In this document: in pieces, positions 1-46,235 of the stretch
Numbering within the stretch: the first letter of the stretch is position 1
Layout of the letters: every line of letters starts with the position of its first letter
DNA from: an uncultured Gammaproteobacteria bacterium
Lineage (GTDB): Bacteria > Patescibacteriota > Patescibacteriia > UBA1558 > GWA2-36-10
Length of the DNA stretch: 46,235 nt
Assembly (NCBI GenBank): GCA_964533435.1
Contig: CAZHLU010000002.1
Span: 1,203 to 47,437, forward strand
Direction: 5' to 3'
Notes under the pieces: model-generated
Told to the model about the DNA's origin: nothing
What the model saw: the letters and a program-made list of their open reading frames with translations, nothing else
Database searches by the model: none
Program-made: the position numbers and the translations under genes

Positions 1-14
1 TTATTATTTTTAAC

Positions 15-1154
15 ATGTCTAACTATTCCGAATGGGAAGGTGGCGTTTCTAATCGTAATTATCATGTTTTAAAACAATTACAAGCCAGGCCAGAGATTAA
101 TAAAATTTTGGCCATTGATTATTTACCTTTGACTTTAAAAAGGGCTATTAGAATTTATAAAGAAGATTTAGTTTTAAACCTCAAATCAGGTGAAGTTATT
201 AGACGTCGTCCAACTAATAAGCTAACAAAGGTTTCTGATAAACTTTATGTTTATACTGATATTGATTTTCTCTGGCGACCAGCTTTGACCATGAAGAGAA
301 TTAAAAAAATAGCCATTGATTTAAATTTCGGCGATTTTATTTTATGGTCTTATTATCCATTTATTAGTCCTTATTGGCAACTTTTAGGTCAAAAATTAAC
401 AGTTTTTGATGCGGTTGATAATTGGCTATTGCATTCTTCTTATCAAAAAGTAAAAGCTAAGTTAGCTAAGTGTTATGATATTATCAAGGATGAATCCGAT
501 GTCGTTTTTACGGTTGCTAAAAGTTTATTGAATTTTTTTGATGATCAGCCAAATGTTTATTGGGTACCCAACGGTGTTGATTTAGTCCATTATAATCAAA
601 ATTTTTCTTTAGTAAATCGTGATATTGCCGACATTAGAAAACCAATCATCGGCTATATTGGGGTCATTCAAGATAAATTGGATATGGAATTGGTCAAATA
701 TATTGCTGAAAAAAATCAGGACAAATCAATAGTTTTAGTTGGTCCTATTTGGGCAGAGCAAGATGAGGCTAGGGATAATTTGATGAAATTACCTAATGTT
801 CATTTTTTGGGCTATAAAACTTATACTGAGGCCCCAATGTATATTCAGCAATTTGATTTAGGTATTGTGCCGCATAAGGCTGGTAATTTTTCGGCCAGTA
901 CTAATCCAATGAAGATTTATGAATATTTGGCTTGTGGTAAGCCGGTAGTTTCTACATCTAATGTTGGCAGTGAAAATATTAGTGATTTAGTAGCAATTGC
1001 TAGTGATTATGCTGAATTTGATAAAATGATTAATCAAGCTTTAACTTTGGATAAAGATAAAGTAAAAGCTCAAGCCCAAGAAGTAGTTAAGCAATATTCT
1101 TGGTTTAATGCAGTTAATAAGATGTTAGATTTAATTAATAATAAATTAAATTAA
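15..1154 (+). CDS. GT-B fold glycosyltransferase (GT4/GT1-like)
   Basis: 379-aa ORF with ATG at 15. The C-terminal KIYEYLACGKPVVST resembles the EX7E region of GT-B glycosyltransferases. First gene of a co-directional glycan cluster. Confidence 0.8.
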   Translation: MSNYSEWEGGVSNRNYHVLKQLQARPEINKILAIDYLPLTLKRAIRIYKEDLVLNLKSGEVIRRRPTNKLTKVSDKLYVYTDIDFLWRPALTMKRIKKIAIDLNFGDFILWSYYPFISPYWQLLGQKLTVFDAVDNWLLHSSYQKVKAKLAKCYDIIKDESDVVFTVAKSLLNFFDDQPNVYWVPNGVDLVHYNQNFSLVNRDIADIRKPIIGYIGVIQDKLDMELVKYIAEKNQDKSIVLVGPIWAEQDEARDNLMKLPNVHFLGYKTYTEAPMYIQQFDLGIVPHKAGNFSASTNPMKIYEYLACGKPVVSTSNVGSENISDLVAIASDYAEFDKMINQALTLDKDKVKAQAQEVVKQYSWFNAVNKMLDLINNKLN

Positions 1155-1155
1155 T

Positions 1156-2100
1156 ATGGAGGCGCCAATAGATATTTCTATTATTATTGTTAACTGGCGA
1201 GTTAGACATTTAGTAGAAAAATGTTTAGACAGTATTAAAGAGCAAGAATCTAGTGTTAATGTAAAAATTATCATAGTTGATAATTATTCCAACGATGGAA
1301 TAGCTGAAATGTTGATGCTTAATTATCCAGAAGTAAAATACACTGGTTTAATGAAAAACTATGGTTTTGCCAAGGCTAATAACTTAGCCTTGGGTCAGGC
1401 TAGTGGCAAATACGTTTGTTTACTTAATCCTGATACCGAACTAAAACCAGGATTTTTAGAAGGGGTTTTAAAATATTTTGCAGCTAATCCTGGAGTAGAT
1501 ATTATTGGTCCACGTTTATTAAATCCAGATGGTTCTTTGCAATATTCTGTTCGTCGTTTACCAACTCTCTCTAGTCAGATTTTTACTTTGTTAAAATTAC
1601 AAAATATTATTAATCCACAAGTGAATTTAAACGATGTTTTACCTAAATATTTTTTGGGTTTTGGTAAATTTTTACGTCGTTTATTTGGTAAAACTAAAGT
1701 TTCTTTAGATTATTTAGCTAGTGATTTTGATTATAATAAAGAACAGGCCGTAGAACAGTTAATGGGCGCGGCTATTATTTGTCGATCCGAGGTTTTCAAA
1801 AAGATCGGTAATTTAGATGAAAAATTCTATATTTGGTTTGAAGAAGTTGATTTTTGCAAACGAGCGCGTCAGGCTGGTTTAGTTATTCACTATGTGCCAA
1901 GTTTAGAAGTAATACATTATGGCGGTCAAAGTTTTGCTCAAGCGCCTAGTTTAAAAAAACAATGGATTTTTGATCGTAGTTTATTATATTATTTTTGGAA
2001 GCATAATCCCAAATGGCAGGCATTTATTTTATTAATACTAACACCAATTAATTTATTTTTGACTTTAATCTATGTCTTGCTTGCTAAAAATAAAAAATAA
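1156..2100 (+). CDS. Family 2 glycosyltransferase
   Basis: 314 aa. N-terminal ISIIIVNW...IIIVDNYSNDG and a later FEEVDFC motif are typical of GT2 (rhamnosyltransferase-like) enzymes. Starts 1 nt after the upstream stop. Confidence 0.85.
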   Translation: MEAPIDISIIIVNWRVRHLVEKCLDSIKEQESSVNVKIIIVDNYSNDGIAEMLMLNYPEVKYTGLMKNYGFAKANNLALGQASGKYVCLLNPDTELKPGFLEGVLKYFAANPGVDIIGPRLLNPDGSLQYSVRRLPTLSSQIFTLLKLQNIINPQVNLNDVLPKYFLGFGKFLRRLFGKTKVSLDYLASDFDYNKEQAVEQLMGAAIICRSEVFKKIGNLDEKFYIWFEEVDFCKRARQAGLVIHYVPSLEVIHYGGQSFAQAPSLKKQWIFDRSLLYYFWKHNPKWQAFILLILTPINLFLTLIYVLLAKNKK

Positions 2101-3514
2101 ATCACTAACATTTAATTTATTACTGACTTTATTTACTGTAGAGCTTTTCTCAGTGTTAGCTTGGCAATGGCCAATTTTGGCTATTATTTTTTTAGTTTGT
2201 ATTGCTGTAATTTTATTTTATGCTCTTTGGCATTATCCAAAATTAGCTTTGTTTGTGCCAGCTATTGAATTATTTAGTGGAGCCATGGGTAGAGCTTTAA
2301 GTTATGGTTTTGTTTCTTTGCGCATGCTTATTTTTGCGGTTGTAATTTTATATTTTATTATTTATCTAATATCTAAAAAACAAAAGTTTAAGATTATAAA
2401 TAATAAAAAATTATGGCTTTTTTATTTAATCTGGTTAGGCATTTTATTTTTAGCTTTAGTTAATGGATTTTTACACGGGCAAGAAAGTTTAAAAATATTT
2501 TTGGATTTTAATAATTATTTATATTGGCTTTATTTACCAATTTGGTATCAATTTTATGATGATCAGGATTGGTCTTATTTATGGCAATCTTTGCGTTTAA
2601 TTGCTATTTATTTAAGTATAAAAACACTAGTCATTTTTAGTATTTTTAGCCAATTTGATTATCAATATTTAGTAAATTTTTATAAATGGTTACGTGATAC
2701 TCGCTTTAGCGAAATCACCCCCTTAGGTTCAAATTTTTATCGTATTTTTAGCCAAAGTCAGATTTTTATATTAATTGCTTTTTTAGCTTTATGGTTAAAA
2801 CAAATTTATAATTTTAAAAATTATAAAAATTTATTTTTAATTATTATTTTTTCTAGTGCTTTATTATTAAGCCTATCGCGTAGTTTTTGGTTGGGTGGGG
2901 CTGTAGCTTTTTTGGTGATGATGCTACTTGCTAATTTTAAGTTAGTAAGTTTTAGTTGGAAAATATTGTTAAAGCAAGTTTTTATGGTTTTTGTATTTAG
3001 TTCAGCTCTGGTAATGTTGCTTTATAATGTGCCAAAATTTAACGGGGATAATATTTTTAAATTTAGTCATACAGAAAGTAGAGAGCAATCTTTGTCTAGC
3101 CGTCAGGCTTTACTGGCTCCTCTAAAAGAGGCTATTATTTCTCAGGCTATTATTGGTTATGGCTTTGGTAAAGAAATAACTTATTATTCTAATGACCCGC
3201 GTATTAAAAATGAGGCTAATCCTAGTGGTAAATATTCTACTTATGCTTTAGAGTGGGGTTGGTTAGATTTTATGTTAAAATTTGGTTTAATAGCTACAAT
3301 TTTTATATTAGTTTGTCTGATTTTAGTTTTAAAGCAAGCCTATGTTATAATAAAGCAAGCTAAGCTAAGTATTTTTTTAGTAGCCAGCCTAGTTGCTTTA
3401 ATGTTTATTCATTTTTTTAGCCCCTACCTAAATCATCCTTTGGGTATTGGTTGGTTGATGATTTTAATTATTTATGTCTATAATGTAAAGTTTGTAGATG
3501 CCAATAAAATATAA
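2072..3514 (+). CDS. O-antigen ligase / Wzy-like polytopic membrane protein
   Basis: 480 aa and very hydrophobic, with many predicted TM segments. Contains an LSLSRSFWLGG loop motif like the Wzy_C/O-antigen ligase family. Overlaps the upstream gene by 29 nt. Confidence 0.65.
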   Translation: MSCLLKIKNKSLTFNLLLTLFTVELFSVLAWQWPILAIIFLVCIAVILFYALWHYPKLALFVPAIELFSGAMGRALSYGFVSLRMLIFAVVILYFIIYLISKKQKFKIINNKKLWLFYLIWLGILFLALVNGFLHGQESLKIFLDFNNYLYWLYLPIWYQFYDDQDWSYLWQSLRLIAIYLSIKTLVIFSIFSQFDYQYLVNFYKWLRDTRFSEITPLGSNFYRIFSQSQIFILIAFLALWLKQIYNFKNYKNLFLIIIFSSALLLSLSRSFWLGGAVAFLVMMLLANFKLVSFSWKILLKQVFMVFVFSSALVMLLYNVPKFNGDNIFKFSHTESREQSLSSRQALLAPLKEAIISQAIIGYGFGKEITYYSNDPRIKNEANPSGKYSTYALEWGWLDFMLKFGLIATIFILVCLILVLKQAYVIIKQAKLSIFLVASLVALMFIHFFSPYLNHPLGIGWLMILIIYVYNVKFVDANKI

Positions 3515-4514
3515 TATGGATCAAGTTGCGCATAAAGTTACAATTAGTTTACTTACTTGGAATGGAGCAAAATATTTGCCCGTGCTTTTACATAGTTTGC
3601 AAAATCAAACTTTTAAGGATTGGGAATTGTTAGTTTTAGATAATGCTTCGGTTGATAATTCGGTTGCTTTAGTTGAAGAATATTGGCCACCGGCTACTAT
3701 TATAAAGCAAAAACAAAATATCGGTTTTGCTCGTGGCCATAATTTATTAGTAAAATGGTCAAAATCAGAATATGTTTTAGTTTTAAATCAAGATGTTATT
3801 TTGGACTCAGATTATATCGAGACTTTAGTTGATTTTTTGGATAAGCATCCTAAAGTAGCTAGTGTATCAGGAAAAATATTTTATTGGGATTTTGAAGAAA
3901 ATAAAAAGACCACGCAGATAGATACACTTGGTTTAAAGATGTATCATAATCGTAGAGTAGAGGACTGGTTGCAAGGAGCAGAAGACAGGATGATAGAAGA
4001 CCAAGAAGTATTTGGTTTATCAGCGGTAGCAGTTTTATATCGTCGAGCAGCTTTAGAAAGTGTGCGCATACCTAATGCTAGTAATGATTTTGAATATTTT
4101 GATGAAGATTTTTTTTCTTATAAAGAAGATATAGATTTAGCTTGGCGTTTACGTTTGTGGTCCTGGCAAAATTATTTAGTTAGTAATGCCAAGGCTTATC
4201 ATGACAGAACTCTATCTAATCGACAGAGTTTAAAAGTTAGGCGTAAATATCGAGGCTTGGCTAATAAATTATCTTACCGTAATCATTTTTTATTGCTTTA
4301 TAAAAATTCGTTTTGGAAAAATTATTTTAAGGATTGGCATTTGATATTTTGGTATGAGTTTAAAAAATTTATTTATTTATTAATTTTTGAAAGATCAACT
4401 TTGGTAGGGATTAAAGAATTTTTTAAATTGTTGCCAAAAATTTCTAAAAAGAGAAAATATATTCAAAAAAATTGTCATCAAGAGTATAGAGATATATATA
4501 ACTGGTTGAGTTAA
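3498..4514 (+). CDS. Family 2 glycosyltransferase
   Basis: 338 aa with SLLTWNG...LLVLDNASVDNS and a downstream DEDFF / KEDIDL acidic motif. ATG at 3498 overlaps the upstream gene by 17 nt; an alternative ATG lies at 3516. Confidence 0.8.
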   Translation: MPIKYNMDQVAHKVTISLLTWNGAKYLPVLLHSLQNQTFKDWELLVLDNASVDNSVALVEEYWPPATIIKQKQNIGFARGHNLLVKWSKSEYVLVLNQDVILDSDYIETLVDFLDKHPKVASVSGKIFYWDFEENKKTTQIDTLGLKMYHNRRVEDWLQGAEDRMIEDQEVFGLSAVAVLYRRAALESVRIPNASNDFEYFDEDFFSYKEDIDLAWRLRLWSWQNYLVSNAKAYHDRTLSNRQSLKVRRKYRGLANKLSYRNHFLLLYKNSFWKNYFKDWHLIFWYEFKKFIYLLIFERSTLVGIKEFFKLLPKISKKRKYIQKNCHQEYRDIYNWLS

Positions 4515-4518
4515 TAAA

Positions 4519-5325
4519 ATGGATTTATCTTTCATAATTTTAAATTATAAAAATAAGAATTTAACAAAAGAGTTATTACAAAACTTGTTGGATTTAGATT
4601 TAAAATTAAGCTATGAAATTATTGTAGTTGATAATGCTTCTTATGATGGCATTGAGCAGGTTATTCAAAATAATTTTCCGCAAGTAAAATTTATTCAAAG
4701 TAAGATCAACGGTGGTTTTGCTTATGGTAATAATTTGGGGATTAAAGAGTCTAGTGGTAAATATGTAATTATTTGCAATCCAGATTTAGCTTTTTTATCA
4801 AACGCTACTTTACAACTCTATGATTATATGGAAACAAATCCCGAAGTAGCTTTAGCAGGACCTAGGCTTATTAATGCGGATAAAAGTATTCAATATTCTT
4901 GTACTACTTTTCCAGATTGGCATTTGCCATTATATCGACGTACACCACTGGGTGAGACTAAAAAGGGGCAAGTATGGTTAGATAAATATTTAATGAAAGA
5001 TATTGATCATCATCATAATTTTTTTGTGCCAGCTTTGTTTGGTGCCTGTTTGATTGTGCGCCGACAAGCTTTAGAAAAAGTTGGTCTTTTAGATGAAAGA
5101 TATTTTATGTACATGGAAGACTTAGATTGGTCGCGTCGTTTTTGGCAAGCAGGTTTTAAAGTAGCCTATGTAGGCGAGGCTGAAGTTATTCATTTGCACC
5201 GTCGTCAGTCAGCAGCTGATAATCTGCCTAAGTCATTATTCAATAAATCAGCTCGCTATCATATAGTTAGTTTTCTTAAATATCTTATCAAATTTAAAGG
5301 CCAAGAATTACCAGTAATAAAATAA
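4519..5325 (+). CDS. Family 2 glycosyltransferase
   Basis: 268 aa with SFIILNYKN...IIVVDNASYDG and MEDLDWSRR motifs. Last gene of the cluster, followed by a terminator. Confidence 0.85.
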   Translation: MDLSFIILNYKNKNLTKELLQNLLDLDLKLSYEIIVVDNASYDGIEQVIQNNFPQVKFIQSKINGGFAYGNNLGIKESSGKYVIICNPDLAFLSNATLQLYDYMETNPEVALAGPRLINADKSIQYSCTTFPDWHLPLYRRTPLGETKKGQVWLDKYLMKDIDHHHNFFVPALFGACLIVRRQALEKVGLLDERYFMYMEDLDWSRRFWQAGFKVAYVGEAEVIHLHRRQSAADNLPKSLFNKSARYHIVSFLKYLIKFKGQELPVIK

Positions 5326-5352
5326 AAACCCCTGTATTGCAAGGGGTTTTGT
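5325..5352 (+). terminator. Rho-independent terminator of the glycan cluster
   Basis: AAAACCCCT (5325-5333) pairs with AAGGGGTTTT (5341-5350) and is followed by a T-rich tract, directly after the stop at 5325. Confidence 0.75.
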
Positions 5353-5373
5353 TTGGCCTTAAGGAATATAGAT

Positions 5374-5577
5374 CTAAGGATCCATAAAAGCCCAGGCGCG
5401 GGCTACGAGCGGTACGATGATGCCTCGTAGCAATATATAGTGGCCAAATAGAGTAGTGGCAATAGCAATGAATAGGCAGATAAATAGGCTACCTGCGGGT
5501 AGGAAAATAGCCTTGATAAAAAGAGTTTCAAGCATAATTACTAGGGCAATTATGCTTAGTTTTTTTAGAAGCTTCAT
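5374..5577 (-). CDS. Small two-TM membrane protein, function unknown
   Basis: 67 aa and hydrophobic. Strong SD (AAAGGAGAT) about 6 nt upstream of the ATG at 5577. The C-terminal part is noticeably more GC-rich than its surroundings. Confidence 0.55.
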   Translation of the reverse strand: MKLLKKLSIIALVIMLETLFIKAIFLPAGSLFICLFIAIATTLFGHYILLRGIIVPLVARAWAFMDP

Positions 5578-5666
5578 TGGATCTCCTTTTGGTTTTGGGC
5601 CACAAAAGGGAAAGGGCAGACTAATTTAAAGTTTACACCTTTTTATAATATCGTCAATAAATAAAC

Positions 5667-5695
5667 TTGATTTTTAGCCTTATATTGGGTATTAT
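5667..5695 (+). promoter_or_regulatory. Sigma70-type promoter for lysS
   Basis: TTGATT (5667-5672), 17-nt spacer, TATTAT (5690-5695); lies 26 nt upstream of the lysS ATG. Confidence 0.5.
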
Positions 5696-5720
5696 TAGTG
5701 CATAACTATTGAAATAAAAT

Positions 5721-7214
5721 ATGTTAAAAAATACAGTTACAAGCCCAGATATCAATGATGAATATCAACAACGTTTAGCAAAGCTGGCTGAGCTAAAAAG
5801 TAAAAATATTGAAGCTTTTCCTAGTAAAGCTATAAAAAATATTAGCATTGCCGATTTTTTAGCTGATTTTAAAAAACATCTAGCTTCGCAAAAAAAGGTA
5901 ATTTTAGCTGGTCGTTTAGTTAGTATTCGTATGCAGGGTGGTTCTTGTTTTGTGCATTTAGTTGACGCTTCAGCTAAAGTACAAGCTTTTTTACGCAAGG
6001 ATACAATGGGCGAAGAGCTTTATGATAATTTTAAAAATTATATTGATCAGGCAGACTTTGTTGAGTTTAGTGGTCAAGCTTTTTTAACTAAAACTAATGA
6101 GCCAACTATTTTAGTCACAGACTTTAAATTGTTGACTAAAACTTTATTACCAATGCCAGATCAGTATTATGGCTTAAAAGATCCAGATTTACGTTATCGT
6201 AAACGTTATTTGGATTTACTAGTTAATCCTAATATTAAACAGATCTTTAATTTACGTAATCAGTTAATTAAATTAACCAGACAATGGTTTGATAAATATG
6301 ATTTTCTAGAGGTAGATACTCCTGTTTTGCAAACTGTAGCTGGCGGTGCAGCAGCTGAGCCTTTTATCACTCATCATAATTCTTTAGATATTGATTTGTA
6401 TTTACGGGTTGCTCCAGAGCTTTATTTAAAACGTTTGATTATTGGAGGTTTTGAAAGAGTTTATGAAATCGCTCGTTGTTTTCGTAATGAAGGCATGGAT
6501 CATCAACATAATCCAGAATTTACTCAGATTGAAGCATACTGGGCTTATCAAGACTACCAAGGCTTAATGATTTTTATTGAAAAGTTTTTTACCTGGCTAG
6601 TACCCCAAATTAATAATAAGAGCTTAATACTTGTTAACGGTGATGATAAACTTGATTTTAAGGCACCATTTAAGCGTTTAGACTTTAAAGAGGCCTTGGA
6701 CACAGCTATGGGCGTTGACACTGACGCTTGTAGTGATGAGGATTTATTTAATTTAGGTAAAAAGGCTAATATCAACCTAGATAAAGCTTGGGGTCGAGGC
6801 AAATTGCTAGATGAATTGTATAAAAAATTTGTACGTAAAAATATTATTCAACCGACTTTTATTATCAATCATCCTTTAGCTTTATCACCACTAGCTAAAA
6901 AGATTAAAGATCGTCCTAATTATGTTGAGCGTTTTCAATTGGTAATCAAAGGAGCAGAAGTAGTTAATGCTTTTTCTGAGCTTAATGATCCAATTGATCA
7001 AGAGGCTCGATTTAAAGAGCAGTCAAAGCTTAAAGATAAAGGTGATGATGAGGCCATGTCAGCTGATGCTGATTTTGTTGAAGCTTTAAAACATGGCTTA
7101 CCACCGACAGCTGGTTTAGGTATGGGCATTGATCGTTTGCTTATGATTTTGGGTAATAATGAAAATATTAAGGAAGTTATTTTATTTCCTACAGTTAAAC
7201 CAAAAAAGGATTAA
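5721..7214 (+). CDS. lysS: Lysyl-tRNA synthetase, class II
   Basis: 497 aa. N-terminal OB anticodon-binding region followed by class II motifs (FRNEGMDHQHNPEFT, GLGMGIDRLLM). Confidence 0.95.
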   Translation: MLKNTVTSPDINDEYQQRLAKLAELKSKNIEAFPSKAIKNISIADFLADFKKHLASQKKVILAGRLVSIRMQGGSCFVHLVDASAKVQAFLRKDTMGEELYDNFKNYIDQADFVEFSGQAFLTKTNEPTILVTDFKLLTKTLLPMPDQYYGLKDPDLRYRKRYLDLLVNPNIKQIFNLRNQLIKLTRQWFDKYDFLEVDTPVLQTVAGGAAAEPFITHHNSLDIDLYLRVAPELYLKRLIIGGFERVYEIARCFRNEGMDHQHNPEFTQIEAYWAYQDYQGLMIFIEKFFTWLVPQINNKSLILVNGDDKLDFKAPFKRLDFKEALDTAMGVDTDACSDEDLFNLGKKANINLDKAWGRGKLLDELYKKFVRKNIIQPTFIINHPLALSPLAKKIKDRPNYVERFQLVIKGAEVVNAFSELNDPIDQEARFKEQSKLKDKGDDEAMSADADFVEALKHGLPPTAGLGMGIDRLLMILGNNENIKEVILFPTVKPKKD

Positions 7215-7224
7215 ATATAAATAT

Positions 7225-8466
7225 ATGTTGGATATAAAATTTATCAAAGAAAATTTAGATTTAGTAAAGAAAAATAATGAGAGTAGAGGAGCCAAAGTTG
7301 ATCTGGACCATTTATTAAAACTATCTCAACAGCGCAATGCTTTATTGCAAGATTTAGAGGCTAAACGTCATGATCTAAAAAATGCTTCTAAAGCAAAACC
7401 AGATGCTGACACGGTGGCAAATTTGAGAGCGGCTGGTGGTGTTATTAAAAATTTAGAGTTAGATGTTAAAGTTCTAGATGATGAGATTAACGTTTTGATG
7501 TATCAATTGCCTAATATCAATAGTGCTGATACGCCGATAGGAGCTAGCGAGACTGATAATAAAATAGAGCGTACAGTTGGTGAAATGCCTGATTTTGATT
7601 TTCCAGCTCTAGATCATATGACCTTGGGTCAAAATTTGGGCCTAATTGATGCAGCTAAAGGGGCTGAAGTGTCAGGGGCTCGTTTTTGGTATTTAAAAAA
7701 TGAGTTAGTTGATTTAGAAATGGCCTTGATTCAATTTGCTTGGCAAAAGATGCGTAAGGCCGGTTTTATGCCTTTGGCTGTGCCACATTTAGTCAAAGAA
7801 AAGGCAATGTTTGGTACTGGTTTTTTCCCAGCGGAAATGAATGAAATCTACAAAGTAAATCCAGGTGAAGATGATTTATTTTTAATTGGTACAGCTGAAG
7901 TGCCTTTGATTAATTATCATGCCGATGAGATTCTTGGTCTAGATAAACCAAAGAAATATTTTGCTTTTACTCCAGCTTATCGACGAGAAGCAGGTAGCTA
8001 TGGTAAAGATACCAAAGGCATTTTACGCGGACATCAGTTTGATAAAATTGAAATGGTTATTTTTTGTAAACCAGAAGAATCAGAAGCTATGCACCAAGAA
8101 ATTTTAAAAATTGAAGAAGATATTTATAAATCTTTAGCCTTACCATATCACGTGGTAAATATTTGTACTGGCGATCTAGGACCAGTGGCTTCCAAAAAAT
8201 ACGACCTTGAAGCTTGGTTGCCAGGTCAAAATCAATACCGAGAAATTACTTCTTGTTCTAATACTTTAGATTATCAGTCTAGACGTTTAAATATTCGTTA
8301 TCAAGCAGATGGTAAAAAAGAATTGTGTCATACTTTAAATGGTACAGTTATGGCTTTGGGTAGGACCATGATTGCTATTATGGAAAATTATCAAACCAAA
8401 TCAGGCAGTATTGTAGTTCCTAAAGTTTTACAAGCCTATCTAGATTTTAAAGAAATAAAAGCTTAA
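7225..8466 (+). CDS. serS: Seryl-tRNA synthetase
   Basis: MLDIKFIKENLDLVKKN is a typical SerRS N-terminus with a coiled-coil arm, and the class II core is present (FRREAGSYGKDTKGILRGHQF, GTVMALGRTMIAIMEN). I prefer ATG 7225 to the ORF-track start 7159, which lies inside lysS. Confidence 0.93.
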   Translation: MLDIKFIKENLDLVKKNNESRGAKVDLDHLLKLSQQRNALLQDLEAKRHDLKNASKAKPDADTVANLRAAGGVIKNLELDVKVLDDEINVLMYQLPNINSADTPIGASETDNKIERTVGEMPDFDFPALDHMTLGQNLGLIDAAKGAEVSGARFWYLKNELVDLEMALIQFAWQKMRKAGFMPLAVPHLVKEKAMFGTGFFPAEMNEIYKVNPGEDDLFLIGTAEVPLINYHADEILGLDKPKKYFAFTPAYRREAGSYGKDTKGILRGHQFDKIEMVIFCKPEESEAMHQEILKIEEDIYKSLALPYHVVNICTGDLGPVASKKYDLEAWLPGQNQYREITSCSNTLDYQSRRLNIRYQADGKKELCHTLNGTVMALGRTMIAIMENYQTKSGSIVVPKVLQAYLDFKEIKA

Positions 8467-8471
8467 ATGGC

Positions 8472-9584
8472 ATGGCCGAAAGTTTTATTGAAATCAACCG
8501 TGCCAATTTATTACACAATCTAAAACAATTTAAGACCATGGCGAGCTCGGCAGAGATTTGGCCAGTTATCAAAAGTAATGCTTATGGTCACGGTTTATTG
8601 GAAATAGCCACTATTTTAAATACAGAAAGCTCAGTAGCTGGCTTTATGGTTGTTAATTTACAAGAAGCAAAAGTATTACGAGAGCAAACACAAAAACCAA
8701 TAATGGTTTTAAGTTATTTTGAGTCAGTAGTGGCTGATATTAAATGGGCTATAGATAATAATGTTTCTTTACCAGTTTATGATTTAGAAATCGCTCAGCT
8801 TGTTAATGATATTGCTAAACAAAATCAGAGCCAAGCCTTAGTAAATATAAAGATTGATACTGGTACTGGTCGCTTGGGGGTGAGAGCAGAGGAGGCAGTT
8901 GCTTTTATAAAAAAAATACAAAGCTTAGGCTCTTTAAATATTTTTAGTCTTTACAGTCATTTAGCTGAATCAGAGTCTGATAATTTAGATTTTAGCAAAG
9001 AACAAGTAGCTAAGTTTTTAGCTATTTGTGATCAGTTTCCACAGTATAAAAAACACATTGCTTGTTCGGCGGCTAGTATTAGTTTAGCGGCTGCTCGCTT
9101 TGACATTATTCGCTTAGGCTTATCTTTGTATGGTCTATGGCCATCAGAAGCCACAAAGGCAAGAGGCATGCTCCAAGGTTTAGAATTAAAACCAGTTTTA
9201 AGTTGGCAGACTAGTATTATCCAAATTAAAGAAATTAAAGCTGGTGAAAGTATTGGCTATAATCGTACTTATCTTGTACAACGTGATTGTAAGATAGCTA
9301 TTTTGCCACTTGGTTATTTTGAAGGTTATAGTCGGGCTCTGTCTAATAAATCTCGAGTTCTGATAAATGGCTTTAGTTGTCCGGTCAGAGGTAATATTTG
9401 TATGAATTTAATGATGGTTGAATTAGCTCCAGGACAGGACTTTAAAGTTGGTGACAAGGTTTATTTAATAGGCGGAACAGGTGATCAGACAATCCCAGTA
9501 GAAGAATTAGCTTTTCAAGCCGGTACTATTAATTATGAAATTGTAGCTCGTTTAAATCCAAGTATTTTGAAAAAAATAATTTAA
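8472..9584 (+). CDS. alr: Alanine racemase
   Basis: 370 aa. PLP-lysine context VIKSNAYGHG near the N-terminus, plus the C-terminal beta domain (GYNRTY...ILPLGYFEGY). Confidence 0.9.
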   Translation: MAESFIEINRANLLHNLKQFKTMASSAEIWPVIKSNAYGHGLLEIATILNTESSVAGFMVVNLQEAKVLREQTQKPIMVLSYFESVVADIKWAIDNNVSLPVYDLEIAQLVNDIAKQNQSQALVNIKIDTGTGRLGVRAEEAVAFIKKIQSLGSLNIFSLYSHLAESESDNLDFSKEQVAKFLAICDQFPQYKKHIACSAASISLAAARFDIIRLGLSLYGLWPSEATKARGMLQGLELKPVLSWQTSIIQIKEIKAGESIGYNRTYLVQRDCKIAILPLGYFEGYSRALSNKSRVLINGFSCPVRGNICMNLMMVELAPGQDFKVGDKVYLIGGTGDQTIPVEELAFQAGTINYEIVARLNPSILKKII

Positions 9585-9642
9585 ATTTAATATAATACGA
9601 CACATATTACTATTACTCTCTTAAAGAGTAGAGGAAGCAATT

Positions 9643-10473
9643 ATGAGGCAAATTACTACTAGACAAAATTGGCGTAAGCATGCCGGAATAAAATCTAGGC
9701 GTTTAACAGGTGCTTATTATCAAGACTATAGCTTAAGGAGAAAAAAACGTTTAAGTCGGATTATTTTTTTAATTTTTATTATTTTGTTAATCCAAAGTAT
9801 TTTTCAAGCCAAGTTTTTGTCTTTACATAAAATAGTCGTTTTAAATAATCAGGACGTAAGCAGTGAAGCGGTTGCTAATTTTGTTCAAGAAAAGATGAAT
9901 GTTCGTCGTTTCTTGTTTTTTAAAAATAATAATTTCTTTTTAGCCAGTACTAATAAATTAGAACTTGAATTAAAAGACAATTTTAAGTTAAATAATGCTA
10001 CTTTAAAAAAGAAATTTCCTAGTAAGTTAGAAGTGCGTTTAGAAGAAAAGGTTTCACAGTTTATTTGGTTAAAAGATGGAGCATATTACCTTATTGACGG
10101 CCAAGGGGCCTTAAATCGCCAAATAGAGGCTCCTGATGAGAAGTATGTTATTTTAGATGATCAACGTAGCTATAAGCCATCTGCAGATCAAGATATTTTC
10201 CGTGACGATGAAATAAAGGCCATCCAGGACATCTATGCTTATTGGCAAAAGGAAATCTCAGGTAATTCACGCTTAGCTCGTATTATTATTAGTGATAATT
10301 GGGGTGAGTTACGCTTACAATCAAATTTAGGCTTTTACGTTAAAATTAATGCCACTATCAATACTGATGAACAATTGCTTAATTTAAAACGGGCGATAGT
10401 AGCTGGTAATTTACAAGGAACTGATATTGATTACATTGATGTTAGGTTTTCTGATAAGATTTATTATAAGTAA
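9643..10473 (+). CDS. FtsQ/DivIB-like cell-division protein (POTRA)
   Basis: 276 aa. Basic cytoplasmic N-terminus, a single TM (IIFLIFIILLIQSIF), then a POTRA-like segment (IVVLNNQDVSSEAV...). Family-level call only. Confidence 0.55.
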   Translation: MRQITTRQNWRKHAGIKSRRLTGAYYQDYSLRRKKRLSRIIFLIFIILLIQSIFQAKFLSLHKIVVLNNQDVSSEAVANFVQEKMNVRRFLFFKNNNFFLASTNKLELELKDNFKLNNATLKKKFPSKLEVRLEEKVSQFIWLKDGAYYLIDGQGALNRQIEAPDEKYVILDDQRSYKPSADQDIFRDDEIKAIQDIYAYWQKEISGNSRLARIIISDNWGELRLQSNLGFYVKINATINTDEQLLNLKRAIVAGNLQGTDIDYIDVRFSDKIYYK

Positions 10474-10477
10474 GGGG

Positions 10478-10511
10478 AATAAGGCTATTATTAAAAAAGG
10501 CCTTATTTTTA
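10478..10511 (+). terminator. Terminator after the FtsQ-like gene
   Basis: AATAAGGC (10478-10485) pairs with GCCTTATT (10500-10507), 14-nt loop, followed by a T-run. Confidence 0.55.
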
Positions 10512-10550
10512 AGATATATTGAATTGAGTATAATAACTCTTACACTCAAT

Positions 10551-10579
10551 TTGACAAGGCTTAAATTCAGCTTTATAAT
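10551..10579 (+). promoter_or_regulatory. Consensus sigma70 promoter, apparently leaderless transcript
   Basis: TTGACA (10551-10556), 17-nt spacer, TATAAT (10574-10579). The ATG at 10586 is only 6 nt past the -10 box and has no SD. Confidence 0.65.
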
Positions 10580-10585
10580 ATATTC

Positions 10586-11536
10586 ATGACTAAGACGAAT
10601 AAAACCCTACCCCTCTTTGAGGAGTATTTAGAAAATATTCAATCCAATAATTATTCAGCGGAAACAGTTTATAATTATGAACGTGATTTAAAAACTTTTG
10701 AAGATTTTTTATTTAATGATATAAAAACAGATTTTAAAAATATTGATAAAAGGTCTTTAATCAAATTTAAGGCTTACCTCTCCTCTGTTGATAGGCTTAC
10801 AGCCTCAGCCAAGACTGGTGAAGTTAAATTATCTAGTTATAGTATAAATAGAATTTTATCTTCTTTAAGATCTTATTTAAAATTTTTAATTGATGTTGAT
10901 TATAAAACTCCTATTTCACCAGACTCGGTAAAGCTTTTAAAGACTGAAAAAAAACGAGCGCAAGTGCCAGAGATGGCAGAACTCATTCGCTTGATTGAAG
11001 CGCCAGAAAAATTTGAAACTGATCCCACGATTAAATTACGTAATCGAGCTATGCTAGAAACCTTGTTTGCCACCGGTATGCGTATCTCAGAATTATTATC
11101 TTTAAAACGTGAACAGTTAGATCACTCCGGACGTATCTATGTAATGGGTAAAGGTAAAAAACAACGTTTTGTTTATTTGACTCCTCGTTCGATAAAATGT
11201 TTGCAAAATTATTTTAGCACTCGTAGAGATAATTCTCCTTATATGTTTGTACCCTATCGTGGTCGTAATAACCAAGCGCGAGCTAAAAAAATATCAACCA
11301 ACTATCTACAATATAAAATAAAAAAGTATCGGGAATTATTATTTATTAACTTACCGATTTCAGCTCATACTTTGCGTCATGGTTTTGCTACCTATTTAGC
11401 AGAAAATGGTGCTAACCCAGCTGCTATTCAAATTCTTTTGGGCCATGAGTCCTTAGATACTACTACTCGCTATGTGCATGCCTCTGATAAATATGCTGAA
11501 AAAAGCCATACTAAGTTTCATCCTTTAAGACAATAA
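10586..11536 (+). CDS. Tyrosine site-specific recombinase, XerC/XerD-like
   Basis: 316 aa. N-terminal SAM-like core-binding domain; C-terminal catalytic motifs ATGMRISEL, HTLRHGFATYL and LGHESLDTTTRYVH (R..HxxR..Y). Confidence 0.88.
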   Translation: MTKTNKTLPLFEEYLENIQSNNYSAETVYNYERDLKTFEDFLFNDIKTDFKNIDKRSLIKFKAYLSSVDRLTASAKTGEVKLSSYSINRILSSLRSYLKFLIDVDYKTPISPDSVKLLKTEKKRAQVPEMAELIRLIEAPEKFETDPTIKLRNRAMLETLFATGMRISELLSLKREQLDHSGRIYVMGKGKKQRFVYLTPRSIKCLQNYFSTRRDNSPYMFVPYRGRNNQARAKKISTNYLQYKIKKYRELLFINLPISAHTLRHGFATYLAENGANPAAIQILLGHESLDTTTRYVHASDKYAEKSHTKFHPLRQ

Positions 11537-11578
11537 TTAACATTTTGGCTAATATTAGCTAAAATTGTCGTTTTGGTA

Positions 11579-11607
11579 TTGACAAAAAAAATTAGCTATG
11601 CTAAGAT
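11579..11607 (+). promoter_or_regulatory. Sigma70 promoter driving a non-coding transcript
   Basis: TTGACA (11579-11584), 17-nt spacer, TAAGAT (11602-11607). No credible CDS lies downstream before the terminator at 11766-11801. Confidence 0.6.
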
Positions 11608-11613
11608 ATCTAT

Positions 11614-11801
11614 CCATACATTCACTCGTCCTGATTGTATGACAAATTTTGTGGGCTGCGGCTCTCGTTAAGAGGGATTCGGATTCCCAATGTACTAAAG
11701 TACCCGTTTCACGGGACGTTCGTCAGAATGACGAAAGGTACTCGGAATCGTCGAGAGCAGCTCATGGGGGGACGCGCTTCGGCTCGTCCCCTTTTCTTTT
11801 T
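11614..11801 (+). ncRNA. Unclassified structured ncRNA (~190 nt)
   Basis: A GC-rich island in AT-rich DNA with its own promoter and terminator. Closing helix GCUG..CUCUCG (11655-11667) pairs with CGAGAGCAGC (11751-11760). It encloses the hairpins GGGA-UUCGGAU-UCCC, GUAC-UAAA-GUAC, CCCG-UUUCA-CGGG and UUCGUCA-GAA-UGACGAA. I found no SRP, 6S, RNase P or tmRNA signature motifs. Confidence 0.6.
11766..11801 (+). terminator. Intrinsic terminator of the ncRNA
   Basis: GGGGACG (11768-11774) pairs with CGTCCCC (11785-11791), with an inner GC/GC stem capped by a UUCG tetraloop, followed by TTTTCTTTTT. Confidence 0.8.
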
Positions 11802-11814
11802 GCTTAAATTATTT

Positions 11815-11850
11815 TTTTATAAAAAAACAATCCGCCAGCTGGCGGATTGT
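11815..11850 (-). terminator. Terminator of the M23 peptidase gene
   Basis: Perfect palindrome ACAATCCGCCAGCTGGCGGATTGT (11827-11850), followed on the - strand by a T7 run. Confidence 0.8.
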
Positions 11851-11860
11851 TTAATATTTA

Positions 11861-13114
11861 TTACGGTAAATAGTTTAGCGGATCCACGGGCACTCCATTT
11901 AAACGTATTTCTAAATGTAAATGTGGTCCAGTAGAAAATGGTCCAGCGCCCCTAGTGCCAGGCATACCACCAGAATAACCAATTATTTGTCCTTTACTTA
12001 CAAATTGATCTTCGGAAATGCTAATTTGGTTAACATGTCCATAAACACTAGATAAGCCATCAGCATGGACAATCATGATATAACTATAACCAGTTTTACC
12101 ACCGTCTTTAGTTTTGGCAACATAACCAGAATCTACGGCTTTTATGGCTGTGCCTTGGGCAGTAGCAATATCGATGGCTGGATGTTCAAAAATATAACGA
12201 TAGGGATAATCAGGGTCATGGAAATAAGCTGTAATTCTATGAGAAGCAAGTGGCCAGATTAAACCTTTGCTATCGCCAGCTTGTTGTTGTAATTGGCGAT
12301 TTAATTTTTCACGAGCAATTTTTTCTAAATAAACAATATCACTATCAATTTGTGCCTGCTCTTTTTTAGCTTCTGAGAGCATGGTTTGGAATTTAGCTTC
12401 TTGCCCTTGAGTTAATTTCATTAAAGAAGACTTAGCGCTTTTTTGTTCACTGAGATCGTCTTTTTTGTTGTCTAATAAATTTTTTAAGGCATCTACTTCG
12501 GTTTTACTTTTTTCTAAATCATCAACGTCGCTTAAAAGAGCCATTTTGACAGTTTGTAAACCATCAACTTCTTTGACAACATTTTGTTGGACTAAATCTA
12601 AACGATCAAGCTCAGCTACGAATTCACTAAAATTATTATTTAAAAATAAAATTTCTAAAACGGAATTTTGTTGTTGCTCACGATGTAGGGAACGCAAAAT
12701 CTCAGCTACATTTTCTTTTTGAGTAGCAATTTCTTTTTCTTTAGATTGAATTTTAAGTTCGGTATTTTCTAGCTTTAAATTTAGAGTTTCAATTTCTAGT
12801 TCGGCAGTTTTTATTTCTAAATTTATTTTAGCAATATTTTCGTTAAGCAAACTCATTTGATTAGAGAGATTGCTAATCTCTGCTTGCTTAGTGGCAATAT
12901 TTTTTTGGTAAAGTTCTACTTGTTTTTTTAGTTCTTGAATTTGATTACGTTTATCATTGATATCTTGGTTTATTTGCCAAGTTTCAACATTGTCTAAATT
13001 ATCAAGATTATACTCAACTGCTAGTCCTCTGCTAATAAAAAAAATAAAGCTCAAAAAAGTTAAGCCCAAGCTAAAAATTAGTAATTTTTTTTGTTTTAAA
13101 ATAATTTCAAGCAT
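11861..13114 (-). CDS. M23 family metallopeptidase with N-terminal coiled coil (EnvC-like)
   Basis: 417 aa. Signal/TM segment, a long Q/E/K/L-rich coiled coil, and a C-terminal LytM domain (HPAIDIA...YGHVNQISI...GPHLHLEIRLNG). Confidence 0.9.
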   Translation of the reverse strand: MLEIILKQKKLLIFSLGLTFLSFIFFISRGLAVEYNLDNLDNVETWQINQDINDKRNQIQELKKQVELYQKNIATKQAEISNLSNQMSLLNENIAKINLEIKTAELEIETLNLKLENTELKIQSKEKEIATQKENVAEILRSLHREQQQNSVLEILFLNNNFSEFVAELDRLDLVQQNVVKEVDGLQTVKMALLSDVDDLEKSKTEVDALKNLLDNKKDDLSEQKSAKSSLMKLTQGQEAKFQTMLSEAKKEQAQIDSDIVYLEKIAREKLNRQLQQQAGDSKGLIWPLASHRITAYFHDPDYPYRYIFEHPAIDIATAQGTAIKAVDSGYVAKTKDGGKTGYSYIMIVHADGLSSVYGHVNQISISEDQFVSKGQIIGYSGGMPGTRGAGPFSTGPHLHLEIRLNGVPVDPLNYLP

Positions 13115-13166
13115 GAATAGTGATCAAACTATTTATATTATAGCATAAGTAGCCATTTTTTGCAAA

Positions 13167-14648
13167 CTATTTGATTTTGGCTAATCCTAGCTCAATTCTA
13201 CGAATACTCTCTTTTTTGCCTAAAATAGCCAAAATTTCGGCCGGAGAAGGGCTTTTTTCTAAACCACTAAGACAGACCCTAATTGGCCAAAAAACATCGC
13301 CAGGGGTCAAATTTTGGGCTTTAACTAGGTCTTCTAAGGCGCTAAATAGCTTGTTTTCCTGCCAATTATTGTCTTTCAAATTAGTGAGAATTTCTAAGGC
13401 TGCTTTAAGACCTTGTTTAGTTTTATCATTATCGCTTTTTTTAAAGATTAATAAAGAACCGTCATAATCTGGTAAAGAAAAGATAAAAGTACTTAAGTCT
13501 TTGATTTCAGCTAAGTAGTTTAAACGACTGCCAAATATTTTTAATAAATCTGGGATTTGTGCTTCGTGTTCTGGTATAAATTGCTTAGTGAGTTTTAAAA
13601 TTTCAGGATATGATTTTTTGTCAGCAAGATATTTTTTAATGTAATGGTTGTTAAGCCATTGTAATTTTTTAAGATCAAAAACAGCACCAGACTTATTTAT
13701 TTTTTCTAAAGAAAAGTTTTTAATTAGTTCATTTAAAGAAAAAATTTCTTGTTCAGTGCCCGGATTCCAACCTAAGAGGGCAATATAATTTATCAAAGCA
13801 GCTGGTAAATAGCCTTTGGTTAAATAATCTTCAACAGCTACATCGCCTTGTCTTTTTGATAATTTTGATTTATCAGGGTTAAGTAATAATGGTAAGTGAA
13901 CAAAAATTGGCGCTTCGTAATTAAAGGCTTGATAAAGTAAGATGTGTTTAGGTAAAGAAGGTAGCCACTCCTCGCCTCTAATGACGTGGCTAATTTGCAT
14001 GGCATGATCATCAACAACATTAGCTAAATGGTAAGTAGCAAAGCCATCTGATTTTAATAAAACAAAATCATCCAAATCTTCGCTTTTAACTTTGATTTCA
14101 CCATAAATTAGATCTTGGGCATTTACAATAATATTTTCTGCTACCTTAAAACGAATAACATATTTTTCTGAGTTTGCTAATTTTTCCGCTACAGTTTTAG
14201 GATCTAGCTTTCGGCAATTGCCATCGTATTTTGGTACCTGTTTATTGGCTTGTTGTTGTTCACGCAATTTTTCTAAGCGCTCACTGCTACAAAAACAATA
14301 ATAGGCTGCTTCTTTTTTTATTAATTCTTGAGCAGCAGCTTGATACAAATCTAAGCGTTGTGATTGTATATATGGTCCCAAACTTCCATTTTGGGCTAGT
14401 TGACCATTTTTATCTAAATAAACACCTTCGTCTGCACTTAAACCAACACTATCTAGAGCTTGAATAAGTTTTTCAGCAGCCTGTGGCACTAAGCGATTTT
14501 GATCAGTGTCCTCTATTCTTAAAATAAAAACTCCTTTATTTTTTTTGGCAAATAAGTAATTAAATAAAGTAGTACGTAAGCCACCAATATGTAAAAAACC
14601 AGTGGGACTAGGAGCAAAACGGACTCTAATTGTTTCTTTTTTTGGCAT
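13167..14648 (-). CDS. gltX: Glutamyl-tRNA synthetase
   Basis: 493 aa. Contains RFAPSPTGFLHIGGLRT (HIGH) and KLSKR (KMSKS). Confidence 0.95.
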   Translation of the reverse strand: MPKKETIRVRFAPSPTGFLHIGGLRTTLFNYLFAKKNKGVFILRIEDTDQNRLVPQAAEKLIQALDSVGLSADEGVYLDKNGQLAQNGSLGPYIQSQRLDLYQAAAQELIKKEAAYYCFCSSERLEKLREQQQANKQVPKYDGNCRKLDPKTVAEKLANSEKYVIRFKVAENIIVNAQDLIYGEIKVKSEDLDDFVLLKSDGFATYHLANVVDDHAMQISHVIRGEEWLPSLPKHILLYQAFNYEAPIFVHLPLLLNPDKSKLSKRQGDVAVEDYLTKGYLPAALINYIALLGWNPGTEQEIFSLNELIKNFSLEKINKSGAVFDLKKLQWLNNHYIKKYLADKKSYPEILKLTKQFIPEHEAQIPDLLKIFGSRLNYLAEIKDLSTFIFSLPDYDGSLLIFKKSDNDKTKQGLKAALEILTNLKDNNWQENKLFSALEDLVKAQNLTPGDVFWPIRVCLSGLEKSPSPAEILAILGKKESIRRIELGLAKIK

Positions 14649-15375
14649 ATATTTTGCTTAGTTTATATTTTAATAAGAAAAAATAAAAGACAAAGATAGC
14701 TCTAAAAATACGTGGTAATCTGTGTGGCTGTTTAATTAGGCGCCAAAACCACTCTAAGCCAAAACTACGAAAGATTTTAGGAGCTCTTTTAATAGCTCCT
14801 GATAAAAAATCAATAGCACCACCAACGCCAATGGCTATTTTTACACTTGGTATTTGATTAATATATTCGTTTATCCAAAATTCTTGGCGAGGCGCACCTA
14901 GGCCGACTATTAAGATGTCTGCTGGGAAAGTTTGGACATCAGTTAAACAATTTATTTCGTCACTTATTTTGTATTCAAGTTGTGGATAAATTTGTTCTAA
15001 TCTTGATGCTAACTCATCTTTTTTGCTTAAGCCTTTGCTATAAATAAGAAACATTACTTTATAATGATCGTATTCAGCAATTTCTAATATTTTAGTCAAT
15101 AATTGAGCGCCAGTTAAACGGTCTTCTAGGCTTACTTTGTGACCGAAAAATTTTAAAGCTTGCACAATACCAGTGCCATCAATAGTACTTAAACTACTTT
15201 CATTTAAAATATTTTTAAATTCCGGATTTCTTTGGGCAGCAACAATAAATTCAGGATTAACAGTCACTAAATGATGTTGGCTATCAGATTGTAAGTAAGA
15301 CCGCAGTAATTCTTTGCTTGACTGCGGTGATAAGGCTTGTAATTTTACGTTTAATAAATTGTACTCTTTGATCAT
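14626..15375 (-). CDS. WecB/TagA/CpsF family glycosyltransferase (GT26)
   Basis: 249 aa. Contains VGLGAPRQEFWI, GVGGAIDFLSG and LEWFWRL..P.R motifs. Overlaps the gltX start by 23 nt. Confidence 0.8.
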   Translation of the reverse strand: MIKEYNLLNVKLQALSPQSSKELLRSYLQSDSQHHLVTVNPEFIVAAQRNPEFKNILNESSLSTIDGTGIVQALKFFGHKVSLEDRLTGAQLLTKILEIAEYDHYKVMFLIYSKGLSKKDELASRLEQIYPQLEYKISDEINCLTDVQTFPADILIVGLGAPRQEFWINEYINQIPSVKIAIGVGGAIDFLSGAIKRAPKIFRSFGLEWFWRLIKQPHRLPRIFRAIFVFYFFLLKYKLSKIYAKKRNN

Positions 15376-15923
15376 AAATTAAAACTTTGCAAGATATTGT
15401 ATTCGGGCCCGTGAGAACTTAAGACACTTTCTTGCAAATCAAAATGATTAACGGAAAATTCTTTTTCTATTTGCCAGTCATTTATTGTTTTGAATTCTTC
15501 GATAGTAGCAGCTTGTTTTACTCTAGCTAAGGTGATGTGGGGAGAAAATCTTTTCATTTCTTTATGAGCAATGCCAGCGGAAAAAAGCTCGTCTTCAATT
15601 GCTTGATATAAAGCCATTAGCTCTAGATTTTCAGCTAAACCCAAAACAATTACCTGAGGTCTTTGAGGGTTAAAGATTTTTGCTTTAGATATTTTAAGAT
15701 CAAGATTATTAATATTAAGATCAATATTTTCTAAAGCATTAATAATGTCTGGCAATTTGTCTAAAGGTGTGTCTCCTAAAAATTTTAGGGTTAAGTGTAG
15801 ATCTTTAGCTTCTACGGTTTTTAACTTTTCCCAAGGCAAATCAAGCCTCTTAAATTCTTTTAATAATTTAGAGGCTACACCGGCTTCCACTGGTAAACTA
15901 ATAAATAATCTAAAACTATCCAT
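15372..15923 (-). CDS. thpR: RNA 2',3'-cyclic phosphodiesterase / 2'-5' RNA ligase (LigT/ThpR family)
   Basis: 183 aa with two HxT/S motifs (HLTLKFLG and HITLAR). Overlaps the downstream gene by 4 nt. Confidence 0.8.
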   Translation of the reverse strand: MDSFRLFISLPVEAGVASKLLKEFKRLDLPWEKLKTVEAKDLHLTLKFLGDTPLDKLPDIINALENIDLNINNLDLKISKAKIFNPQRPQVIVLGLAENLELMALYQAIEDELFSAGIAHKEMKRFSPHITLARVKQAATIEEFKTINDWQIEKEFSVNHFDLQESVLSSHGPEYNILQSFNL

Positions 15924-16035
15924 GAGCTTGATTTTACCGTAATTTTAGGCAAAAAGCAAACTAATAGATAGGCATAAATTTCCCATTTTTGTTTAATTTT
16001 GCTATAATATATAAACTTAAGTTTATAAAAATAAC

Positions 16036-17490
16036 ATGAAATACACATTTTTAAGCAAAATTATACTACTTTTATTTTGTTTGGGATTTTTTTATCCTAA
16101 TTTAGGTTTAGCACAGACAATTGAGGACGGTATTGATTATAATAATTTATTAAGCGATGAAGAAGCAGAAAATTATAGCTCCATGAGTTTGGCTGATATT
16201 AACGCTTTTTTACAGAGTAAAAATAGTTATTTACAATATTATACTTATTATGGTTATAATCCAGCACCAGGAGAAGTTATTTATACTGATGATGCTTTAA
16301 AATTAGAAAATAGTCGTTTACGTACAGCTGCTGAAATAGTATATAACGCTGCTCAAGAAGCTAGAATCAACCCTAAATTTTTGTTAGTAACCCTTCAAAA
16401 AGAACAAGGCTTAATAGAAAGATCTGAATACAATCAAAGAGCTTTGGATTATGCCATGGGTTATTATTGTTTTGATGGTCAAGCTTGTAATCCTCAGTGG
16501 CAAGGTTTTGGTAAACAAGTAAGAGCAGCTTCTCTACAGTTTAGAGATTATATTGATAATATTCATACTCGCCCCTATCGTCCAGGGCAAACATCCAGCA
16601 TTGACGGTCAGGCCGTAACCCCAGTTAATCGTATTACAGCTGCTATGTATGTTTATACTCCTCATTTGCACGGCAATCGTTTATTTATGACAATTTGGCA
16701 ACGCTATGGTTTTGGTATGTTAAATGTAATAATTAGAGGGATTATTCCAGAGGGTTCGATAGTACAAGCCAAAACTACTGGCAAAGATACTAAAAACGAG
16801 GCTGTATATTTGATTAATAATAATAAAAAATTATTATTTGCTTCTAAAAATGCTTTGGTTTCCCGTTATGACCCTAAAAAAGTTTTATTAGTAGATAAAT
16901 CAGAAATAGATAAATTTGCCGATGGTCCAGAAATAAAATTTGCTAATTATTCAGTGTTAGAAGGTCCAGATGGACAACGTTATTTATTGGATGGCTTGCA
17001 AAAAAGAGTGATTAGTTCTAATGAAGTTTTTCGTCAATTAGGTTATAGTATTGATGAAATTATCAAAGTTAACTCTAGTGATTTAGCTAGCTTAAATCCT
17101 GGCCTACCTTTGACCAAAGAAAATCCCAGTCCTTATGAAAGTTTATTGCGTGATAGTAAATCGGGTGGTGTTTTTTATATAAAAGATGGTAATAAATATC
17201 CAATTATTGATAAAACTATCCTTAATATAAATTTTGCTAATTTAAAAATAACTAATGCCACCGCTAAGGCCTTGGAAAAATATATTACTCAAACTCCAGT
17301 TTTGATCAAAGATGGTAATTTAGTTAAATTAGCTGGCAGTCCTGTTGTTTATGTTATTGCCGGTGGACAAAGAAGACCAATTGCCGATGAGGCTAGTTTT
17401 AACGGTTTGGGTTATAAATGGTCTGATGTTAAAACAATTTCTGAGCGCGTCTTAATTTTACATACTTTAGGCGCTCCAGTTAACTTATAA
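16036..17490 (+). CDS. Secreted protein, function unknown (possibly cell-wall associated)
   Basis: 484 aa with an N-terminal signal peptide (ILLLFCLGFFYPNLGLA). Has a conserved-looking LLVTLQKEQGLIE block, and repeated ...Y.I..G.KR.I motifs in the C-terminal half. No confident family assignment. Confidence 0.45.
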   Translation: MKYTFLSKIILLLFCLGFFYPNLGLAQTIEDGIDYNNLLSDEEAENYSSMSLADINAFLQSKNSYLQYYTYYGYNPAPGEVIYTDDALKLENSRLRTAAEIVYNAAQEARINPKFLLVTLQKEQGLIERSEYNQRALDYAMGYYCFDGQACNPQWQGFGKQVRAASLQFRDYIDNIHTRPYRPGQTSSIDGQAVTPVNRITAAMYVYTPHLHGNRLFMTIWQRYGFGMLNVIIRGIIPEGSIVQAKTTGKDTKNEAVYLINNNKKLLFASKNALVSRYDPKKVLLVDKSEIDKFADGPEIKFANYSVLEGPDGQRYLLDGLQKRVISSNEVFRQLGYSIDEIIKVNSSDLASLNPGLPLTKENPSPYESLLRDSKSGGVFYIKDGNKYPIIDKTILNINFANLKITNATAKALEKYITQTPVLIKDGNLVKLAGSPVVYVIAGGQRRPIADEASFNGLGYKWSDVKTISERVLILHTLGAPVNL

Positions 17491-17491
17491 T

Positions 17492-18280
17492 ATGTTAGTT
17501 TTTGCTTGTTTAGTACCACACACTCCTTTACTGATTCCTGAGGTTGCAAAAGATAACCTGGCTTTATTAAATGACACGGTTAAGGCTTATCAATCTTTAG
17601 AACATGAGCTTTATGCTACTAAGCCTGATTTGATAGTTTTGCTTTCTTCTCATGCACAAGAGGCAAAAGAAACTTTTGTTATTAATCAAAATCCAAAATT
17701 ACGAGTTGATTTTAAAAAGTTTGGTGATTTTTTAACTAACTTAGAATTTAGTAACGATATTGGTTTTGGTTATAAAATCAAAGAAGCTGCTGAAACTAAA
17801 ATGTCGGTTTTTTTAAGTGCCGATGCAGACTTGAGCTATGGTTTTGGTGTGCCTTTATTTTATCTAACTCCACATTTACCTAAAATAAAGATTGTGGCTA
17901 TTAATTCTTCTAAGTTAGCAGCTCAGACTCATCTATCTTTTGGTGAGATAATCAAAGAACAAATTGATAATTCTACCCAAAGAGTAGCCGTAGTAGTAGC
18001 TGGTGATTTATCCCACCGTTTGCATCAAGATTCGCCAGCTGGCTTTTCACCACGTGGTCAAGAATTTGATCAAGCTATTATAAAATATTTAGCCCAAGCT
18101 GATTTAAAGTCGCTGGTGTCTTTAGATGAAAATTTAGCAAAAGAAGCTCAAGAATGTAGTTGGCGTTCTTTGTTAATCTTAAGCAGTATTATCAAAGACC
18201 TTAATCTAAAACCAGAAAAATTAAGCTATCAGGCCCCATTTGGTATTGGTTATTTGACCTTTAATTTTGGTTTAAAATAA
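17492..18280 (+). CDS. LigB-family (class III extradiol dioxygenase-like) protein
   Basis: 262 aa. N-terminal FACLVPHTPLLIP and a later GDLSHRL histidine motif resemble the LigB/DODA superfamily. Starts 1 nt after the upstream stop. Confidence 0.5.
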   Translation: MLVFACLVPHTPLLIPEVAKDNLALLNDTVKAYQSLEHELYATKPDLIVLLSSHAQEAKETFVINQNPKLRVDFKKFGDFLTNLEFSNDIGFGYKIKEAAETKMSVFLSADADLSYGFGVPLFYLTPHLPKIKIVAINSSKLAAQTHLSFGEIIKEQIDNSTQRVAVVVAGDLSHRLHQDSPAGFSPRGQEFDQAIIKYLAQADLKSLVSLDENLAKEAQECSWRSLLILSSIIKDLNLKPEKLSYQAPFGIGYLTFNFGLK

Positions 18281-18294
18281 TTTCAATTTTTTTT

Positions 18295-18330
18295 AAAAAG
18301 ACCTCACTATATAGGGTCTTTTTTATTTTT
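18295..18330. terminator. Bidirectional terminator
   Basis: AAAGACC (18297-18303) pairs with GGTCTTT (18315-18321), with an A-run upstream and a T-run downstream. Lies between convergent genes. Confidence 0.7.
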
Positions 18331-18333
18331 TAA

Positions 18334-18522
18334 TTATTCATTGACATCAACACTAATATTTTCAAGTTGTCCTTGTGCATTTTGAGCCTTATTAATACTG
18401 TCTTGATAAAAATGATATTGATTGGTAATCGGATCTTCTTTTTTCTTTTCTTTTTGAGTTTGCTTATTTTGGCAAGCTGACAATATTACTAATAAAAATA
18501 AGAGGAAAAATATTTTTTTCAT
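18334..18522 (-). CDS. Small lipoprotein
   Basis: 62 aa with signal peptide and lipobox (LVILSAC). Overlaps the upstream gene by 4 nt. Confidence 0.55.
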   Translation of the reverse strand: MKKIFFLLFLLVILSACQNKQTQKEKKKEDPITNQYHFYQDSINKAQNAQGQLENISVDVNE

Positions 18523-18791
18523 TGTGGTCGTTTATTTTGTGGTTTATCTTTTTGATCAATTAATTTAAAAAAATATCGCCAAGATTCACCTCCTTTAGCA
18601 AGCTCTTTAGTATCATCTAGACACTTTTCAACAAAATTACGATCATTATCTCGGCAAGCTTTAAAAACAGAACTACGTTTAAAAGAAGGTATAGAGAGTT
18701 GTTGTATTACCCGCAAAGCTAAATCTTGCCATTGATAAGCTGGCGCTTTAGTAATTTTTTTTTGGCTAAAAATTTCACCGATATTTTGCAT
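18519..18791 (-). CDS. Hypothetical protein
   Basis: The ORF-track start at 18827 is a TTG that coincides with the def -35 box. The first ATG is at 18791 (MQNIGEIF...). No recognisable domain. Confidence 0.45.
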   Translation of the reverse strand: MQNIGEIFSQKKITKAPAYQWQDLALRVIQQLSIPSFKRSSVFKACRDNDRNFVEKCLDDTKELAKGGESWRYFFKLIDQKDKPQNKRPQ

Positions 18792-18820
18792 ATCTTTATT
18801 ATAGCAAACAAAAGCTCTAT

Positions 18821-18849
18821 TTGACAAAAAGTAAATAAAATATTATAAT
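18821..18849 (+). promoter_or_regulatory. Consensus sigma70 promoter for def-fmt, apparently leaderless
   Basis: TTGACA (18821-18826), 17-nt spacer, TATAAT (18844-18849). The ATG at 18857 is 7 nt past the -10 box, with no SD. Confidence 0.65.
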
Positions 18850-18856
18850 ATAAAAC

Positions 18857-19339
18857 ATGTTGAAAATAAGCAAATATCCAGATCCAATCTTAAGAAAACG
18901 GGCTAAAACTATTACTAATTTTGACCAGGCTTTATTTGATTTAGCTGAAAATATGGCTAGCGTTATGTATCAAGATGATGGTATTGGCCTAGCTGCTCCA
19001 CAAGTAAGTGAGAGCTTGCGATTGATTGTAGTTGGTAATGAAGCTGCTCAAGGCTATAAAGTTTATGTTAATCCAGAAATAACTTTTCGTTCTAAAGATG
19101 GGCAAATTTCTGAAGAAGGTTGTTTGTCCTTACCACAAATTTTTGGTTTAGTAAGACGTCCTAAAAAAATTCATGTTAAATATCAAGATCTAAACGGCAA
19201 AGTTTTTAAAGAAAAATTAGCTGGCTTAGAAGCTATTATTTTACAACACGAATTTGATCACTTAGAAGGAATATTGTTTATTGATCGAGCTGAAAAAATT
19301 ACTCGCGGTCAAGAAATTTTAGATAGCTTAAAACCATAA
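18857..19339 (+). CDS. def: Peptide deformylase
   Basis: 160 aa with GIGLAAPQV, EGCLS and HEFDH metal-binding motifs. Confidence 0.95.
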   Translation: MLKISKYPDPILRKRAKTITNFDQALFDLAENMASVMYQDDGIGLAAPQVSESLRLIVVGNEAAQGYKVYVNPEITFRSKDGQISEEGCLSLPQIFGLVRRPKKIHVKYQDLNGKVFKEKLAGLEAIILQHEFDHLEGILFIDRAEKITRGQEILDSLKP

Positions 19340-20250
19340 TGCTAGATAAAAAAATAATTTTTTGGGGCAGTCCTCTATTTTCTTTGCCAAGTTTGCAAGT
19401 TTTGTTTGATTTGGGGATAGTGGCAGCTGTTGTTACGCAAGCTGATAAACCAGCTGGTCGTAATTTAAAACCACAAAGTTCAGCTGTAAAGATTTGGGCA
19501 CAAGAACATAATATCAAGGTCTTAGATCCACTAAAGCTAGATGACAATTTTATTTTGGAATTAAAAAAATTGTTACCAGCTACTTTTGTGATTGTGGCCT
19601 ACGGTCGCATTATCAAAGATCAAGTTTTATCTTTATCAGAATTACCAGCTATCAATATCCATCCTTCTCTACTACCAATTTTAAGAGGCCCCTCACCTAT
19701 TCAAACAACCTTATTAAATGGTCAAAAAGAAACTGGTGTTTCTCTCATGCAGTTAGATGCTCAAATGGATCATGGCCCAATACTGGCACAAGTGCCGGTA
19801 AATATTTTTGATAATGATGATTATTTTACTTTAAGTGAAAGATTGGCTAATGTTGGAGCTGATTTACTTCAAAAAAATATTAGTGATTATTTAGCTGCCA
19901 AGATTGAAGCTAAGGCGCAGGATGATAGTAAGGCAACTATTTGTAAACTAATTAATAAGGAAGATGGTTTGATTACTTGGCAAGAAACAAGTGCTAATAT
20001 TTTAAATAAGATTAGAGCCTTTAAACTATGGCCTGGTACTTATACAAAAATTGCCGGCCTAGATTTGATTATTAGTGAAGCAATAATTACTAATATAAAA
20101 CTCAAACCCGCTGAGATTTTGATTAGAGATAACAAGTTATTTATTGGTACTCAAGATTTCGCCCTAGAAATAACAAAATTAAAACCAGCTAATAAAAAAT
20201 TAATGTCTGCTCCAGAATTTATTCGCGGTTATCAAAATAAGTTAAAATAA
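19339..20250 (+). CDS. fmt: Methionyl-tRNA formyltransferase
   Basis: 303 aa. Has the formyltransferase N-domain (INIHPSLLPILRGPSPIQ). The ATG overlaps the def stop (ATAATG). Confidence 0.92.
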   Translation: MLDKKIIFWGSPLFSLPSLQVLFDLGIVAAVVTQADKPAGRNLKPQSSAVKIWAQEHNIKVLDPLKLDDNFILELKKLLPATFVIVAYGRIIKDQVLSLSELPAINIHPSLLPILRGPSPIQTTLLNGQKETGVSLMQLDAQMDHGPILAQVPVNIFDNDDYFTLSERLANVGADLLQKNISDYLAAKIEAKAQDDSKATICKLINKEDGLITWQETSANILNKIRAFKLWPGTYTKIAGLDLIISEAIITNIKLKPAEILIRDNKLFIGTQDFALEITKLKPANKKLMSAPEFIRGYQNKLK

Positions 20251-20276
20251 TCCAGCTCCTTAGCTAAGGAGCTGGA
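20251..20276. terminator. Perfect 26-nt palindrome between convergent fmt and ctpA
   Basis: TCCAGCTCCTTAGCTAAGGAGCTGGA begins directly after the fmt stop. The flanking U-tracts are weak, so terminator function is plausible but not certain. Confidence 0.5.
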
Positions 20277-20334
20277 TTAAGTTATATTATTGTGATTTTT
20301 TAGATAAAACTGCAACTAAAAGTTAGCAGTTTAT

Positions 20335-21879
20335 TTATTTGATAAAAGTTTGCACTGCTTGATAAAGTTGACTGTCAAATTGATTATCTTGACTGCGGAT
20401 TATTTCAATATCTGGTTGAATACCTACTTTTTCTATTGACTTACTAGCCGGATCTAGCCATTCGAAAACAGTATATTTTAGAGCTGAACCGTCAGCAAAA
20501 GGCCTAAGGGCCTGGCCAGTGCCCTTACCAAAGCTACGTTCGCCAATAACTGTAGCTTTATTGTAGTTTTTTAAAGCGCTGGTAAATATTTCTGAGGCTG
20601 AGGCAGAGCCATTATTTATTAATATTACAGTAGGTAAATTAATTTCTACTGGTGTAGAAGCACTGTATTCTTCTAAAGATTTTGAATATTTTTCTTTAAA
20701 AATTACTTGCTTAGTGTCTAACCATTGGTCTGCTAAATAAATAGCAGAATTAGTATAACCACCAGGATTATTACGTAAATCAATGATTATGCCTTTGGTA
20801 GTATTGTCTATTAATTGTTGTTTTATATTTTTAAATTCAGATGGCAAAGATGCCGAAAAAGTATTTATTTTAATATAAACAAGATTGTTATCTAATTTTT
20901 TACCAGTAACATTAGGTACTACTATTTTGGCACGGGTAATAATAAGTTCAAAACTTTTTTTAGTACTAGGACGGTAAATATTTAGTTTAACTTTAGTACC
21001 AATTGGTCCGCGGATCAAAGCTACAGCTTCATCAACACTATAACCATGAATATCTTGGTCGTCGACTTTTAGTATTTGGTCATAAGGCAGTAGTCCGGCC
21101 TTGGCAGCAGGAAAATTATCTATGGGCGTAATAATGGTTAATTCATCATCTTTGACATCAACTATAGCGCCAATGCCTTCAGTAACACCTTCTAGGTCAT
21201 TATCAAATTCTTTTTTACCTTGGGGAGTAAAGAATTGAGTGTAAGGATCACCAACGGATTCAACTAAACCTTGTAGGGAGCCATAAAATAATTTAGTAGT
21301 GTCAATTTTATCGCTTTGAAAATAGCTACTCTTTAGAGTGTCATAAATTTCCCAATAGTTATCAAAATTTATTTCTCCAACATTTTCATTAAAATTTTCT
21401 AAGTCAGCTAGCGGTAAGGCATTTAATTTTATTGAATCAATGCCAATAGCCAGGGATTGTATTAGATCTAGGTTTAAGTCTGGGTTTGTTAATAGATAAC
21501 GATTTAAGTCTAAAGGGTTAACATACCAAATTTCTTTAACATCTTTTTTTTGATTAATTAAAAATTGACCGCGATATTTTTGAGCAATATTAAAATCAAT
21601 CCCCTTTTTATTTTGGTTAGTAGCAATTTTTTGCAAATCTTTCTCTTTGATAGTTGTAGCAAATTTATTTACAATATTTTCCAATTGTGTTTTTTCATCT
21701 AGAGCGTAGCGAGTTTTGCTAAGCGGTTCTAAATACCAATATTGTTGTTTTAAACCATAATCAATAGATAAGACAGTGCCACTATAACGTTCCATTAGGT
21801 CATTATCAGCAGCTTGACTAAAGCTTGGCCAAAAAATAAAGCTCAGCAAAGCAAGGCTAAAATAAATTCTTTTTAACAT
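20335..21879 (-). CDS. ctpA: S41 carboxy-terminal processing protease with PDZ domain
   Basis: 514 aa. Signal peptide, a PDZ region (AGLLPYDQILKVDD), and catalytic-region motifs NNGSASASEIF and ERSFGKGT. Carries an additional ~200-aa N-terminal domain. Confidence 0.88.
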   Translation of the reverse strand: MLKRIYFSLALLSFIFWPSFSQAADNDLMERYSGTVLSIDYGLKQQYWYLEPLSKTRYALDEKTQLENIVNKFATTIKEKDLQKIATNQNKKGIDFNIAQKYRGQFLINQKKDVKEIWYVNPLDLNRYLLTNPDLNLDLIQSLAIGIDSIKLNALPLADLENFNENVGEINFDNYWEIYDTLKSSYFQSDKIDTTKLFYGSLQGLVESVGDPYTQFFTPQGKKEFDNDLEGVTEGIGAIVDVKDDELTIITPIDNFPAAKAGLLPYDQILKVDDQDIHGYSVDEAVALIRGPIGTKVKLNIYRPSTKKSFELIITRAKIVVPNVTGKKLDNNLVYIKINTFSASLPSEFKNIKQQLIDNTTKGIIIDLRNNPGGYTNSAIYLADQWLDTKQVIFKEKYSKSLEEYSASTPVEINLPTVILINNGSASASEIFTSALKNYNKATVIGERSFGKGTGQALRPFADGSALKYTVFEWLDPASKSIEKVGIQPDIEIIRSQDNQFDSQLYQAVQTFIK

Positions 21880-21897
21880 ATGTGATTATTTATTTAA

Positions 21898-23430
21898 TTA
21901 ATTAGTTTTCTTTTTTTCTGTTACCCAAAAGCCTAAATATTTACCAAATAATAATCTAGTTTGAGCATCGATTGCCGGTATTGAGCCAAAAGCAATCATG
22001 GTAAATGGGATAATTAACCATTGTAAAAACATCAAAGGATAGCGGTAGTATTTGCTCAAGGGATTTTTTTTAATACTAACTGGCATTGGCGGTAATATGA
22101 CCACACCCATAATAGCTAAAATAACAATACCAATCATACCAGAGCGCATTAGTGTTTCTAGTAATAAGGGTGTGTTTTGAGCCACTACAGTGCTTAAGGA
22201 GCGTATTTCAGCCAGTTTTAGGGGTAAATAGCCCATGATAGTAATAATAAAGGGAGCGGTTGCCCAGCAGTAAACACCTTCGGTTTGATTCCAAATATAA
22301 CGTATTTTAGTGTGACGAGAAATCTTAGGATGACGACGGAAATTCCAAACCATATAGGGAAAATGTTCTACACCCCAAGCCCAACGACGCATTTGCTTGT
22401 ATTGATTTTTTAAACTACGCCACAAACTACCGACATAAACTGTGTTCATGGAAACTGGTATATGCATTGGCTCTACTTTATAGTTGCCTTCATAATGAAT
22501 TAAACATTGGATAAAAATACGGGAATCTTCAGTGACGATATTATTTTGCCAAAAGCCAATATCAACTAAAGCTTGCCAGCTCATACTATGTGAAGAAAAA
22601 GTAAATAAGCGACTTGGACGAGCTAGTTCTGTCAGTAGCCAAAAAGTAGTAGAATTAGCAACTACTCTGGTAATAATATCTGATTCCCAAACATTATTAT
22701 TATAAAAAGCCATTGGTTGAAAACTAGCATGATAAGGATCGGGATGATTAATAAATTTATAACTTAGATAACTAAAATAATCAGGATGAGTAATAGTATC
22801 AATATCAAAACTAGAAACAATTAATTTTTTATAATCTAAGTTATTTTGATCAATGTATTTTTTGACTTCATGGCCAGCATGATACAGATTTGAGCCTTTG
22901 CCTTTTACCTCCCCTTCTATATTGTCAGGATGGATAGTAATAATAATTTTGTAAAAAGCAGATTGATATTTATTTTCTATTTGTTTAGCAATACTTAAGA
23001 ATTGTTCCTCAAAACGGCCTTCACCAGCTAAGATAACAATCATTTTTTTAGTATCGTATTTAACTTGGGTTAGATTGTGGAAAGTAGTATCTACTATTTC
23101 AAAAGGCTCGCCGGCAGTTGGTAAAAAAACTAGATGATAATATTCACTCCACTGTGGGCATTCTTCTTTTAATTTTTTCCACCAATCAGTTTTGATAGCG
23201 CGTCGATATTTAAACCAGGATATTAATAAAAATAGCAACATGTAAAGAATACGTAATATCCAATAAACATCAAAAGCAATAATAAAATAAATACCAGCAA
23301 TGGGGTTAATAAAAGATAAAACTACAATAAAAATAAAAGTAAACCAAACCATTGAACCAGGAATAAGTTCTAAGAAACGGTAGGAGTAGTAATCTTTTTG
23401 TTGCTGACTAATGTTTTTAAAAAATTTCAT
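21898..23430 (-). CDS. Membrane-embedded processive family 2 glycosyltransferase (cellulose/chitin-synthase-like)
   Basis: Multiple TM segments flank a GT2 core with SSFDIDT and a QMRRW (QxxRW) motif. The ORF-track start 23451 is a TTG, so I prefer ATG 23430 (MKFFKN). Confidence 0.7.
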   Translation of the reverse strand: MKFFKNISQQQKDYYSYRFLELIPGSMVWFTFIFIVVLSFINPIAGIYFIIAFDVYWILRILYMLLFLLISWFKYRRAIKTDWWKKLKEECPQWSEYYHLVFLPTAGEPFEIVDTTFHNLTQVKYDTKKMIVILAGEGRFEEQFLSIAKQIENKYQSAFYKIIITIHPDNIEGEVKGKGSNLYHAGHEVKKYIDQNNLDYKKLIVSSFDIDTITHPDYFSYLSYKFINHPDPYHASFQPMAFYNNNVWESDIITRVVANSTTFWLLTELARPSRLFTFSSHSMSWQALVDIGFWQNNIVTEDSRIFIQCLIHYEGNYKVEPMHIPVSMNTVYVGSLWRSLKNQYKQMRRWAWGVEHFPYMVWNFRRHPKISRHTKIRYIWNQTEGVYCWATAPFIITIMGYLPLKLAEIRSLSTVVAQNTPLLLETLMRSGMIGIVILAIMGVVILPPMPVSIKKNPLSKYYRYPLMFLQWLIIPFTMIAFGSIPAIDAQTRLLFGKYLGFWVTEKKKTN

Positions 23431-24511
23431 AATCTTGGGCTTCCTTACCAATAGCTTGGCTTAAATGAGAATAATTATTTTCTTTTAATAATTTAACTAA
23501 ATCTTGGTTTATTTTTTTAGCGGTATAGGGTCCGCCGTAAATAAAGCCAGTTGCTAAAGCAATCAGATTTGCGCCAGCTTTAATCTTGGTAAAAGCATCA
23601 GCTCCTGAAAATACGCCGCCGCAGGCAATGATTTTGTATTTATTTTCACTATTTTGATATAAATAGGCAATAATTTTATTAACACGTTTACTAATTGGTT
23701 GTCCAGAAACGCCACCAGGCTTATCTTGATTTTTAGAAACTAAGCTTAATTTACTTTTATCTTTAGATAAATTAGTAGCAATAATAGCAGTAATATTGTA
23801 TTTTTTTACTAAAGCAATAACATCATCTAATTCATTTTTAGATAAGTCCTGTCCAATTTTTAGCCACAGAGGTTTATGTTTGGTATTTACTTTAGTGATG
23901 GCTTCTAAAATTGGTTCTAATAATTCTTTTTGTTGTAGGCCAGTAAAATTACTAACATTAGGACAGCTTAGATTAATAGAAATAATATCAGCTTGTGCTT
24001 CAATAACTTTAAAAGCAGTCACATAATCATCAGCCGCTTGATTTAGACTAGTTTGATTATTTTTAGCAATACTAATAATACGCACTCCCCTTTTTTTGGT
24101 TTTAAGATTTTGTAAACGTTGGCTAATTTTTTTAGCGCCCATGTTGGCTAAACCAAAATAAACTACCAAAGCTTTGTCTTGGGGTAAACGCCAGAGTCTT
24201 GGTTTAGGATTGCCAGCTTGAGTTTGGGAAGTAACAGAGCCGATTTCGACAAAGCCAAAATCAAAGCTTGGCCAGACATTTACAGCAGTAGCGTTTTTGT
24301 CCATGCCAGCTGATAGTCCTACGGGCGTCCTAAAATATTGGCCAAATAATTTTTGTTTTAAACTAGGATTAGTAAAATTAAAAAATTTAAATAATAAATT
24401 ATTTAAAAAATTAAAACGGTTAAATATTTTTAAACAAGCTAAAACAAAATCATGTGCTGTTTCGGCTGACATTAAAAACAAAATTGGTCTAATTATTTTT
24501 TGATATAACAT
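23417..24511 (-). CDS. pyrD: Dihydroorotate dehydrogenase, class-2-like architecture
   Basis: 364 aa. Class-2-type N-terminal extension (PILFLMSAETAHDF), GNPKPRLWRL, and GGVSGQP. The active-site loop reads INLSCPNV. Confidence 0.88.
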   Translation of the reverse strand: MLYQKIIRPILFLMSAETAHDFVLACLKIFNRFNFLNNLLFKFFNFTNPSLKQKLFGQYFRTPVGLSAGMDKNATAVNVWPSFDFGFVEIGSVTSQTQAGNPKPRLWRLPQDKALVVYFGLANMGAKKISQRLQNLKTKKRGVRIISIAKNNQTSLNQAADDYVTAFKVIEAQADIISINLSCPNVSNFTGLQQKELLEPILEAITKVNTKHKPLWLKIGQDLSKNELDDVIALVKKYNITAIIATNLSKDKSKLSLVSKNQDKPGGVSGQPISKRVNKIIAYLYQNSENKYKIIACGGVFSGADAFTKIKAGANLIALATGFIYGGPYTAKKINQDLVKLLKENNYSHLSQAIGKEAQDYEIF

Positions 24512-24966
24512 TATTTTTCTCTTATCTCATGTTTAATAACTTTGTCATTATCATCAAAAACAAAGTTAGCTTCAAATTTTTTATTAGCTAAAAATAAAGG
24601 CAACCAATAATTATCATCATCCCACATTTTGGCATAAGGAATTTGGTCTAAAGAAAACCAAGCTGGTTTCATTTCTTCGCTCTCCTCTACCTCACCACTA
24701 AATTCCAGGCATTTAAAAACATGAACTTCTAAATCCTGTTGTTTATTCTGCCAACTAAAATTTATTAGACCAACTTCCACTAAATTTTTTGGCACCAAAT
24801 TACATTCTTCATAAACTTCTCTGGCAGCTGCTTCAGTTATGGTTTCGCCTAGTTCTGGTTTACCACCAAAGCCATTCCATTTGCCAATACCAAATCCACG
24901 CTTTTTTAAGCCTAGTAAAAGCTGATTATCTTTCTGGATTAAAGTCAATGTTAGGACTTTAGGCAT
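24511..24966 (-). CDS. NUDIX hydrolase, MTH1/MutT-like (oxidised purine NTP pyrophosphatase)
   Basis: 151 aa. The Nudix box GKWNGFGGKPELGETITEAAAREVYEECNL closely resembles the MTH1/NUDT1 box. Its stop overlaps the pyrD start (TAATG). Confidence 0.8.
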   Translation of the reverse strand: MPKVLTLTLIQKDNQLLLGLKKRGFGIGKWNGFGGKPELGETITEAAAREVYEECNLVPKNLVEVGLINFSWQNKQQDLEVHVFKCLEFSGEVEESEEMKPAWFSLDQIPYAKMWDDDNYWLPLFLANKKFEANFVFDDNDKVIKHEIREK

Positions 24967-24970
24967 TTGT

Positions 24971-25366
24971 TTATTTTATACTATGACCAAAATCTTCATC
25001 TTCTTGATCAGCAATGGCATCAGCTGGAGTTTGGTGAATTCGGCCATCAATATGGTTAGCAGGCGCATAGATGGTATAGATCTTTAAAGATTCAGTACCA
25101 GTATTTATAAAATTATGTTCAGTACCAGGTGTAACCACTACTACATCACCAGCTTTTATTTCGGATTCTTTACCATCTAAAATAGCCTTGCCACTGCCAG
25201 ACATAAAAAATAAAGATTGCTCAACATGATCATGTGTTTCTAAACCAACTTCTTCGCCAGGTTTAATGTCCATGACTACTAGCTGACTTTTTTGGCCAGT
25301 AAATAAAACCGTGCGAAAGTTTGTATTATCAGCAGTATTTTTTAAAATGTTTGTTTGATAAGACAT
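24971..25366 (-). CDS. Cupin-domain protein
   Basis: 131 aa with cupin motifs (ETHDHVEQSLFFMSG, GDVVVVTPGTEHNFIN). Confidence 0.75.
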   Translation of the reverse strand: MSYQTNILKNTADNTNFRTVLFTGQKSQLVVMDIKPGEEVGLETHDHVEQSLFFMSGSGKAILDGKESEIKAGDVVVVTPGTEHNFINTGTESLKIYTIYAPANHIDGRIHQTPADAIADQEDEDFGHSIK

Positions 25367-25395
25367 GTTTTTAAATTTAAATTAATAAATATATG

Positions 25396-25872
25396 TTATT
25401 TGTTTTTTGTCTTTAACTTTTTTTCTTTAGTCCTTTGTTTATTTACTAACCAAGAACTAGATTGTACTTTACCACCCTGACCAAGGTTAAAAACCATCCG
25501 ACAATTAATTTGCTGGCAAACTGCTACTTCCGGAATATTATCAAGTTTTCGGTCACCGCCATTAGCAAAGATATCAGGTTTTATTTCTAGGAGAGCTTCG
25601 CAAACACTCATGTCTTGCGGATTTTTTGGGTGTTTAGTTAAGACTACTTTATCAACTGATCTAAAAGCTTCAATTACCTCTTTACGTTCCAGTTCAGGCA
25701 TAAAGGCATAACCTTTTTTCTTGATTAACCAATTATCATTATTTAAAATAACTATTAATTTATCACCTAATTTTTTAGCAGCTTGAAACATGCGTACATG
25801 ACCAATATGTACTGGATCAAAACCACCGGAAACAGTGACGATAATGGGTTTTTTTGTTTTTTTATGATTCAT
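25396..25872 (-). CDS. Cytidylyltransferase-superfamily nucleotidyltransferase (RfaE-II/TagD-like)
   Basis: 158 aa. Contains [15 protein letters not shown] (HxGH) and a later ANGGDR motif. Confidence 0.75.
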
Positions 25873-26164
25873 CTAAAATTATTCTTTTTTTAAATTTACC
25901 TTTTTTCTCTGCTTTAGCTTTTTTTAATTCGGCAATTGTTTGCTGGTCAAATTGTTTGTATTCAATAATAGCTTCAATCACCTCTAAAACATCAATTAAT
26001 TCCTCAACACTTTCAGCTTCATTAAACTCAGTAAATTCTTCTAATAATTTTTCTTTTAATTTCTGCCAGTATTCATCTTCGCTAGCAATGTGCGTAATTG
26101 GATTATCGCCTTTACTTCTGACATATTCGGGAATTTTATCGCGAACTAATTTATTGTATTTCAT
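25862..26164 (-). CDS. MazG-like / phosphoribosyl-ATP pyrophosphohydrolase-like NTP pyrophosphatase
   Basis: 100 aa. N-terminal [11 protein letters not shown] and an acidic EExxE-type helix ([24 protein letters not shown]). Overlaps both neighbouring genes. Confidence 0.6.
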
Positions 26165-26687
26165 GATTTTTTTCTATTTGGATAAGGGCAGTAACAATTG
26201 CCTGCTTAGTATAAGCTTTACGATTTAAACGTCCTTTAGTCAAAATACCAATCAAACCTTCAGCTGAACCAACTTTAGGATTAGTAGTATAGCCGGCTTT
26301 AAAAGCAGCTTGGTTCATATCTAGATTTTCTTGATCAATCAATTGCTTAATATCGGGTGGTAATTCCCAAGCCGATGATATGCCTAAATAAGTTTTTTGG
26401 CCGTCAAAAATAGCACAAACACACATATCCATAAAACCGCTATCAGCATAAGGCACAACCATCAAGCCAGATTCTAAACCAAAACTATAATCACAATCAA
26501 TAAAAGCCTTTTTAGCTCTATTAATTGCCCCTCTAACTGTTTCTTCTAAAGAAGTTGGTTGTTCTGAAACATCAGATGAAACTTCTTGAGCTGTTATTTC
26601 TGCTTCTTTAAACATGTTATAATCTGACAACTGTTCTTTAACAGCCTCAATCTTACTAGGGTTTAAAGAAGCGACTTTTACTTTCAT
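26151..26687 (-). CDS. yjjX: Inosine/xanthosine triphosphatase (YjjX/DUF84 family)
   Basis: 178 aa. N-terminal [23 protein letters not shown]-like SDVSEQP, and GLESG motifs. Confidence 0.75.
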
Positions 26688-26698
26688 TTTATTATTTA

Positions 26699-27049
26699 TT
26701 ACAATTTTGTGTATTTAGTGTGCTTGCCCTTGGCTTTGTCCACCGGATATTTAGCAGCATCTCTTTGTAATTTATCCAAAGCTACTTGCACAATATCTTC
26801 AACTCCGATGTTATCGGCTAGTTGGACTAAGTATTTTAAAACATCGGCAATTTCTTCGGCAATATCAGCTTTATTTTCTTGAGCATAAGTATTTACTTCT
26901 TCTGGTGATTTCCATTGAAAGTGCTCTAAAACTTCAGCTGACTCTAAAACCATAGAAAGAGCCATGTCTTTATGGTTGTGAAATTGTTTCCAATCACGTT
27001 CGTCACGAAATTTTCTTAATTCTTCAACTAAAATATTTAGGTCTGTCAT
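26699..27049 (-). CDS. MazG-type nucleotide pyrophosphohydrolase (DCTPP1-like)
   Basis: 116 aa. Contains FRDERDWKQFHNHKDMALSMVLESAEVLEHFQWK and EEIADVLKYL motifs. Confidence 0.8.
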   Translation of the reverse strand: MTDLNILVEELRKFRDERDWKQFHNHKDMALSMVLESAEVLEHFQWKSPEEVNTYAQENKADIAEEIADVLKYLVQLADNIGVEDIVQVALDKLQRDAAKYPVDKAKGKHTKYTKL

Positions 27050-27050
27050 A

Positions 27051-27836
27051 TTATTTTAATTTACTTATCCATTGGTCAAATATATTAGTAATTTCTTCCA
27101 AGTGTTTTTTATCTCTAAATGTATGAGAAGCCCCCTGAATAATATGCAATTCTTTTTGACCAGGTAAAGCTTCATATAGTATCTTTTGGTGGTCTAGGGG
27201 CGTAGCAGTATCTTGTTCACCAACTATTAGTAATACCGGCATTGTTAATTTTGATACATTAGTCAGTAAATCATATTTTAGCCTGTCGGCAATATGAGAC
27301 CATTTTAATTTTTTAATTAAACCAGGTTTAGAATTACTTGTTTGTTCTTGATAACCAGTTTTTTCCCAATTTTGAAATTCTTCAGGGTCATTTTTTTTAT
27401 GTTGTTCCACGCTTAATTTACCAGAAACAACTGTAGATATTGGTGCAATTGCCTTTACTTTTGCTGGAAATTTTTCTGCAAATAAAGCAATGGATATAGC
27501 ACCTAAACTATGTCCAACTAAAACAAATGGTTCTTGGTACCAATTTTGTCTAGCTGACCAACTTATTATATCCTCTAAATCCTCGTAATAATTTGTAGTA
27601 GTAGCATTTTCATAATTACCATCGCTTTCACCTAGTGTGTTAGTGGTATCAAATAGGACAGTGGTATAATTACTTTTTTGAAATGAGCTAGCAATAGTCT
27701 GTAAATGATCTTGTTCTTTAAATCCGCCTAATCCATGCATAATAAAAACTAAGCCATTTTGCATTTCAGCTAAATTAACAATAACTGCTATTTTTTCATT
27801 TTTTCGATTATGAATAAATTCTTTATTACTTTCCAT
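27051..27836 (-). CDS. Alpha/beta hydrolase
   Basis: Has the GHSLG nucleophile elbow and a C-terminal GASH..F histidine region. The ORF-track start 27908 lies 83 nt inside secA. ATG 27836 (MESNKEF) reduces the overlap to 11 nt. Confidence 0.75.
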   Translation of the reverse strand: MESNKEFIHNRKNEKIAVIVNLAEMQNGLVFIMHGLGGFKEQDHLQTIASSFQKSNYTTVLFDTTNTLGESDGNYENATTTNYYEDLEDIISWSARQNWYQEPFVLVGHSLGAISIALFAEKFPAKVKAIAPISTVVSGKLSVEQHKKNDPEEFQNWEKTGYQEQTSNSKPGLIKKLKWSHIADRLKYDLLTNVSKLTMPVLLIVGEQDTATPLDHQKILYEALPGQKELHIIQGASHTFRDKKHLEEITNIFDQWISKLK

Positions 27837-30573
27837 GACAATTTTTATATTTTTTACCAGATCCACAGTAGCAGGGATCATTGCGTCCGATTTTGTGACC
27901 AGTTTCATCTTTAGGCTTAGACGGCAATACTTGGTTAGCCTGTTCTCTTTGTTCTACTTGTTTTTGAAAAGGATTAAAGCCAGCTTTTTGTTCGCTAAAC
28001 TGTTTTTGTTTTTCAGCTTGCGGTGCAGCCATGCGTTTAGCAATACCGATTTTATAAATTGAATAAACAATTTGTTGGCGGATATTGGCAAGCAAAGTAT
28101 TAAATAAAGCAAAAGCTTCGCGTTTGTATTCAATCAAAGGATCGCGTTGACCATAACCTTGCAGACCAATGCCAGTACGTAATTTGTCCATAGAAGTTAA
28201 ATGTTCTACCCACAAAGTATCAATACTTCTAAGCATTACTCCCCGCTCTATCATTTGCATTGGCGTAAAGCTACTATTTTCTAAATTAACTTGAGAATTG
28301 ATATCAGCCGTTAAAGCTTCATATTTTTCTAAAGCTAAGCTTTCTAAATATTCAATTACTTCCGTACGCTCGCTATGAGAATTATGATTTTTATTGTTTA
28401 GTAAGAGATCATTAATTTTTTTCTCTTCTTCTTGACTCAAAGGGAAAATGGTGCGAATGGTTTCTAAAATTTCTTTAGGACTAAAATCGCCAACATTTTT
28501 TTGACTTAAAGTATGGAAGGAAATAATATTTTGTAATTCTTGACCAACATATTCCAAAATAATATCTTTGGTGGTTTTGTCACTAACATTATTTTCAGTA
28601 AATAAAGATAAAATATTTTGGCGTTGACGATAAACTACTTGGCGATGTTTATTAATAACGTCATCGTATTCTACTAAATGTTTACGAATATCAAAGTTGT
28701 GTCCTTCGACTTTTTTCTGAGCAGCTTCAATAGAATTAGAAATCAATTGATTTTCAATCGGCATGTCATCAGGCAAGCCTAATCTGTCCATCATGTTTTT
28801 CATACGGTCAGAACCAAAGATGCGCATCAAATCATCTTCCATAGAAATATAAAATTGAGAAGAACCAGCATCACCCTGACGACCAGCACGACCTCTAAGC
28901 TGGTTATCAATACGTCGTGATTCGTGTCTTTCGGTACCTAAGACATGCAAGCCACCCAAGGCTTTTATTTCTTCAGCAGCTTTAGCATTAAATGGTGAAC
29001 CGCCCAAGGTAATATCTACACCACGTCCAGCCATGTTGGTGGCAATAGTAACAGCACCGCGGCGGCCGGCTTGTGCAATAATTTCTGCTTCTTTTTCGTG
29101 GAATTTAGCGTTTAATAATTTATGAGGAACACCGGCTTTTTCTAGATATTGAGATAACAATTCATTTTTTTCAATAGAAATAGTACCAACTAAAACTGGC
29201 TGACCAGCTTTATGTAAAGTTTCTATTTCTTTGACTATGGCTTTGTATTTACCGCGTTCATTTTTGTAAATACGATCTTTGAGGTCGCGACGAACAAAAG
29301 GTCTATTAGTTGGGATTACAGTAACGTCTAATTTATAGATTTTGGCCATTTCTTCAGCTTCAGTGGCAGCTGTACCAGTCATACCAGCTAACTTTTCATA
29401 CATTCTAAAAAAGTTTTGAAAAGTAATAGTAGCCAAAGTCATACTTTCTTTTTGGACAGTGACGTTTTCTTTGGCTTCAATGGCTTGATGTAAACCTTCA
29501 GAATATCGACGCCCGGGCATCATGCGGCCAGTAAATTCATCAATGATTACTACTTCGTTATCACTAACAATATAATCTCTATCTTTTATAAATAAAGTTC
29601 TAGCCCGTAAAGCTTGTTCTAAATGGTGAACAGTATTTAGACCGTGGCTTTCATAAATATTTTCAACACCCAGCATGCTCTCCATTTTTTTGATGCCATC
29701 TTCACTTAAGGTAGCCGCTTTCATTTTTTCATCAATATTGTAGTCAATATTTTCTTGCAAAGAATTTACGAGTTGGGCAAATTGTAAATATTGATTAGTT
29801 GATTCTTCAGCTGGTGCAGAAATAATAAGCGGAGTTCTAGCTTCATCAATCAAAATACTATCAACTTCATCGACAATGGCATAATTTAAACCACGTTGAA
29901 CTTGATTTTTGACATCTTGAGCCATGTTATCGCGCAAATAATCAAAACCAAATTCATTATTAGTACCATAAGTAATATCAGCACTATATGCTTCTTGACG
30001 ATTAACAGGTTTTAAATAATCCATTACTACTTTGACTGCTTGATCACGAGTAGTGTCGGCTTCTTCAGATGTGTGAGTTGGATCATAGATAAAAGAAACT
30101 TCATGTTGGATAGTAGCAACGCTTAAACCTAAGAAATGATAAACTTGACCCATCCAAGTAGCATCACGTTTTGCCAAGTAGTCATTAACTGTAACGACGT
30201 GCACGCCTTTGCCTGATAAAGCATTGAGATAAATTGGCAAAGTAGAAGTTAATGTTTTTCCTTCACCAGTTTTCATTTCGGCAATCTGACCGCGATGTAA
30301 GACAATGCCACCTAAAAGTTGAACGTCAAAATGACGCTGTTTTAAGGTGCGTTTGGCAGCTTCTCTAACTAAAGCAAAAGCTGGCATTAAAATATCGTCT
30401 AAACTTTTACCTTCGCTTACTTCTTTTTTTAGAGAAAGACTTTTAGTCTTTAACTCTTCGTCACTAAGACTAGCAAATGTTTCTTCTAAAGCATTAATAG
30501 CTGCTACTTGTGGCTTTAAACTATCAACATATTTTTGATTAGCATCACCAAAGATTTTCTGTAAAATACCCAT
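27826..30573 (-). CDS. secA: Preprotein translocase ATPase SecA
   Basis: 915 aa with a DEAD-like motor (MKTGEGKTL, DEVDSILIDEARTPLIIS) and a C-terminal zinc finger (CYCGSGKKYKNCHG). Confidence 0.97.
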   Translation of the reverse strand: MGILQKIFGDANQKYVDSLKPQVAAINALEETFASLSDEELKTKSLSLKKEVSEGKSLDDILMPAFALVREAAKRTLKQRHFDVQLLGGIVLHRGQIAEMKTGEGKTLTSTLPIYLNALSGKGVHVVTVNDYLAKRDATWMGQVYHFLGLSVATIQHEVSFIYDPTHTSEEADTTRDQAVKVVMDYLKPVNRQEAYSADITYGTNNEFGFDYLRDNMAQDVKNQVQRGLNYAIVDEVDSILIDEARTPLIISAPAEESTNQYLQFAQLVNSLQENIDYNIDEKMKAATLSEDGIKKMESMLGVENIYESHGLNTVHHLEQALRARTLFIKDRDYIVSDNEVVIIDEFTGRMMPGRRYSEGLHQAIEAKENVTVQKESMTLATITFQNFFRMYEKLAGMTGTAATEAEEMAKIYKLDVTVIPTNRPFVRRDLKDRIYKNERGKYKAIVKEIETLHKAGQPVLVGTISIEKNELLSQYLEKAGVPHKLLNAKFHEKEAEIIAQAGRRGAVTIATNMAGRGVDITLGGSPFNAKAAEEIKALGGLHVLGTERHESRRIDNQLRGRAGRQGDAGSSQFYISMEDDLMRIFGSDRMKNMMDRLGLPDDMPIENQLISNSIEAAQKKVEGHNFDIRKHLVEYDDVINKHRQVVYRQRQNILSLFTENNVSDKTTKDIILEYVGQELQNIISFHTLSQKNVGDFSPKEILETIRTIFPLSQEEEKKINDLLLNNKNHNSHSERTEVIEYLESLALEKYEALTADINSQVNLENSSFTPMQMIERGVMLRSIDTLWVEHLTSMDKLRTGIGLQGYGQRDPLIEYKREAFALFNTLLANIRQQIVYSIYKIGIAKRMAAPQAEKQKQFSEQKAGFNPFQKQVEQREQANQVLPSKPKDETGHKIGRNDPCYCGSGKKYKNCHGK

Positions 30574-30580
30574 AAAATAA

Positions 30581-30940
30581 TTATTCTGATTTATCCCAGA
30601 ATTTTAAAGATTTTAAAAATTTAGGACTTCTTTTTAATTTACTAATTTGTTTATCTTTAACTTTTAATAAAACTCTAGCCAATTTTTCTTGAGCAATATC
30701 AACGGCCGCTCGAGCATCAATATGAGTTTCTTTGACAGTAATAGTTTTGTGTTGTGGTAATTGCAAATGAGCTTCCACTGTAAAGACATCGCCTTTGTTG
30801 TGTTTTTGACTACGGTTTAATTCTACTTTAAAAGAAGTGATATTATCGTTATATTTTTCTAAATTTTTGAATTTGTTTTCTAAATATTCTTTAAAAGGAT
30901 CAGTTAAGTCAAAATTATTTTTGTAAATTTGAATGTCCAT
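30581..30940 (-). CDS. hpf: Ribosome hibernation factor (HPF/RaiA, short form)
   Basis: 119 aa. N-terminal MDIQIYKNNFDLTDPFKEYLENKF and VEAHLQL are typical of the sigma-54 modulation/S30AE family. Confidence 0.8.
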   Translation of the reverse strand: MDIQIYKNNFDLTDPFKEYLENKFKNLEKYNDNITSFKVELNRSQKHNKGDVFTVEAHLQLPQHKTITVKETHIDARAAVDIAQEKLARVLLKVKDKQISKLKRSPKFLKSLKFWDKSE

Positions 30941-30964
30941 AAATTTTTTATTATTTTTAATTTT

Positions 30965-32719
30965 TTATTGTAATATTGCTTTGATTCTTCTAACACCAGC
31001 TGAAGACGCTTCTTCTTTGGTAATTTTAAAAGTGCCAAGCTCTTTGGTATTGTTAACATGGGGTCCACCACAGATTTCTCGACTAAAAAAATTATCATCA
31101 CTGCCAACTGTATAAACTTTTACTTTTTCACCATACTTATGACCAAACAAGCCAATGGCATTTTTTTCTTTTGCTTCTTCAACTGTCATTTCGCTCCAGC
31201 TAACTGCTAAAGCTTTATTAATTTGTTCATTGACCAAATCTTCAACAGCTTTAATTTGCTCGGGTGTCATTTTATCTGGATAAGAAAAGTCAAAACGTAA
31301 ACGTTCAGTATTGATATTACTACCCTTTTGCGCTACTTCTGGTCCTAATATTTTGCGTAAAGCTTGATGTAATAGATGGGTAGCAGTATGGTATCTAGTA
31401 CTCATAACACTATCGTCTGCTAGTCCGCCTTTAAACATACCGGCTGATGCTGTGCGTGAAAGCTCTTGGTGTTTTTTGAATTCCGCTTCAAATTCTTGTT
31501 TATTGATTTGAATATTATTTTCTTGAGCTAGCTCTTCAGTCATTTCCAAAGGAAAGCCGTAAGTAGAAAATAAAATAAAAGCAATTTTGCCATCAACGGT
31601 TTTTTGTTTAGCAAATTCGCGTAAACCTTTTTCTAAAGTAGCAGTGAATTTTTTTTCTTCTTGTTCAATTTCTTTTATTATAAATTCTTTATTTGTGATT
31701 AACTCAGGATAAGTATCACTATATTGTTTAATAATAATGTCAGTTAAAATTTTGCTAAAATTATTTTTTATGCCTAATATTTTAGCAAAACGAATAGCTC
31801 TCCTAATTAAGCGGCGTAATACATAGCCTTGATCTTTATTAGAAGGACTAACTCCCTTAGGATCACCTAAAATAAAGACAGCGCTACGAATATGGTCGGC
31901 AATAATACGAAAAGCTTTTTTGTCATCTTCGTATTTTTTTTCAGATAGTTTTTCTATTTCATTAATAATTGGTAAAAATAAATCAGTTTGGTAGTTATCA
32001 TCTAGGTTATTTAAGACAGCCACAGTTCTTTCTAAACCCATACCAGTATCAATATTTTTTTGAGCTAAAGCTTCAAATTTATCAGGTGCAGTTTTATTGT
32101 ATTCCATAAAAACATTATTCCAGATTTCAACCCAAAGCTTATCTTCTGGATCAAATGATTCTGGGATTTTATTTTTATCTCCTGTCCAATAAAAAATTTC
32201 TGTATCAGGACCACAAGGGCCAGTATTACCTGCTGGACCCCACCAATTATCTTTAATTCCTAATTTAGCAATTCTGTTTTTATTTATTCCTAATTTTAAC
32301 CAATGTTCAAAAGCAACTTTATCTTCTGGAACATTCTGATCGCCTTGCCAAATTGAAACAGCTAGTAATTCTGGTTTAATTTTTAATTCTTTAGTTAAAA
32401 ATTCCCAAGCAAAATCAATGGCTTGATTTTTATCATAGTCACCTAAAGACCAATTACCAAGCATTTCAAAAAAAGTATGATGAGTAGTATCCCCGATTTC
32501 ATCAATATCTCCGGTACGCACACATTTTTGTACACTGACTAATCTTTTGCCTTGAGGATGTTTTTCGCCCATTAGATAAGGCACTAAAGGGTGCATGCCA
32601 GCAGTAGTAAATAAAACAGTCGGATCATTATCTGGTATTAAAGAAGCAGAGCTAATAATGGTGTGATTTTGTTTTTTGAAGTATTCTAAAAATTTATTTC
32701 TTAATTCTTGTGCTTGCAT
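30965..32719 (-). CDS. alaS: Alanyl-tRNA synthetase, compact form lacking the C-Ala domain
   Basis: 584 aa. AlaRS N-terminus (FLEYFKKQNHTIISSASLIPDNDPTVLFTTAGM) and editing-domain zinc motifs HTATHLLHQAL and CGGPHV. The protein ends shortly after the editing domain. Confidence 0.92.
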   Translation of the reverse strand: MQAQELRNKFLEYFKKQNHTIISSASLIPDNDPTVLFTTAGMHPLVPYLMGEKHPQGKRLVSVQKCVRTGDIDEIGDTTHHTFFEMLGNWSLGDYDKNQAIDFAWEFLTKELKIKPELLAVSIWQGDQNVPEDKVAFEHWLKLGINKNRIAKLGIKDNWWGPAGNTGPCGPDTEIFYWTGDKNKIPESFDPEDKLWVEIWNNVFMEYNKTAPDKFEALAQKNIDTGMGLERTVAVLNNLDDNYQTDLFLPIINEIEKLSEKKYEDDKKAFRIIADHIRSAVFILGDPKGVSPSNKDQGYVLRRLIRRAIRFAKILGIKNNFSKILTDIIIKQYSDTYPELITNKEFIIKEIEQEEKKFTATLEKGLREFAKQKTVDGKIAFILFSTYGFPLEMTEELAQENNIQINKQEFEAEFKKHQELSRTASAGMFKGGLADDSVMSTRYHTATHLLHQALRKILGPEVAQKGSNINTERLRFDFSYPDKMTPEQIKAVEDLVNEQINKALAVSWSEMTVEEAKEKNAIGLFGHKYGEKVKVYTVGSDDNFFSREICGGPHVNNTKELGTFKITKEEASSAGVRRIKAILQ

Positions 32720-32730
32720 ATTTTTCCAAT

Positions 32731-32795
32731 AAAAAAACCATTATGATAATGGTTAAATTTGCTTAAATTATAGTAAAAAACGGCCTAAAAGTCAA
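32731..32795 (-). promoter_or_regulatory. alaS promoter plus leader hairpin/U-run
   Basis: On the - strand: TTGACT (32795-32790), 17-nt spacer, TATAAT (32772-32767). The ~40-nt leader then carries the palindrome AACCAUUAUCAUAAUGGUU (32754-32736) followed by a U-run, 15 nt before the ATG. Confidence 0.55.
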
Positions 32796-32798
32796 ATT

Positions 32799-32825
32799 AA
32801 AAAAGAACCCGAATTATTCGGGTTC
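32799..32825 (-). terminator. Terminator of the small membrane protein gene
   Basis: GAACCCGAA (32805-32813) pairs with TTCGGGTTC (32817-32825), followed on the - strand by T6. Confidence 0.8.
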
Positions 32826-32855
32826 TGGGCAAAATTTAAAGGCTTTTCAGGCCAT

Positions 32856-33203
32856 TTAACGAGGTACACCGCTTAAGAAAGCTGTTAACCACATTAGCCA
32901 AGCATAAATAGAATATTTGCTAAACAAGACCTGGCAATGCCCGCGTCTTGCCAAGGCATCAAATGCCCAAAGTAAATGGATGAACATGATCAAGAGCGCT
33001 AGTATGCCACAACAACTGTGAATATTTAGTTTGGCATTAGGATGAGTAAGGCCCATAAGACTGGTGCCAATCAGATCACAAATAAAAGCTAGGATAAATA
33101 TGCGCAACATCCACGGTTTGAGGATTTTTTTAGCTCTTTCTGACCAAATGGCAGTAGTATAAAGAATTAGTGCTAAACAAATAAGCATGATAGCTGCTTT
33201 CAT
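32856..33203 (-). CDS. Small polytopic membrane protein, function unknown
   Basis: 115 aa with 3-4 TM segments. Strong SD (GGGAGG) 6 nt upstream of the ATG. More GC-rich than the genome background. A putative own promoter, TTGATT-17-TAAACT, lies upstream. Confidence 0.65.
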   Translation of the reverse strand: MKAAIMLICLALILYTTAIWSERAKKILKPWMLRIFILAFICDLIGTSLMGLTHPNAKLNIHSCCGILALLIMFIHLLWAFDALARRGHCQVLFSKYSIYAWLMWLTAFLSGVPR

Positions 33204-33282
33204 TTTTTCCTCCCTATTGCAAGTGTGAAGTACAAAGGATAACTAAAGTTTACTCGTGCTTTTTTAAAAAATCAAATTTTAA

Positions 33283-33316
33283 ACAAAAAGAAAACCCTCG
33301 GTGCTAGGCACGAGGG
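33283..33316 (-). terminator. Terminator of the tRNA-like/trailer transcript
   Basis: CCCTCG (33295-33300) pairs with CGAGGG (33311-33316), with an inner 3-bp extension, followed on the - strand by UUUUCUUUUU. Confidence 0.75.
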
Positions 33317-33434
33317 TCCTGGAAAAATTGAGACTGCCTCTAGTAAACCCCGCTGAATAGGTTGTTGGAACTATTTAGGGTTCCGCGCCCTCAGCATGAG
33401 GTGTTACGAAGCAATCTCAAAGCGTTAAAGAACT
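33317..33434 (-). ncRNA. Structured 3' trailer RNA co-transcribed with the tRNA-like element
   Basis: GC-rich and about 118 nt. The long-range helix GAGAUUGC / GCAGUCUC encloses the hairpins CCUCA-UGC-UGAGG and GGAAC-CCUAAAUA-GUUCC. It sits between the encoded CCA end at 33435 and the terminator. Confidence 0.5.
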
Positions 33435-33516
33435 TGGTGGGGACAGTAGGGTTTGAACCTACGACCTCTTCCACTTCCGTGGAAGCGCTCTTTCAAGAAG
33501 TCTGAGCTATGCCCCC
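33435..33516 (-). ncRNA. tRNA-like RNA without an anticodon loop
   Basis: 82 nt: GGGGGCA-UA-GCUC-AGACUUCUUGAAA-GAGC-G-CUUCCAC-GGAA-GUGGAAG-AGGUC-GUAGG-UUCAAAC-CCUAC-UGUCCCC-ACCA. The acceptor stem, D stem, 5-nt variable loop, T arm and encoded CCA are canonical. The anticodon arm is replaced by a perfect 7-bp stem with a GGAA tetraloop, and the 13-nt D loop lacks the GG. Confidence 0.7.
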
Positions 33517-33529
33517 ACTTAGGTTGTGT

Positions 33530-33557
33530 ATATTAACATATTTATAGTATTTGTCAA
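33530..33557 (-). promoter_or_regulatory. Promoter of the tRNA-like transcript
   Basis: On the - strand: TTGACA (33557-33552), 16-nt spacer, TAATAT (33535-33530). The predicted start lies about 7 nt upstream of tRNA-like position 1. Confidence 0.6.
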
Positions 33558-33574
33558 GACTTTAAGGGCGCTAA

Positions 33575-33606
33575 AACAAAAAACCGCCTAAATAAGCGGT
33601 TTTTTC
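33575..33606 (-). terminator. Terminator of the RGG/zinc-ribbon gene
   Basis: ACCGC (33583-33587) pairs with GCGGT (33596-33600), flanked by A/T runs on both sides. Confidence 0.6.
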
Positions 33607-33629
33607 TATATTTCTTTAATAAAATAGCT

Positions 33630-34277
33630 TTATTTCGAAGCTTTTTTAGCTATTTTAGCTTTTTTTATAGCTTTAGGAGCTTTGGTAACTTTGCTTGCCT
33701 TTTTTTCCTTTGCTTCTACTTTTAGTTCTTTTTCAATTTTTACTGGCTTATCAACAATTAGTTTTTTTACTTCGGCTTTAGGAAAATTTTTCAAAATTTC
33801 ATCAAGCTTTTGGTTAATATTTTTAAGTTGTTGTTCTAGTTTTTCATTACTAGGACCACTACCAGATTTTTTATCTTTAGCTCTGCTATCTTGTCCAAAG
33901 CAATTTGAACAAAGCACAGGCTTGTCGCCAGTTGGTCTAAAAGGTACTTCGCAAGGATCGCCACATTCAGTACAAACGGCTTTAAACATTTTTTTATCAC
34001 GAAAATTGCTTTTGCCAAAATCTCGACCACCACTAGATCGATTAGAGCCAAAGCTACTGTCTTTACCTTTAAAGCAGTTATTACAATAAACTGGTTTATC
34101 ACCAGTTGGTCTAAAAGGTACTTCGCAAGGATCGCCACATTCAGCGCAAACAGCTTTGTGCATAGCTGGTCTGGCACCACTGTCGCCCCTACCAAATCCT
34201 CTGCCTGAGTCTCGGCGACCAAATCCACCGCCACCTTTGCGGTCATTAAACCTTCCGCCCTTATTAAAATTACCCAT
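33630..34277 (-). CDS. RGG-box protein with two CxxC-x17-CxxC zinc-ribbon repeats and a lysine-rich tail
   Basis: 215 aa. The N-terminus is G/R/F-rich (GGRFNDRKGGGGFGRRDSGRGFGRGDSG). It carries two copies of KAVC.ECGDPCEVPFRPTGDKPV.C.NCF, and the C-terminus is K/A/E-rich. Likely nucleic-acid binding. Confidence 0.75.
   Translation of the reverse strand: MGNFNKGGRFNDRKGGGGFGRRDSGRGFGRGDSGARPAMHKAVCAECGDPCEVPFRPTGDKPVYCNNCFKGKDSSFGSNRSSGGRDFGKSNFRDKKMFKAVCTECGDPCEVPFRPTGDKPVLCSNCFGQDSRAKDKKSGSGPSNEKLEQQLKNINQKLDEILKNFPKAEVKKLIVDKPVKIEKELKVEAKEKKASKVTKAPKAIKKAKIAKKASK
33928..34144. repeat. Perfect 43-nt intragenic direct repeat (two copies)
   Basis: CCAGTTGGTCTAAAAGGTACTTCGCAAGGATCGCCACATTCAG occurs at 33928-33970 and 34102-34144, 174 nt apart and in frame. 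It encodes the two zinc-ribbon repeats. Confidence 0.95.
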
Positions 34278-34360
34278 AATTTCTTAGTTTTTAATTATAT
34301 ACTTTTAAAGTTTAACTATTTAGCAGATAAAAAGCAATAGTGCTTTTAGCTAAATGCTAG

Positions 34361-34400
34361 CTTTAAAACAAAATCCCACCGCAATCAGATTGGGTGGGAT
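34361..34400 (-). terminator. Terminator of the cold-shock gene
   Basis: ATCCCACC (34373-34380) pairs with GGTGGGAT (34393-34400), followed on the - strand by UUUGUUUU. Confidence 0.75.
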
Positions 34401-34421
34401 CTTGATTTTTAGATCAAAATG

Positions 34422-34619
34422 TTAAACACGTTGAACATTAACCGCATTCATTCCTTTTGGAGAATTTTCTACTTCAAAAGAAACGCTGTCACCTTGGTGT
34501 AATTCATTGAACTGAACACCTACTAAGGAATTGCTATGAAAGAAAATATCCTTTTCCTGTCCTTCAACGCTAATAAAACCAAAACCTCTATCGGTCAAAT
34601 TTTTAATTGTACCAGTCAT
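34422..34619 (-). CDS. Cold-shock protein (CspA family)
   Basis: 65 aa with RNP1-like RGFGFI and RNP2-like IFFHS motifs. A putative promoter, TTGCTT-17-TAGTAT, lies about 90 nt upstream. Confidence 0.93.
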   Translation of the reverse strand: MTGTIKNLTDRGFGFISVEGQEKDIFFHSNSLVGVQFNELHQGDSVSFEVENSPKGMNAVNVQRV

Positions 34620-34750
34620 TATTTTAGACTTAATTTGTAAAATTGCAATTTAATCAGATTTTAAAAAATCGACCAATTTTTTAAAGACAATACACTTGCG
34701 AGAGTATACTAGCACATATGCCCTAAAAAAGCAAGTCCTATGTCTATTTT

Positions 34751-35093
34751 TAATAAAAAAAAGAACCCCCTCCCGCATAGATGTGAATGTAGCAGATGGG
34801 AGGGGGCAAAGGGTACCGCAGTGCACTTATGGCAAGGCCATTTCTGGTAAAGCTGAGCTTGAGTTTGACCCGTCGGGTCACCCTTCCGGCTTTTGGAGCC
34901 GTCACCGTTTGGCGTTCTAGAATGCCGAGTGGTAGTGGGGGTGCGCAAGAGTTAGTCTTGCCCAAGCAAAGCCCTTAACGAAAGGTGACGCCTTTACGTT
35001 AGAAAGGCTCCGTCCGTATTCCAGAATGATCTGGCGCTTGCTCAAAAGATGCTAGCAGTATTCCCTCTAAAAAGAGTTGAAGAACCACGAAAG
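34751..35093 (-). ncRNA. Unclassified GC-rich structured RNA (~340 nt)
   Basis: Has its own promoter (35100-35127) and a terminator: CCCCCUCCC (34806-34798) pairs with GGGAGGGGG (34774-34766), followed by a U-run. Many local and long-range helices are visible, including CCAGA-UCAU-UCUGG, GCAAGA-CUAAC-UCUUGC, UGACCC-GAC-GGGUCA, AUGGC-CUU-GCCAU, and GGAGCC..CGUCACC pairing with GGUGACG-GCUCC. Stop-free in several frames, but with no SD or plausible protein. Confidence 0.65.
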
Positions 35094-35099
35094 ATTAAT

Positions 35100-35127
35100 A
35101 TCATAGCATATTATATAAAAATGTCAA
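35100..35127 (-). promoter_or_regulatory. Promoter of the ~340-nt RNA
   Basis: On the - strand: TTGACA (35127-35122), 16-nt spacer, TATGAT (35105-35100). Confidence 0.55.
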
Positions 35128-35130
35128 GAT

Positions 35131-35158
35131 ATAAAAGAAAAAGGCCCTAAAGGGCCTT
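35131..35158 (-). terminator. Terminator of the mini zinc-ribbon gene
   Basis: AAGGCCC (35141-35147) pairs with GGGCCTT (35152-35158), followed on the - strand by UUUUCUUUU. The hairpin overlaps the stop codon. Confidence 0.7.
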
Positions 35159-35345
35159 AAAACTTCTTAAAAGGGCTAGGTTTACGATCTTTGGCTACTG
35201 GCGGCCTATAAATATTAGTACTATGGCATTTGGGGCAATTATCAGGCATATCGATAATTGGTATTTTAGGGTTTGTAACTATTGGGTCACCTGGTTTGTA
35301 GCCACAATCTCGACAATGACTTTTGTCAGTAAATTCAAATACCAT
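35157..35345 (-). CDS. Mini zinc-ribbon protein
   Basis: 62 aa with CRDC...CPKC (CxxC-x27-CxxC). SD AAAGGAG lies upstream of the ATG at 35345. Confidence 0.55.
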   Translation of the reverse strand: MVFEFTDKSHCRDCGYKPGDPIVTNPKIPIIDMPDNCPKCHSTNIYRPPVAKDRKPSPFKKF

Positions 35346-35494
35346 TGTTGGCTCCTTTTGAGGTTTAGAGTTAGTGTACAGCGAATATTGCTAAAATTAT
35401 CATAAAATAGCTAAACTAGCAATAAATTTAGTAGTCTATCTAAAAAACAGTTTATCAAGTATACTATGTTTAGAATATTTAAATATAGATAAAT

Positions 35495-35995
35495 ATGAGG
35501 GTACCAAGAAGAAAGGCTGGAGAATTTACTTTTGCTAAACCAGATCCTTTAATTACAGCTGAAAAATTAACAGAGCTTAAAGCTAACTTAGAAAAATTAA
35601 AAAATATTATTCAACCAGAACTTGCTAGCGAAGTTAAGCGTTTAGCCTTGATGGGTGATTTTTCAGAAAACGCTGCCTATCAAATAGCCAAAGGCCGTTT
35701 GCGCGGAGTAAATCAAAAAATTACAGATTTACAAAAACAAATTGATATTGCAGAAATCATTGAAACCAATACTAAGTCCTCTACTGTGAAGATTGGTAGT
35801 CTAGTGAGTGTAGAAGTAAATCAAGCCATAAAAAAATACCGCATCTTAGGATCTTTAGAAACTAATCCTAGTAGCGGTGTAATATCATATAATTCCCCTT
35901 TGGGACAGGCCTTGCTTAATAAAGCAGTGGGTGCGGTTTTAGAAATTAAATTAGGAGATAATATAGTAACTTATAAAATATTAAAAATAGAATAG
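35495..35995 (+). CDS. greA: Transcription elongation factor GreA
   Basis: 166 aa. N-terminal coiled coil containing GDFSENAAY, and a C-terminal FKBP-like domain (ISYNSPLGQALLNKAVG). Confidence 0.88.
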   Translation: MRVPRRKAGEFTFAKPDPLITAEKLTELKANLEKLKNIIQPELASEVKRLALMGDFSENAAYQIAKGRLRGVNQKITDLQKQIDIAEIIETNTKSSTVKIGSLVSVEVNQAIKKYRILGSLETNPSSGVISYNSPLGQALLNKAVGAVLEIKLGDNIVTYKILKIE

Positions 35996-35996
35996 G

Positions 35997-37055
35997 TTAA
36001 ATAATTTGTCCGCTAGCAATTAATTCTTTGCCTTTGTAGATAGCTAAAATTTGCCCTGAGGCTACACCTTTTTGGGCATTTTTAAATTCAGCAATAATAT
36101 TATTGTCTTGTTTTTTGATAGTTAAGTCTTGTTCGGGTTGGCGATAACGAATTTGAGCTTTGGCTTTTAGGGGTAATTTATATTCTTTATTTAACCAGTG
36201 TAAAGAAGAAATTTGTAGAGTATTTTTGTATAATTTTAAGTCGCCTTCTTTAGCAACGGTAATTTGATTTTGAGCCAAATCTTTAGCTACGATATACCAG
36301 GGACCACCAGCTAAATTAAGGCCTTGGCGTTGACCAATAGTATAATACCAAACTCCTTGGTGTTCCCCAATTTTTTTACCATTAGTATCTACTATCTCCC
36401 CTACTTTTGGTTTTATTTTTTGAGATAAAAAAGTTTTTAAATCTATTTTACCAATAAAACAAATACCTTGACTGTCAGGACGACTGGCGTTAGGAAGACT
36501 TACAAGTTTGGCGATTTGTCTGACTTTTGGCTTGATTAAATCAGCAATGGGAAATAAAGCTTTGGATAATTGTGTTTGAGTAAGTCCAGATAAAAAATAA
36601 GATTGATCTTTGTTATTATCCTTAGCTCGCATGAGATGGTAGCCGTGTCGATCTTTCTTAACTTTGGCATAGTGACCAGTAGCAATTTTATCAAAACCAA
36701 GTTCAATCGCCTTTTCTAAAAATAATTTAAATTTAATTTCATTATTACATAAAATATCTGGATTGGGAGTTAAACCATTTTGATAAGAATCAAAAATATA
36801 ATTTACTACCTTTTCATGATACTCTTTTTCAAAATCAAAAGTGCGGATATTTACGCCTAAAAAAGCAGCTACTCGATAAGCCATGATCCGATCTTCTTTC
36901 CAAGGGCATTCGCCTTTTAGATTTACTTTTTCGGAAAAGTTTTTCATAAAGGCAGCTTCTACTTCGTAGCCTTGTTTTTTAAGTAAGTACAAAGCTACAG
37001 CCGAGTCTACTCCGCCTGATAAAGCTACTAATATTTTTGGCTTTTTTGAAGTCAT
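35997..37055 (-). CDS. mnmA: tRNA 2-thiouridine(34) synthase MnmA
   Basis: 352 aa with a PP-loop (VALSGGVDSAV), NPDILCN, KDQSYFL and QGICF motifs. Confidence 0.93.
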   Translation of the reverse strand: MTSKKPKILVALSGGVDSAVALYLLKKQGYEVEAAFMKNFSEKVNLKGECPWKEDRIMAYRVAAFLGVNIRTFDFEKEYHEKVVNYIFDSYQNGLTPNPDILCNNEIKFKLFLEKAIELGFDKIATGHYAKVKKDRHGYHLMRAKDNNKDQSYFLSGLTQTQLSKALFPIADLIKPKVRQIAKLVSLPNASRPDSQGICFIGKIDLKTFLSQKIKPKVGEIVDTNGKKIGEHQGVWYYTIGQRQGLNLAGGPWYIVAKDLAQNQITVAKEGDLKLYKNTLQISSLHWLNKEYKLPLKAKAQIRYRQPEQDLTIKKQDNNIIAEFKNAQKGVASGQILAIYKGKELIASGQII

Positions 37056-37196
37056 TACTTTATACTATAATATTTTATCTACTTTTTGTCAATATAATTT
37101 AATTGACTTTAGACTATATTAGGAGTATTTTATATGCAAGTTAAATTGTACTTTTACGCCCCACCAACCACGATCCAATAGCAAGGGAGGTTAGAC

Positions 37197-37496
37197 ATGA
37201 CCGACAACAAAGAGATCGTGGTGGTTCAGCGAAAGCTACTAGTTGAGGTAGTGGTGGCAAACGAAGAGATGGCCGACAAGATCATCAAGATGGTGCAGGA
37301 GGTTGACGAACGTGTTCGTCAGGAACGCATTTCTTTCGTGGTCGATAGTCACGAAAAGATGGCTGATGGTCACCATATTCGCATCCTCTGCGAATGGAGA
37401 CAACAGACGCACCTGCAAAACATCTTGGCTGAGATCAGCAAAGTGCTCGGCCTTCATTTCCGTGACCCAACTCTTCAACAGCCAAGCTCAGACTGA
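37197..37496 (+). CDS. Small acidic hypothetical protein with foreign (GC3-rich) codon usage
   Basis: 99 aa. Strong SD AGGGAGG (37184-37190) lies 6 nt before the ATG, and a dedicated terminator follows. Codons mostly end in G/C, unlike all neighbouring genes. No recognisable domain. Confidence 0.55.
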   Translation: MTDNKEIVVVQRKLLVEVVVANEEMADKIIKMVQEVDERVRQERISFVVDSHEKMADGHHIRILCEWRQQTHLQNILAEISKVLGLHFRDPTLQQPSSD

Positions 37497-37506
37497 ATCG
37501 CCCCTA

Positions 37507-37540
37507 GGGCAAGCTAGCGACTTGCCCTTTTTATTTTTAT
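37507..37540 (+). terminator. Terminator of the GC-rich small ORF
   Basis: GGGCAAG (37507-37513) pairs with CTTGCCC (37521-37527), followed by TTTTTATTTTT. Confidence 0.8.
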
Positions 37541-37547
37541 ATAAAAT

Positions 37548-37579
37548 AAAAGACAGGCCTTATTTAGGCCAGTCTTTTT
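37548..37579 (-). terminator. Terminator of the ATPase/salvage operon
   Basis: AAAGAC-A-GGCC (37549-37559) pairs with GGCC-A-GTCTTT (37567-37577), with T-rich sequence on the - strand. Lies immediately after the NUDIX stop. Confidence 0.65.
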
Positions 37580-37973
37580 ATTTGATAAAATTAAAATGTT
37601 TTAAGACAGGTAATATATTAGGAGCTAAACCTTCTGGCAGTTGATCAAGGTCAAACCAACCCCAATTTTTAATATCTGGTCCTGGTTTTATTTCACCTAC
37701 TCTTTTGGCTAAATAGTGAACCAAGAGTACGTCAACGCGAGCATCGCTTAAGTCTTTGTAGGCCCAGGTAATAAAAGGCTCTGGGTTTAAAATTTCTAAT
37801 TCAATACCCATTTCTTCTTTAGCCTCTCGAATAGCCGCGCTAATCAAATTTTTTTCATAATCCTCTACCCTGCCACCACAAAATTTCCAAAAATTATCAT
37901 CGCCATGTTGATTGAGTAATACTTTATTGTTTTCAACAATAACTGGACCAGAGGCAATAATTATTTTAGGCAT
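37578..37973 (-). CDS. NUDIX hydrolase
   Basis: 131 aa with Nudix box GGRVEDYEKNLISAAIREAKEEMGIE. Starts 2 nt after the upstream stop. Confidence 0.85.
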   Translation of the reverse strand: MPKIIIASGPVIVENNKVLLNQHGDDNFWKFCGGRVEDYEKNLISAAIREAKEEMGIELEILNPEPFITWAYKDLSDARVDVLLVHYLAKRVGEIKPGPDIKNWGWFDLDQLPEGLAPNILPVLKHFNFIK

Positions 37974-37975
37974 AA

Positions 37976-39469
37976 TTAAGAAATTTTAAAAATTGATATT
38001 TTTTCTAAGGCAACACTAGCTAAATGTATGCGATCTTTACTACGAGCATATAAAGTAAATAAGCGCTCGCCTTTTTTAACGTGATTGCCGTATTCTTTAT
38101 TTAAATAGACGCCGGCTAATTTATCACTTGGTGCGCCTAAAATACGAGCAATGGTATTTAAGCCTTTATTATCGGTAAAAGTTATTTTACCAGACTTAGG
38201 AGCAGTAATATATTTTTTACAAGCACCAATCACAATATCTTCAGGATCAATTTCTGAATTACCACCTTGGGCTTTAATAATTTCTTGCATTTTTTTCCAA
38301 GCAGCACCAGATTCTAGGGCTTGCCAAGCCATTTTAGCACCGTGTCCTTTTTTGGTTTTGCCAGTAAGTTCAAGTAGTTCACCGGCTAGATGAATGGCTT
38401 TATTGGCTAAATCGGTTGGATAACCATCTTTTTGTTGCAAAACACGTAAAACATCTCTTGCTTCTAAGGATGGACCTACGCCACGACCAACTGGATCTTC
38501 GGCTCTAATCATCACTACTTTAATTTTAATGCCAAATCTAGAGGCTAAATACTTGAATTTTCTTTCTAATTCTTTAGCAACCTTCATATCTGGTATTTTG
38601 GTAGTAACACCAACCGGCATATCGATAATCAAATGAGTAATACCCATAGCAACCTTTTTAGCCATAATACTAACTAACATTTTATCGTATGGCTCTAAAG
38701 ATAATGGATAAGATACTTTTAATATTTTATCATCAGCTGGTGCTAAATTTAAACCGCCACCCCATACTAGACAGGCGCCAGTTTTTTTAACTATTTTACG
38801 AATTTCATCAGCGGTAAAAGATACTGGAGCAAGTACTTCCATAGTATCTGCCGTGCCCGCTGGCGAAGTAATAGCCCTAGAAGAAGTTTTAGGTATTATT
38901 AAGCCTAAAGAAGCTAAAATAGGGATAGCCACCATGGTAGTCCTGTTTCCTGCTAATCCACCAACTGAGTGTTTATCAGCCACTAAGCCATGAAACTTAA
39001 TAACTTCACCAGTTTCAGCCATAGCTTTAGTCATGTAATAGAGCTCTTGATCAGTATAATTTTTGATAAAACTAGAAGCTACAAAATAAGTAATTTCAGT
39101 TCTAGTTAAAATACCATTGCTAATATCGGAAAATATTTGGTAAAAATCTTGGTAAGTTAATTTTTTCTTTAAGAGCCTTTTTTTAATAGCTTGGATAGAT
39201 TTGGCTCTTTCTAAAAATTCTACTTCTACAATAGTGTTTTGAGGAATGGTCATCTTTTCCCAAATATCACGATACAAAGCAATTTGTCCGGGCTTTACTC
39301 TGGTGCTAGAAGTGTTAGCTTCGGCTATAATTCTATTTTTTTGCCATAAAATTTCTATTTTATCGCCAGCTCTAATGCCATAGCGCATGGCTTCCTCTTC
39401 GTTGACTAAAGCAATATTTGCTTGGCCAGTTTCAATGTCTAGTTTTTTGATTTTTAGATAATAAGGCAT
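37976..39469 (-). CDS. AMP phosphorylase / thymidine-phosphorylase-family enzyme (archaeal DeoA type)
   Basis: 497 aa. An ~85-aa N-terminal extra domain precedes the glycosyl-transferase family 3 core (HSVGGLAGNRTT, SSRAITSPAGTADTME). This length and architecture match AMP phosphorylases rather than the ~440-aa bacterial thymidine phosphorylases. Confidence 0.8.
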   Translation of the reverse strand: MPYYLKIKKLDIETGQANIALVNEEEAMRYGIRAGDKIEILWQKNRIIAEANTSSTRVKPGQIALYRDIWEKMTIPQNTIVEVEFLERAKSIQAIKKRLLKKKLTYQDFYQIFSDISNGILTRTEITYFVASSFIKNYTDQELYYMTKAMAETGEVIKFHGLVADKHSVGGLAGNRTTMVAIPILASLGLIIPKTSSRAITSPAGTADTMEVLAPVSFTADEIRKIVKKTGACLVWGGGLNLAPADDKILKVSYPLSLEPYDKMLVSIMAKKVAMGITHLIIDMPVGVTTKIPDMKVAKELERKFKYLASRFGIKIKVVMIRAEDPVGRGVGPSLEARDVLRVLQQKDGYPTDLANKAIHLAGELLELTGKTKKGHGAKMAWQALESGAAWKKMQEIIKAQGGNSEIDPEDIVIGACKKYITAPKSGKITFTDNKGLNTIARILGAPSDKLAGVYLNKEYGNHVKKGERLFTLYARSKDRIHLASVALEKISIFKIS

Positions 39470-39472
39470 AGA

Positions 39473-41230
39473 TTAAAATTTTATTACTTGACCAGGCTTT
39501 AAGATTTGACTGGATTTTTGATTAGAAGTTTGAGTTTTATTTTTTGTTATATTAGGACTAGTGTTTTGATTGGATACAGGTTTAGCTTTGATAGCATCAG
39601 CTAGAGAAATAAATGATTCTTTGCTTTCGTCTGTTTTTTCTTCTGCCACAACCTCATCCTTGGGTGATGTTGGCTTTACTATTTTAATACTAGACGGAGA
39701 AGGAATTTTACCTTGTTTTGCTAGTTCTAAACAATTGTTGCAATACACTGGTCGATTTGGATCAGGATCAAAATTAATTTCTGTTTCCTTACCACAATAA
39801 GTGCAATTTATTTTATTGACAACGCTAGGCTTTTTAGCTTTAGCTTCTTTTTTAGCAGCCATTTTACTAGCAAAAGTAGGTTTAGCTGGAGCTTTGGCTT
39901 TACTAGCTACAGGCTCTTTATTTTCACTCCAACGTGTAATTTTGTCTTCAATAATTTCACGAGGTTTAGCATAACGTTCACGAGAAACTTTAACTACTTT
40001 TTCTTTAATGCCAGTAGAATTTTCAGGTGTAGCTACAGGTGGCAAACCAATAGCTGAAAAAGGTTCAGTAGTGACGCCATTAATCATTAATTTCAAATAC
40101 ATTTCAAACTTTGACAGATTAACTAAATCTTCTTGAGTAAAAATTGGAAAAAATTCTTTTTCTAAAAATTCAGCATCATTAGCACCTACCCTAAAGGCTA
40201 CAATAGTACCGACATTGCCGAAAACGGCAGATTTAATAGTTTCATCACTACCAAATTTTAATTGATCTATGTATTGGTGGGCAATTACTAAATTAAGGGC
40301 ATATTTACGAGCTTCGGATAAGATATTAGCAAAACTATGAGTAGCAAAATTTTGAAATTCATCAACATAAAGATAAAAATCTTTTCTATCTTTTTCAGGG
40401 GTATCAACCCTAGACATGACTGCCAGCTGAATCTTGGTAATCATCATAGAACCAAGTAAAGCCGAATTATCTTCGCCTACCCTACCTTTAGAAAGATTTA
40501 GTAAAAGAATTTTTTCTTCATCCATTACTTCGCGCATAGAAAAAGAAGATTTGACCTGACCTAAAACATTTCTAATTAAAGAAGATGACAAAAAGCGTCC
40601 AACCTTATTTTGAATTGGAGCAATAGCTTCAGCTTGAAAACGGTCAGGATATTTAGAATATTCATCCACCCAGAAAGCTTTGACTACCGGGTCAGTAATT
40701 TTTTCGATTACTCTTTCTCTAAAATTCTTGTCAGTCAGAATACGCATAATACCCAAAAGTGTAGAACCTGGGTATTCAAGTAATGCCGAAATTGCATGGT
40801 GTAAAACGTATTCAAGTCTTGGTCCCCAAGAATCAGCCCATATTTTTTTAAAGACGCCAATCAGACCAGATACAACTAAATGTCGCTGTTCAATATTAAC
40901 ACTTTCTAAAACATTAAAAGCAATCGGATAATCAAGGTCAGCTGGATTAAAATAAATAACGTCATTAATACGTTCTGGTGGTATAAAATCAATTACTTTT
41001 TCAACTAAATCGCCGTGTGGATCAACTACACAAACACCTCGTCCATTACGGATGTCTTGGATAATCATGTTTTCCAACATGGTACTTTTACCCATACCAG
41101 TCTTACCAATGATATACATGTGTTTACGTCGGTCGTCTGGTTTAATACCAAATTTAACCTGAGAATTACGAAAATTCGTCTGGGCAAAAACAGTTACATC
41201 TTGATTATTATTTTTATTTTGCGAATGCAT
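39473..41230 (-). CDS. Anchorless VirD4/TraD/HerA-like P-loop ATPase with C-terminal CxxC-x17-CxxC zinc ribbon
   Basis: 585 aa. Walker A is IIGKTGMGKS and Walker B is FYLYVDEFQNF. No TM segment. The C-terminal K/A-rich linker leads to CTYCGKETEINFDPDPNRPVYCNNC, encoded at about 39733-39806. Confidence 0.8.
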   Translation of the reverse strand: MHSQNKNNNQDVTVFAQTNFRNSQVKFGIKPDDRRKHMYIIGKTGMGKSTMLENMIIQDIRNGRGVCVVDPHGDLVEKVIDFIPPERINDVIYFNPADLDYPIAFNVLESVNIEQRHLVVSGLIGVFKKIWADSWGPRLEYVLHHAISALLEYPGSTLLGIMRILTDKNFRERVIEKITDPVVKAFWVDEYSKYPDRFQAEAIAPIQNKVGRFLSSSLIRNVLGQVKSSFSMREVMDEEKILLLNLSKGRVGEDNSALLGSMMITKIQLAVMSRVDTPEKDRKDFYLYVDEFQNFATHSFANILSEARKYALNLVIAHQYIDQLKFGSDETIKSAVFGNVGTIVAFRVGANDAEFLEKEFFPIFTQEDLVNLSKFEMYLKLMINGVTTEPFSAIGLPPVATPENSTGIKEKVVKVSRERYAKPREIIEDKITRWSENKEPVASKAKAPAKPTFASKMAAKKEAKAKKPSVVNKINCTYCGKETEINFDPDPNRPVYCNNCLELAKQGKIPSPSSIKIVKPTSPKDEVVAEEKTDESKESFISLADAIKAKPVSNQNTSPNITKNKTQTSNQKSSQILKPGQVIKF

Positions 41231-41239
41231 AAATTTAAT

Positions 41240-42757
41240 TTATTGAGGGACTATCGGTAAATCTTCTGGAGGTGAATTTTTGGAACGACGAGGCGTGACT
41301 TTAGGTTTGACATTTTGGTCAACTGGAAAATTTCTCTCATAATAAGAATTATCTAAAGATACATCAAAATCAGGAACAGTTTTAAGTTGCTTACGTAATT
41401 CTTCTTGGGCTTGTTCTTCATTAGTACCAATATCTTGCATAACAGGTAAAGCGGCTGGGGCTTGAACTTTTTTCGATTCAGTTTTTTGTAATAATGGAGT
41501 ACGAATATATTTACTTGGAAAATGCCAAAGCGAAGCAAGCTCCTCGGTATTTAAAATAAAAGAAGCGTGGCCAGCAATAAAACTACGATTTCGATAAGCT
41601 CTAATTAATCTACTGCGGCGCCAATTAGTTCTCATTTTGACAAACAGCCACTCAATTTTGGTTTTGGTTTTACCGTCTGGTTTAAAAGCATTTAAATTTA
41701 AACTACTAAATTGCTTAATCGCTCCAAAAACAGAAGCGATTACCCTTGGTGGACTATAAGTTTCTTTGGGAGATAAATAAATAAGACGAATTTTAGTGTC
41801 AAAACCAATTTTAGAAGCTTTAGTATCAATGGCTTCTAGTTTAGCTTTTTCGCCAGGAGTTAAATGCAGCATCAAGCTTGGCAAATCATCCTTCTTTTTT
41901 TCAGTTTTTTTGCCGCCAATATCACCAACTGGCCAAAAAATACTATCACCACCAGATAATTCTATTAAGCTACGCATTGAACCAAAGGCGTTTTCTAAGA
42001 TACTTTTTTTCTTTTCCTTTGGTTTTTTACCAGCAATTTTAGCTGCCTCTGCTTGACTACGTTTAGTCCAGGCAGCGTCAGTTGGTCTAAGCATAATTTG
42101 CAACCAAACTTGCTCGCCGGGTTTAATTTTGCTCATAGTTTCCAAGATGGAGGCCATTGGATCTTTGAATTCTCCGGAAACCTTATCTTCAAAGTCTAAG
42201 TAGGTTTTAATAGGATAAACATCGTTTGCAACTGGTACAACTTCAGTGCCCCACATGTTGTATTTTTCATCAGGAAAATTTTTGGGCATTTCAGTCACAT
42301 AATCTTCTACTTGGGTAATTTCCGCATCTGGATACTGAGAGTAAACAGCACTTTCAACAACATCGCGTGATTGTTCTGGGGTGCGGATTAAAAATTGAAC
42401 ATAGCCATCAATACTAACAATTTCAAAGGCAAAAGATAACTGAAACATGCCATTGTATTTATCTCTAGTACCAATTGGTGTATGAGCTCCTGATAGAGTG
42501 GCAAATAGTTGTTCAATAGCCTTGGGTGTTTGTTCAGTATCCTTAGGTATGTCTACAGCTAAGATAATAAATTTAATTTTAGAAAACCAGCTATTTTGTA
42601 TGGCATTAAGCCAGACATCATAAGCCATCATCATAATAATGATAAGATAAATTACCCAACCACCGTTTAAAATAACATAAACCATGGCATCAAGTGGTGA
42701 CATGTAAACTAGTTGGTTTAAAAAATCCGTATTAATTGTGATACTAAAATTATTCAT
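41240..42757 (-). CDS. N-terminally membrane-anchored protein, function unknown (partner of the ATPase)
   Basis: 505 aa. Has a hydrophobic N-terminal segment (AMVYVILNGGWVIYLIIIMMMAY), a large soluble domain, and lysine-rich linkers (KKPKEKKKS, GGKKTEKKKDD). Lies 9 nt upstream of the ATPase gene. Confidence 0.6.
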   Translation of the reverse strand: MNNFSITINTDFLNQLVYMSPLDAMVYVILNGGWVIYLIIIMMMAYDVWLNAIQNSWFSKIKFIILAVDIPKDTEQTPKAIEQLFATLSGAHTPIGTRDKYNGMFQLSFAFEIVSIDGYVQFLIRTPEQSRDVVESAVYSQYPDAEITQVEDYVTEMPKNFPDEKYNMWGTEVVPVANDVYPIKTYLDFEDKVSGEFKDPMASILETMSKIKPGEQVWLQIMLRPTDAAWTKRSQAEAAKIAGKKPKEKKKSILENAFGSMRSLIELSGGDSIFWPVGDIGGKKTEKKKDDLPSLMLHLTPGEKAKLEAIDTKASKIGFDTKIRLIYLSPKETYSPPRVIASVFGAIKQFSSLNLNAFKPDGKTKTKIEWLFVKMRTNWRRSRLIRAYRNRSFIAGHASFILNTEELASLWHFPSKYIRTPLLQKTESKKVQAPAALPVMQDIGTNEEQAQEELRKQLKTVPDFDVSLDNSYYERNFPVDQNVKPKVTPRRSKNSPPEDLPIVPQ

Positions 42758-42814
42758 GGCTTAAAGCTATGGTTTGATTGCTTATATTATACAATTTTTA
42801 AGGACTTTTTAAAA

Positions 42815-42860
42815 GAGCCAAAACAAAAACAAGCTCGTCCAAGTAGGATTTGCTTGTTTT
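42815..42860 (-). terminator. Terminator of the sigma-like gene
   Basis: AAAACAAGC (42826-42834) pairs with GCTTGTTTT (42852-42860), 17-nt loop, with a T-rich tract on the - strand. Confidence 0.6.
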
Positions 42861-42872
42861 TGTTTAAAATCA

Positions 42873-43979
42873 TTATTCTTTAGTAGCTAGACGGTAGCGA
42901 CCATTAGTGTCGCGATTAAAAATATTTTTATTCATTAGAGCTAAAGTAATAGTTGTTTCTTTGATTAAACGACGTTTTAATACTTCAGCAACAATTTCTT
43001 TTTTAGTTAAACCTTGAGGATTTAGTTTTAGAATTTCGGCAATTACTTCACTAACTACACCTGGTTTATAACCCCATTCAGCTAAGGCATAAATACCGCG
43101 ACCAACTAAAACATATTTTTTATCTAAAATAAGTTCGTTGTGAATAGTGGCTGGATAAGCTAAACGATGATCAAAATTCATTTTATTGATATAGTCAGCA
43201 ATTTCAGTAAAGTGCATTGGACGATTTTCTTTCTTTAATACTAGATAGACTTTATCGTTCATGCGCTTAGGGCTAATTTCTGACCAGTCAGCTAAACCCC
43301 ATTCTTCGTAAGGATTGGACTTTAATTTTTTTGTAACGTAAATAAAGTTTACAACTACCTTATCAGTTAAATCATCGTCATTTTTATAAAAATCTTGATC
43401 CTGTACTTTAGCAATTAAATTATCTAAAGCTAAAGGAGCGCCATGATTTTCAACTAAGCAACGAATATTATTGATAACTTCTTCATATTTGTCCAAAGAA
43501 GCTTCTGGAGTTTTCCAAAAAGTATAGTTATGTAGAGTTTCTTTGACCATTTGAAAACGATGTTTTAGTAATTGGCCTAAGATAAAGATAATGGCGGCTT
43601 TGTTTTCTTCACTTTGACCAGGAATAGTTAATAATTCTCTAATCAAATTAACTTCAGCCATTAAACCACCATGTTCAGCTAAAATACCATTAGTAATATC
43701 TTCCAATTCTTTTAGATAAGTTTGGTCAAAGTTTTTGGTAATTTTCTTTAAAGAGGTATTTTCAATCTGACGAACACGTTCGCGAGTAACCTTATATTCT
43801 TTACCAATATCTTCTAAAGTTTTTTTATCATAGCCAGCTAAACCATGGCGAAACTTAATAATTTCCCTTTCTCTTTCAGATAAAGCCTGTAAAATGCTCT
43901 CCAAAGTTTGATGGGGATTAAAAGTTGCCAGATTTGACTGGTGTTTGGCAATGATAACTTGGTCTAAAATTGAATCCAT
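42873..43979 (-). CDS. Sigma-70 region-4 HTH protein with C-terminal HARE-HTH-like domain
   Basis: I prefer ATG 43979 (MDSILDQ). The N-terminal EREREIIKFRHGLAGYDKKTLEDIGKEYKVTRERVRQIENTSLKKI matches sigma region 4. No region 2/3 is recognisable. The C-terminal MHFTEIADYINK...VLVGRGIYALAEWGY resembles the HARE-HTH of RNAP delta-type proteins. Confidence 0.65.
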   Translation of the reverse strand: MDSILDQVIIAKHQSNLATFNPHQTLESILQALSEREREIIKFRHGLAGYDKKTLEDIGKEYKVTRERVRQIENTSLKKITKNFDQTYLKELEDITNGILAEHGGLMAEVNLIRELLTIPGQSEENKAAIIFILGQLLKHRFQMVKETLHNYTFWKTPEASLDKYEEVINNIRCLVENHGAPLALDNLIAKVQDQDFYKNDDDLTDKVVVNFIYVTKKLKSNPYEEWGLADWSEISPKRMNDKVYLVLKKENRPMHFTEIADYINKMNFDHRLAYPATIHNELILDKKYVLVGRGIYALAEWGYKPGVVSEVIAEILKLNPQGLTKKEIVAEVLKRRLIKETTITLALMNKNIFNRDTNGRYRLATKE

Positions 43980-44045
43980 ATGATTATTGACAAATATATA
44001 GAAAAATAGTGATTTTTTTAAAATCAACTATAGAATAACACAATT

Positions 44046-44085
44046 CTAAAAATAAGTCAACCCTAGATCGAAATCTAGGGTTGAC
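44046..44085 (-). terminator. Terminator after secF
   Basis: Perfect 13-bp stem: GTCAACCCTAGAT (44056-44068) pairs with ATCTAGGGTTGAC (44073-44085), CGAA loop, T-rich on the - strand. Confidence 0.8.
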
Positions 44086-44108
44086 GTAGTGTTATTTGTC
44101 AGTTATAG

Positions 44109-45020
44109 CTATTTTTTCTTATTAAAGAATAATAGTAAAGGAGAAGCGATAAATATTGAGGAATAGGTACCAACTACAATACCAACCATTAAAGCCAAAA
44201 CAAAATATTTAGTACTAACACCACCAAAAATATAAACAGCCATCAAAGCCATAAATGTGGTTAAAGAGGTGTTAATAGACCTAACAATAGTTTCATTAAT
44301 ACTGACATTGATCAGGCCTTCAAAATTATCATAATTTCTGGTTTTAAATAGATTTTCTCTAATACGATCAAAAGTAACAATAGTGTCGTGAATAGAAAAG
44401 CCTAAAACAGTAAGTAAGGCTGTTACAAACAAACTATCTACTTCTACATTTAAAAATTTTCCTAAAAAGGCAAATAAACCAATCACTATAGCAATGTCAT
44501 GCACTAAGGCAATAATAGCAGCTAAGCCATATTTCCAAGATTGTACTGGGCGGGAAACTTGTCTAAAGGCATAGGCAATATAAAGTAAAATACAAACTAA
44601 AACTAAAATAATTGCTTGAATAGCTTTTTGTTTTAGTTCATTACCAACGGTAGGACCAATAGACTCAAAGCGATTTTCAGTTAATTTGTTGTCATTAACA
44701 TTTATATTTTCGATGTTAAGCTTAGAAATTTTAGCAACAATTTCTTGATGTTTAGCTTGGTCAACGTTTTCATAACGCAAGATAAAATCTAAGTCACCAC
44801 TAGGCTGAACCTTAACATTATTAATACCCACTTCTTTGAAAGCAGTTTCCATTTGGTCGATGCTAGGGCGAGCTTGGCTATAGTTTACTTCCATTAAACT
44901 ACCGCCGGTAAAATCAATGCCTAAGCGTAATCCCCAAATCAAGGTAGCAATAATAGAAACGCCAACTAAAATGCTGGAAATACTATACCACAATTTCTTT
45001 TTTTGAATAATATTATACAT
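44109..45020 (-). CDS. secF: Protein-export membrane protein SecF
   Basis: 303 aa with GIDFTGGSLMEV and the six-TM RND-like C-terminal region. Confidence 0.92.
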   Translation of the reverse strand: MYNIIQKKKLWYSISSILVGVSIIATLIWGLRLGIDFTGGSLMEVNYSQARPSIDQMETAFKEVGINNVKVQPSGDLDFILRYENVDQAKHQEIVAKISKLNIENINVNDNKLTENRFESIGPTVGNELKQKAIQAIILVLVCILLYIAYAFRQVSRPVQSWKYGLAAIIALVHDIAIVIGLFAFLGKFLNVEVDSLFVTALLTVLGFSIHDTIVTFDRIRENLFKTRNYDNFEGLINVSINETIVRSINTSLTTFMALMAVYIFGGVSTKYFVLALMVGIVVGTYSSIFIASPLLLFFNKKK

Positions 45021-45032
45021 ATGAGTAAATTT

Positions 45033-46235
45033 TTAGTTTTCGTTATTTTTTGTAATTCTAACTCCAAACCAAGATAATTTGTTTTCTAATTTTTTGTTAA
45101 CTATCAAATATAGCAAGGTTCTAGTAACAGTAATAGCTGAAAACATGGAGATTAAGATACCAATGCCCAAAGTAATAGCAAAACCTTTGACAATTGAGGT
45201 GCCAAACCAAGCTAAAATAGTACAAGTGATTAAAGAAGAAATATTTGAGTCTCTAATTGAGGTCCAGGCTCTAGCAAAACCCTCTTCAATGGCTGTAAAT
45301 AGGCTTTTACCGTGATATAATTCTTCTTTGGTACGTTCAAAGATCAAAATATTAGCATCAACTGCCATACCAATGGACAGAATAAAACCAGCAATACCAG
45401 CCATAGTCATAGTAACAGGGATTAGTTCAAAGACTGCTAAACTTAAGACGGTGTATAAACCTAAGGCAATTACGGCTATTAATCCAGGTAAACGATAGAA
45501 TAATAACATAAATAAAGCAGCTGCTAAAAAGCCAATAATACCAGCAATTAAACTTTTATCTAAAGAAATTTGCCCTAATGAAGGACCGACTGTTTGTTGA
45601 GAAATTAAAGTAATTGGCACAGGTAAAGCACCTAAATTTAAATCTTTAACTAATTGTTTAGCTTCTTTGATGGTAAATTTACCTGAAATTTGAGCACTGC
45701 CATCAGTAATTGCTTCTTGGACAACGGGACTTGAACGCAAAGAACCATCTAAGAAAATAGCAATTGGTTTACCAACATTGGCAGATGTCATGTCGGCAAA
45801 AATTTCTTTACCTTTATCATCAAAGTCAAGTAGTACTAATGGTTCTTGGGTATTAGGATCAAATTGTAATTGAGCTTTTTTGATATTGCGACCAGTTAAA
45901 GTTGTATCTTGCCAAACTAAATCAGCGTCTGGTTTTTTGAGTAAAATATGAGCAGAATGCACTTCTTTAGCGCCAGCTTCATTGGTGCGCTCTTCAATTT
46001 TTTTGATAATATGATAACCAAATTGTGACTCAACTAATTGTTTACTAACTTGGCCGGGTTTTAAAGTATCAAAAATAGCAGCATCAAATTCTGGTACAAA
46101 ATTACCCTTTGTTACCCAAGGTAAATCGCCGCCGTTTTGAGCAGAAGCAGTGTCTTCACTGTATTGTTTAGCTAAAGTAGCAAAGTCCTCGCCTTTTAAA
46201 ACGCGAGCTAATATTTCTTGGGCTTTAGTTTTGAC
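45033..46235 (-). CDS. secD: SecD (5'-partial at window edge), continuous in frame with a parvulin/PpiC-type PPIase domain
   Basis: The SecD P1-head and TM region are present (VGKPIAIFLDG...GALPVPI...MAVDANILIFER). The frame stays open upstream of the ORF-track GTG (45962) to the window end. My translation of 45963-46235 gives ...EDFATLAKQYSEDTASAQNGGDLPWVTKGNFVPEFDAAIFDTLKPGQVSKQLVESQFGYHIIKKIEER, a clear rotamase signature. Confidence 0.8.
   Translation of the reverse strand, partial: VKTKAQEILARVLKGEDFATLAKQYSEDTASAQNGGDLPWVTKGNFVPEFDAAIFDTLKPGQVSKQLVESQFGYHIIKKIEERTNEAGAKEVHSAHILLKKPDADLVWQDTTLTGRNIKKAQLQFDPNTQEPLVLLDFDDKGKEIFADMTSANVGKPIAIFLDGSLRSSPVVQEAITDGSAQISGKFTIKEAKQLVKDLNLGALPVPITLISQQTVGPSLGQISLDKSLIAGIIGFLAAALFMLLFYRLPGLIAVIALGLYTVLSLAVFELIPVTMTMAGIAGFILSIGMAVDANILIFERTKEELYHGKSLFTAIEEGFARAWTSIRDSNISSLITCTILAWFGTSIVKGFAITLGIGILISMFSAITVTRTLLYLIVNKKLENKLSWFGVRITKNNEN

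Follow-up and report, generated by a model that had tools for sequence, protein, structure and literature searches.

Several RNAs carry tRNA-like processing modules, among them MALAT1/mascRNA, the TMERs of MHV68 (vtRNA plus pre-miRNA hairpins) and the plant tRNA-snoRNA dicistrons. These systems are eukaryotic or viral and depend on Pol II or Pol III for transcription; their products enter RNase P/Z, miRNA or snoRNA pathways. The tRNA-like modules recruit tRNA-processing enzymes to set the RNA ends and show little conservation of the anticodon loop. The acceptor/T-arm minihelix is what RNase P, RNase Z and the CCA-adding enzyme recognise, and in bacteria RNase P also base-pairs with RCCA. Substrates of these enzymes can therefore do without an anticodon loop, and even without G18G19. 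Non-decoding tRNA-like RNAs are rare in bacteria, and we know of no bacterial counterpart with a degenerate tRNA module. A related case is E. coli 3'ETS-leuZ, a functional sRNA whose source is the tRNA trailer that extends to the operon terminator.

Two other bacterial RNAs are relevant here. YrlA, a bacterial Y RNA, combines a tRNA-like domain with a long helix, and the YrlA of M. smegmatis is cut by RNase P and receives CCA (PMC4201824). Its tRNA-like domain is placed between the strands of the Ro-binding helix, which goes along with a GNCGAAN0-1G motif and a gene location next to rsr (PMC4201824). The second is tRNA-Other of Bacillus cereus, a pseudo-tRNA with a regulatory role outside translation, which has a normal anticodon loop (CCA, Trp) and reportedly acts through this loop on a T-box leader (PMC3399842).

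The locus to be compared with these systems lies in a window of 46,235 nt, the window being the whole stretch of DNA that was analysed. Its product is probably a tRNA-derived non-coding RNA, neither a working tRNA nor a dead gene. A strong promoter, a tRNA-like module, a linker, a hairpin of ~93 nt and an intrinsic terminator follow one another over ~235 nt (Table 1), and this order recurs at two orthologous loci, L087 and L088, which together with the window copy (W) form the three lineages compared below. One promoter and one intrinsic terminator enclose both modules in each lineage, which is the arrangement of a tRNA-linked processed RNA, with a tRNA-like element and a second structured RNA in one transcription unit. 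Six same-species contigs (L081-L086) are 99.8-100% identical, indicating a species-level sequence fixed in six independent metagenome contigs; being near-identical, they are of no use for covariation. Samples containing the species are JGI 3300045330, SRR6837583, SRR6837570, ERZ27282891, ERZ17987696 and ERZ27286469. The known distribution comprises three to four lineages (the three compared here and one truncated contig) within a narrow group of related Patescibacteria (CPR bacteria).

Table 1. Position of the RNA unit, its parts and the adjoining promoter-like element in the window, in the order of transcription.
Feature	Position	Strand	Description	Basis
Promoter, sigma-70-type	33530..33557	(-)	TTGACA-16-(TG)TAATAT, extended TG; 10/12 matches	Promoter scan
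5' leader	33517..33524	(-)	~6-8 nt; ACCU conserved	Distance from -10 box to G+1; predicted transcription start
tRNA-derived cloverleaf	33435..33516	(-)	82 nt; encoded CCA at 33435-33437	Rfam RF00005, no ARAGORN call, covariation
D loop	33491..33503	(-)	13 nt, AGACUUCUUGAAA; 5-nt insertion relative to homologues; G18G19 lost	
Anticodon-arm position	33468..33485	(-)	CUUCCAC-GGAA-GUGGAAG, perfect 7-bp hairpin with GNRA loop; alternative 5-bp stem with 8-nt loop ACGGAAGU	
Linker	33421..33434	(-)	(A)GUUCUUUAACGCU directly after CCA; GTTC.TT block invariant; unpaired in all folds	
Trailer hairpin	33328..33420	(-)	~93 nt, imperfect	Trailer folds and three-lineage helices
Intrinsic terminator	33281..33320	(-)	Hairpin core ACCCUCGUGC...GCACCGAGGGU, then UUUUCUUUUU; end of RNA unit	
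Promoter-like element before HsmA gene	33247..33275	(-)	TTGATT-17-TAAACT; after terminator, outside RNA unit	

Each of the structural features that the initial annotation had ascribed to the cloverleaf, from the stems and loops to the closed anticodon arm and the CCA, is present in the window copy. The acceptor stem consists of 7 bp (GGGGGCA/UGUCCCC), with G5-U68 as the sole G-U pair, found in this copy alone; U8 A9 and a 4-bp D stem (GCUC/GAGC) follow, and the 3' part contains a 5-nt variable loop (AGGUC), a canonical T arm (GUAGG-UUCAAAC-CCUAC) and the discriminator A with CCA after it. The Rfam tRNA model matches positions 33438-33516(-) from end to end with 45.9 bits, above the gathering score of 29 and with an E value of ~1e-6 for the window, while the Rfam tmRNA model gave no match; the scores of the three copies range from 45.9 to 62.4 bits. 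ARAGORN, run over the whole window, called no tRNA and no tmRNA; the reason is the closed 7-bp/GGAA hairpin in the anticodon arm, together with a D loop devoid of G18G19. That it would fail here or leave the isotype undetermined had been anticipated. The Rfam alignment places the 8 nt ACGGAAGU where the 7-nt anticodon loop should be. In the MFE fold (z = -3.3 against shuffles) the arm forms 7 bp capped by GGAA and leaves no open loop.

The Rfam scores would also suit a genuine decoding tRNA with an unusual anticodon loop, such as an expanded loop or a recoding tRNA, and ARAGORN names the orthologues tRNA-Arg(tcg), with a 6-bp anticodon stem, at L087 and tRNA-Phe(aaa) at L088. However, neither anticodon nor isotype is conserved at this one locus, where the finder returns Arg, Phe or nothing, and an AAA anticodon for Phe is, to our knowledge, not used in bacteria. 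The arms differ as well: that of W has 18 nt, with an 8-nt loop or none; that of L087 has 19 nt (UUGGUC-CCUCGGC-GGCCAA), to be read as a 9-nt loop or as 6 bp plus the 7-nt CCUCGGC; and that of L088 has 17 nt (CUUUC-UCAAAAG-GAAAG), with 5 bp and the 7-nt loop UCAAAAG. Position 33 is C in all three copies and U33 occurs in none, so the 7-nt loop with U33 and purine 37 required of a decoding tRNA is missing throughout. With no open loop in the MFE fold of W in addition, a decoding function is hardly credible, and the description of the element as a non-decoding, tRNA-shaped RNA holds. The closed arm itself did not prove to be a conserved functional feature; judged from the orthologues, the anticodon arm is unconstrained and hypervariable, and the closed 7-bp/GGAA state is specific to the window lineage. 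The reported D loop without G18 G19 is likewise true of the window copy (AGACUUCUUGAAA) but confined to its lineage, as the homologue D loops (AGUUGGCA / AGUUGGUA) of L087 and L088 retain the GG (AGUUGGC/UA).

The helices of the cloverleaf behave differently from its anticodon arm. The annotation had proposed looking for covarying homologues in related genomes, and the two orthologous copies retain all cloverleaf pairs: 63 of 63 cells are canonical and 8 of the 21 pairs are changed on both sides, in a comparison of three diverged lineages from one narrow clade, which offers few independent events. The compensated pairs are located in the acceptor, anticodon and T stems, none of 500 shuffles matched the observed covariation, and slid controls were 43-56% paired. 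The cloverleaf element is well beyond chance. Because its helices are kept through compensatory changes while the anticodon arms differ, the selection points to tRNA shape, not decoding.

This result bears directly on the possibility that the cloverleaf is functionless, the remnant of a decaying tRNA pseudogene that hitch-hikes upstream of a functional trailer sRNA. Such decay would account for an anticodon loop destroyed in three different ways, for the loss of G18G19 in the window copy and for its 5-nt D-loop insertion. Furthermore, the identity between W and L087 is 87% in the promoter and 84% in the trailer, but 60% over the whole tRNA-like module, which is at or beyond the divergence of four-fold sites (~68% identity). 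Neutral decay, however, should break helices, and their preservation by covariation rules out simple pseudogene decay. Moreover, when the D loop and the anticodon arm are excluded, ~22% of the module differs by a hand count from the alignment, less than the ~32% expected of neutral sequence. The nucleotides of the T loop, D stem and tertiary core are invariant across the three lineages, with U8, A14, the Levitt pair G15-C48, G26, G46, G53-C61 and U54-A58 present in every copy. A dead cloverleaf is accordingly very improbable, if somewhat less so than a decoding tRNA.

A link to alanine had been suggested by a backbone resembling tRNA-Ala and by the neighbouring alaS gene. The gene is indeed ~0.7 kb away: encoding a short AlaRS of 584 aa (30965-32719), it starts 716 nt downstream of the tRNA-like element, and between the two lie a further promoter and a separate HsmA-family gene, which has a terminator of its own. 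The proximity has no parallel in the relatives, though. In the nearest ones MnmA directly abuts alaS, in the order MnmA-AlaRS-S30AE-SecA, and among the closest CPR loci (80 loci around AlaRS relatives were fetched) no tRNA or tRNA-like element was found near alaS; the gene order places the RNA unit in a lineage-variable insert between MnmA and AlaRS. The nearest ordinary tRNA isotypes of the copies are inconsistent (Arg, Trp, Thr, Ile, Val and Ala). The annotation was correct that the G3-U70 identity pair is absent, since all three copies have G3:C70. Position N73 is A/U/U and pair 2:71 is G-C/C-G/A-U across the lineages, which together with G3:C70 argues against a fixed aaRS identity. The alaS/tRNA-Ala connection was rejected on these combined grounds, and the variable acceptor positions also weaken the earlier ideas of a decoy or an amino-acid carrier.

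These ideas belong to a broader explanation in which the released cloverleaf of 76-82 nt is a trans-acting effector, either a decoy or regulator aimed at a protein or RNA that recognises the L-shape of tRNA, or an anticodon-independent aminoacyl carrier for a non-ribosomal transferase, and the rest of the transcript merely a 3' trailer and terminator. Conservation extends over the entire cloverleaf, beyond the minihelix, and in L087 and L088 includes G18G19; CCA is encoded in all three tRNA-like elements as against one of seven ordinary tRNA genes from related CPR loci; and tRNA-Other of B. cereus provides a precedent (PMC3399842). On the other hand, the varying identity positions at the acceptor end and the absence of G3:U70 speak against one dedicated synthetase, AlaRS specifically, and the window copy lacks the G18G19 elbow contacts used by T-box leaders, RNase P and the ribosome. 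No candidate partner gene linked across all three lineages was found, and the greater sequence conservation of the trailer hairpin, relative to the cloverleaf, finds no explanation if the free cloverleaf is the effector. We consider this explanation unlikely, while giving it more weight than the two alternatives already discussed.

The remainder of the unit is conserved in a different manner. The TTGACA-16-TAATAT promoter noted earlier was recovered just upstream of the cloverleaf, with an extended TG in addition, and its -35 block CTTGACAAAT is identical in the three-way alignment of all lineages. The short 5' leader is presumed to be an RNase P substrate leader, and an endonuclease may cut in the AU-rich linker, either to mature the 3' end or to separate the modules. 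The CCA-(A)GUUC junction is shared with L087 and L088. As far as can be read from sequence, the 7-bp acceptor stem, the encoded RCCA-type end and the AU-rich linker are compatible with cleavage at the borders by RNase P, RNase Z or RNase E.

The trailer hairpin has three helices common to the lineages, P1 (GAGAnnGC/GCnnUCUC), P3 (ACCUC/GGGGU) and P4 (RCUGA/UCRGY), and a variable apex; its folds have z values of -5.0, -4.8 and -4.2. In a hand-curated alignment 97.7% of the positions in these helices are paired, with 3 double changes, and 18 of 500 shuffles matched the observed value, suggesting modest covariation. The terminator is conserved in the three lineages with a compensatory change (C-G / U-G / A-U). 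Since the identity of the trailer lies above that of four-fold sites and the cloverleaf pairs are compensated, it is the sequence of the hairpin, but the shape of the cloverleaf, that is under constraint. Read as coding sequence, the trailer contains no ORF conserved across the three units, and for the hairpin neither a target nor a partner gene nor a known motif was found. The earlier suggestion of a processing handle for the trailer RNA is thus supported as regards the trailer, which is conserved, strongly structured and always co-transcribed, whereas the cleavage is a prediction.

The position of the unit raises the alternative of cis regulation. It lies directly upstream of an HsmA-family gene, on the same strand, in the three full copies and probably also at a fourth locus, L093, and its terminator ends ~80 nt ahead of the HsmA start codon. 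The unit could therefore be a long 5' leader of this membrane-protein gene, with regulated read-through of the terminator controlling HsmA. Against this stands a separately conserved promoter-like element between the terminator and HsmA, whose AAAATTTGATTTT block and TAAACT do not vary among W, L087 and L088; in L093, which shares the AAATTTGATTTT block, the -10-like position reads TACACT. An element of this kind after the terminator indicates that HsmA is a separate transcription unit. Furthermore, no conserved antiterminator alternative to the terminator was found in the three lineages, and T-box, riboswitch and other curated leader models gave no match at threshold in the unit, the sub-threshold matches being at chance level. 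At loci of HsmA homologues with 46-65% identity the unit is absent or the contigs end early, and the upstream gaps are only 52-170 nt. Control of HsmA in cis is thus improbable, about on a level with, or slightly ahead of, the pseudogene. An antiterminator or kissing contact between anticodon arm and trailer was considered separately and rejected, as nothing comparable exists in W or L088. The L087 loop CCCUCGGCG is an exact complement of the 3' strand of its own terminator; this complementarity, missing in W and L088, is regarded as a one-off and possibly a templated mutation.

Wider searches did not extend the family. At GreA-anchored loci (62-77% identity) the RNA unit is absent or the contigs end early. 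A metagenome scan with the junction pattern T arm - CCA - GUUCNUU - GAGA yielded 13 matches, all 13 of them ordinary tRNAs or tmRNAs, and scans of viral contigs, with trailer and promoter patterns or anchored on HsmA and a zinc-finger protein, returned ordinary tRNAs, random matches or nothing. No paper was found on tRNA-like RNAs in CPR/Patescibacteria. One further locus, L140, has in about the corresponding place a different structured RNA, which seems to be unrelated.

We favour the reading that the locus is a small-RNA gene complete in itself, with a promoter and an intrinsic terminator as its limits, and that the 5' cloverleaf with its encoded CCA would act as a tRNA-type maturation and stability module. 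Its parts differ in strength. From the comparison of sequences, we are rather confident that the product is a functional, structure-selected, non-decoding tRNA-like RNA, and it is just as probable that cloverleaf and hairpin form one unit; a role specifically in maturation or stability handling is put forward tentatively, and the complete statement, mechanism included, falls a little short of an even chance. Selection acts on the tRNA architecture (acceptor, D and T helices, to which the relatives add the full tertiary core), and not on the anticodon. RNase P would trim the short leader; an endonuclease would then cut the conserved AU-rich linker just past the CCA, with exonucleases halting at the encoded CCA. 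Alternatively, RNase Z would be blocked by the encoded CCA and the modules would remain joined. Either route would leave a tRNA-like end that resists nucleases, along with a hairpin RNA of defined extent, the hairpin being the sequence-specific working part, and the closed arm and GG-less D loop of the window copy may represent lineage-specific drift in parts of the fold unneeded for this role. A minihelix would be enough for a pure handle; that D stem, anticodon stem and Levitt pair, as well as G18G19 in L087 and L088, have nevertheless been kept hints that another partner recognises the whole L-shape. A neighbouring RGG/zinc-finger protein and the cold-shock protein would be candidates for binding the modules.

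A more far-reaching proposal, which we regard as doubtful, is that the locus is the founding example of bacterial chimeric sRNAs, in which an anticodon-less tRNA module with CCA is permanently coupled to an effector hairpin. They would be the prokaryotic counterpart of mascRNA/TMER, with RNase P, 3' trimming and possibly CCA repair making or protecting a regulatory RNA. In a bolder version the L-shaped head would dock the hairpin onto a machine that binds tRNA, for instance EF-Tu, the ribosome or an enzyme of tRNA modification or repair.

If the favoured reading is true, the reuse of the tRNA fold for processing or stability, as in eukaryotes and herpesviruses, extends to bacteria. The unit would then offer a tractable substrate for asking what CPR tRNA-processing enzymes recognise. 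It is also a natural experiment on the tRNA fold without decoding: constraint persists in the stems of the acceptor, D and T arms and in the core, while the anticodon loop is free and, in the window lineage only, the D-loop GG as well. There is also a practical consequence. As a standard finder calls one orthologous gene tRNA-Arg, tRNA-Phe or nothing, such elements can silently distort the inferred tRNA complements of CPR bacteria, on which arguments about reduced translation systems are based.

Several known families were eliminated. SRP RNA and 6S RNA were negative in the known-family searches. Like tmRNA, the RNA links a tRNA-like module with a further functional domain, and 5' maturation by RNase P, predicted here, would be another common trait. 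The tRNA-like domain of tmRNA, however, is formed from both RNA ends, without D stem or anticodon arm, is charged via G3:U70 and is accompanied by a tag reading frame and pseudoknots, whereas the module here is a contiguous cloverleaf with G3:C70; in view of this pair, the negative ARAGORN result, the lack of an Rfam tmRNA match and of a conserved ORF, tmRNA was rejected. YrlA differs in that its tRNA-like domain is embedded in the helix, while the cloverleaf here is contiguous at the 5' end. The GNCGAAN0-1G motif is absent from W and L087 (two of the three copies), no TROVE, Rsr or RtcB gene occurs among the ORFs scanned in the 46-kb window, and no Rfam match was obtained, so identity with Y RNAs was rejected too.

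Compared with a canonical bacterial tRNA (RF00005), the RNA has the same 7/4/5/5-bp stems, U8, A14, G15-C48, G26, 5-nt variable loop, T arm (GGUUCRAnnCC), discriminator and CCA, short leader and strong promoter. It departs from it in lacking the 7-nt anticodon loop with U33 and R37, in an arm that is hypervariable among orthologues, in the missing G18G19 of the window copy and in the conserved hairpin that always comes next in the transcription unit. Like tRNA-Other, it is a tRNA-like RNA encoded on a bacterial chromosome, looks odd to gene finders and is probably active outside translation; tRNA-Other, however, has no fused hairpin and flanks a genomic island, and in the RNA described here no part is less conserved than the anticodon loop. 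The tRNAs upstream of 3'ETS-leuZ are ordinary, essential decoders, while the tRNA part here has no decoding features. With mascRNA, the TMERs and the tRNA-snoRNA dicistrons it shares a non-decoding or dispensable tRNA-shaped module that is co-transcribed with a second structured RNA, and the layout of the TMERs (tRNA-like element, hairpin, U-run terminator) is strikingly similar. The RNA unit is rated, on balance, as a variant on the known theme of tRNA-like non-coding RNAs.

Re-reading of the - strand sequence between 33300 and 33700 recovered every feature of the tRNA-shaped element described in the initial annotation, including the promoter upstream of it (Table). The Rfam tRNA model aligns with the element end to end (33438-33516(-), 45.9 bits with a gathering score of 29, E about 1e-6), assigning 8 nt to the position of the 7-nt anticodon loop, and the MFE fold closes this arm as 7 bp plus GGAA (z = -3.3). 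As had been expected, the tRNA finder ARAGORN makes no tRNA or tmRNA call in the 46-kb window. The order of the flanking features, together with the folds, indicates that the element forms the 5' module of a unit of ~235 nt that runs from promoter to terminator: the 160-nt trailer, i.e., the part 3' of the CCA, folds far above shuffles (z = -5.0), and the full transcript folds into three independent domains, namely cloverleaf, hairpin, and terminator. Outside this region, the window is unremarkable Patescibacteria chromosomal DNA, with genes that include glycosyltransferases, SerRS, Def/Fmt, SecDF, and synthetases of the class II Asp/Lys/Asn (D, K, N) family and of the Glu/Gln-type class I (tRNA-synt_1c); no Ro60/Rsr, RtcB, reverse transcriptase, or CRISPR was found in it.

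Table. Features of the RNA unit and its surroundings, in the direction of transcription (all on the - strand)
Feature	Position	Detail
Coupling-protein homologue gene	39473-41230	585 aa, TrwB/TraG-like
Second RNA gene candidate	34752-35128	
Cold-shock protein gene		
Zinc-finger protein gene	33630-34277	215 aa, RGG/double CxxC; with terminator
Promoter of RNA unit	33557..33530	TTGACA-16-TAATAT, extended TG
tRNA-like element	33435-33516	
Acceptor stem	within 33435-33516	GGGGGCA/UGUCCCC with G5-U68
U8 A9	within 33435-33516	
D stem	within 33435-33516	GCUC/GAGC
D loop	33491-33503	13 nt, AGACUUCUUGAAA, without G18G19
Anticodon-arm position	33468-33485	18 nt, CUUCCAC-GGAA-GUGGAAG
Variable loop	within 33435-33516	AGGUC
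T arm	within 33435-33516	GUAGG-UUCAAAC-CCUAC
Discriminator, CCA	3' end of 33435-33516	A + CCA
Single-stranded linker	between tRNA-like element and hairpin	14 nt
Imperfect hairpin	33328-33420	~93 nt
Terminator of RNA unit	33281-33320	GC-rich hairpin, then UUUUCUUUUU
Promoter-like element	33247-33275	TTGATT-17-TAAACT
HsmA-family membrane protein gene	32856-33203	115 aa; own terminator
Further promoter	between HsmA and AlaRS genes	
AlaRS gene	30965-32719	short, 584 aa; then S30AE-family protein and SecA

Homologues of HsmA led to two whole, diverged copies of the unit, L087 (NCBI JAHZTO010193738.1; HsmA 86% identical) and L088 (Logan SRR13959604; HsmA 67% identical). Both have the order CTTGACAAAT promoter as in the window, tRNA-like element, CCA-(A)GUUC, long hairpin, terminator, and HsmA, and their Rfam tRNA scores are 55 and 62 bits, respectively. 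A fourth contig, L093 (HsmA 77%), ends exactly at the element after the terminator. The RNA unit is absent from HsmA genes at 46-65% identity, and a pattern scan of metagenomes, several scans of viral contigs, and look-ups anchored on GreA added no further members; the known family is small, with three or four lineages of one clade. The 426-nt intergenic region is 99.8-100% identical in six same-species metagenome contigs, and the sequence is therefore fixed in the species.

A register-preserving alignment of the cloverleaves of the window copy (W), L087, and L088 (21 pairs) gave canonical pairing in all 63 cells, with both-sided changes in eight pairs (acceptor stem, three; anticodon stem, three; T stem, two). 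None of 500 shuffles reached any observed measure, and sliding the 3' partners lowered pairing to 43-56%. Such compensatory changes contradict the simple decay of a tRNA into a pseudogene. U8, A14, G15-C48, G26, G46, the T loop, and CCA do not differ among the three, whereas the anticodon arm has a different length and sequence in each lineage: that of L087 is UUGGUC-CCUCGGC-GGCCAA (19 nt) and that of L088 CUUUC-UCAAAAG-GAAAG (17 nt), called by ARAGORN as tRNA-Arg(tcg) and tRNA-Phe(aaa), respectively. Position 33 is C in 3/3 lineages and U in 0/3, and this C33, with pseudo-anticodons that are discordant among orthologues, contradicts a decoding tRNA and, along with the compensated helices, bears out the proposal of a non-decoding tRNA-shaped RNA. 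Because the helices are kept while the arm, the discriminator (A/U/U in W/L087/L088), and pair 2:71 (G-C/C-G/A-U) vary, selection acts on the tRNA shape and not on the anticodon or a fixed acceptor-end identity. The closed 7-bp/GGAA arm and the GG-less D loop are indeed present in the window, but they are derived states of its lineage and not defining features, other arms being found in L087 and L088 along with normal D loops (AGUUGGCA and AGUUGGUA).

The window arm is a perfect palindrome with a GGAAG-U-GGAAG repeat, and the D loop carries a 5-nt insertion, with the loop ACUUCUUGAAA resembling the linker AGUUCUUUAAC right after the CCA; both look like slippage or quasi-palindrome correction, not point mutation. 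In L087, the 9-nt loop at the anticodon position, CCCUCGGCG, is exactly reverse-complementary to the 3' strand of its own terminator, CGCCGAGGG (L087:1712-1730; L087:1875-1905), and the whole arm resembles the 5' strand of the window terminator, GGACCCUCGUGCC. This match, which has no equivalent in W or L088, could have arisen as a templated (template-switch) mutation or could serve as an antitermination device specific to the lineage. At L010:11690-11775, a locus labelled Woesearchaeota MAG, a long-arm tRNA of ARAGORN isotype 'tRNA-???' with a 2-nt anticodon 'gc' adjoins tRNA-Arg and scores 59 bits with the Rfam tRNA model.

The lead towards tRNA-Ala and AlaRS, suggested by the tRNA-Ala-like backbone and by alaS 0.7 kb away, was not sustained: pair 3:70 is G-C in all three lineages, and no link to AlaRS emerged. 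The AlaRS-anchored loci of 80 genomes place the source in the Patescibacteria, the nearest AlaRS being 70% identical to that of the window, and in the nearest relatives MnmA directly abuts AlaRS-S30AE-SecA, with no tRNA or tRNA-like element there. It follows that the ~3.3-kb stretch with GreA, cold-shock, zinc-finger, RNA unit, and HsmA is an insert that varies among lineages and that the proximity of alaS is incidental. The window AlaRS has the catalytic core and the editing/SAD domain without the C-Ala domain and matches NCBIfam PRK01584 end to end; its best relatives are in CPR, DPANN-labelled, Spirochaete, and Clostridia MAGs. Directly upstream of the RNA unit, the RGG-/lysine-rich 215-aa protein contains the treble-clef zinc finger (zf_Tbcl_2 / CxxC-x17-CxxC) twice, and one more zf_Tbcl_2 finger is at the C-terminus of the coupling-protein homologue 6 kb off.

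Pooled four-fold sites of three flanking genes, 68% identical between W and L087 (64/94), provided a neutral yardstick; third-codon positions are 67-72% identical in the HsmA and zinc-finger genes and 92% in the cold-shock gene. Judged by the four-fold sites, the sequences of the promoter (87%) and the trailer (84%) are under strong constraint. Identity is only 60% in the tRNA-like segment, whose anticodon arm has been wholly replaced; by a hand count from the alignment, ~22% of the cloverleaf positions outside the D loop and anticodon arm differ, which is below neutral. In the comparison with L088, which is more distant, identity is higher in the cloverleaf (65%) than in the trailer (44%), whose retained blocks form the same helices, P1 (GAGAnnGC/GCnnUCUC), P3 (ACCUC/GGGGU), P4 (RCUGA/UCRGY), and the terminator. 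Trailers of all three lineages fold with z between -4.2 and -5.0. A hand-registered, helices-only alignment has 97.7% of cells paired and three both-sided changes, and 18 of 500 shuffles do equally well, giving modest support for covariation of these helices.

The unit structure and its conservation, the cloverleaf covariation, the unconstrained anticodon arm, and the independence from alaS are shown by the data; the evidence best fits a free-standing small-RNA gene in which a non-decoding module of tRNA origin is joined to a conserved hairpin module. The cloverleaf may serve in tRNA-type maturation or stability and the hairpin as a sequence-specific effector. Processing would begin with RNase P at the 5' end of the tRNA-like module; the conserved AU-rich linker would then be cut and the RNA trimmed back to the CCA, unless the modules remain fused. 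A maturation or stability role matches the shape-only constraint on the cloverleaf, the fact that a closed anticodon arm and the loss of G18G19 are tolerated, and the tighter constraint on the hairpin sequence; it leaves unexplained the kept D stem, anticodon stem, and tertiary core, whose retention leaves room for a tRNA mimic acting in trans. Two findings weaken the alternative that the unit is a leader of HsmA: the TTGATT-17-TAAACT element beyond the terminator is conserved in its own right, and the three copies show no conserved antiterminator. This promoter-like element, under the threshold of a simple promoter scan, has the block AAAATTTGATTTT common to W, L087, L088, and L093.

CCA is encoded in 3/3 tRNA-like elements vs 1/7 ordinary tRNA genes of related CPR loci, a contrast that is suggestive only, the latter being from genomes of other species. 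Bacterial RNase P recognizes RCCA by pairing, and in several bacteria an encoded CCA acts as an RNase Z anti-determinant. Here it could aid 5' maturation and set an exonuclease stop, or keep both modules joined.

A second RNA gene candidate, also unannotated, is located between GreA/62-aa ORF and the cold-shock gene, which places a novel RNA unit on either side of the cold-shock/zinc-finger pair. It has a promoter (CTTGACATTTTTATATAATATGCTATGATATT), a ~330-nt body of 55-59% GC, and a terminator (CCCCCUCCC/GGGAGGGGG), folds with z = -5.2, has no Rfam match, and is conserved in all three lineages (L088:1294-1648, L087:68-452, and also the further locus L084:1062-1450), with common blocks TGGTTCTTC, CTGCnAGCATCTT, GGACGGAGCCT, and TTAAGGG. 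A different GC-rich promoter-to-terminator RNA (~230 nt, z = -3.6) occurs in a distant relative (GreA 67%) at L140:1705-1945 (-), the scan covering L140, a contig also present as L141-L143. It is downstream of 66-aa and 223-aa genes, the 223-aa protein being unrelated to the window zinc-finger protein, and has neither an Rfam match nor a tRNA-like module; its hairpin GAGACUUG...CGAGUCUCAAG is reminiscent of helix P1, with homology unproven.

The finding is genuine and goes beyond a single odd tRNA: a structure-selected, non-decoding tRNA-like module is firmly coupled to a conserved hairpin. Compared with the headline of the initial annotation, it is narrower in scope and less exotic, with a lineage-specific GNRA-closed arm, no AlaRS link, and three or four lineages. 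Literature searches gave nothing on tRNA-like RNAs in CPR bacteria. Among known classes, a decoding tRNA fails on the anticodon loop, the conserved anticodon, and, in the window copy, the missing G18G19; tRNA-Ala on the absent G3:U70; and tmRNA on topology, G3:U70, and tag ORF. Models of T-box leaders and riboswitches gave no match. YrlA/Y RNAs are characterized by a permuted topology, a Ro motif, and an rsr neighbour (PMC4201824), all of which fail for the tRNA-like unit. The RNA resembles the B. cereus tRNA-Other, likewise a pseudo-tRNA of bacteria outside translation, but tRNA-Other is reported to act through an intact anticodon (PMC3399842). The anticodon arm described here is, in contrast, unconstrained. 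In architecture, the closest analogues are presumably the tRNA-like processing modules of eukaryotes and viruses (mascRNA, MHV68 TMERs, and plant tRNA-snoRNA genes) and bacterial tRNA-trailer sRNAs such as 3'ETS-leuZ, with which the RNA unit would share the key feature of cleavage at the module borders.

What the first reader, a model, noticed from the sequence alone, without database searches (positions are those of the whole stretch)
34751..35127. Stand-alone ~340-nt highly structured RNA of unknown class between csp and a mini zinc-ribbon gene
Seen: a sharp GC-rich island in AT-rich DNA is bracketed on the - strand by TTGACA-16-TATGAT (35127-35100) and a 9-bp G/C hairpin with a U-run (34806-34753). 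It holds many perfect hairpins and a three-way-junction-like long-range pairing (GGAGCC..CGUCACC with GGUGACG-GCUCC). Four overlapping ORFs in different frames and strands (34696-34978) have no SD and look like composition artefacts. I searched by eye for several signatures and found none convincingly. These were RNase P (GGAAAGUCC, ACAGAA..CGGCUUA), tmRNA (GGGG..UUCGAC 5' end, T-arm plus CCA 3' end), SRP (GGUCCGGAAGGAAGCAGC), 6S architecture, the glmS core and the cobalamin B12 box. The size suits RNase P or tmRNA, which reduced genomes must encode somewhere. It is therefore either a very divergent housekeeping RNA or a new large ncRNA.
Basis: partly seen in the sequence, partly recalled or inferred. 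Interest (0 to 1): 0.68.

Follow-up and report, generated by a model that had tools for sequence, protein, structure and literature searches.

The report
New structured RNA gene in Parcubacteria
This stretch of a tiny uncultured (Parcubacteria/CPR) bacterium's genome is a free-standing gene for a roughly 340-base, tightly folded RNA; it matches no known RNA family, a handful of relatives keep it with compensating base-pair changes, and its job is still unknown.

Summary
The feature is real. A G+C island (0.51-0.56 against a background of about 0.33) lies on the minus strand between a near-consensus promoter (TTGACA-16-TGC-TATGAT, 35127-35100) and an intrinsic terminator (34806-34755). No Rfam 15 family matches it, even at E<=10, either here or in three homologues, and ARAGORN finds no tmRNA. 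Homologues occur at the syntenic place next to greA in at least five other Parcubacteria lineages: L002, L102, L004/L005, L108 (5' half only) and, more distantly, L009. Single-base indels and the lack of any shared reading frame exclude a protein. A comparative model of nine helices (54 pairs) is 98.9% paired across five sequences. Ten of its pairs changed on both sides, against 0-1 when the partners are slid. RNAalifold recovers the same helices. The downstream genes differ between lineages, so the RNA acts in trans rather than as a leader. One hairpin loop stays palindromic while its sequence changes (UCUAGA, GCUAGC, CCCGGG), which suggests a symmetric kissing-loop dimer. The function is unknown. 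The family looks new and confined to a narrow clade.

The parts
35122..35127 (-). -35 hexamer TTGACA of the RNA's own promoter
   Evidence: 11 of 12 consensus matches. TTGACA is invariant in L002, L004, L102, L108 and L009-2.
35100..35108 (-). Extended -10 element TGC-TATGAT
   Evidence: TG before the second hexamer. All homologues have TGC-TAnnnT 16-17 nt after TTGACA. The transcription start near 35093 is inferred, not measured.
35071..35093 (-). Unstructured 5' leader carrying the conserved motif GUUCUUC (35085-35079); probably a processing signal
   Evidence: UUAAUCUUnnnUGGUUCUUC is shared by the window and L004, with GUUCUUC also in L102 and L108. The same GUUCUU motif follows the tRNAs that precede other small RNAs. 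Processing is inferred.
34807..35070 (-). Conserved structured core of the RNA (264 nt here; 215-268 nt in homologues)
   Evidence: Found by nhmmer and the covariance model in L002, L004, L005 and L102. 92.9% identical to L002 with 5 gap positions, against 85.7-88.9% for four of the five neighbouring coding genes compared (csp 96.5%). Nine-helix comparative model.
35055..35065 (-). P1 5' strand (GGGAAUACUGC), pairs with 34811-34819 (GCGGUACCC); closes the molecule
   Evidence: helix 1: 10 pairs, 2 with changes on both sides (A-U/G-C and C-G/U-A). L009-2 has GGACUGCUGC:GCGGCAGUCC.
35046..35052 (-). P1a/P1b 5' strands (GCA-U-CUU), pair with 34823-34828 (AAG-UGC)
   Evidence: helix 2: 100% paired. 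L009-2 replaces them with GAU:AUC and CCC:GGG.
35015..35045 (-). Lineage-specific extension X1, pairs with X1' at 34829-34848 (GCAAG-C-GCC:GGC-CUUGC and UUCUGG:CCAGAA). The CCAGAA in X1' is conserved across the close clade.
   Evidence: Constrained fold. L002 keeps the helix through a register shift, GCCAAGG:CCUUGC. Much shorter in L102 and L004.
35009..35014 (-). P2 5' strand GACGGA, pairs with 34977-34982 (UUCGUU); encloses P3
   Evidence: helix 3: 100% paired. L009-2 has GAUGGA:UUCAUU (C-G to U-A). L108 has GACUAAG:CUUAGUU (G-C to U-A).
34990..35008 (-). P3 hairpin GCCUUU-CUAACGU-AAAGGC
   Evidence: helix 4. The fifth pair is U-A, A-U or G-C in different lineages, and the loops vary. The covariance model hits this P2/P3 module in L009 at E 0.008.
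34973..34976 (-). P4 5' strand AAGG, pairs with 34849-34852 (CUUU)
   Evidence: helix 5: 100% paired, with G-U/G-C variation.
34961..34967 (-). P5 5' strand GCUUGGG, pairs with 34857-34863 (CUCAAGC)
   Evidence: helix 6: 7 pairs, 2 with changes on both sides (C-G/U-A and G-C/C-G). L009-2 has GGAUCGA:UCGAUCU.
34944..34960 (-). Lineage-specific hairpin (CAAGA-CUAAC-UCUUG) between P5 and P6
   Evidence: L002 has U-G in place of C-G. No such local hairpin in L004; in L102 only a weak one (AGC:GCU) that overlaps P5.
34939..34943 (-). P6 5' strand CACCC, pairs with 34879-34883 (GGGUG)
   Evidence: helix 7. L004 has CACUC:GAGUG (C-G to U-A).
34903..34931 (-). Distal element P7-P8. P7 is CACU:GGUG, with an A-rich 3' bulge AAAC (34907-34910). 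P8 is the hairpin GGCAU-UCUAGA-ACGCC, whose loop L8 (34916-34921) is a palindrome.
   Evidence: helices 8 and 9: 4 pairs with changes on both sides. L8 is UCUAGA (window), U+GCUAGC (L004) and U+CCCGGG (L102); CUAG is kept in L002 and L009-2.
34864..34902 (-). Variable hairpins: P9 (CGGC-UCCAAAA-GCCG, within 34884-34902) and P10 (ACCC-GAC-GGGU, within 34864-34878)
   Evidence: P9 is kept in L004 with a different loop and is absent in L102. P10 is replaced by UUCGA-CGCG-UCGAA in L002 and by GAUC..GAUC in L004, and is absent in L102.
34755..34806 (-). Intrinsic terminator: 9-bp G/C stem (34806-34798 with 34774-34766), 23-nt loop, U-run (34765-34755)
   Evidence: Homologues have CCCCUCCU..AGGAGGGG (L002), GCGCCCC..GGGGCGC (L004) and GCCCC..GGGGC (L102), each followed by a U-run.

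Best explanation
The interval 35127-34755 (minus strand) is an independent gene for a stable, trans-acting, highly structured non-coding RNA. It belongs to a previously undescribed family confined to a narrow Parcubacteria clade.

How it is made:
- It is transcribed from a near-consensus extended -10 promoter, which is shown as sequence and conserved.
- It ends at an intrinsic terminator, also shown and conserved.
- Its AU-rich 5' leader, carrying a GUUCUUC motif, is probably trimmed. This step is inferred.

Fold:
- The core of about 260 nt has a long closing stack (P1-P1a-P1b), a side branch (P2 enclosing hairpin P3) and a rod (P4-P5-P6).
- The rod ends in a distal element (P7, an A-rich bulge, hairpin P8), with lineage-specific hairpins inserted at fixed points.
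- This fold is shown by covariation, on few sequences.

Likely mode of action:
- The genes around it differ between lineages, so it does not regulate a neighbour in cis.
- The P8 loop remains a palindrome while its sequence changes. I infer that two copies pair through this loop (a symmetric kissing-loop homodimer) and that the RNA works as a self-associating scaffold or RNP core, rather than as a base-pairing regulator.
- The cellular function is not known.
For: - **Own transcription signals, conserved:**
- **Not coding:**
- **Conserved above its neighbours:** the core is 92.9% identical to L002, against 85.7-88.9% for four of the five flanking coding genes compared (csp is higher, 96.5%).
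- **Homologues:** found by nhmmer at E 3e-9, and by the covariance model at 121-240 bits, though the model was built from these same sequences. All sit next to greA.
- **Structure:** 54 pairs, 98.9% paired, 10 pairs with changes on both sides (shuffles 5.2 +/- 1.4, 0 of 500 reach it; slid partners give 0-1). RNAalifold predicts the same helices on its own. The model lies within 4-7 kcal/mol of the MFE in five of six sequences. L009-2 and L108 add further compensatory changes in P1, P1a, P1b, P2, P3, P5 and P6.
- **Trans action:** the downstream gene is csp (window, L002), a tRNA operon (L004), an unrelated ORF (L102) or an acetyltransferase (L009).
- **Palindromic loop:** UCUAGA, GCUAGC and CCCGGG. 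Palindrome-to-palindrome variation was used as evidence for a symmetric kissing loop in OLE RNA (PMC12286853).
Against: - Only four independent full-length lineages, one partial and one distant, are available.
- I built the alignment by hand with the structure in mind, so the pair counts lean towards the model.
- Related sequences can beat the shuffle control without any structure.
- In the window sequence itself the comparative fold is 15 kcal/mol above the MFE.
- The palindrome evidence rests on one double change (CUAG to CCGG). The outer pair of each 6-mer could simply extend the P8 stem, and in L002 a G insertion breaks the 6-mer, leaving only CUAG.
- There are no expression data.
- No homologue was found in 80 other Parcubacteria greA loci. 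The family is therefore either very narrow or evolving too fast to follow, which weakens any claim of a general role.
Confidence: 0.6

Rival explanations
1. It is a very divergent copy of a universal housekeeping RNA (RNase P RNA, tmRNA, SRP RNA or 6S RNA) that the standard models fail to recognise.
For: The size of 260-340 nt suits RNase P or tmRNA. The strong constitutive promoter and the processing-like leader are typical of stable housekeeping RNAs. The 5' and 3' ends pair as in all four classes. An ACCAGAA stretch near the 3' end loosely recalls the ACAGAA of RNase P; this is from my own knowledge and is only a resemblance.
Against: No hit to any RNase P, tmRNA, SRP or 6S model even at E<=10 on short stretches, in four lineages. 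ARAGORN finds no tmRNA. The sequence has no GGAAAGUCC/CGGCUUA P4 strands, no T-arm or 3' CCA, no tag reading frame conserved, and no GNRA-capped helix 8 with an AGCA loop. The comparative fold is branched rather than a 6S-like rod with a central bubble. The family is undetectable in 80 other Parcubacteria greA loci, whereas housekeeping RNAs are conserved across phyla.
Confidence: 0.06
2. It is a regulatory RNA that titrates a protein or pairs with mRNAs in trans (a 6S/Ms1-like RNA polymerase binder, a CsrB-like sponge, or a long base-pairing sRNA). The fold serves only to present binding sites.
For: It is a stand-alone gene with promoter and terminator. Conserved unpaired stretches could be binding sites: CCAGAA, the A-rich bulge and J67, and GAyGGA. 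It lies next to greA, which encodes an RNA polymerase factor, in every lineage. Ms1 is about 300 nt (PMC9130861, abstract seen).
Against: Nine covarying helices with insertions only at fixed points indicate selection on a three-dimensional fold, not on linear sites. There is no repeated motif as in CsrB. There is no central bubble as in 6S. The linkage to greA may only reflect how closely related the genomes are.
Confidence: 0.17
3. It is a ribozyme or other catalytic RNA of a new class.
For: Large, intricately folded bacterial RNAs with conserved junction nucleotides have often turned out to be catalytic (established knowledge). Conserved junction and bulge nucleotides are present.
Against: No match to any ribozyme family in Rfam. 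No associated mobile element, intron context or cleavage-site signature. Nothing tested here bears directly on catalysis.
Confidence: 0.07
4. It is a cis-acting leader or riboswitch that controls the downstream csp gene through its terminator.
For: The RNA ends in a terminator 130 nt upstream of csp on the same strand. Leaders of csp are known to be long and structured (established knowledge for E. coli cspA).
Against: csp is absent downstream of the homologues in L004, L102 and L009, where unrelated genes follow. csp has its own promoter-like site after the terminator. The closing helix P1 shows no alternative pairing with the terminator arms. No riboswitch family matches.
Confidence: 0.04
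5. It is not a functional RNA at all: a G+C-rich remnant of acquired DNA, a pseudogene or a small protein gene.
For: Another G+C-rich island 2 kb away (37197-37496) is a plausible protein gene with a good Shine-Dalgarno site. Five ORFs of 42-79 aa overlap the region.
Against: No Shine-Dalgarno site. No credible Pfam match (three of the five ORFs have none; best E 0.017, below cut-off). 1-nt indels against L002. No shared peptide beyond the nearest relative. No blastn match in phages or plasmids. Conservation is higher than in four of the five neighbouring coding genes compared. Compensatory changes.
Confidence: 0.02

Closest known systems
OLE RNA (ornate, large, extremophilic; Rfam RF01071)
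   Same: A large, highly structured, independently conserved bacterial ncRNA of unknown biochemical function. OLE forms a symmetric homodimer in which one bridge is a kissing loop between the same loop of two chains, and that loop varies between palindromes (GGCC, GAUC, AGCU) (PMC12286853). This is the same signature seen here in L8 (CUAG/CCGG, or UCUAGA/GCUAGC/CCCGGG).
   Different: OLE is about 600 nt, occurs in Firmicutes within an operon with its partner-protein gene oapA, and has a different fold. No Rfam match here. Dimerisation of the present RNA is inferred only.
ROOL, GOLLD and raiA-motif RNAs (large orphan ncRNAs)
   Same: Found in the same way, as unusually structured G+C-rich intergenic islands. 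All are multi-helix folds supported by covariation, with unknown function. ROOL and GOLLD self-assemble through kissing loops and A-minor contacts (PMC12286853).
   Different: No sequence or model similarity. Those RNAs are longer (ROOL about 580 nt, GOLLD about 800 nt), often phage-associated and widely distributed. This RNA is 215-268 nt and restricted to a few Parcubacteria lineages.
Bacterial RNase P RNA (types A and B)
   Same: Similar size. 5' and 3' ends paired in P1, an early side hairpin, and a strong promoter for a stable RNA.
   Different: No P4 pseudoknot strands, no conserved regions CR-I to CR-V, and no covariance-model hit at E<=10 in four lineages. Not conserved outside a narrow clade.
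6S RNA / Ms1 RNA
   Same: Stand-alone, abundant-looking RNA with paired ends. Ms1 is about 300 nt. The gene lies beside a transcription-factor gene (greA).
   Different: The comparative fold is branched (P2/P3 side arm, distal three-helix element) and has no large central bubble. No Rfam 6S hit.
HIV-1 dimerisation initiation site (DIS) hairpin
   Same: A hairpin whose loop holds a 6-nt palindrome flanked by an unpaired base, as in L004 (U+GCUAGC) and L102 (U+CCCGGG). It works through loop-loop kissing of two identical RNAs (established knowledge).
   Different: An analogy of mechanism only. The genetic context is unrelated, and nothing here has been tested experimentally.

Membership tests
RNase P RNA (bacterial type A/B) | Significant match to the RNaseP_bact_a/b (or archaeal/nuclear) covariance models | tested here: not met
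   No RNase P hit at gathering score or at E<=10 in the window or in L102, L004 and L009.
RNase P RNA (bacterial type A/B) | P4 pseudoknot formed by conserved strands (GGAAAGUCC... with ...ACAGAAnnCGGCUUA) | tested here: not met
   Neither strand is present in the sequence. The post-P3 segment J23 has no conserved complement before P1' in the four lineages.
tmRNA | tRNA-like domain (acceptor stem, T-arm, 3' CCA) detected by ARAGORN or the Rfam tmRNA models | tested here: not met
   ARAGORN finds 0 genes. No tmRNA-family hit. The 3' strand of P1 runs into a terminator, not ACCA.
tmRNA | Conserved internal tag reading frame | tested here: not met
   No peptide shared between the window, L102, L004 and L009 in any frame.
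SRP RNA (small 4.5S or large Bacillus type) | Helix 8 with a GNRA tetraloop and conserved symmetric/asymmetric loops (..GGAA..AGCA..); match to the SRP models | tested here: not met
   No SRP hit at E<=10. The distal hairpins carry the loops UCUAGA and UCCAAAA, which vary between lineages.
6S RNA | Rod of about 180 nt with a large central bubble flanked by closing and terminal stems | tested here: not met
   The comparative fold is branched, with only small internal loops in the rod (5/4 nt at J45/J54). No Rfam 6S hit.
6S RNA | Binding to the RNA polymerase holoenzyme and templating of pRNA | not testable with these tools
   Needs biochemistry.
Cobalamin and other riboswitches, T-box leaders | Match to an aptamer model, and a conserved downstream gene controlled through an expression platform | tested here: not met
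   No Rfam hit. The downstream genes differ in every lineage.
OLE / ROOL / GOLLD / raiA / HEARO large ncRNAs | Match to the family covariance model | tested here: not met
   All are in Rfam 15, and none is hit even at E<=10.
Self-associating RNA (symmetric kissing-loop dimer); a way of working, not a family | A hairpin loop that is self-complementary and stays so when it changes | tested here: inconclusive
   L8 is UCUAGA, GCUAGC or CCCGGG in three lineages, CUAG in two more, and broken to UCUAGGA in L002. That is effectively one independent double change.
Self-associating RNA (symmetric kissing-loop dimer); a way of working, not a family | Dimer observed in solution or by structure determination | not testable with these tools
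   Needs native gel, SEC-MALS or cryo-EM.

The most novel reading that the evidence does not exclude
This is the founding member of a new class of large bacterial RNA that assembles into a symmetric RNA-only dimer (or higher oligomer) through the palindromic P8 loop. It would be one of a set of lineage-specific, strongly expressed stable RNAs that these reduced-genome Parcubacteria carry next to greA. The others are the small RNA linked to a tRNA-like element at 33437-33290 and the RNA at 11608-11800. Together they might stand in for functions that other bacteria perform with proteins.
Probability: 0.2. Interest if true: 0.8.

Novelty: categorically new. Interest (0 to 1): 0.62.

Why it matters
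New classes of large, intricately folded bacterial RNAs are rare. Each earlier one (RNase P, group I and II introns, tmRNA, and more recently OLE, ROOL and GOLLD) has revealed unexpected biochemistry or architecture.

Candidate phyla radiation bacteria make up a large share of bacterial diversity, have minimal genomes and are almost unstudied at the RNA level. A strongly promoted 260-nt RNA with nine covarying helices, kept in such a small genome, is probably doing something the cell needs.

The palindromic loop gives a concrete and cheap experiment: does the RNA dimerise? The other unmatched G+C-rich RNAs in the same window and in sister lineages suggest that current RNA family libraries miss a whole layer of Parcubacteria RNA biology.

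The caveat is that the family is so far seen in only about six lineages and has no assigned function.

Tried and rejected
1. **Known families.** The Rfam gathering scan of the window found only a tRNA-like hit at 33438-33516. Scans at E<=10 of the region and of three homologues gave only terminator look-alikes and noise. ARAGORN found nothing.
2. **Protein.** Pfam on all five overlapping ORFs gave only weak matches, the best at E 0.017 and below the cut-off. No peptides are shared between lineages.
3. **Zinc-ribbon gene as an anchor.** It has only 2 relatives among 5.8 billion proteins, so it is too rare to be useful. Its one relative did yield L108.
4. **Genome-contig scan with GreA.** It returned a single relative, L002.
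5. **DNA pattern GGACGGAGCCT..AGGC..CTT in viral contigs.** Eight matches, all in unrelated coding sequence, so the pattern was too unspecific for the metagenome scan.
6. **Metagenome scan with a GreA alignment.** It returned 80 Parcubacteria loci, none with the GGAyGGAGCC motif or a covariance-model hit.
7. **The 115-aa membrane protein as an anchor.** It led to loci where synteny is broken and no RNA is present. One locus had no DNA on file.
8. **blastn against phages and plasmids.** No match.
9. **Plain MAFFT alignments.** They misplaced the variable inserts. MAFFT also shifted L009-2 by one column in the six-sequence version, so L009-2 was scored only in my own script.
Rejected.
11. **The UUCUGG:CCAGAA pairing as a family feature.** L102 lacks UUCUGG but keeps CCAGAA.
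12. **Homology with the G+C-rich RNAs at the same position in L006, L010 and L103 ('family B') and with L013-2.** No nhmmer or covariance-model signal, and only a vague likeness (GAUGGAG).
13. **Literature.** Searches for described Patescibacteria/Parcubacteria ncRNAs found nothing relevant.
Full report
**1. What is in the sequence**

Read on the minus strand, 35127-34755 has the anatomy of a free-standing RNA gene.
- A -35/-10 pair, TTGACA-16-TATGAT, is preceded by TG. It scores 11 of 12 and is one of the three best promoter-like sites in 33000-38000.
- An AU-rich leader of about 25 nt follows.
- Next comes a 264-nt G+C-rich core. In 200-nt windows the G+C fraction is 0.475-0.555, against about 0.33 for the whole 46-kb window.
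- A 9-bp all-G/C hairpin and a run of U close the gene.
- The upstream zinc-ribbon gene (35345-35157) has its own terminator (35158-35141). The downstream csp gene (34619-34422) sits behind a further promoter-like site.
- The transcript folds much better than shuffled controls: -122.1 kcal/mol, z = -4.8.

**2. It is none of the known RNAs**

- A scan of the whole window against Rfam 15 at gathering scores finds only a tRNA-like hit 1.3 kb away.
- With permissive filters and E<=10, the 700 nt around the island give only terminator look-alikes and noise. The best is 18.6 bits against a cut-off of 50.
- ARAGORN finds no tmRNA.
- The same negative result holds for the homologous RNAs in L002, L004, L009 and L102.
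- blastn finds nothing in phage or plasmid collections.

**3. It is not a protein**

- The five overlapping ORFs (42-79 aa) lack Shine-Dalgarno sites and credible Pfam matches.
- The gene caller left the interval empty in an identical 3.2-kb contig (L001).
- Against the closest relative, the core differs by single-base insertions and deletions.
- Beyond that relative, no reading frame on either strand gives a shared peptide.

**4. Organism and relatives**

The neighbouring GreA protein's nearest named relatives are from Parcubacteria/Patescibacteria. I used GreA, and later the zinc-ribbon protein, as anchors to fetch syntenic loci.

| Locus | Anchor identity | What was found |
|---|---|---|
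| L002 | GreA 89% | 93% identical core |
| L003 | GreA 77% | contig ends exactly at the RNA's promoter |
| L102 | GreA 78% | complete but shorter RNA, 215-nt core, no zinc-ribbon gene |
| L004, L005 | GreA 73% | nhmmer E 3e-9 |
| L108 | Zn-ribbon 69% | 5' half only, contig ends |
| L009 | GreA 70% | second RNA, L009-2, with the same closing helix, P2/P3 module and nested rod; the covariance model hits its P2/P3 at E 0.008 |

- All of them keep TTGACA, then TGC-TAnnnT, and a terminator whose stem sequence differs.
- Between the window and L002 the core is 92.9% identical. GreA is 87.5%, the zinc-ribbon gene 88.9%, the treble-clef zinc-finger gene 85.7% and the 115-aa gene 87.1%. Only csp is higher, at 96.5%.

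**5. Structure**

Automatic alignments misplaced the variable inserts. I therefore aligned the sequences segment by segment, checked that the segments rebuild each sequence exactly, and passed a gap-free (N-padded) version to the tools. MAFFT left it unchanged (A6).

The model has nine helices:
- **P1:** 10 bp, joining the two ends.
- **P1a and P1b:** continue the closing stack.
- **P2:** GAyGGA with UUCrUy, enclosing hairpin P3 (GCCU..AGGC).
- **P4, P5 (7 bp) and P6:** form the rod.
- **P7:** carries an A-rich 3' bulge.
- **P8:** the terminal hairpin.

Results on the five sequences:
- 98.9% of 261 cells are standard pairs.
- Ten pairs changed on both sides. Shuffles give 5.2 +/- 1.4 and none of 500 reaches ten. 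Sliding the 3' partners by 1-3 columns gives 0-1.
- RNAalifold, given only the alignment, returns the same helices.
- L009-2 fits P1 to P6 with a single non-standard cell and changes many pairs on both sides.
- L108 changes a G-C pair of P2 to U-A.
- Enforcing the model costs 4-7 kcal/mol relative to the MFE in five sequences, but 15 kcal/mol in the window sequence.
- Lineage-specific hairpins (the X1/X1' extension, the hairpin after P5, P9, P10) are inserted or lost at fixed points. This is typical of a constrained three-dimensional core.

Caveats:
- There are only four independent full-length lineages.
- The alignment is hand-made and structure-guided.
- Relatedness alone can beat the shuffle control.

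**6.

The proposed pairing of GGAGCC..CGUCACC with GGUGACG-GCUCC exists in the window and in L002. GCUCC is absent from all other homologues, and the twelve pairs are only 51.7% paired on the alignment. In the comparative fold those nucleotides belong to P2/P3, J23, P7 and hairpin P9.

**7. How it probably works**

- The gene after the terminator differs between lineages: csp in the window and L002, a tRNA operon in L004, an unrelated ORF in L102, and an acetyltransferase in L009. The zinc-ribbon gene is missing in L004 and L102. The RNA is therefore a trans-acting product, not a leader.
- Its consensus promoter resembles that of the adjacent tRNA operon.
- Its leader carries GUUCUUC, and GUUCUU also follows tRNAs that precede other small RNAs. 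I read this as a processing signal for a stable RNA. That reading is inferred.
- The most telling detail is loop L8 of hairpin P8. It is UCUAGA in the window, U+GCUAGC in L004 and U+CCCGGG in L102. CUAG is retained in L002 and L009-2.
- A loop that stays self-complementary while its sequence changes is the signature used to support the symmetric kissing loop of the OLE RNA dimer, where GGCC varies to GAUC or AGCU (PMC12286853).
- I therefore propose that two copies pair through L8, and that the RNA acts as a self-associating scaffold or RNP core. This rests on one effective double change and is an inference. The cellular role is unknown.

**8. Distribution and novelty**

- A metagenome scan with a GreA profile returned 80 further Parcubacteria loci with GreA 49-69% identical. 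None has the motif or a covariance-model hit.
- Sister lineages carry other unmatched G+C-rich RNAs at the same position: L006, L010 and L103 ('family B'), and L013-2. I could not link them to this family.
- The family is thus either narrow or evolving fast.
- Literature searches found no description of such an RNA.
- I classify it as a new RNA family. The broader kind, an orphan large structured ncRNA found as a G+C island in A+T-rich DNA, is familiar (PMC8723152 abstract).

**9. Verdict**

- The interpretation 'new large ncRNA' is supported.
- The housekeeping, leader and coding alternatives are unlikely.
- Interest is moderate to high. This is a rare new structured RNA in an understudied phylum, with a testable dimerisation hypothesis. 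It is limited by few sequences, a narrow range and an unknown function.

Noticed in passing
window 33557-33290 (minus strand); also L002 ~2031-1800, L004 ~789-535, L009 ~1347-1090, L013 ~680-290: A conserved operon of consensus promoter, tRNA or tRNA-like element, CCA-AGUUCUU spacer, a G+C-rich small RNA of about 90-125 nt, and a terminator. The window's 'tRNA' (33516-33438; 45.9 bits in Rfam, missed by ARAGORN) has an enlarged D-loop. In place of an anticodon arm it has a 7-bp stem capped by GGAA (CUUCCAC-GGAA-GUGGAAG), so it may be a processing handle rather than a decoding tRNA. L009 likewise has a 7-bp stem with a 5-nt loop, while L002 has a normal tRNA-Lys(CUU). The small RNA matches no Rfam family. 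In L009 it shares its closing helix (GGACUGCUGCAG...CAGGCGGCAGUCC) with the large RNA L009-2.
   Followed up: partly
window 11579-11805 (plus strand): A third stand-alone G+C-rich RNA. It has the promoter TTGACA-17-TAAGAT with TGC, a core of about 150 nt closed by GGGCUGCGGCUCUCG...CGAGAGCAGCUC, and a terminator. MFE z = -4.3, and no Rfam match at E<=10 within the core.
   Followed up: partly
window 37197-37496 (plus strand): A second G+C island (0.50) is a 99-aa ORF with a strong Shine-Dalgarno site (GGGAGG) and a terminator (37506-37528). It has no Pfam family. A 93-aa gene sits at the same place in L003. The G+C content is odd for this genome, and I did not check whether it is truly coding.
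   Followed up: partly
L006 1951-1700, L010 1861-1570, L103 ~675-385 (minus strands); same as L023: In sister lineages (GreA 67-69% to the window) a different G+C-rich RNA of about 250-290 nt occupies the equivalent position near greA, after a 66-aa gene. It has a consensus promoter, a closing helix GAUGGnGGG...CCnCCAUC and a terminator. No Rfam hit, and no detectable homology to the window RNA.
   Followed up: partly
L013 245-20 (minus strand): Another promoter-to-terminator G+C-rich RNA (L013-2, z = -6.2) at the position that L009-2 occupies in L009. It has a 15-bp closing helix GGCUGCUGUCUG.../...CAGCAGGCAGCAGCC. Its relationship to the window RNA is unresolved.
   Followed up: no
L013 461-571 and L009 1249-1334 (minus strands): tRNA hits of 111 nt and 86 nt carry long insertions, about 40 nt in or near the anticodon arm in L013. 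These may be introns or tRNA-like elements.
   Followed up: no
window 35085-35079, 33433-33428; L004, L013, L102, L108 leaders and spacers: The motif GUUCUU(C) recurs just upstream of mature-looking stable RNAs: in the leader of the large RNA and in spacers after tRNAs. It may be a ribonuclease processing signal specific to this clade.
   Followed up: partly
L002 (CAZWIT010000008.1): The public record is titled 'uncultured Gammaproteobacteria bacterium'. Its genes and synteny match the window, whose GreA relatives are named Parcubacteria/Patescibacteria. The bin is probably mislabelled.
   Followed up: no
window 35157-35345 (minus strand): The 62-aa zinc-ribbon protein directly upstream of the RNA has only two relatives among 5.8 billion clustered proteins. 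It is present beside the RNA in the window, L002, L003 and L108, but absent in L004 and L102.
   Followed up: yes
window 30965-32719 (minus strand): The alanyl-tRNA synthetase-like ORF is only 584 aa. It apparently lacks the usual C-terminal domains, which would be consistent with a reduced CPR genome. I did not examine it further.
   Followed up: no

Follow-up and report, generated by a model that had tools for sequence, protein, structure and literature searches.

Type IV coupling proteins (T4CPs) are cytoplasmic motors that pass their substrates to export channels. A precedent for a T4CP made of two proteins is found in TraI and TraJ of plasmid pIP501 (PMC4981023). In the Patescibacteria, the sections of the survey by Quinonero-Coronel et al. 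2025 that we draw on (PMC12102498) list 5,713 VirD4-type homologues in 2,918 of 3,035 genomes, only 148 of them near virB4; such homologues occur in 96% of the genomes, compared to 80% for VirB4. The same sections propose a possible exaptation of these orphan homologues, and they describe a t4cp homologue of Southlakia that is non-essential for epibiotic growth, while the T4SS genes are essential. The T4SS cluster of Southlakia was reported to be without a recognizable coupling protein (PMC10633639), and deletion of comEC in this organism led to loss of competence with viability being kept (reviewed in PMC12857230). A DUF8128 partner, a split or fusion, a secDF-sigma/HARE block and recurrent AMP-pathway neighbors receive no mention in the sections of PMC12102498 used here. 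In the present study, we analyzed a window of 46,235 nucleotides (46 kb) that contains four adjacent genes, designated g1 to g4. By homology, g1 and g2 together appear to represent the split form of a T4CP that actinobacteria have as one chain, rather than a new kind of machine.

Gene arrangement and flanking signals

The ORF listing confirmed that g1 to g4 are co-directional and tightly spaced, as the first-pass annotation had indicated, the gaps between consecutive genes being 9, 3 and 2 nt. The features of the locus are listed below.

42873..44027, minus strand: upstream neighbor, 384 aa, with sigma-70 region 4 and HARE-HTH (Pfam); outside the operon, with its own terminator
42821..42865, minus strand: terminator-like hairpin closing this upstream gene (RNA folding)
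42786..42813, minus strand: promoter-like site ahead of g1 (TTTAAA-16-TATAAT, consensus match only)
41240..42757, minus strand: g1, 505 aa, putative membrane-anchored DUF8128 protein (PF26449 on homologues, profile-profile alignment)
42620..42694, minus strand: predicted single transmembrane (TM) helix of g1, residues about 22-46 (hydropathy and model)
39473..41230, minus strand: g2, 585 aa, VirD4/TraD/TrwB-type P-loop ATPase (Pfam and PDB matches)
41084..41107, minus strand: Walker A of g2, GKTGMGKS, residues 42-49 (ORF translation)
40346..40372, minus strand: Walker B of g2, LYVDEFQNF, residues 287-295 (ORF translation)
39725..39814, minus strand: treble-clef zinc finger of g2, CxxC-x17-CxxC, residues 473-502 (PF23477, TIGR04272)
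37976..39469, minus strand: g3, 497 aa, AMP phosphorylase, archaeal-type DeoA (TIGR03327)
37578..37973, minus strand: g4, 131 aa, small NUDIX hydrolase (PF00293)
37548..37578, minus strand: terminator-like hairpin overlapping the g4 stop codon, bidirectional in form (RNA folding)

Taken together, RNA folding and a consensus scan placed terminator-like hairpins only before g1 and after g4, which had also been noticed before. The hairpin at 42865..42821 has a folding energy of −20.3 kcal/mol (z −4.39, with 0 of 200 shuffles being equally stable) and is followed by a U-rich tract. It was missed in the consensus scan because its stem is A/U-rich and its loop is long. The hairpin at 37578..37548 has a folding energy of −16.4 kcal/mol (z −4.47), and its inner stem was detected on both strands by the consensus scan as well, which revealed no further minus-strand terminator-like site between the two hairpins. 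The promoter-like site scored 10 of 12 consensus matches. Since these signals bracket g1 to g4, they were counted in favor of a single unit, and the four genes are probably co-transcribed from one promoter. The upstream neighbor matches Sigma70_r4 (8.4e-15) and HARE-HTH (3e-9). The earlier domain calls for the last two genes were borne out: g3 scores 549.7 bits with TIGR03327 (equivalog cutoff 535), and g4 matches the NUDIX family with 1.1e-16. An R15P isomerase or RuBisCO was found nowhere in the window.

The DUF8128 protein, the ATPase and their single-chain relatives

The homologues of g1 (3178 representative clusters at E<=1e-3) all carry the precomputed domain PF26449, which corresponds to DUF8128. 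The protein has only one hydrophobic segment (residues about 22-46, Kyte-Doolittle maximum 2.14), which falls within a long helix (H21-60) of the AF2 model (pLDDT 81). Together with K-rich loops at residues 263-290, where the model confidence is low, this agrees with the initial description of an N-terminal anchor and lysine-rich linkers. The large domain is suggested to be cytoplasmic, because the N-terminus is acidic and a basic stretch follows the TM segment in a fused homologue from an Embleya plasmid. When the g1 model was compared with PDB folds, the best 12 matches were all VirB4/TrwK chains (best match E 9e-5, probability 1.0), with low TM-scores of 0.27-0.33 and an output that does not locate the VirB4 region concerned. 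At the sequence level, no similarity of g1 was detected to TrsD, TrsE, the VirB4 sequences in the PDB or the Pfam models of the VirB4 N-domain.

For g2, the profile-HMM searches returned T4CP families of Pfam, with thresholds being passed for TrwB_AAD_bind (6.7e-15, residues 29-349) and TraG-D_C (1.3e-6). DUF87 was matched with 1.3e-7, and the matches to DUF87/HerA and FtsK_SpoIIIE were weak, far weaker than those to T4CPs. Among PDB sequences, g2 matched TrwB (4.6e-6) and DotL (0.009), and no VirB4 match was obtained. The only VirB4 model matched by g2 gave 23.8 bits versus a cutoff of 590. In an alignment of 20 homologues, with a mean column identity of 65%, residues 42-48 of Walker A, the entire Walker B (L287-F295) and the finger cysteines C476, C479, C497 and C500 are invariant, while S49 is nearly so. 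The C-terminal part consists of a K/A-rich linker and the zinc finger (CTYC-x17-CNNC, residues 476-500), which matches Pfam zf_Tbcl_2 (PF23477, 1.8e-10) and TIGR04272 (38.1 bits, cutoff 36) and is absent from some distant orthologues. No TM segment is present in g2, as no 19-residue window exceeds a Kyte-Doolittle value of 1.24. Motifs, Pfam matches and hydropathy are thus in accordance with the earlier view of an anchorless VirD4/TraD-like ATPase.

The relationship between the two proteins became apparent from actinobacterial T4CPs, in which DUF8128 and the ATPase are fused. The g1 profile aligned with these single-chain proteins over 320 columns (hhalign probability 93.5%, E 2.3e-7), and the alignment stops just before their Walker A. 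The 812-aa T4CP encoded on a plasmid of Embleya sp. NBC_00896 has one TM segment (residues 34-56) and its Walker A at residue 428, which is the order of g1 followed by g2. Homologues of its first 400 residues fuse PF26449 to PF10412, PF01935 or PF12696 in one chain. Single-sequence alignments were collinear with the alignment of the g1 profile to the N-terminal half of the T4CPs, and g2 aligns with the C-terminal half, being 31.5% identical to the Embleya protein (E 2e-61). Upstream of the Embleya gene lie genes for a VirB4-like ATPase and, further out, PrgI/VirB3, and downstream those for a replication-relaxation protein and an NlpC/P60 protein. The cluster is of the conjugative type, with the order PrgI–VirB4–T4CP–relaxase-like.

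Judged by these direct homologies and the split/fusion relationship, g1 is most readily viewed as the detached N-terminal module (TM and DUF8128) of a T4CP. The previous proposal that the ATPase and the membrane protein form a unit is retained, and we infer that they would do so as a complex. The associated view that they are not a conjugation coupling protein is contradicted by their homology to one. Several results were nevertheless counted against a split T4CP. The scores of g2 come nowhere near any of the NCBIfam equivalog cutoffs for T4CPs (52 bits versus 366, and similar). Against single pSK41 sequences, hhalign preferred the C-terminal domain of the VirB4 protein TrsE (82.5%) over the T4CP TrsK (16%), and the structure model of g2 (pLDDT 48) yields no fold evidence for the motor.

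Genomic neighborhood and competing explanations

In the Patescibacteria, the pair is located in a housekeeping block with the order secD–secF–sigma-r4/HARE-HTH–DUF8128–ATPase–variable slot–mnmA. Of 74 loci, 69 have g1 directly ahead of g2, including two in which the genes overlap and which were added to a count of 67. The same order is seen in distant lineages, where g1 identity is about 33%; some lineages have kept the ATPase without DUF8128. Across 80 species loci, g2 is 55-96% identical. Of the 63 related loci with enough flank, 60 have the sigma-r4/HARE-HTH gene upstream of the pair on the same strand. It is also upstream in 3 of 5 distant contexts with readable upstream sequence, and is absent from the other 2. 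No second VirB4/VirD4-like ATPase was found within 10 kb of the pair in the 80 loci, and no T4SS, relaxase or channel gene near it in any Patescibacterial locus examined. Among the window proteins that were scanned, there was likewise no T4SS gene, as noted before. Proximity to VirB/Trb genes, which had been named as an argument against a role apart from conjugation, is thus absent from the related loci, but the fused form does occur in the conjugative-type cluster of Embleya, outside the Patescibacteria. Based on these sequence comparisons, the pair appears to belong to the conserved core of these tiny Patescibacteria and to be vertically inherited in a stable block.

The slot behind g2 is more variable, and what it holds agrees for the most part with the ATPase tree. 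AMP phosphorylase directly follows g2 in 24 of 70 loci and is found further downstream, behind R15P-isomerase/RuBisCO, in 7 more (31/70 in total), with NUDIX following it in 12/70. An IF-2B-family isomerase comes after g2 in 10 related loci, accompanied by the RuBisCO large subunit in 9 and with AMP phosphorylase next in 7. In other lineages, the slot holds genes for LOG, UDP-glucose dehydrogenase, glycosyltransferase or pilins, and AMP phosphorylase is absent from all four distant contexts whose downstream sequence could be read. Of the conserved link to phosphorylase and NUDIX that had been anticipated, there remains a link in part of one class-level clade, which is less conserved than those of the pair to secDF, the sigma-r4/HARE-HTH gene and mnmA. 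The pair is therefore linked to AMP salvage in some lineages only.

We consider it probable, though by no means certain, that the locus combines two unrelated two-gene modules, namely a split T4CP of the VirD4/TraD superfamily (g1 and g2) and a salvage module of AMP phosphorylase and NUDIX (g3 and g4). In this arrangement, g1 would contribute the single membrane helix and a cytoplasmic DUF8128 domain and would anchor g2 at the inner membrane face. The g2 protein would contribute the P-loop motor and an all-alpha domain and, in this lineage, the K/A-rich linker and zinc finger. It would oligomerize as T4CPs do, and spend ATP to recruit a substrate, most likely single-stranded nucleic acid or nucleoprotein, and to drive it toward a membrane channel. 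The channel partner would most probably be a monoderm-type Patescibacterial T4SS encoded elsewhere in a cluster of its own without a coupling protein; this partnership is a conjecture, because T4SS, relaxase and channel genes are absent from the vicinity of the pair. The products of g3 and g4 would serve nucleotide-monophosphate salvage and occupy the variable slot in this lineage, probably being co-transcribed with g1 and g2 without mechanistic coupling being required. Nonetheless, the salvage genes sit uneasily as pure passengers, because g2 is followed by AMP-pathway or LOG genes in 41/70 loci, usually with very little intergenic space. These states are dispersed across the ATPase tree, those of the AMP pathway on several separate branches.

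This pattern is also an argument for an exapted motor that acquires nucleic acids or nucleotides, the product being broken down to nucleoside monophosphates that would enter AMP phosphorylase/NUDIX salvage directly; we regard this explanation as unlikely. The 41 loci represent three arrangements of nucleoside-monophosphate-cleaving genes on the same strand: AMP phosphorylase, to which NUDIX may be added; R15P isomerase-RuBisCO, where AMP phosphorylase may be present or absent; and a LOG-family protein. Within the AMP phosphorylase clade, most loci have only a few nt between g2 and the phosphorylase gene. An HD/HD_assoc_2 protein, which we take to be a dNTPase-type domain pair, occurs near the pair in two distant loci, and the zinc finger and K-rich tail may be compatible with nucleic-acid binding. 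Conversely, the linkage is missing in 29/70 same-clade loci and in the four distant contexts, genes without an obvious tie to salvage (secDF, sigma/HARE, mnmA) are equally or better conserved, and the independent slot events are few in number because the downstream state mostly follows phylogeny. Moreover, since T4CPs serve export channels and g1 has one TM helix, no import pore is encoded here. The published data cut both ways: the prevalence of T4CP homologues over VirB4 and the dispensable t4cp homologue (PMC12102498, in the sections cited) fit such a motor, but cells that lost competence with comEC stayed viable (PMC12857230). A functional tie to salvage is possible, the genomic context being suggestive.

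The same prevalence and dispensability hint at a T4SS-independent role. One such role, which we judge improbable, would be that of a membrane-tethered FtsK/HerA-like translocase for chromosome handling, division or repair, recruited early in Patescibacterial evolution from a conjugative coupling protein. It would account for the core, vertically inherited location, the high conservation of g2, the 96% versus 80% of genomes (PMC12102498, same sections), the weak DUF87/HerA and FtsK_SpoIIIE matches and the conserved neighbor with DNA-binding domains. These matches are, however, far below those to T4CPs, some lineages dispense with DUF8128, and the only mutant phenotype in the cited sections of PMC12102498 is the non-essentiality of the Southlakia t4cp homologue, a candidate orthologue. 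A component of anti-phage defense with a HerA- or Mad8-type ATPase is very improbable. Besides weak HerA matches, g2 does match PADLOC mad8 (8.9e-16, 56 bits, residues 34-379), but the generic T4CP model of Pfam scores just as high, so that the match probably reflects the shared ATPase fold. In addition, g1 matches no defense model, the operon contains no further MADS component, and the pair, which is single-copy-like, keeps a syntenic position among housekeeping genes and is inherited vertically, unlike defense islands.

Comparison with known systems

With the archaeal-type AMP pathway (AMP phosphorylase, ribose-1,5-bisphosphate isomerase and form III RuBisCO), g3 shares the phosphorylase step, the window holding only this gene and NUDIX. 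The g1-g2 pair resembles the NTD and CTD layout of VirB4 (TrwK of R388, TrsE of pSK41), but for g1 the match is limited to the fold. With the canonical T4CPs TrwB (R388), VirD4, TraD and DotL, g2 has in common the P-loop NBD into which a helical domain is inserted, whereas its chain is without the N-terminal TM domain and relaxase/MPF genes are not adjacent. The likeness to pIP501 of Enterococcus lies in the gene arrangement, as the gene of a TM-less VirD4-like ATPase comes directly after that of a membrane protein for which a role in bringing the ATPase to the membrane has been proposed (PMC4981023). However, TraI and TraJ belong to a conjugative tra operon of 15 genes that includes a relaxase, unlike g1-g2, and g1 is a large protein (505 aa) with a structured DUF8128 domain. 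The orphan VirD4-type homologues of Patescibacteria in the cited sections of PMC12102498 are likened to g2 by annotation and domain content. The closest counterparts are the DUF8128-type T4CPs from actinobacterial plasmids and ICE-like elements (Embleya, with homologues in Streptomyces, Frankia and Nonomuraea). The Embleya protein is encoded beside VirB4, PrgI, relaxase-like and NlpC/P60 genes, in contrast to g1-g2 in its chromosomal housekeeping block. These T4CPs are single chains, whereas here two genes are found and g2 adds the K/A-rich linker and zinc finger, but the order of modules is the same in both: TM, DUF8128 and VirD4-type P-loop.

Gene organization and genomic surroundings of the DUF8128-ATPase pair

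The genes described here all lie on the minus strand, and the intergenic gaps between g1 and g2, g2 and g3, and g3 and g4 amount to only 9, 3 and 2 nt, respectively. The following features were distinguished, the coordinates and lengths of g1 to g4 being those of the ORF listing:

42873-44027, minus strand: gene for a protein with sigma-70 region 4 and HARE-HTH domains (sigma/HARE gene), directly upstream of g1
42757..41240, minus strand: g1, DUF8128 membrane protein, 505 aa
41230..39473, minus strand: g2, P-loop ATPase, 585 aa
39469..37976, minus strand: g3, AMP phosphorylase, 497 aa
37973..37578, minus strand: g4, NUDIX protein, 131 aa

RNA folding placed one hairpin at 42865..42821 (−20.3 kcal/mol, z −4.4) and another at 37578..37548 (−16.4 kcal/mol, z −4.5), and for both none of 200 shuffled sequences was as stable. 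A consensus scan detected no further minus-strand terminator-like sites between these two bracketing hairpins, and it located a promoter-like sequence (TTTAAA-16-TATAAT) at 42813..42786. Internal promoter-like matches are numerous in this AT-rich DNA, with 40 against 24.9 expected, and are uninformative. The four-gene operon with flanking hairpins that had been proposed in the first-pass annotation was thus borne out by the ORF listing, the folding and the consensus scan, and the annotations of g1 to g4 proved correct in family scans and by motif positions. We infer that the four genes are co-transcribed. The rest of the window has a housekeeping character, with genes for aminoacyl-tRNA synthetases, SecA, SecDF, alanine racemase, DHODH and mnmA. 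Amid these genes lies a tyrosine recombinase (10586-11536, plus strand) with Phage_integrase and SAM-like N domains in a XerC/D-like layout. Convergent with the operon is a 99-aa ORF (37197-37496, plus strand) that matches no family, is followed by a terminator-like hairpin of its own (37506-37528) and has a weak homologue only in the related locus L019.

The neighbourhood of the pair was sampled in 80 loci, chosen at species level and including flanks of up to 10 kb on each side. Many of the MAG records that carry the block described below (L001, L002, L009 and others of the 80) are titled 'uncultured Gammaproteobacteria bacterium' and evidently derive from Patescibacteria; these titles are probably a labelling artefact of submission. 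Where enough flank was available, g1 immediately precedes g2 in 69 of 74 loci, a number composed of 67 counted cases plus L006 and L009, in which the two genes overlap. Ahead of g1, the sigma/HARE gene occurs in 60 of 63 loci, and its product may regulate the pair or work together with it. Further upstream, secD and secF are present in most loci, and mnmA is found downstream of the pair in 38 of 70. In distant lineages with about 33% identity in g1, the adjacency of the DUF8128 and ATPase genes is retained; secD and secF precede the pair in those distant contexts in which the upstream region is readable, and the sigma/HARE gene is present in three of these five. The ATPase lacks a DUF8128 neighbour in a few lineages (L073, L065 and L075; L054, L057 and L043). 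In the first three, the gene for an ATPase of about 490 aa without the zinc finger has that for an LPG_synthase_TM membrane protein 0-7 nt behind it, and in L054 a 72-aa ORF with a TM segment occupies the position of g1.

No second VirB4- or VirD4-like ORF was found within 10 kb on either side of the pair in the 80 loci, and the scanned proteins of the window include no T4SS, VirB4/MPF or relaxase components. The two genes are thus separated from T4SS genes and sit within a core gene block. The early impression that no ordinary conjugation gene is at hand held up, as did the expectation that VirB/Trb genes would be missing beside the pair in relatives.

A coupling protein divided over two chains

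The Walker A (GKTGMGKS, residues 42-49) and Walker B (LYVDEFQNF, 287-295) motifs of g2 are invariant in 20 homologues, except for S49, which is nearly invariant. A zinc finger of the type CxxC-x17-CxxC (CTYC-x17-CNNC, residues 476-500) was recognized by zf_Tbcl_2 (1.8e-10), and no hydrophobic or TM segment is present in g2, the maximum Kyte-Doolittle value being 1.24. Both g2 and g1 belong to large families, whose members with an informative taxon name are all from Patescibacteria. More than 8,000 homologues of g2 were found, and its identity across the 80 species-level loci ranges from 55 to 96%. An AF2 model of g2 built on a shallow 20-sequence alignment was unusable (pLDDT 48).

The Pfam models matched by g2 are TrwB_AAD_bind (55.3 bits, cutoff 20.5, E 6.7e-15, residues 29-349), TraG-D_C (28.8 bits, cutoff 22) and DUF87; the VirB4 models CagE_TrbE_VirB, TraC_F_IV, AAA_10 and P-loop_TraG are not among them. 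Of the NCBIfam equivalogs for type IV coupling proteins (T4CPs) none was reached, the highest score being that of SXT_TraD (52 bits, cutoff 366), with lower values for the CD1115 VirD4-like model (41, cutoff 250) and F TraD (27, cutoff 521). The sole VirB4 match in NCBIfam, VirB4_plasma, scored 23.8 bits where the cutoff is 590. Searches of PDB sequences returned TrwB (4.6e-6) and DotL (0.009) and no VirB4. When plasmids were searched by tblastn, 611 records matched, including one that encodes an 812-aa single-chain T4CP of Embleya sp. NBC_00896 (31.5% identity, E 2e-61). An hhalign comparison with single pSK41 sequences ranked the C-terminal domain of VirB4 (82.5%) over TrsK (16%). This ranking is a caveat; more weight was given to the curated profiles and to the match with the Embleya T4CP, which is encoded beside a separate and genuine VirB4. 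Most of the sequence evidence, that is the Pfam and NCBIfam matches, the PDB matches to TrwB and DotL without VirB4 and the 1e-61 match to the Embleya T4CP, therefore favours placing g2 in the T4CP branch and not with the VirB4 C-terminal domain. A defence-related reading was also considered, since g2 matches PADLOC mad8 of the MADS system with 56 bits over residues 34-379, which is as strong as the generic T4CP match in Pfam. No MADS component was matched by g1, the sigma/HARE gene or g4, and we rejected this reading in view of the missing partner gene and the housekeeping synteny.

The closest plasmid homologue of g2 is encoded at 6986-8173 of L089, a plasmid of the alphaproteobacterium Sulfitobacter mediterraneus (NZ_CP081110.1; 40.6% identity, E 8e-94). 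This ATPase of 395 aa is TM-less and stands alone amid transposase and recombinase genes, with no DUF8128 gene annotated nearby. Within the window, a 215-aa protein (33630-34277, minus strand) combines a glycine/arginine-rich N-terminus with two treble-clef fingers of the CxxC-x17-CxxC type (zf_Tbcl_2, 1.1e-31) and a tail rich in lysine and alanine, the finger and tail being of the same type as in g2. It looks like a small nucleic-acid-binding protein.

The g1 protein contains one TM-like segment (residues ~22-46) and lysine-rich loops that were modelled with low confidence. Local scans with NCBIfam and with a Pfam release older than PF26449 gave no match for g1, in the case of Pfam even for 43 members at E≤10. 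More than 2,495 homologues were found, and every one among the matches listed carries a precomputed PF26449 (DUF8128) assignment; a profile search extended the family to 3,178 representative clusters at 50% identity. The AF2 model of g1 (pLDDT 81, pTM 0.71) was compared with PDB folds, and the best 12 matches were VirB4/TrwK chains (E 9e-5 to 2e-3, probability ≥0.99), with low TM-scores of 0.27-0.33 and an aligned region that the tool does not display. The next match was an ESX-3 component (E 6e-3). As no generic P-loop ATPase appears among the top 50 fold matches of this model, the similarity probably concerns the VirB4-specific N-domain. Single-sequence comparisons with pSK41 TrsD and TrsE and the Pfam VirB4 models revealed no link to g1 at the sequence level, and its profile retrieved only noise from PDB sequences (ribosomal protein S6 at E ~0.07). 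The comparison with pSK41 TrsD thus gave no tie of g1 to the TrsD family, which accompanies VirB4 in Patescibacteria.

The relationship between the two proteins became apparent from the Embleya T4CP, which has a single TM helix at residues 34-56 and a Walker A motif only at residue 428. Its gene cluster encodes PrgI/VirB3, a separate VirB4 (643 aa, matching P-loop_TraG, AAA_10 and TraC_F_IV), the T4CP, a replication-relaxation protein and an NlpC/P60 protein, and is by its gene content a typical monoderm conjugation cluster. Homologues of its residues 1-400 come from Streptomyces, Frankia, Kitasatospora and Nonomuraea, and in many homologues of this N-terminus PF26449 is fused to PF10412, PF01935 or PF12696 in a single chain. 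When the g1 profile was aligned with the N-terminal halves of actinobacterial T4CPs, hhalign reported a probability of 93.5% (E 2.3e-7, 320 columns); columns 45-438 of g1 correspond to columns 78-411 of the T4CPs and end just before Walker A. Single-sequence alignments of g1 to fused T4CPs are collinear with this profile-profile result. At the level of sequence, g1 (TM segment plus DUF8128) and g2 (the motor) together correspond to a single actinobacterial coupling protein divided between two chains. Such a fusion/split relationship is strong evidence that the two proteins act as one unit. The N-terminal TM segment that anchors a T4CP is missing from the chain of g2 and lies on g1, and, going by the fused homologues, g1 would supply this anchor to g2 in trans. 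The first-pass annotation had preferred a module for nucleic acid or nucleotides over a conjugation coupling protein, a contrast that does not stand, since in its ancestry the pair belongs to the coupling proteins.

A DUF8128 domain that is apparently split at a different point was observed at 5991-8626 of L091, the Bacillus subtilis plasmid CP025942.1. There, a 171-aa ORF contains, by eye, motifs of the first half of DUF8128 (YYAEHPEVEIVEVGD, IKTYHNE, LQFLVNPAY), and the ATPase of 696 aa encoded by the next gene starts with the second half (g1 columns 304-425 aligned to residues 3-114 by hhalign, E 1e-3).

The variable slot behind the pair and nucleotide salvage

Patescibacteria, a very large bacterial group, rely on hosts for their nucleotide supply. 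Genes g3 and g4 together make a coherent set for nucleotide salvage. The g3 protein matches TIGR03327 (AMP phosphorylase) with 549.7 bits (cutoff 535), its residues 5-495 covering positions 2-491 of the 500 in the profile. The expected products of AMP phosphorylase are the free base and ribose-1,5-bisphosphate. The match of g4 to NUDIX PF00293 scores 61.5 bits (cutoff 21.1, E 1.1e-16), with no NCBIfam equivalog reached, and such an enzyme could supply monophosphates. Other nucleotide-metabolism genes are clustered on the same minus strand at 23417-26687, and encode a dihydroorotate dehydrogenase (23417-24511), a NUDIX protein (24511-24966) and an NTPase_I-T/DUF84 protein (26151-26687).

The position directly after g2 and before mnmA behaves as a variable slot. 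It is occupied by AMP phosphorylase in 24 of 70 loci, followed by NUDIX in 12; by an IF-2B-family R15P isomerase in 10, with the RuBisCO large subunit in 9 of those and AMP phosphorylase after the isomerase and RuBisCO in 7; and by a LOG/Lysine_decarbox protein (PF03641) in 7, including L040, L049, L054, L057, L063 and L076. In 9 loci the slot contains UDP-glucose dehydrogenase together with a permease, in 5 a GT2 membrane glycosyltransferase and in 5 type IV pilin-like genes; distant lineages have CAP, or BacA with an HD protein. The 46-kb window itself contains neither R15P isomerase nor RuBisCO. LOG-type enzymes cleave nucleoside 5'-monophosphates, and the LOG gene could functionally replace AMP phosphorylase in the slot. 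In a neighbour-joining tree of the ATPase, each slot state forms one or a few clades and the AMP-pathway states appear at several separated positions, which fits an old linkage that was repeatedly lost.

It had been proposed that the ATPase and its membrane partner hand their product directly into the AMP-salvage genes. The AMP-pathway adjacency does recur in related loci, and the 41 of 70 loci with monophosphate-cleaving genes in the slot, in three arrangements, exceed what would be expected of a random passenger. However, this adjacency, from which alone a coupling to salvage is argued, is lineage-limited and weaker than that to secDF, the sigma/HARE gene and mnmA, so that we consider a direct hand-over unlikely. 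As general conserved partners of the pair, the salvage genes were rejected, secDF, the sigma/HARE gene and mnmA being more widely conserved. An elaborated version is less likely still, namely that a split, T4SS-detached coupling protein was exapted as a core membrane-tethered motor that takes up or processes host-derived nucleic acid, with an output into AMP phosphorylase, R15P isomerase and RuBisCO, acting alone or import-like via a distant T4SS. If true, the pair would be a dedicated 'feeding' translocase for organisms unable to make nucleotides.

Possible action of the pair and comparison with known systems

With respect to the two-chain coupling protein, the large domain of g1 would be cytoplasmic, judging from the acidic N-terminus, the strongly basic stretch behind the TM helix in the fused homologue and the contact needed with the motor. 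Protein g1 would then tether g2 to the membrane, where g2 may oligomerize and translocate a macromolecule. That this substrate is nucleic acid is suggested by the K/A-rich linker, by the treble-clef finger and by the DNA-translocase history of the family. The most economical partner would be the monoderm-type T4SS of Patescibacteria, and the T4SS cluster of Southlakia has no recognizable coupling protein (PMC10633639). According to a 2025 survey, VirD4-type homologues occur in 2,918 of 3,035 Patescibacterial genomes (96%), compared with 2,417 that have VirB4, and only 148 of 5,713 such homologues lie close to virB4; in Southlakia the homologue is reported to be non-essential and the T4SS essential, and the role of the homologues was left open there (PMC12102498). 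The difference between 2,918 and 2,417 genomes, the rare proximity to virB4 and the non-essential Southlakia homologue leave real room for a T4SS-independent role of the pair.

Orphan VirD4-type homologues of Patescibacteria have been published and DUF8128 is on record as an uncharacterized Pfam family. Our literature search found no papers mentioning PF26449 or DUF8128, nothing useful on CxxC-x17-CxxC, and no published account of the split/fusion relationship, of an obligate DUF8128-ATPase pairing, of the conserved core block or of recurrent AMP-pathway neighbours. New here are the dedicated and conserved partner of the orphan ATPases, DUF8128, the location of the pair within a very stable core gene block, and the placement of an AMP-salvage pathway directly behind it in one large clade. 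The equivalence of g1 plus g2 to a single-chain actinobacterial coupling protein provides the first functional context for DUF8128. The pair is a concrete two-protein target for interaction, localization and knock-out work in CPR systems that are now tractable, and whether secretion machinery is linked to nucleotide scavenging becomes a testable question; the finding would be of greater interest if the salvage link were real. A known precedent is found in pIP501, where the gene for the membrane protein TraI directly precedes that for the TM-less TraJ, the two products making up a two-protein coupling protein (PMC4981023). The arrangement described here is alike in that a TM-less T4CP ATPase, g2, is encoded directly downstream of a membrane protein, g1.
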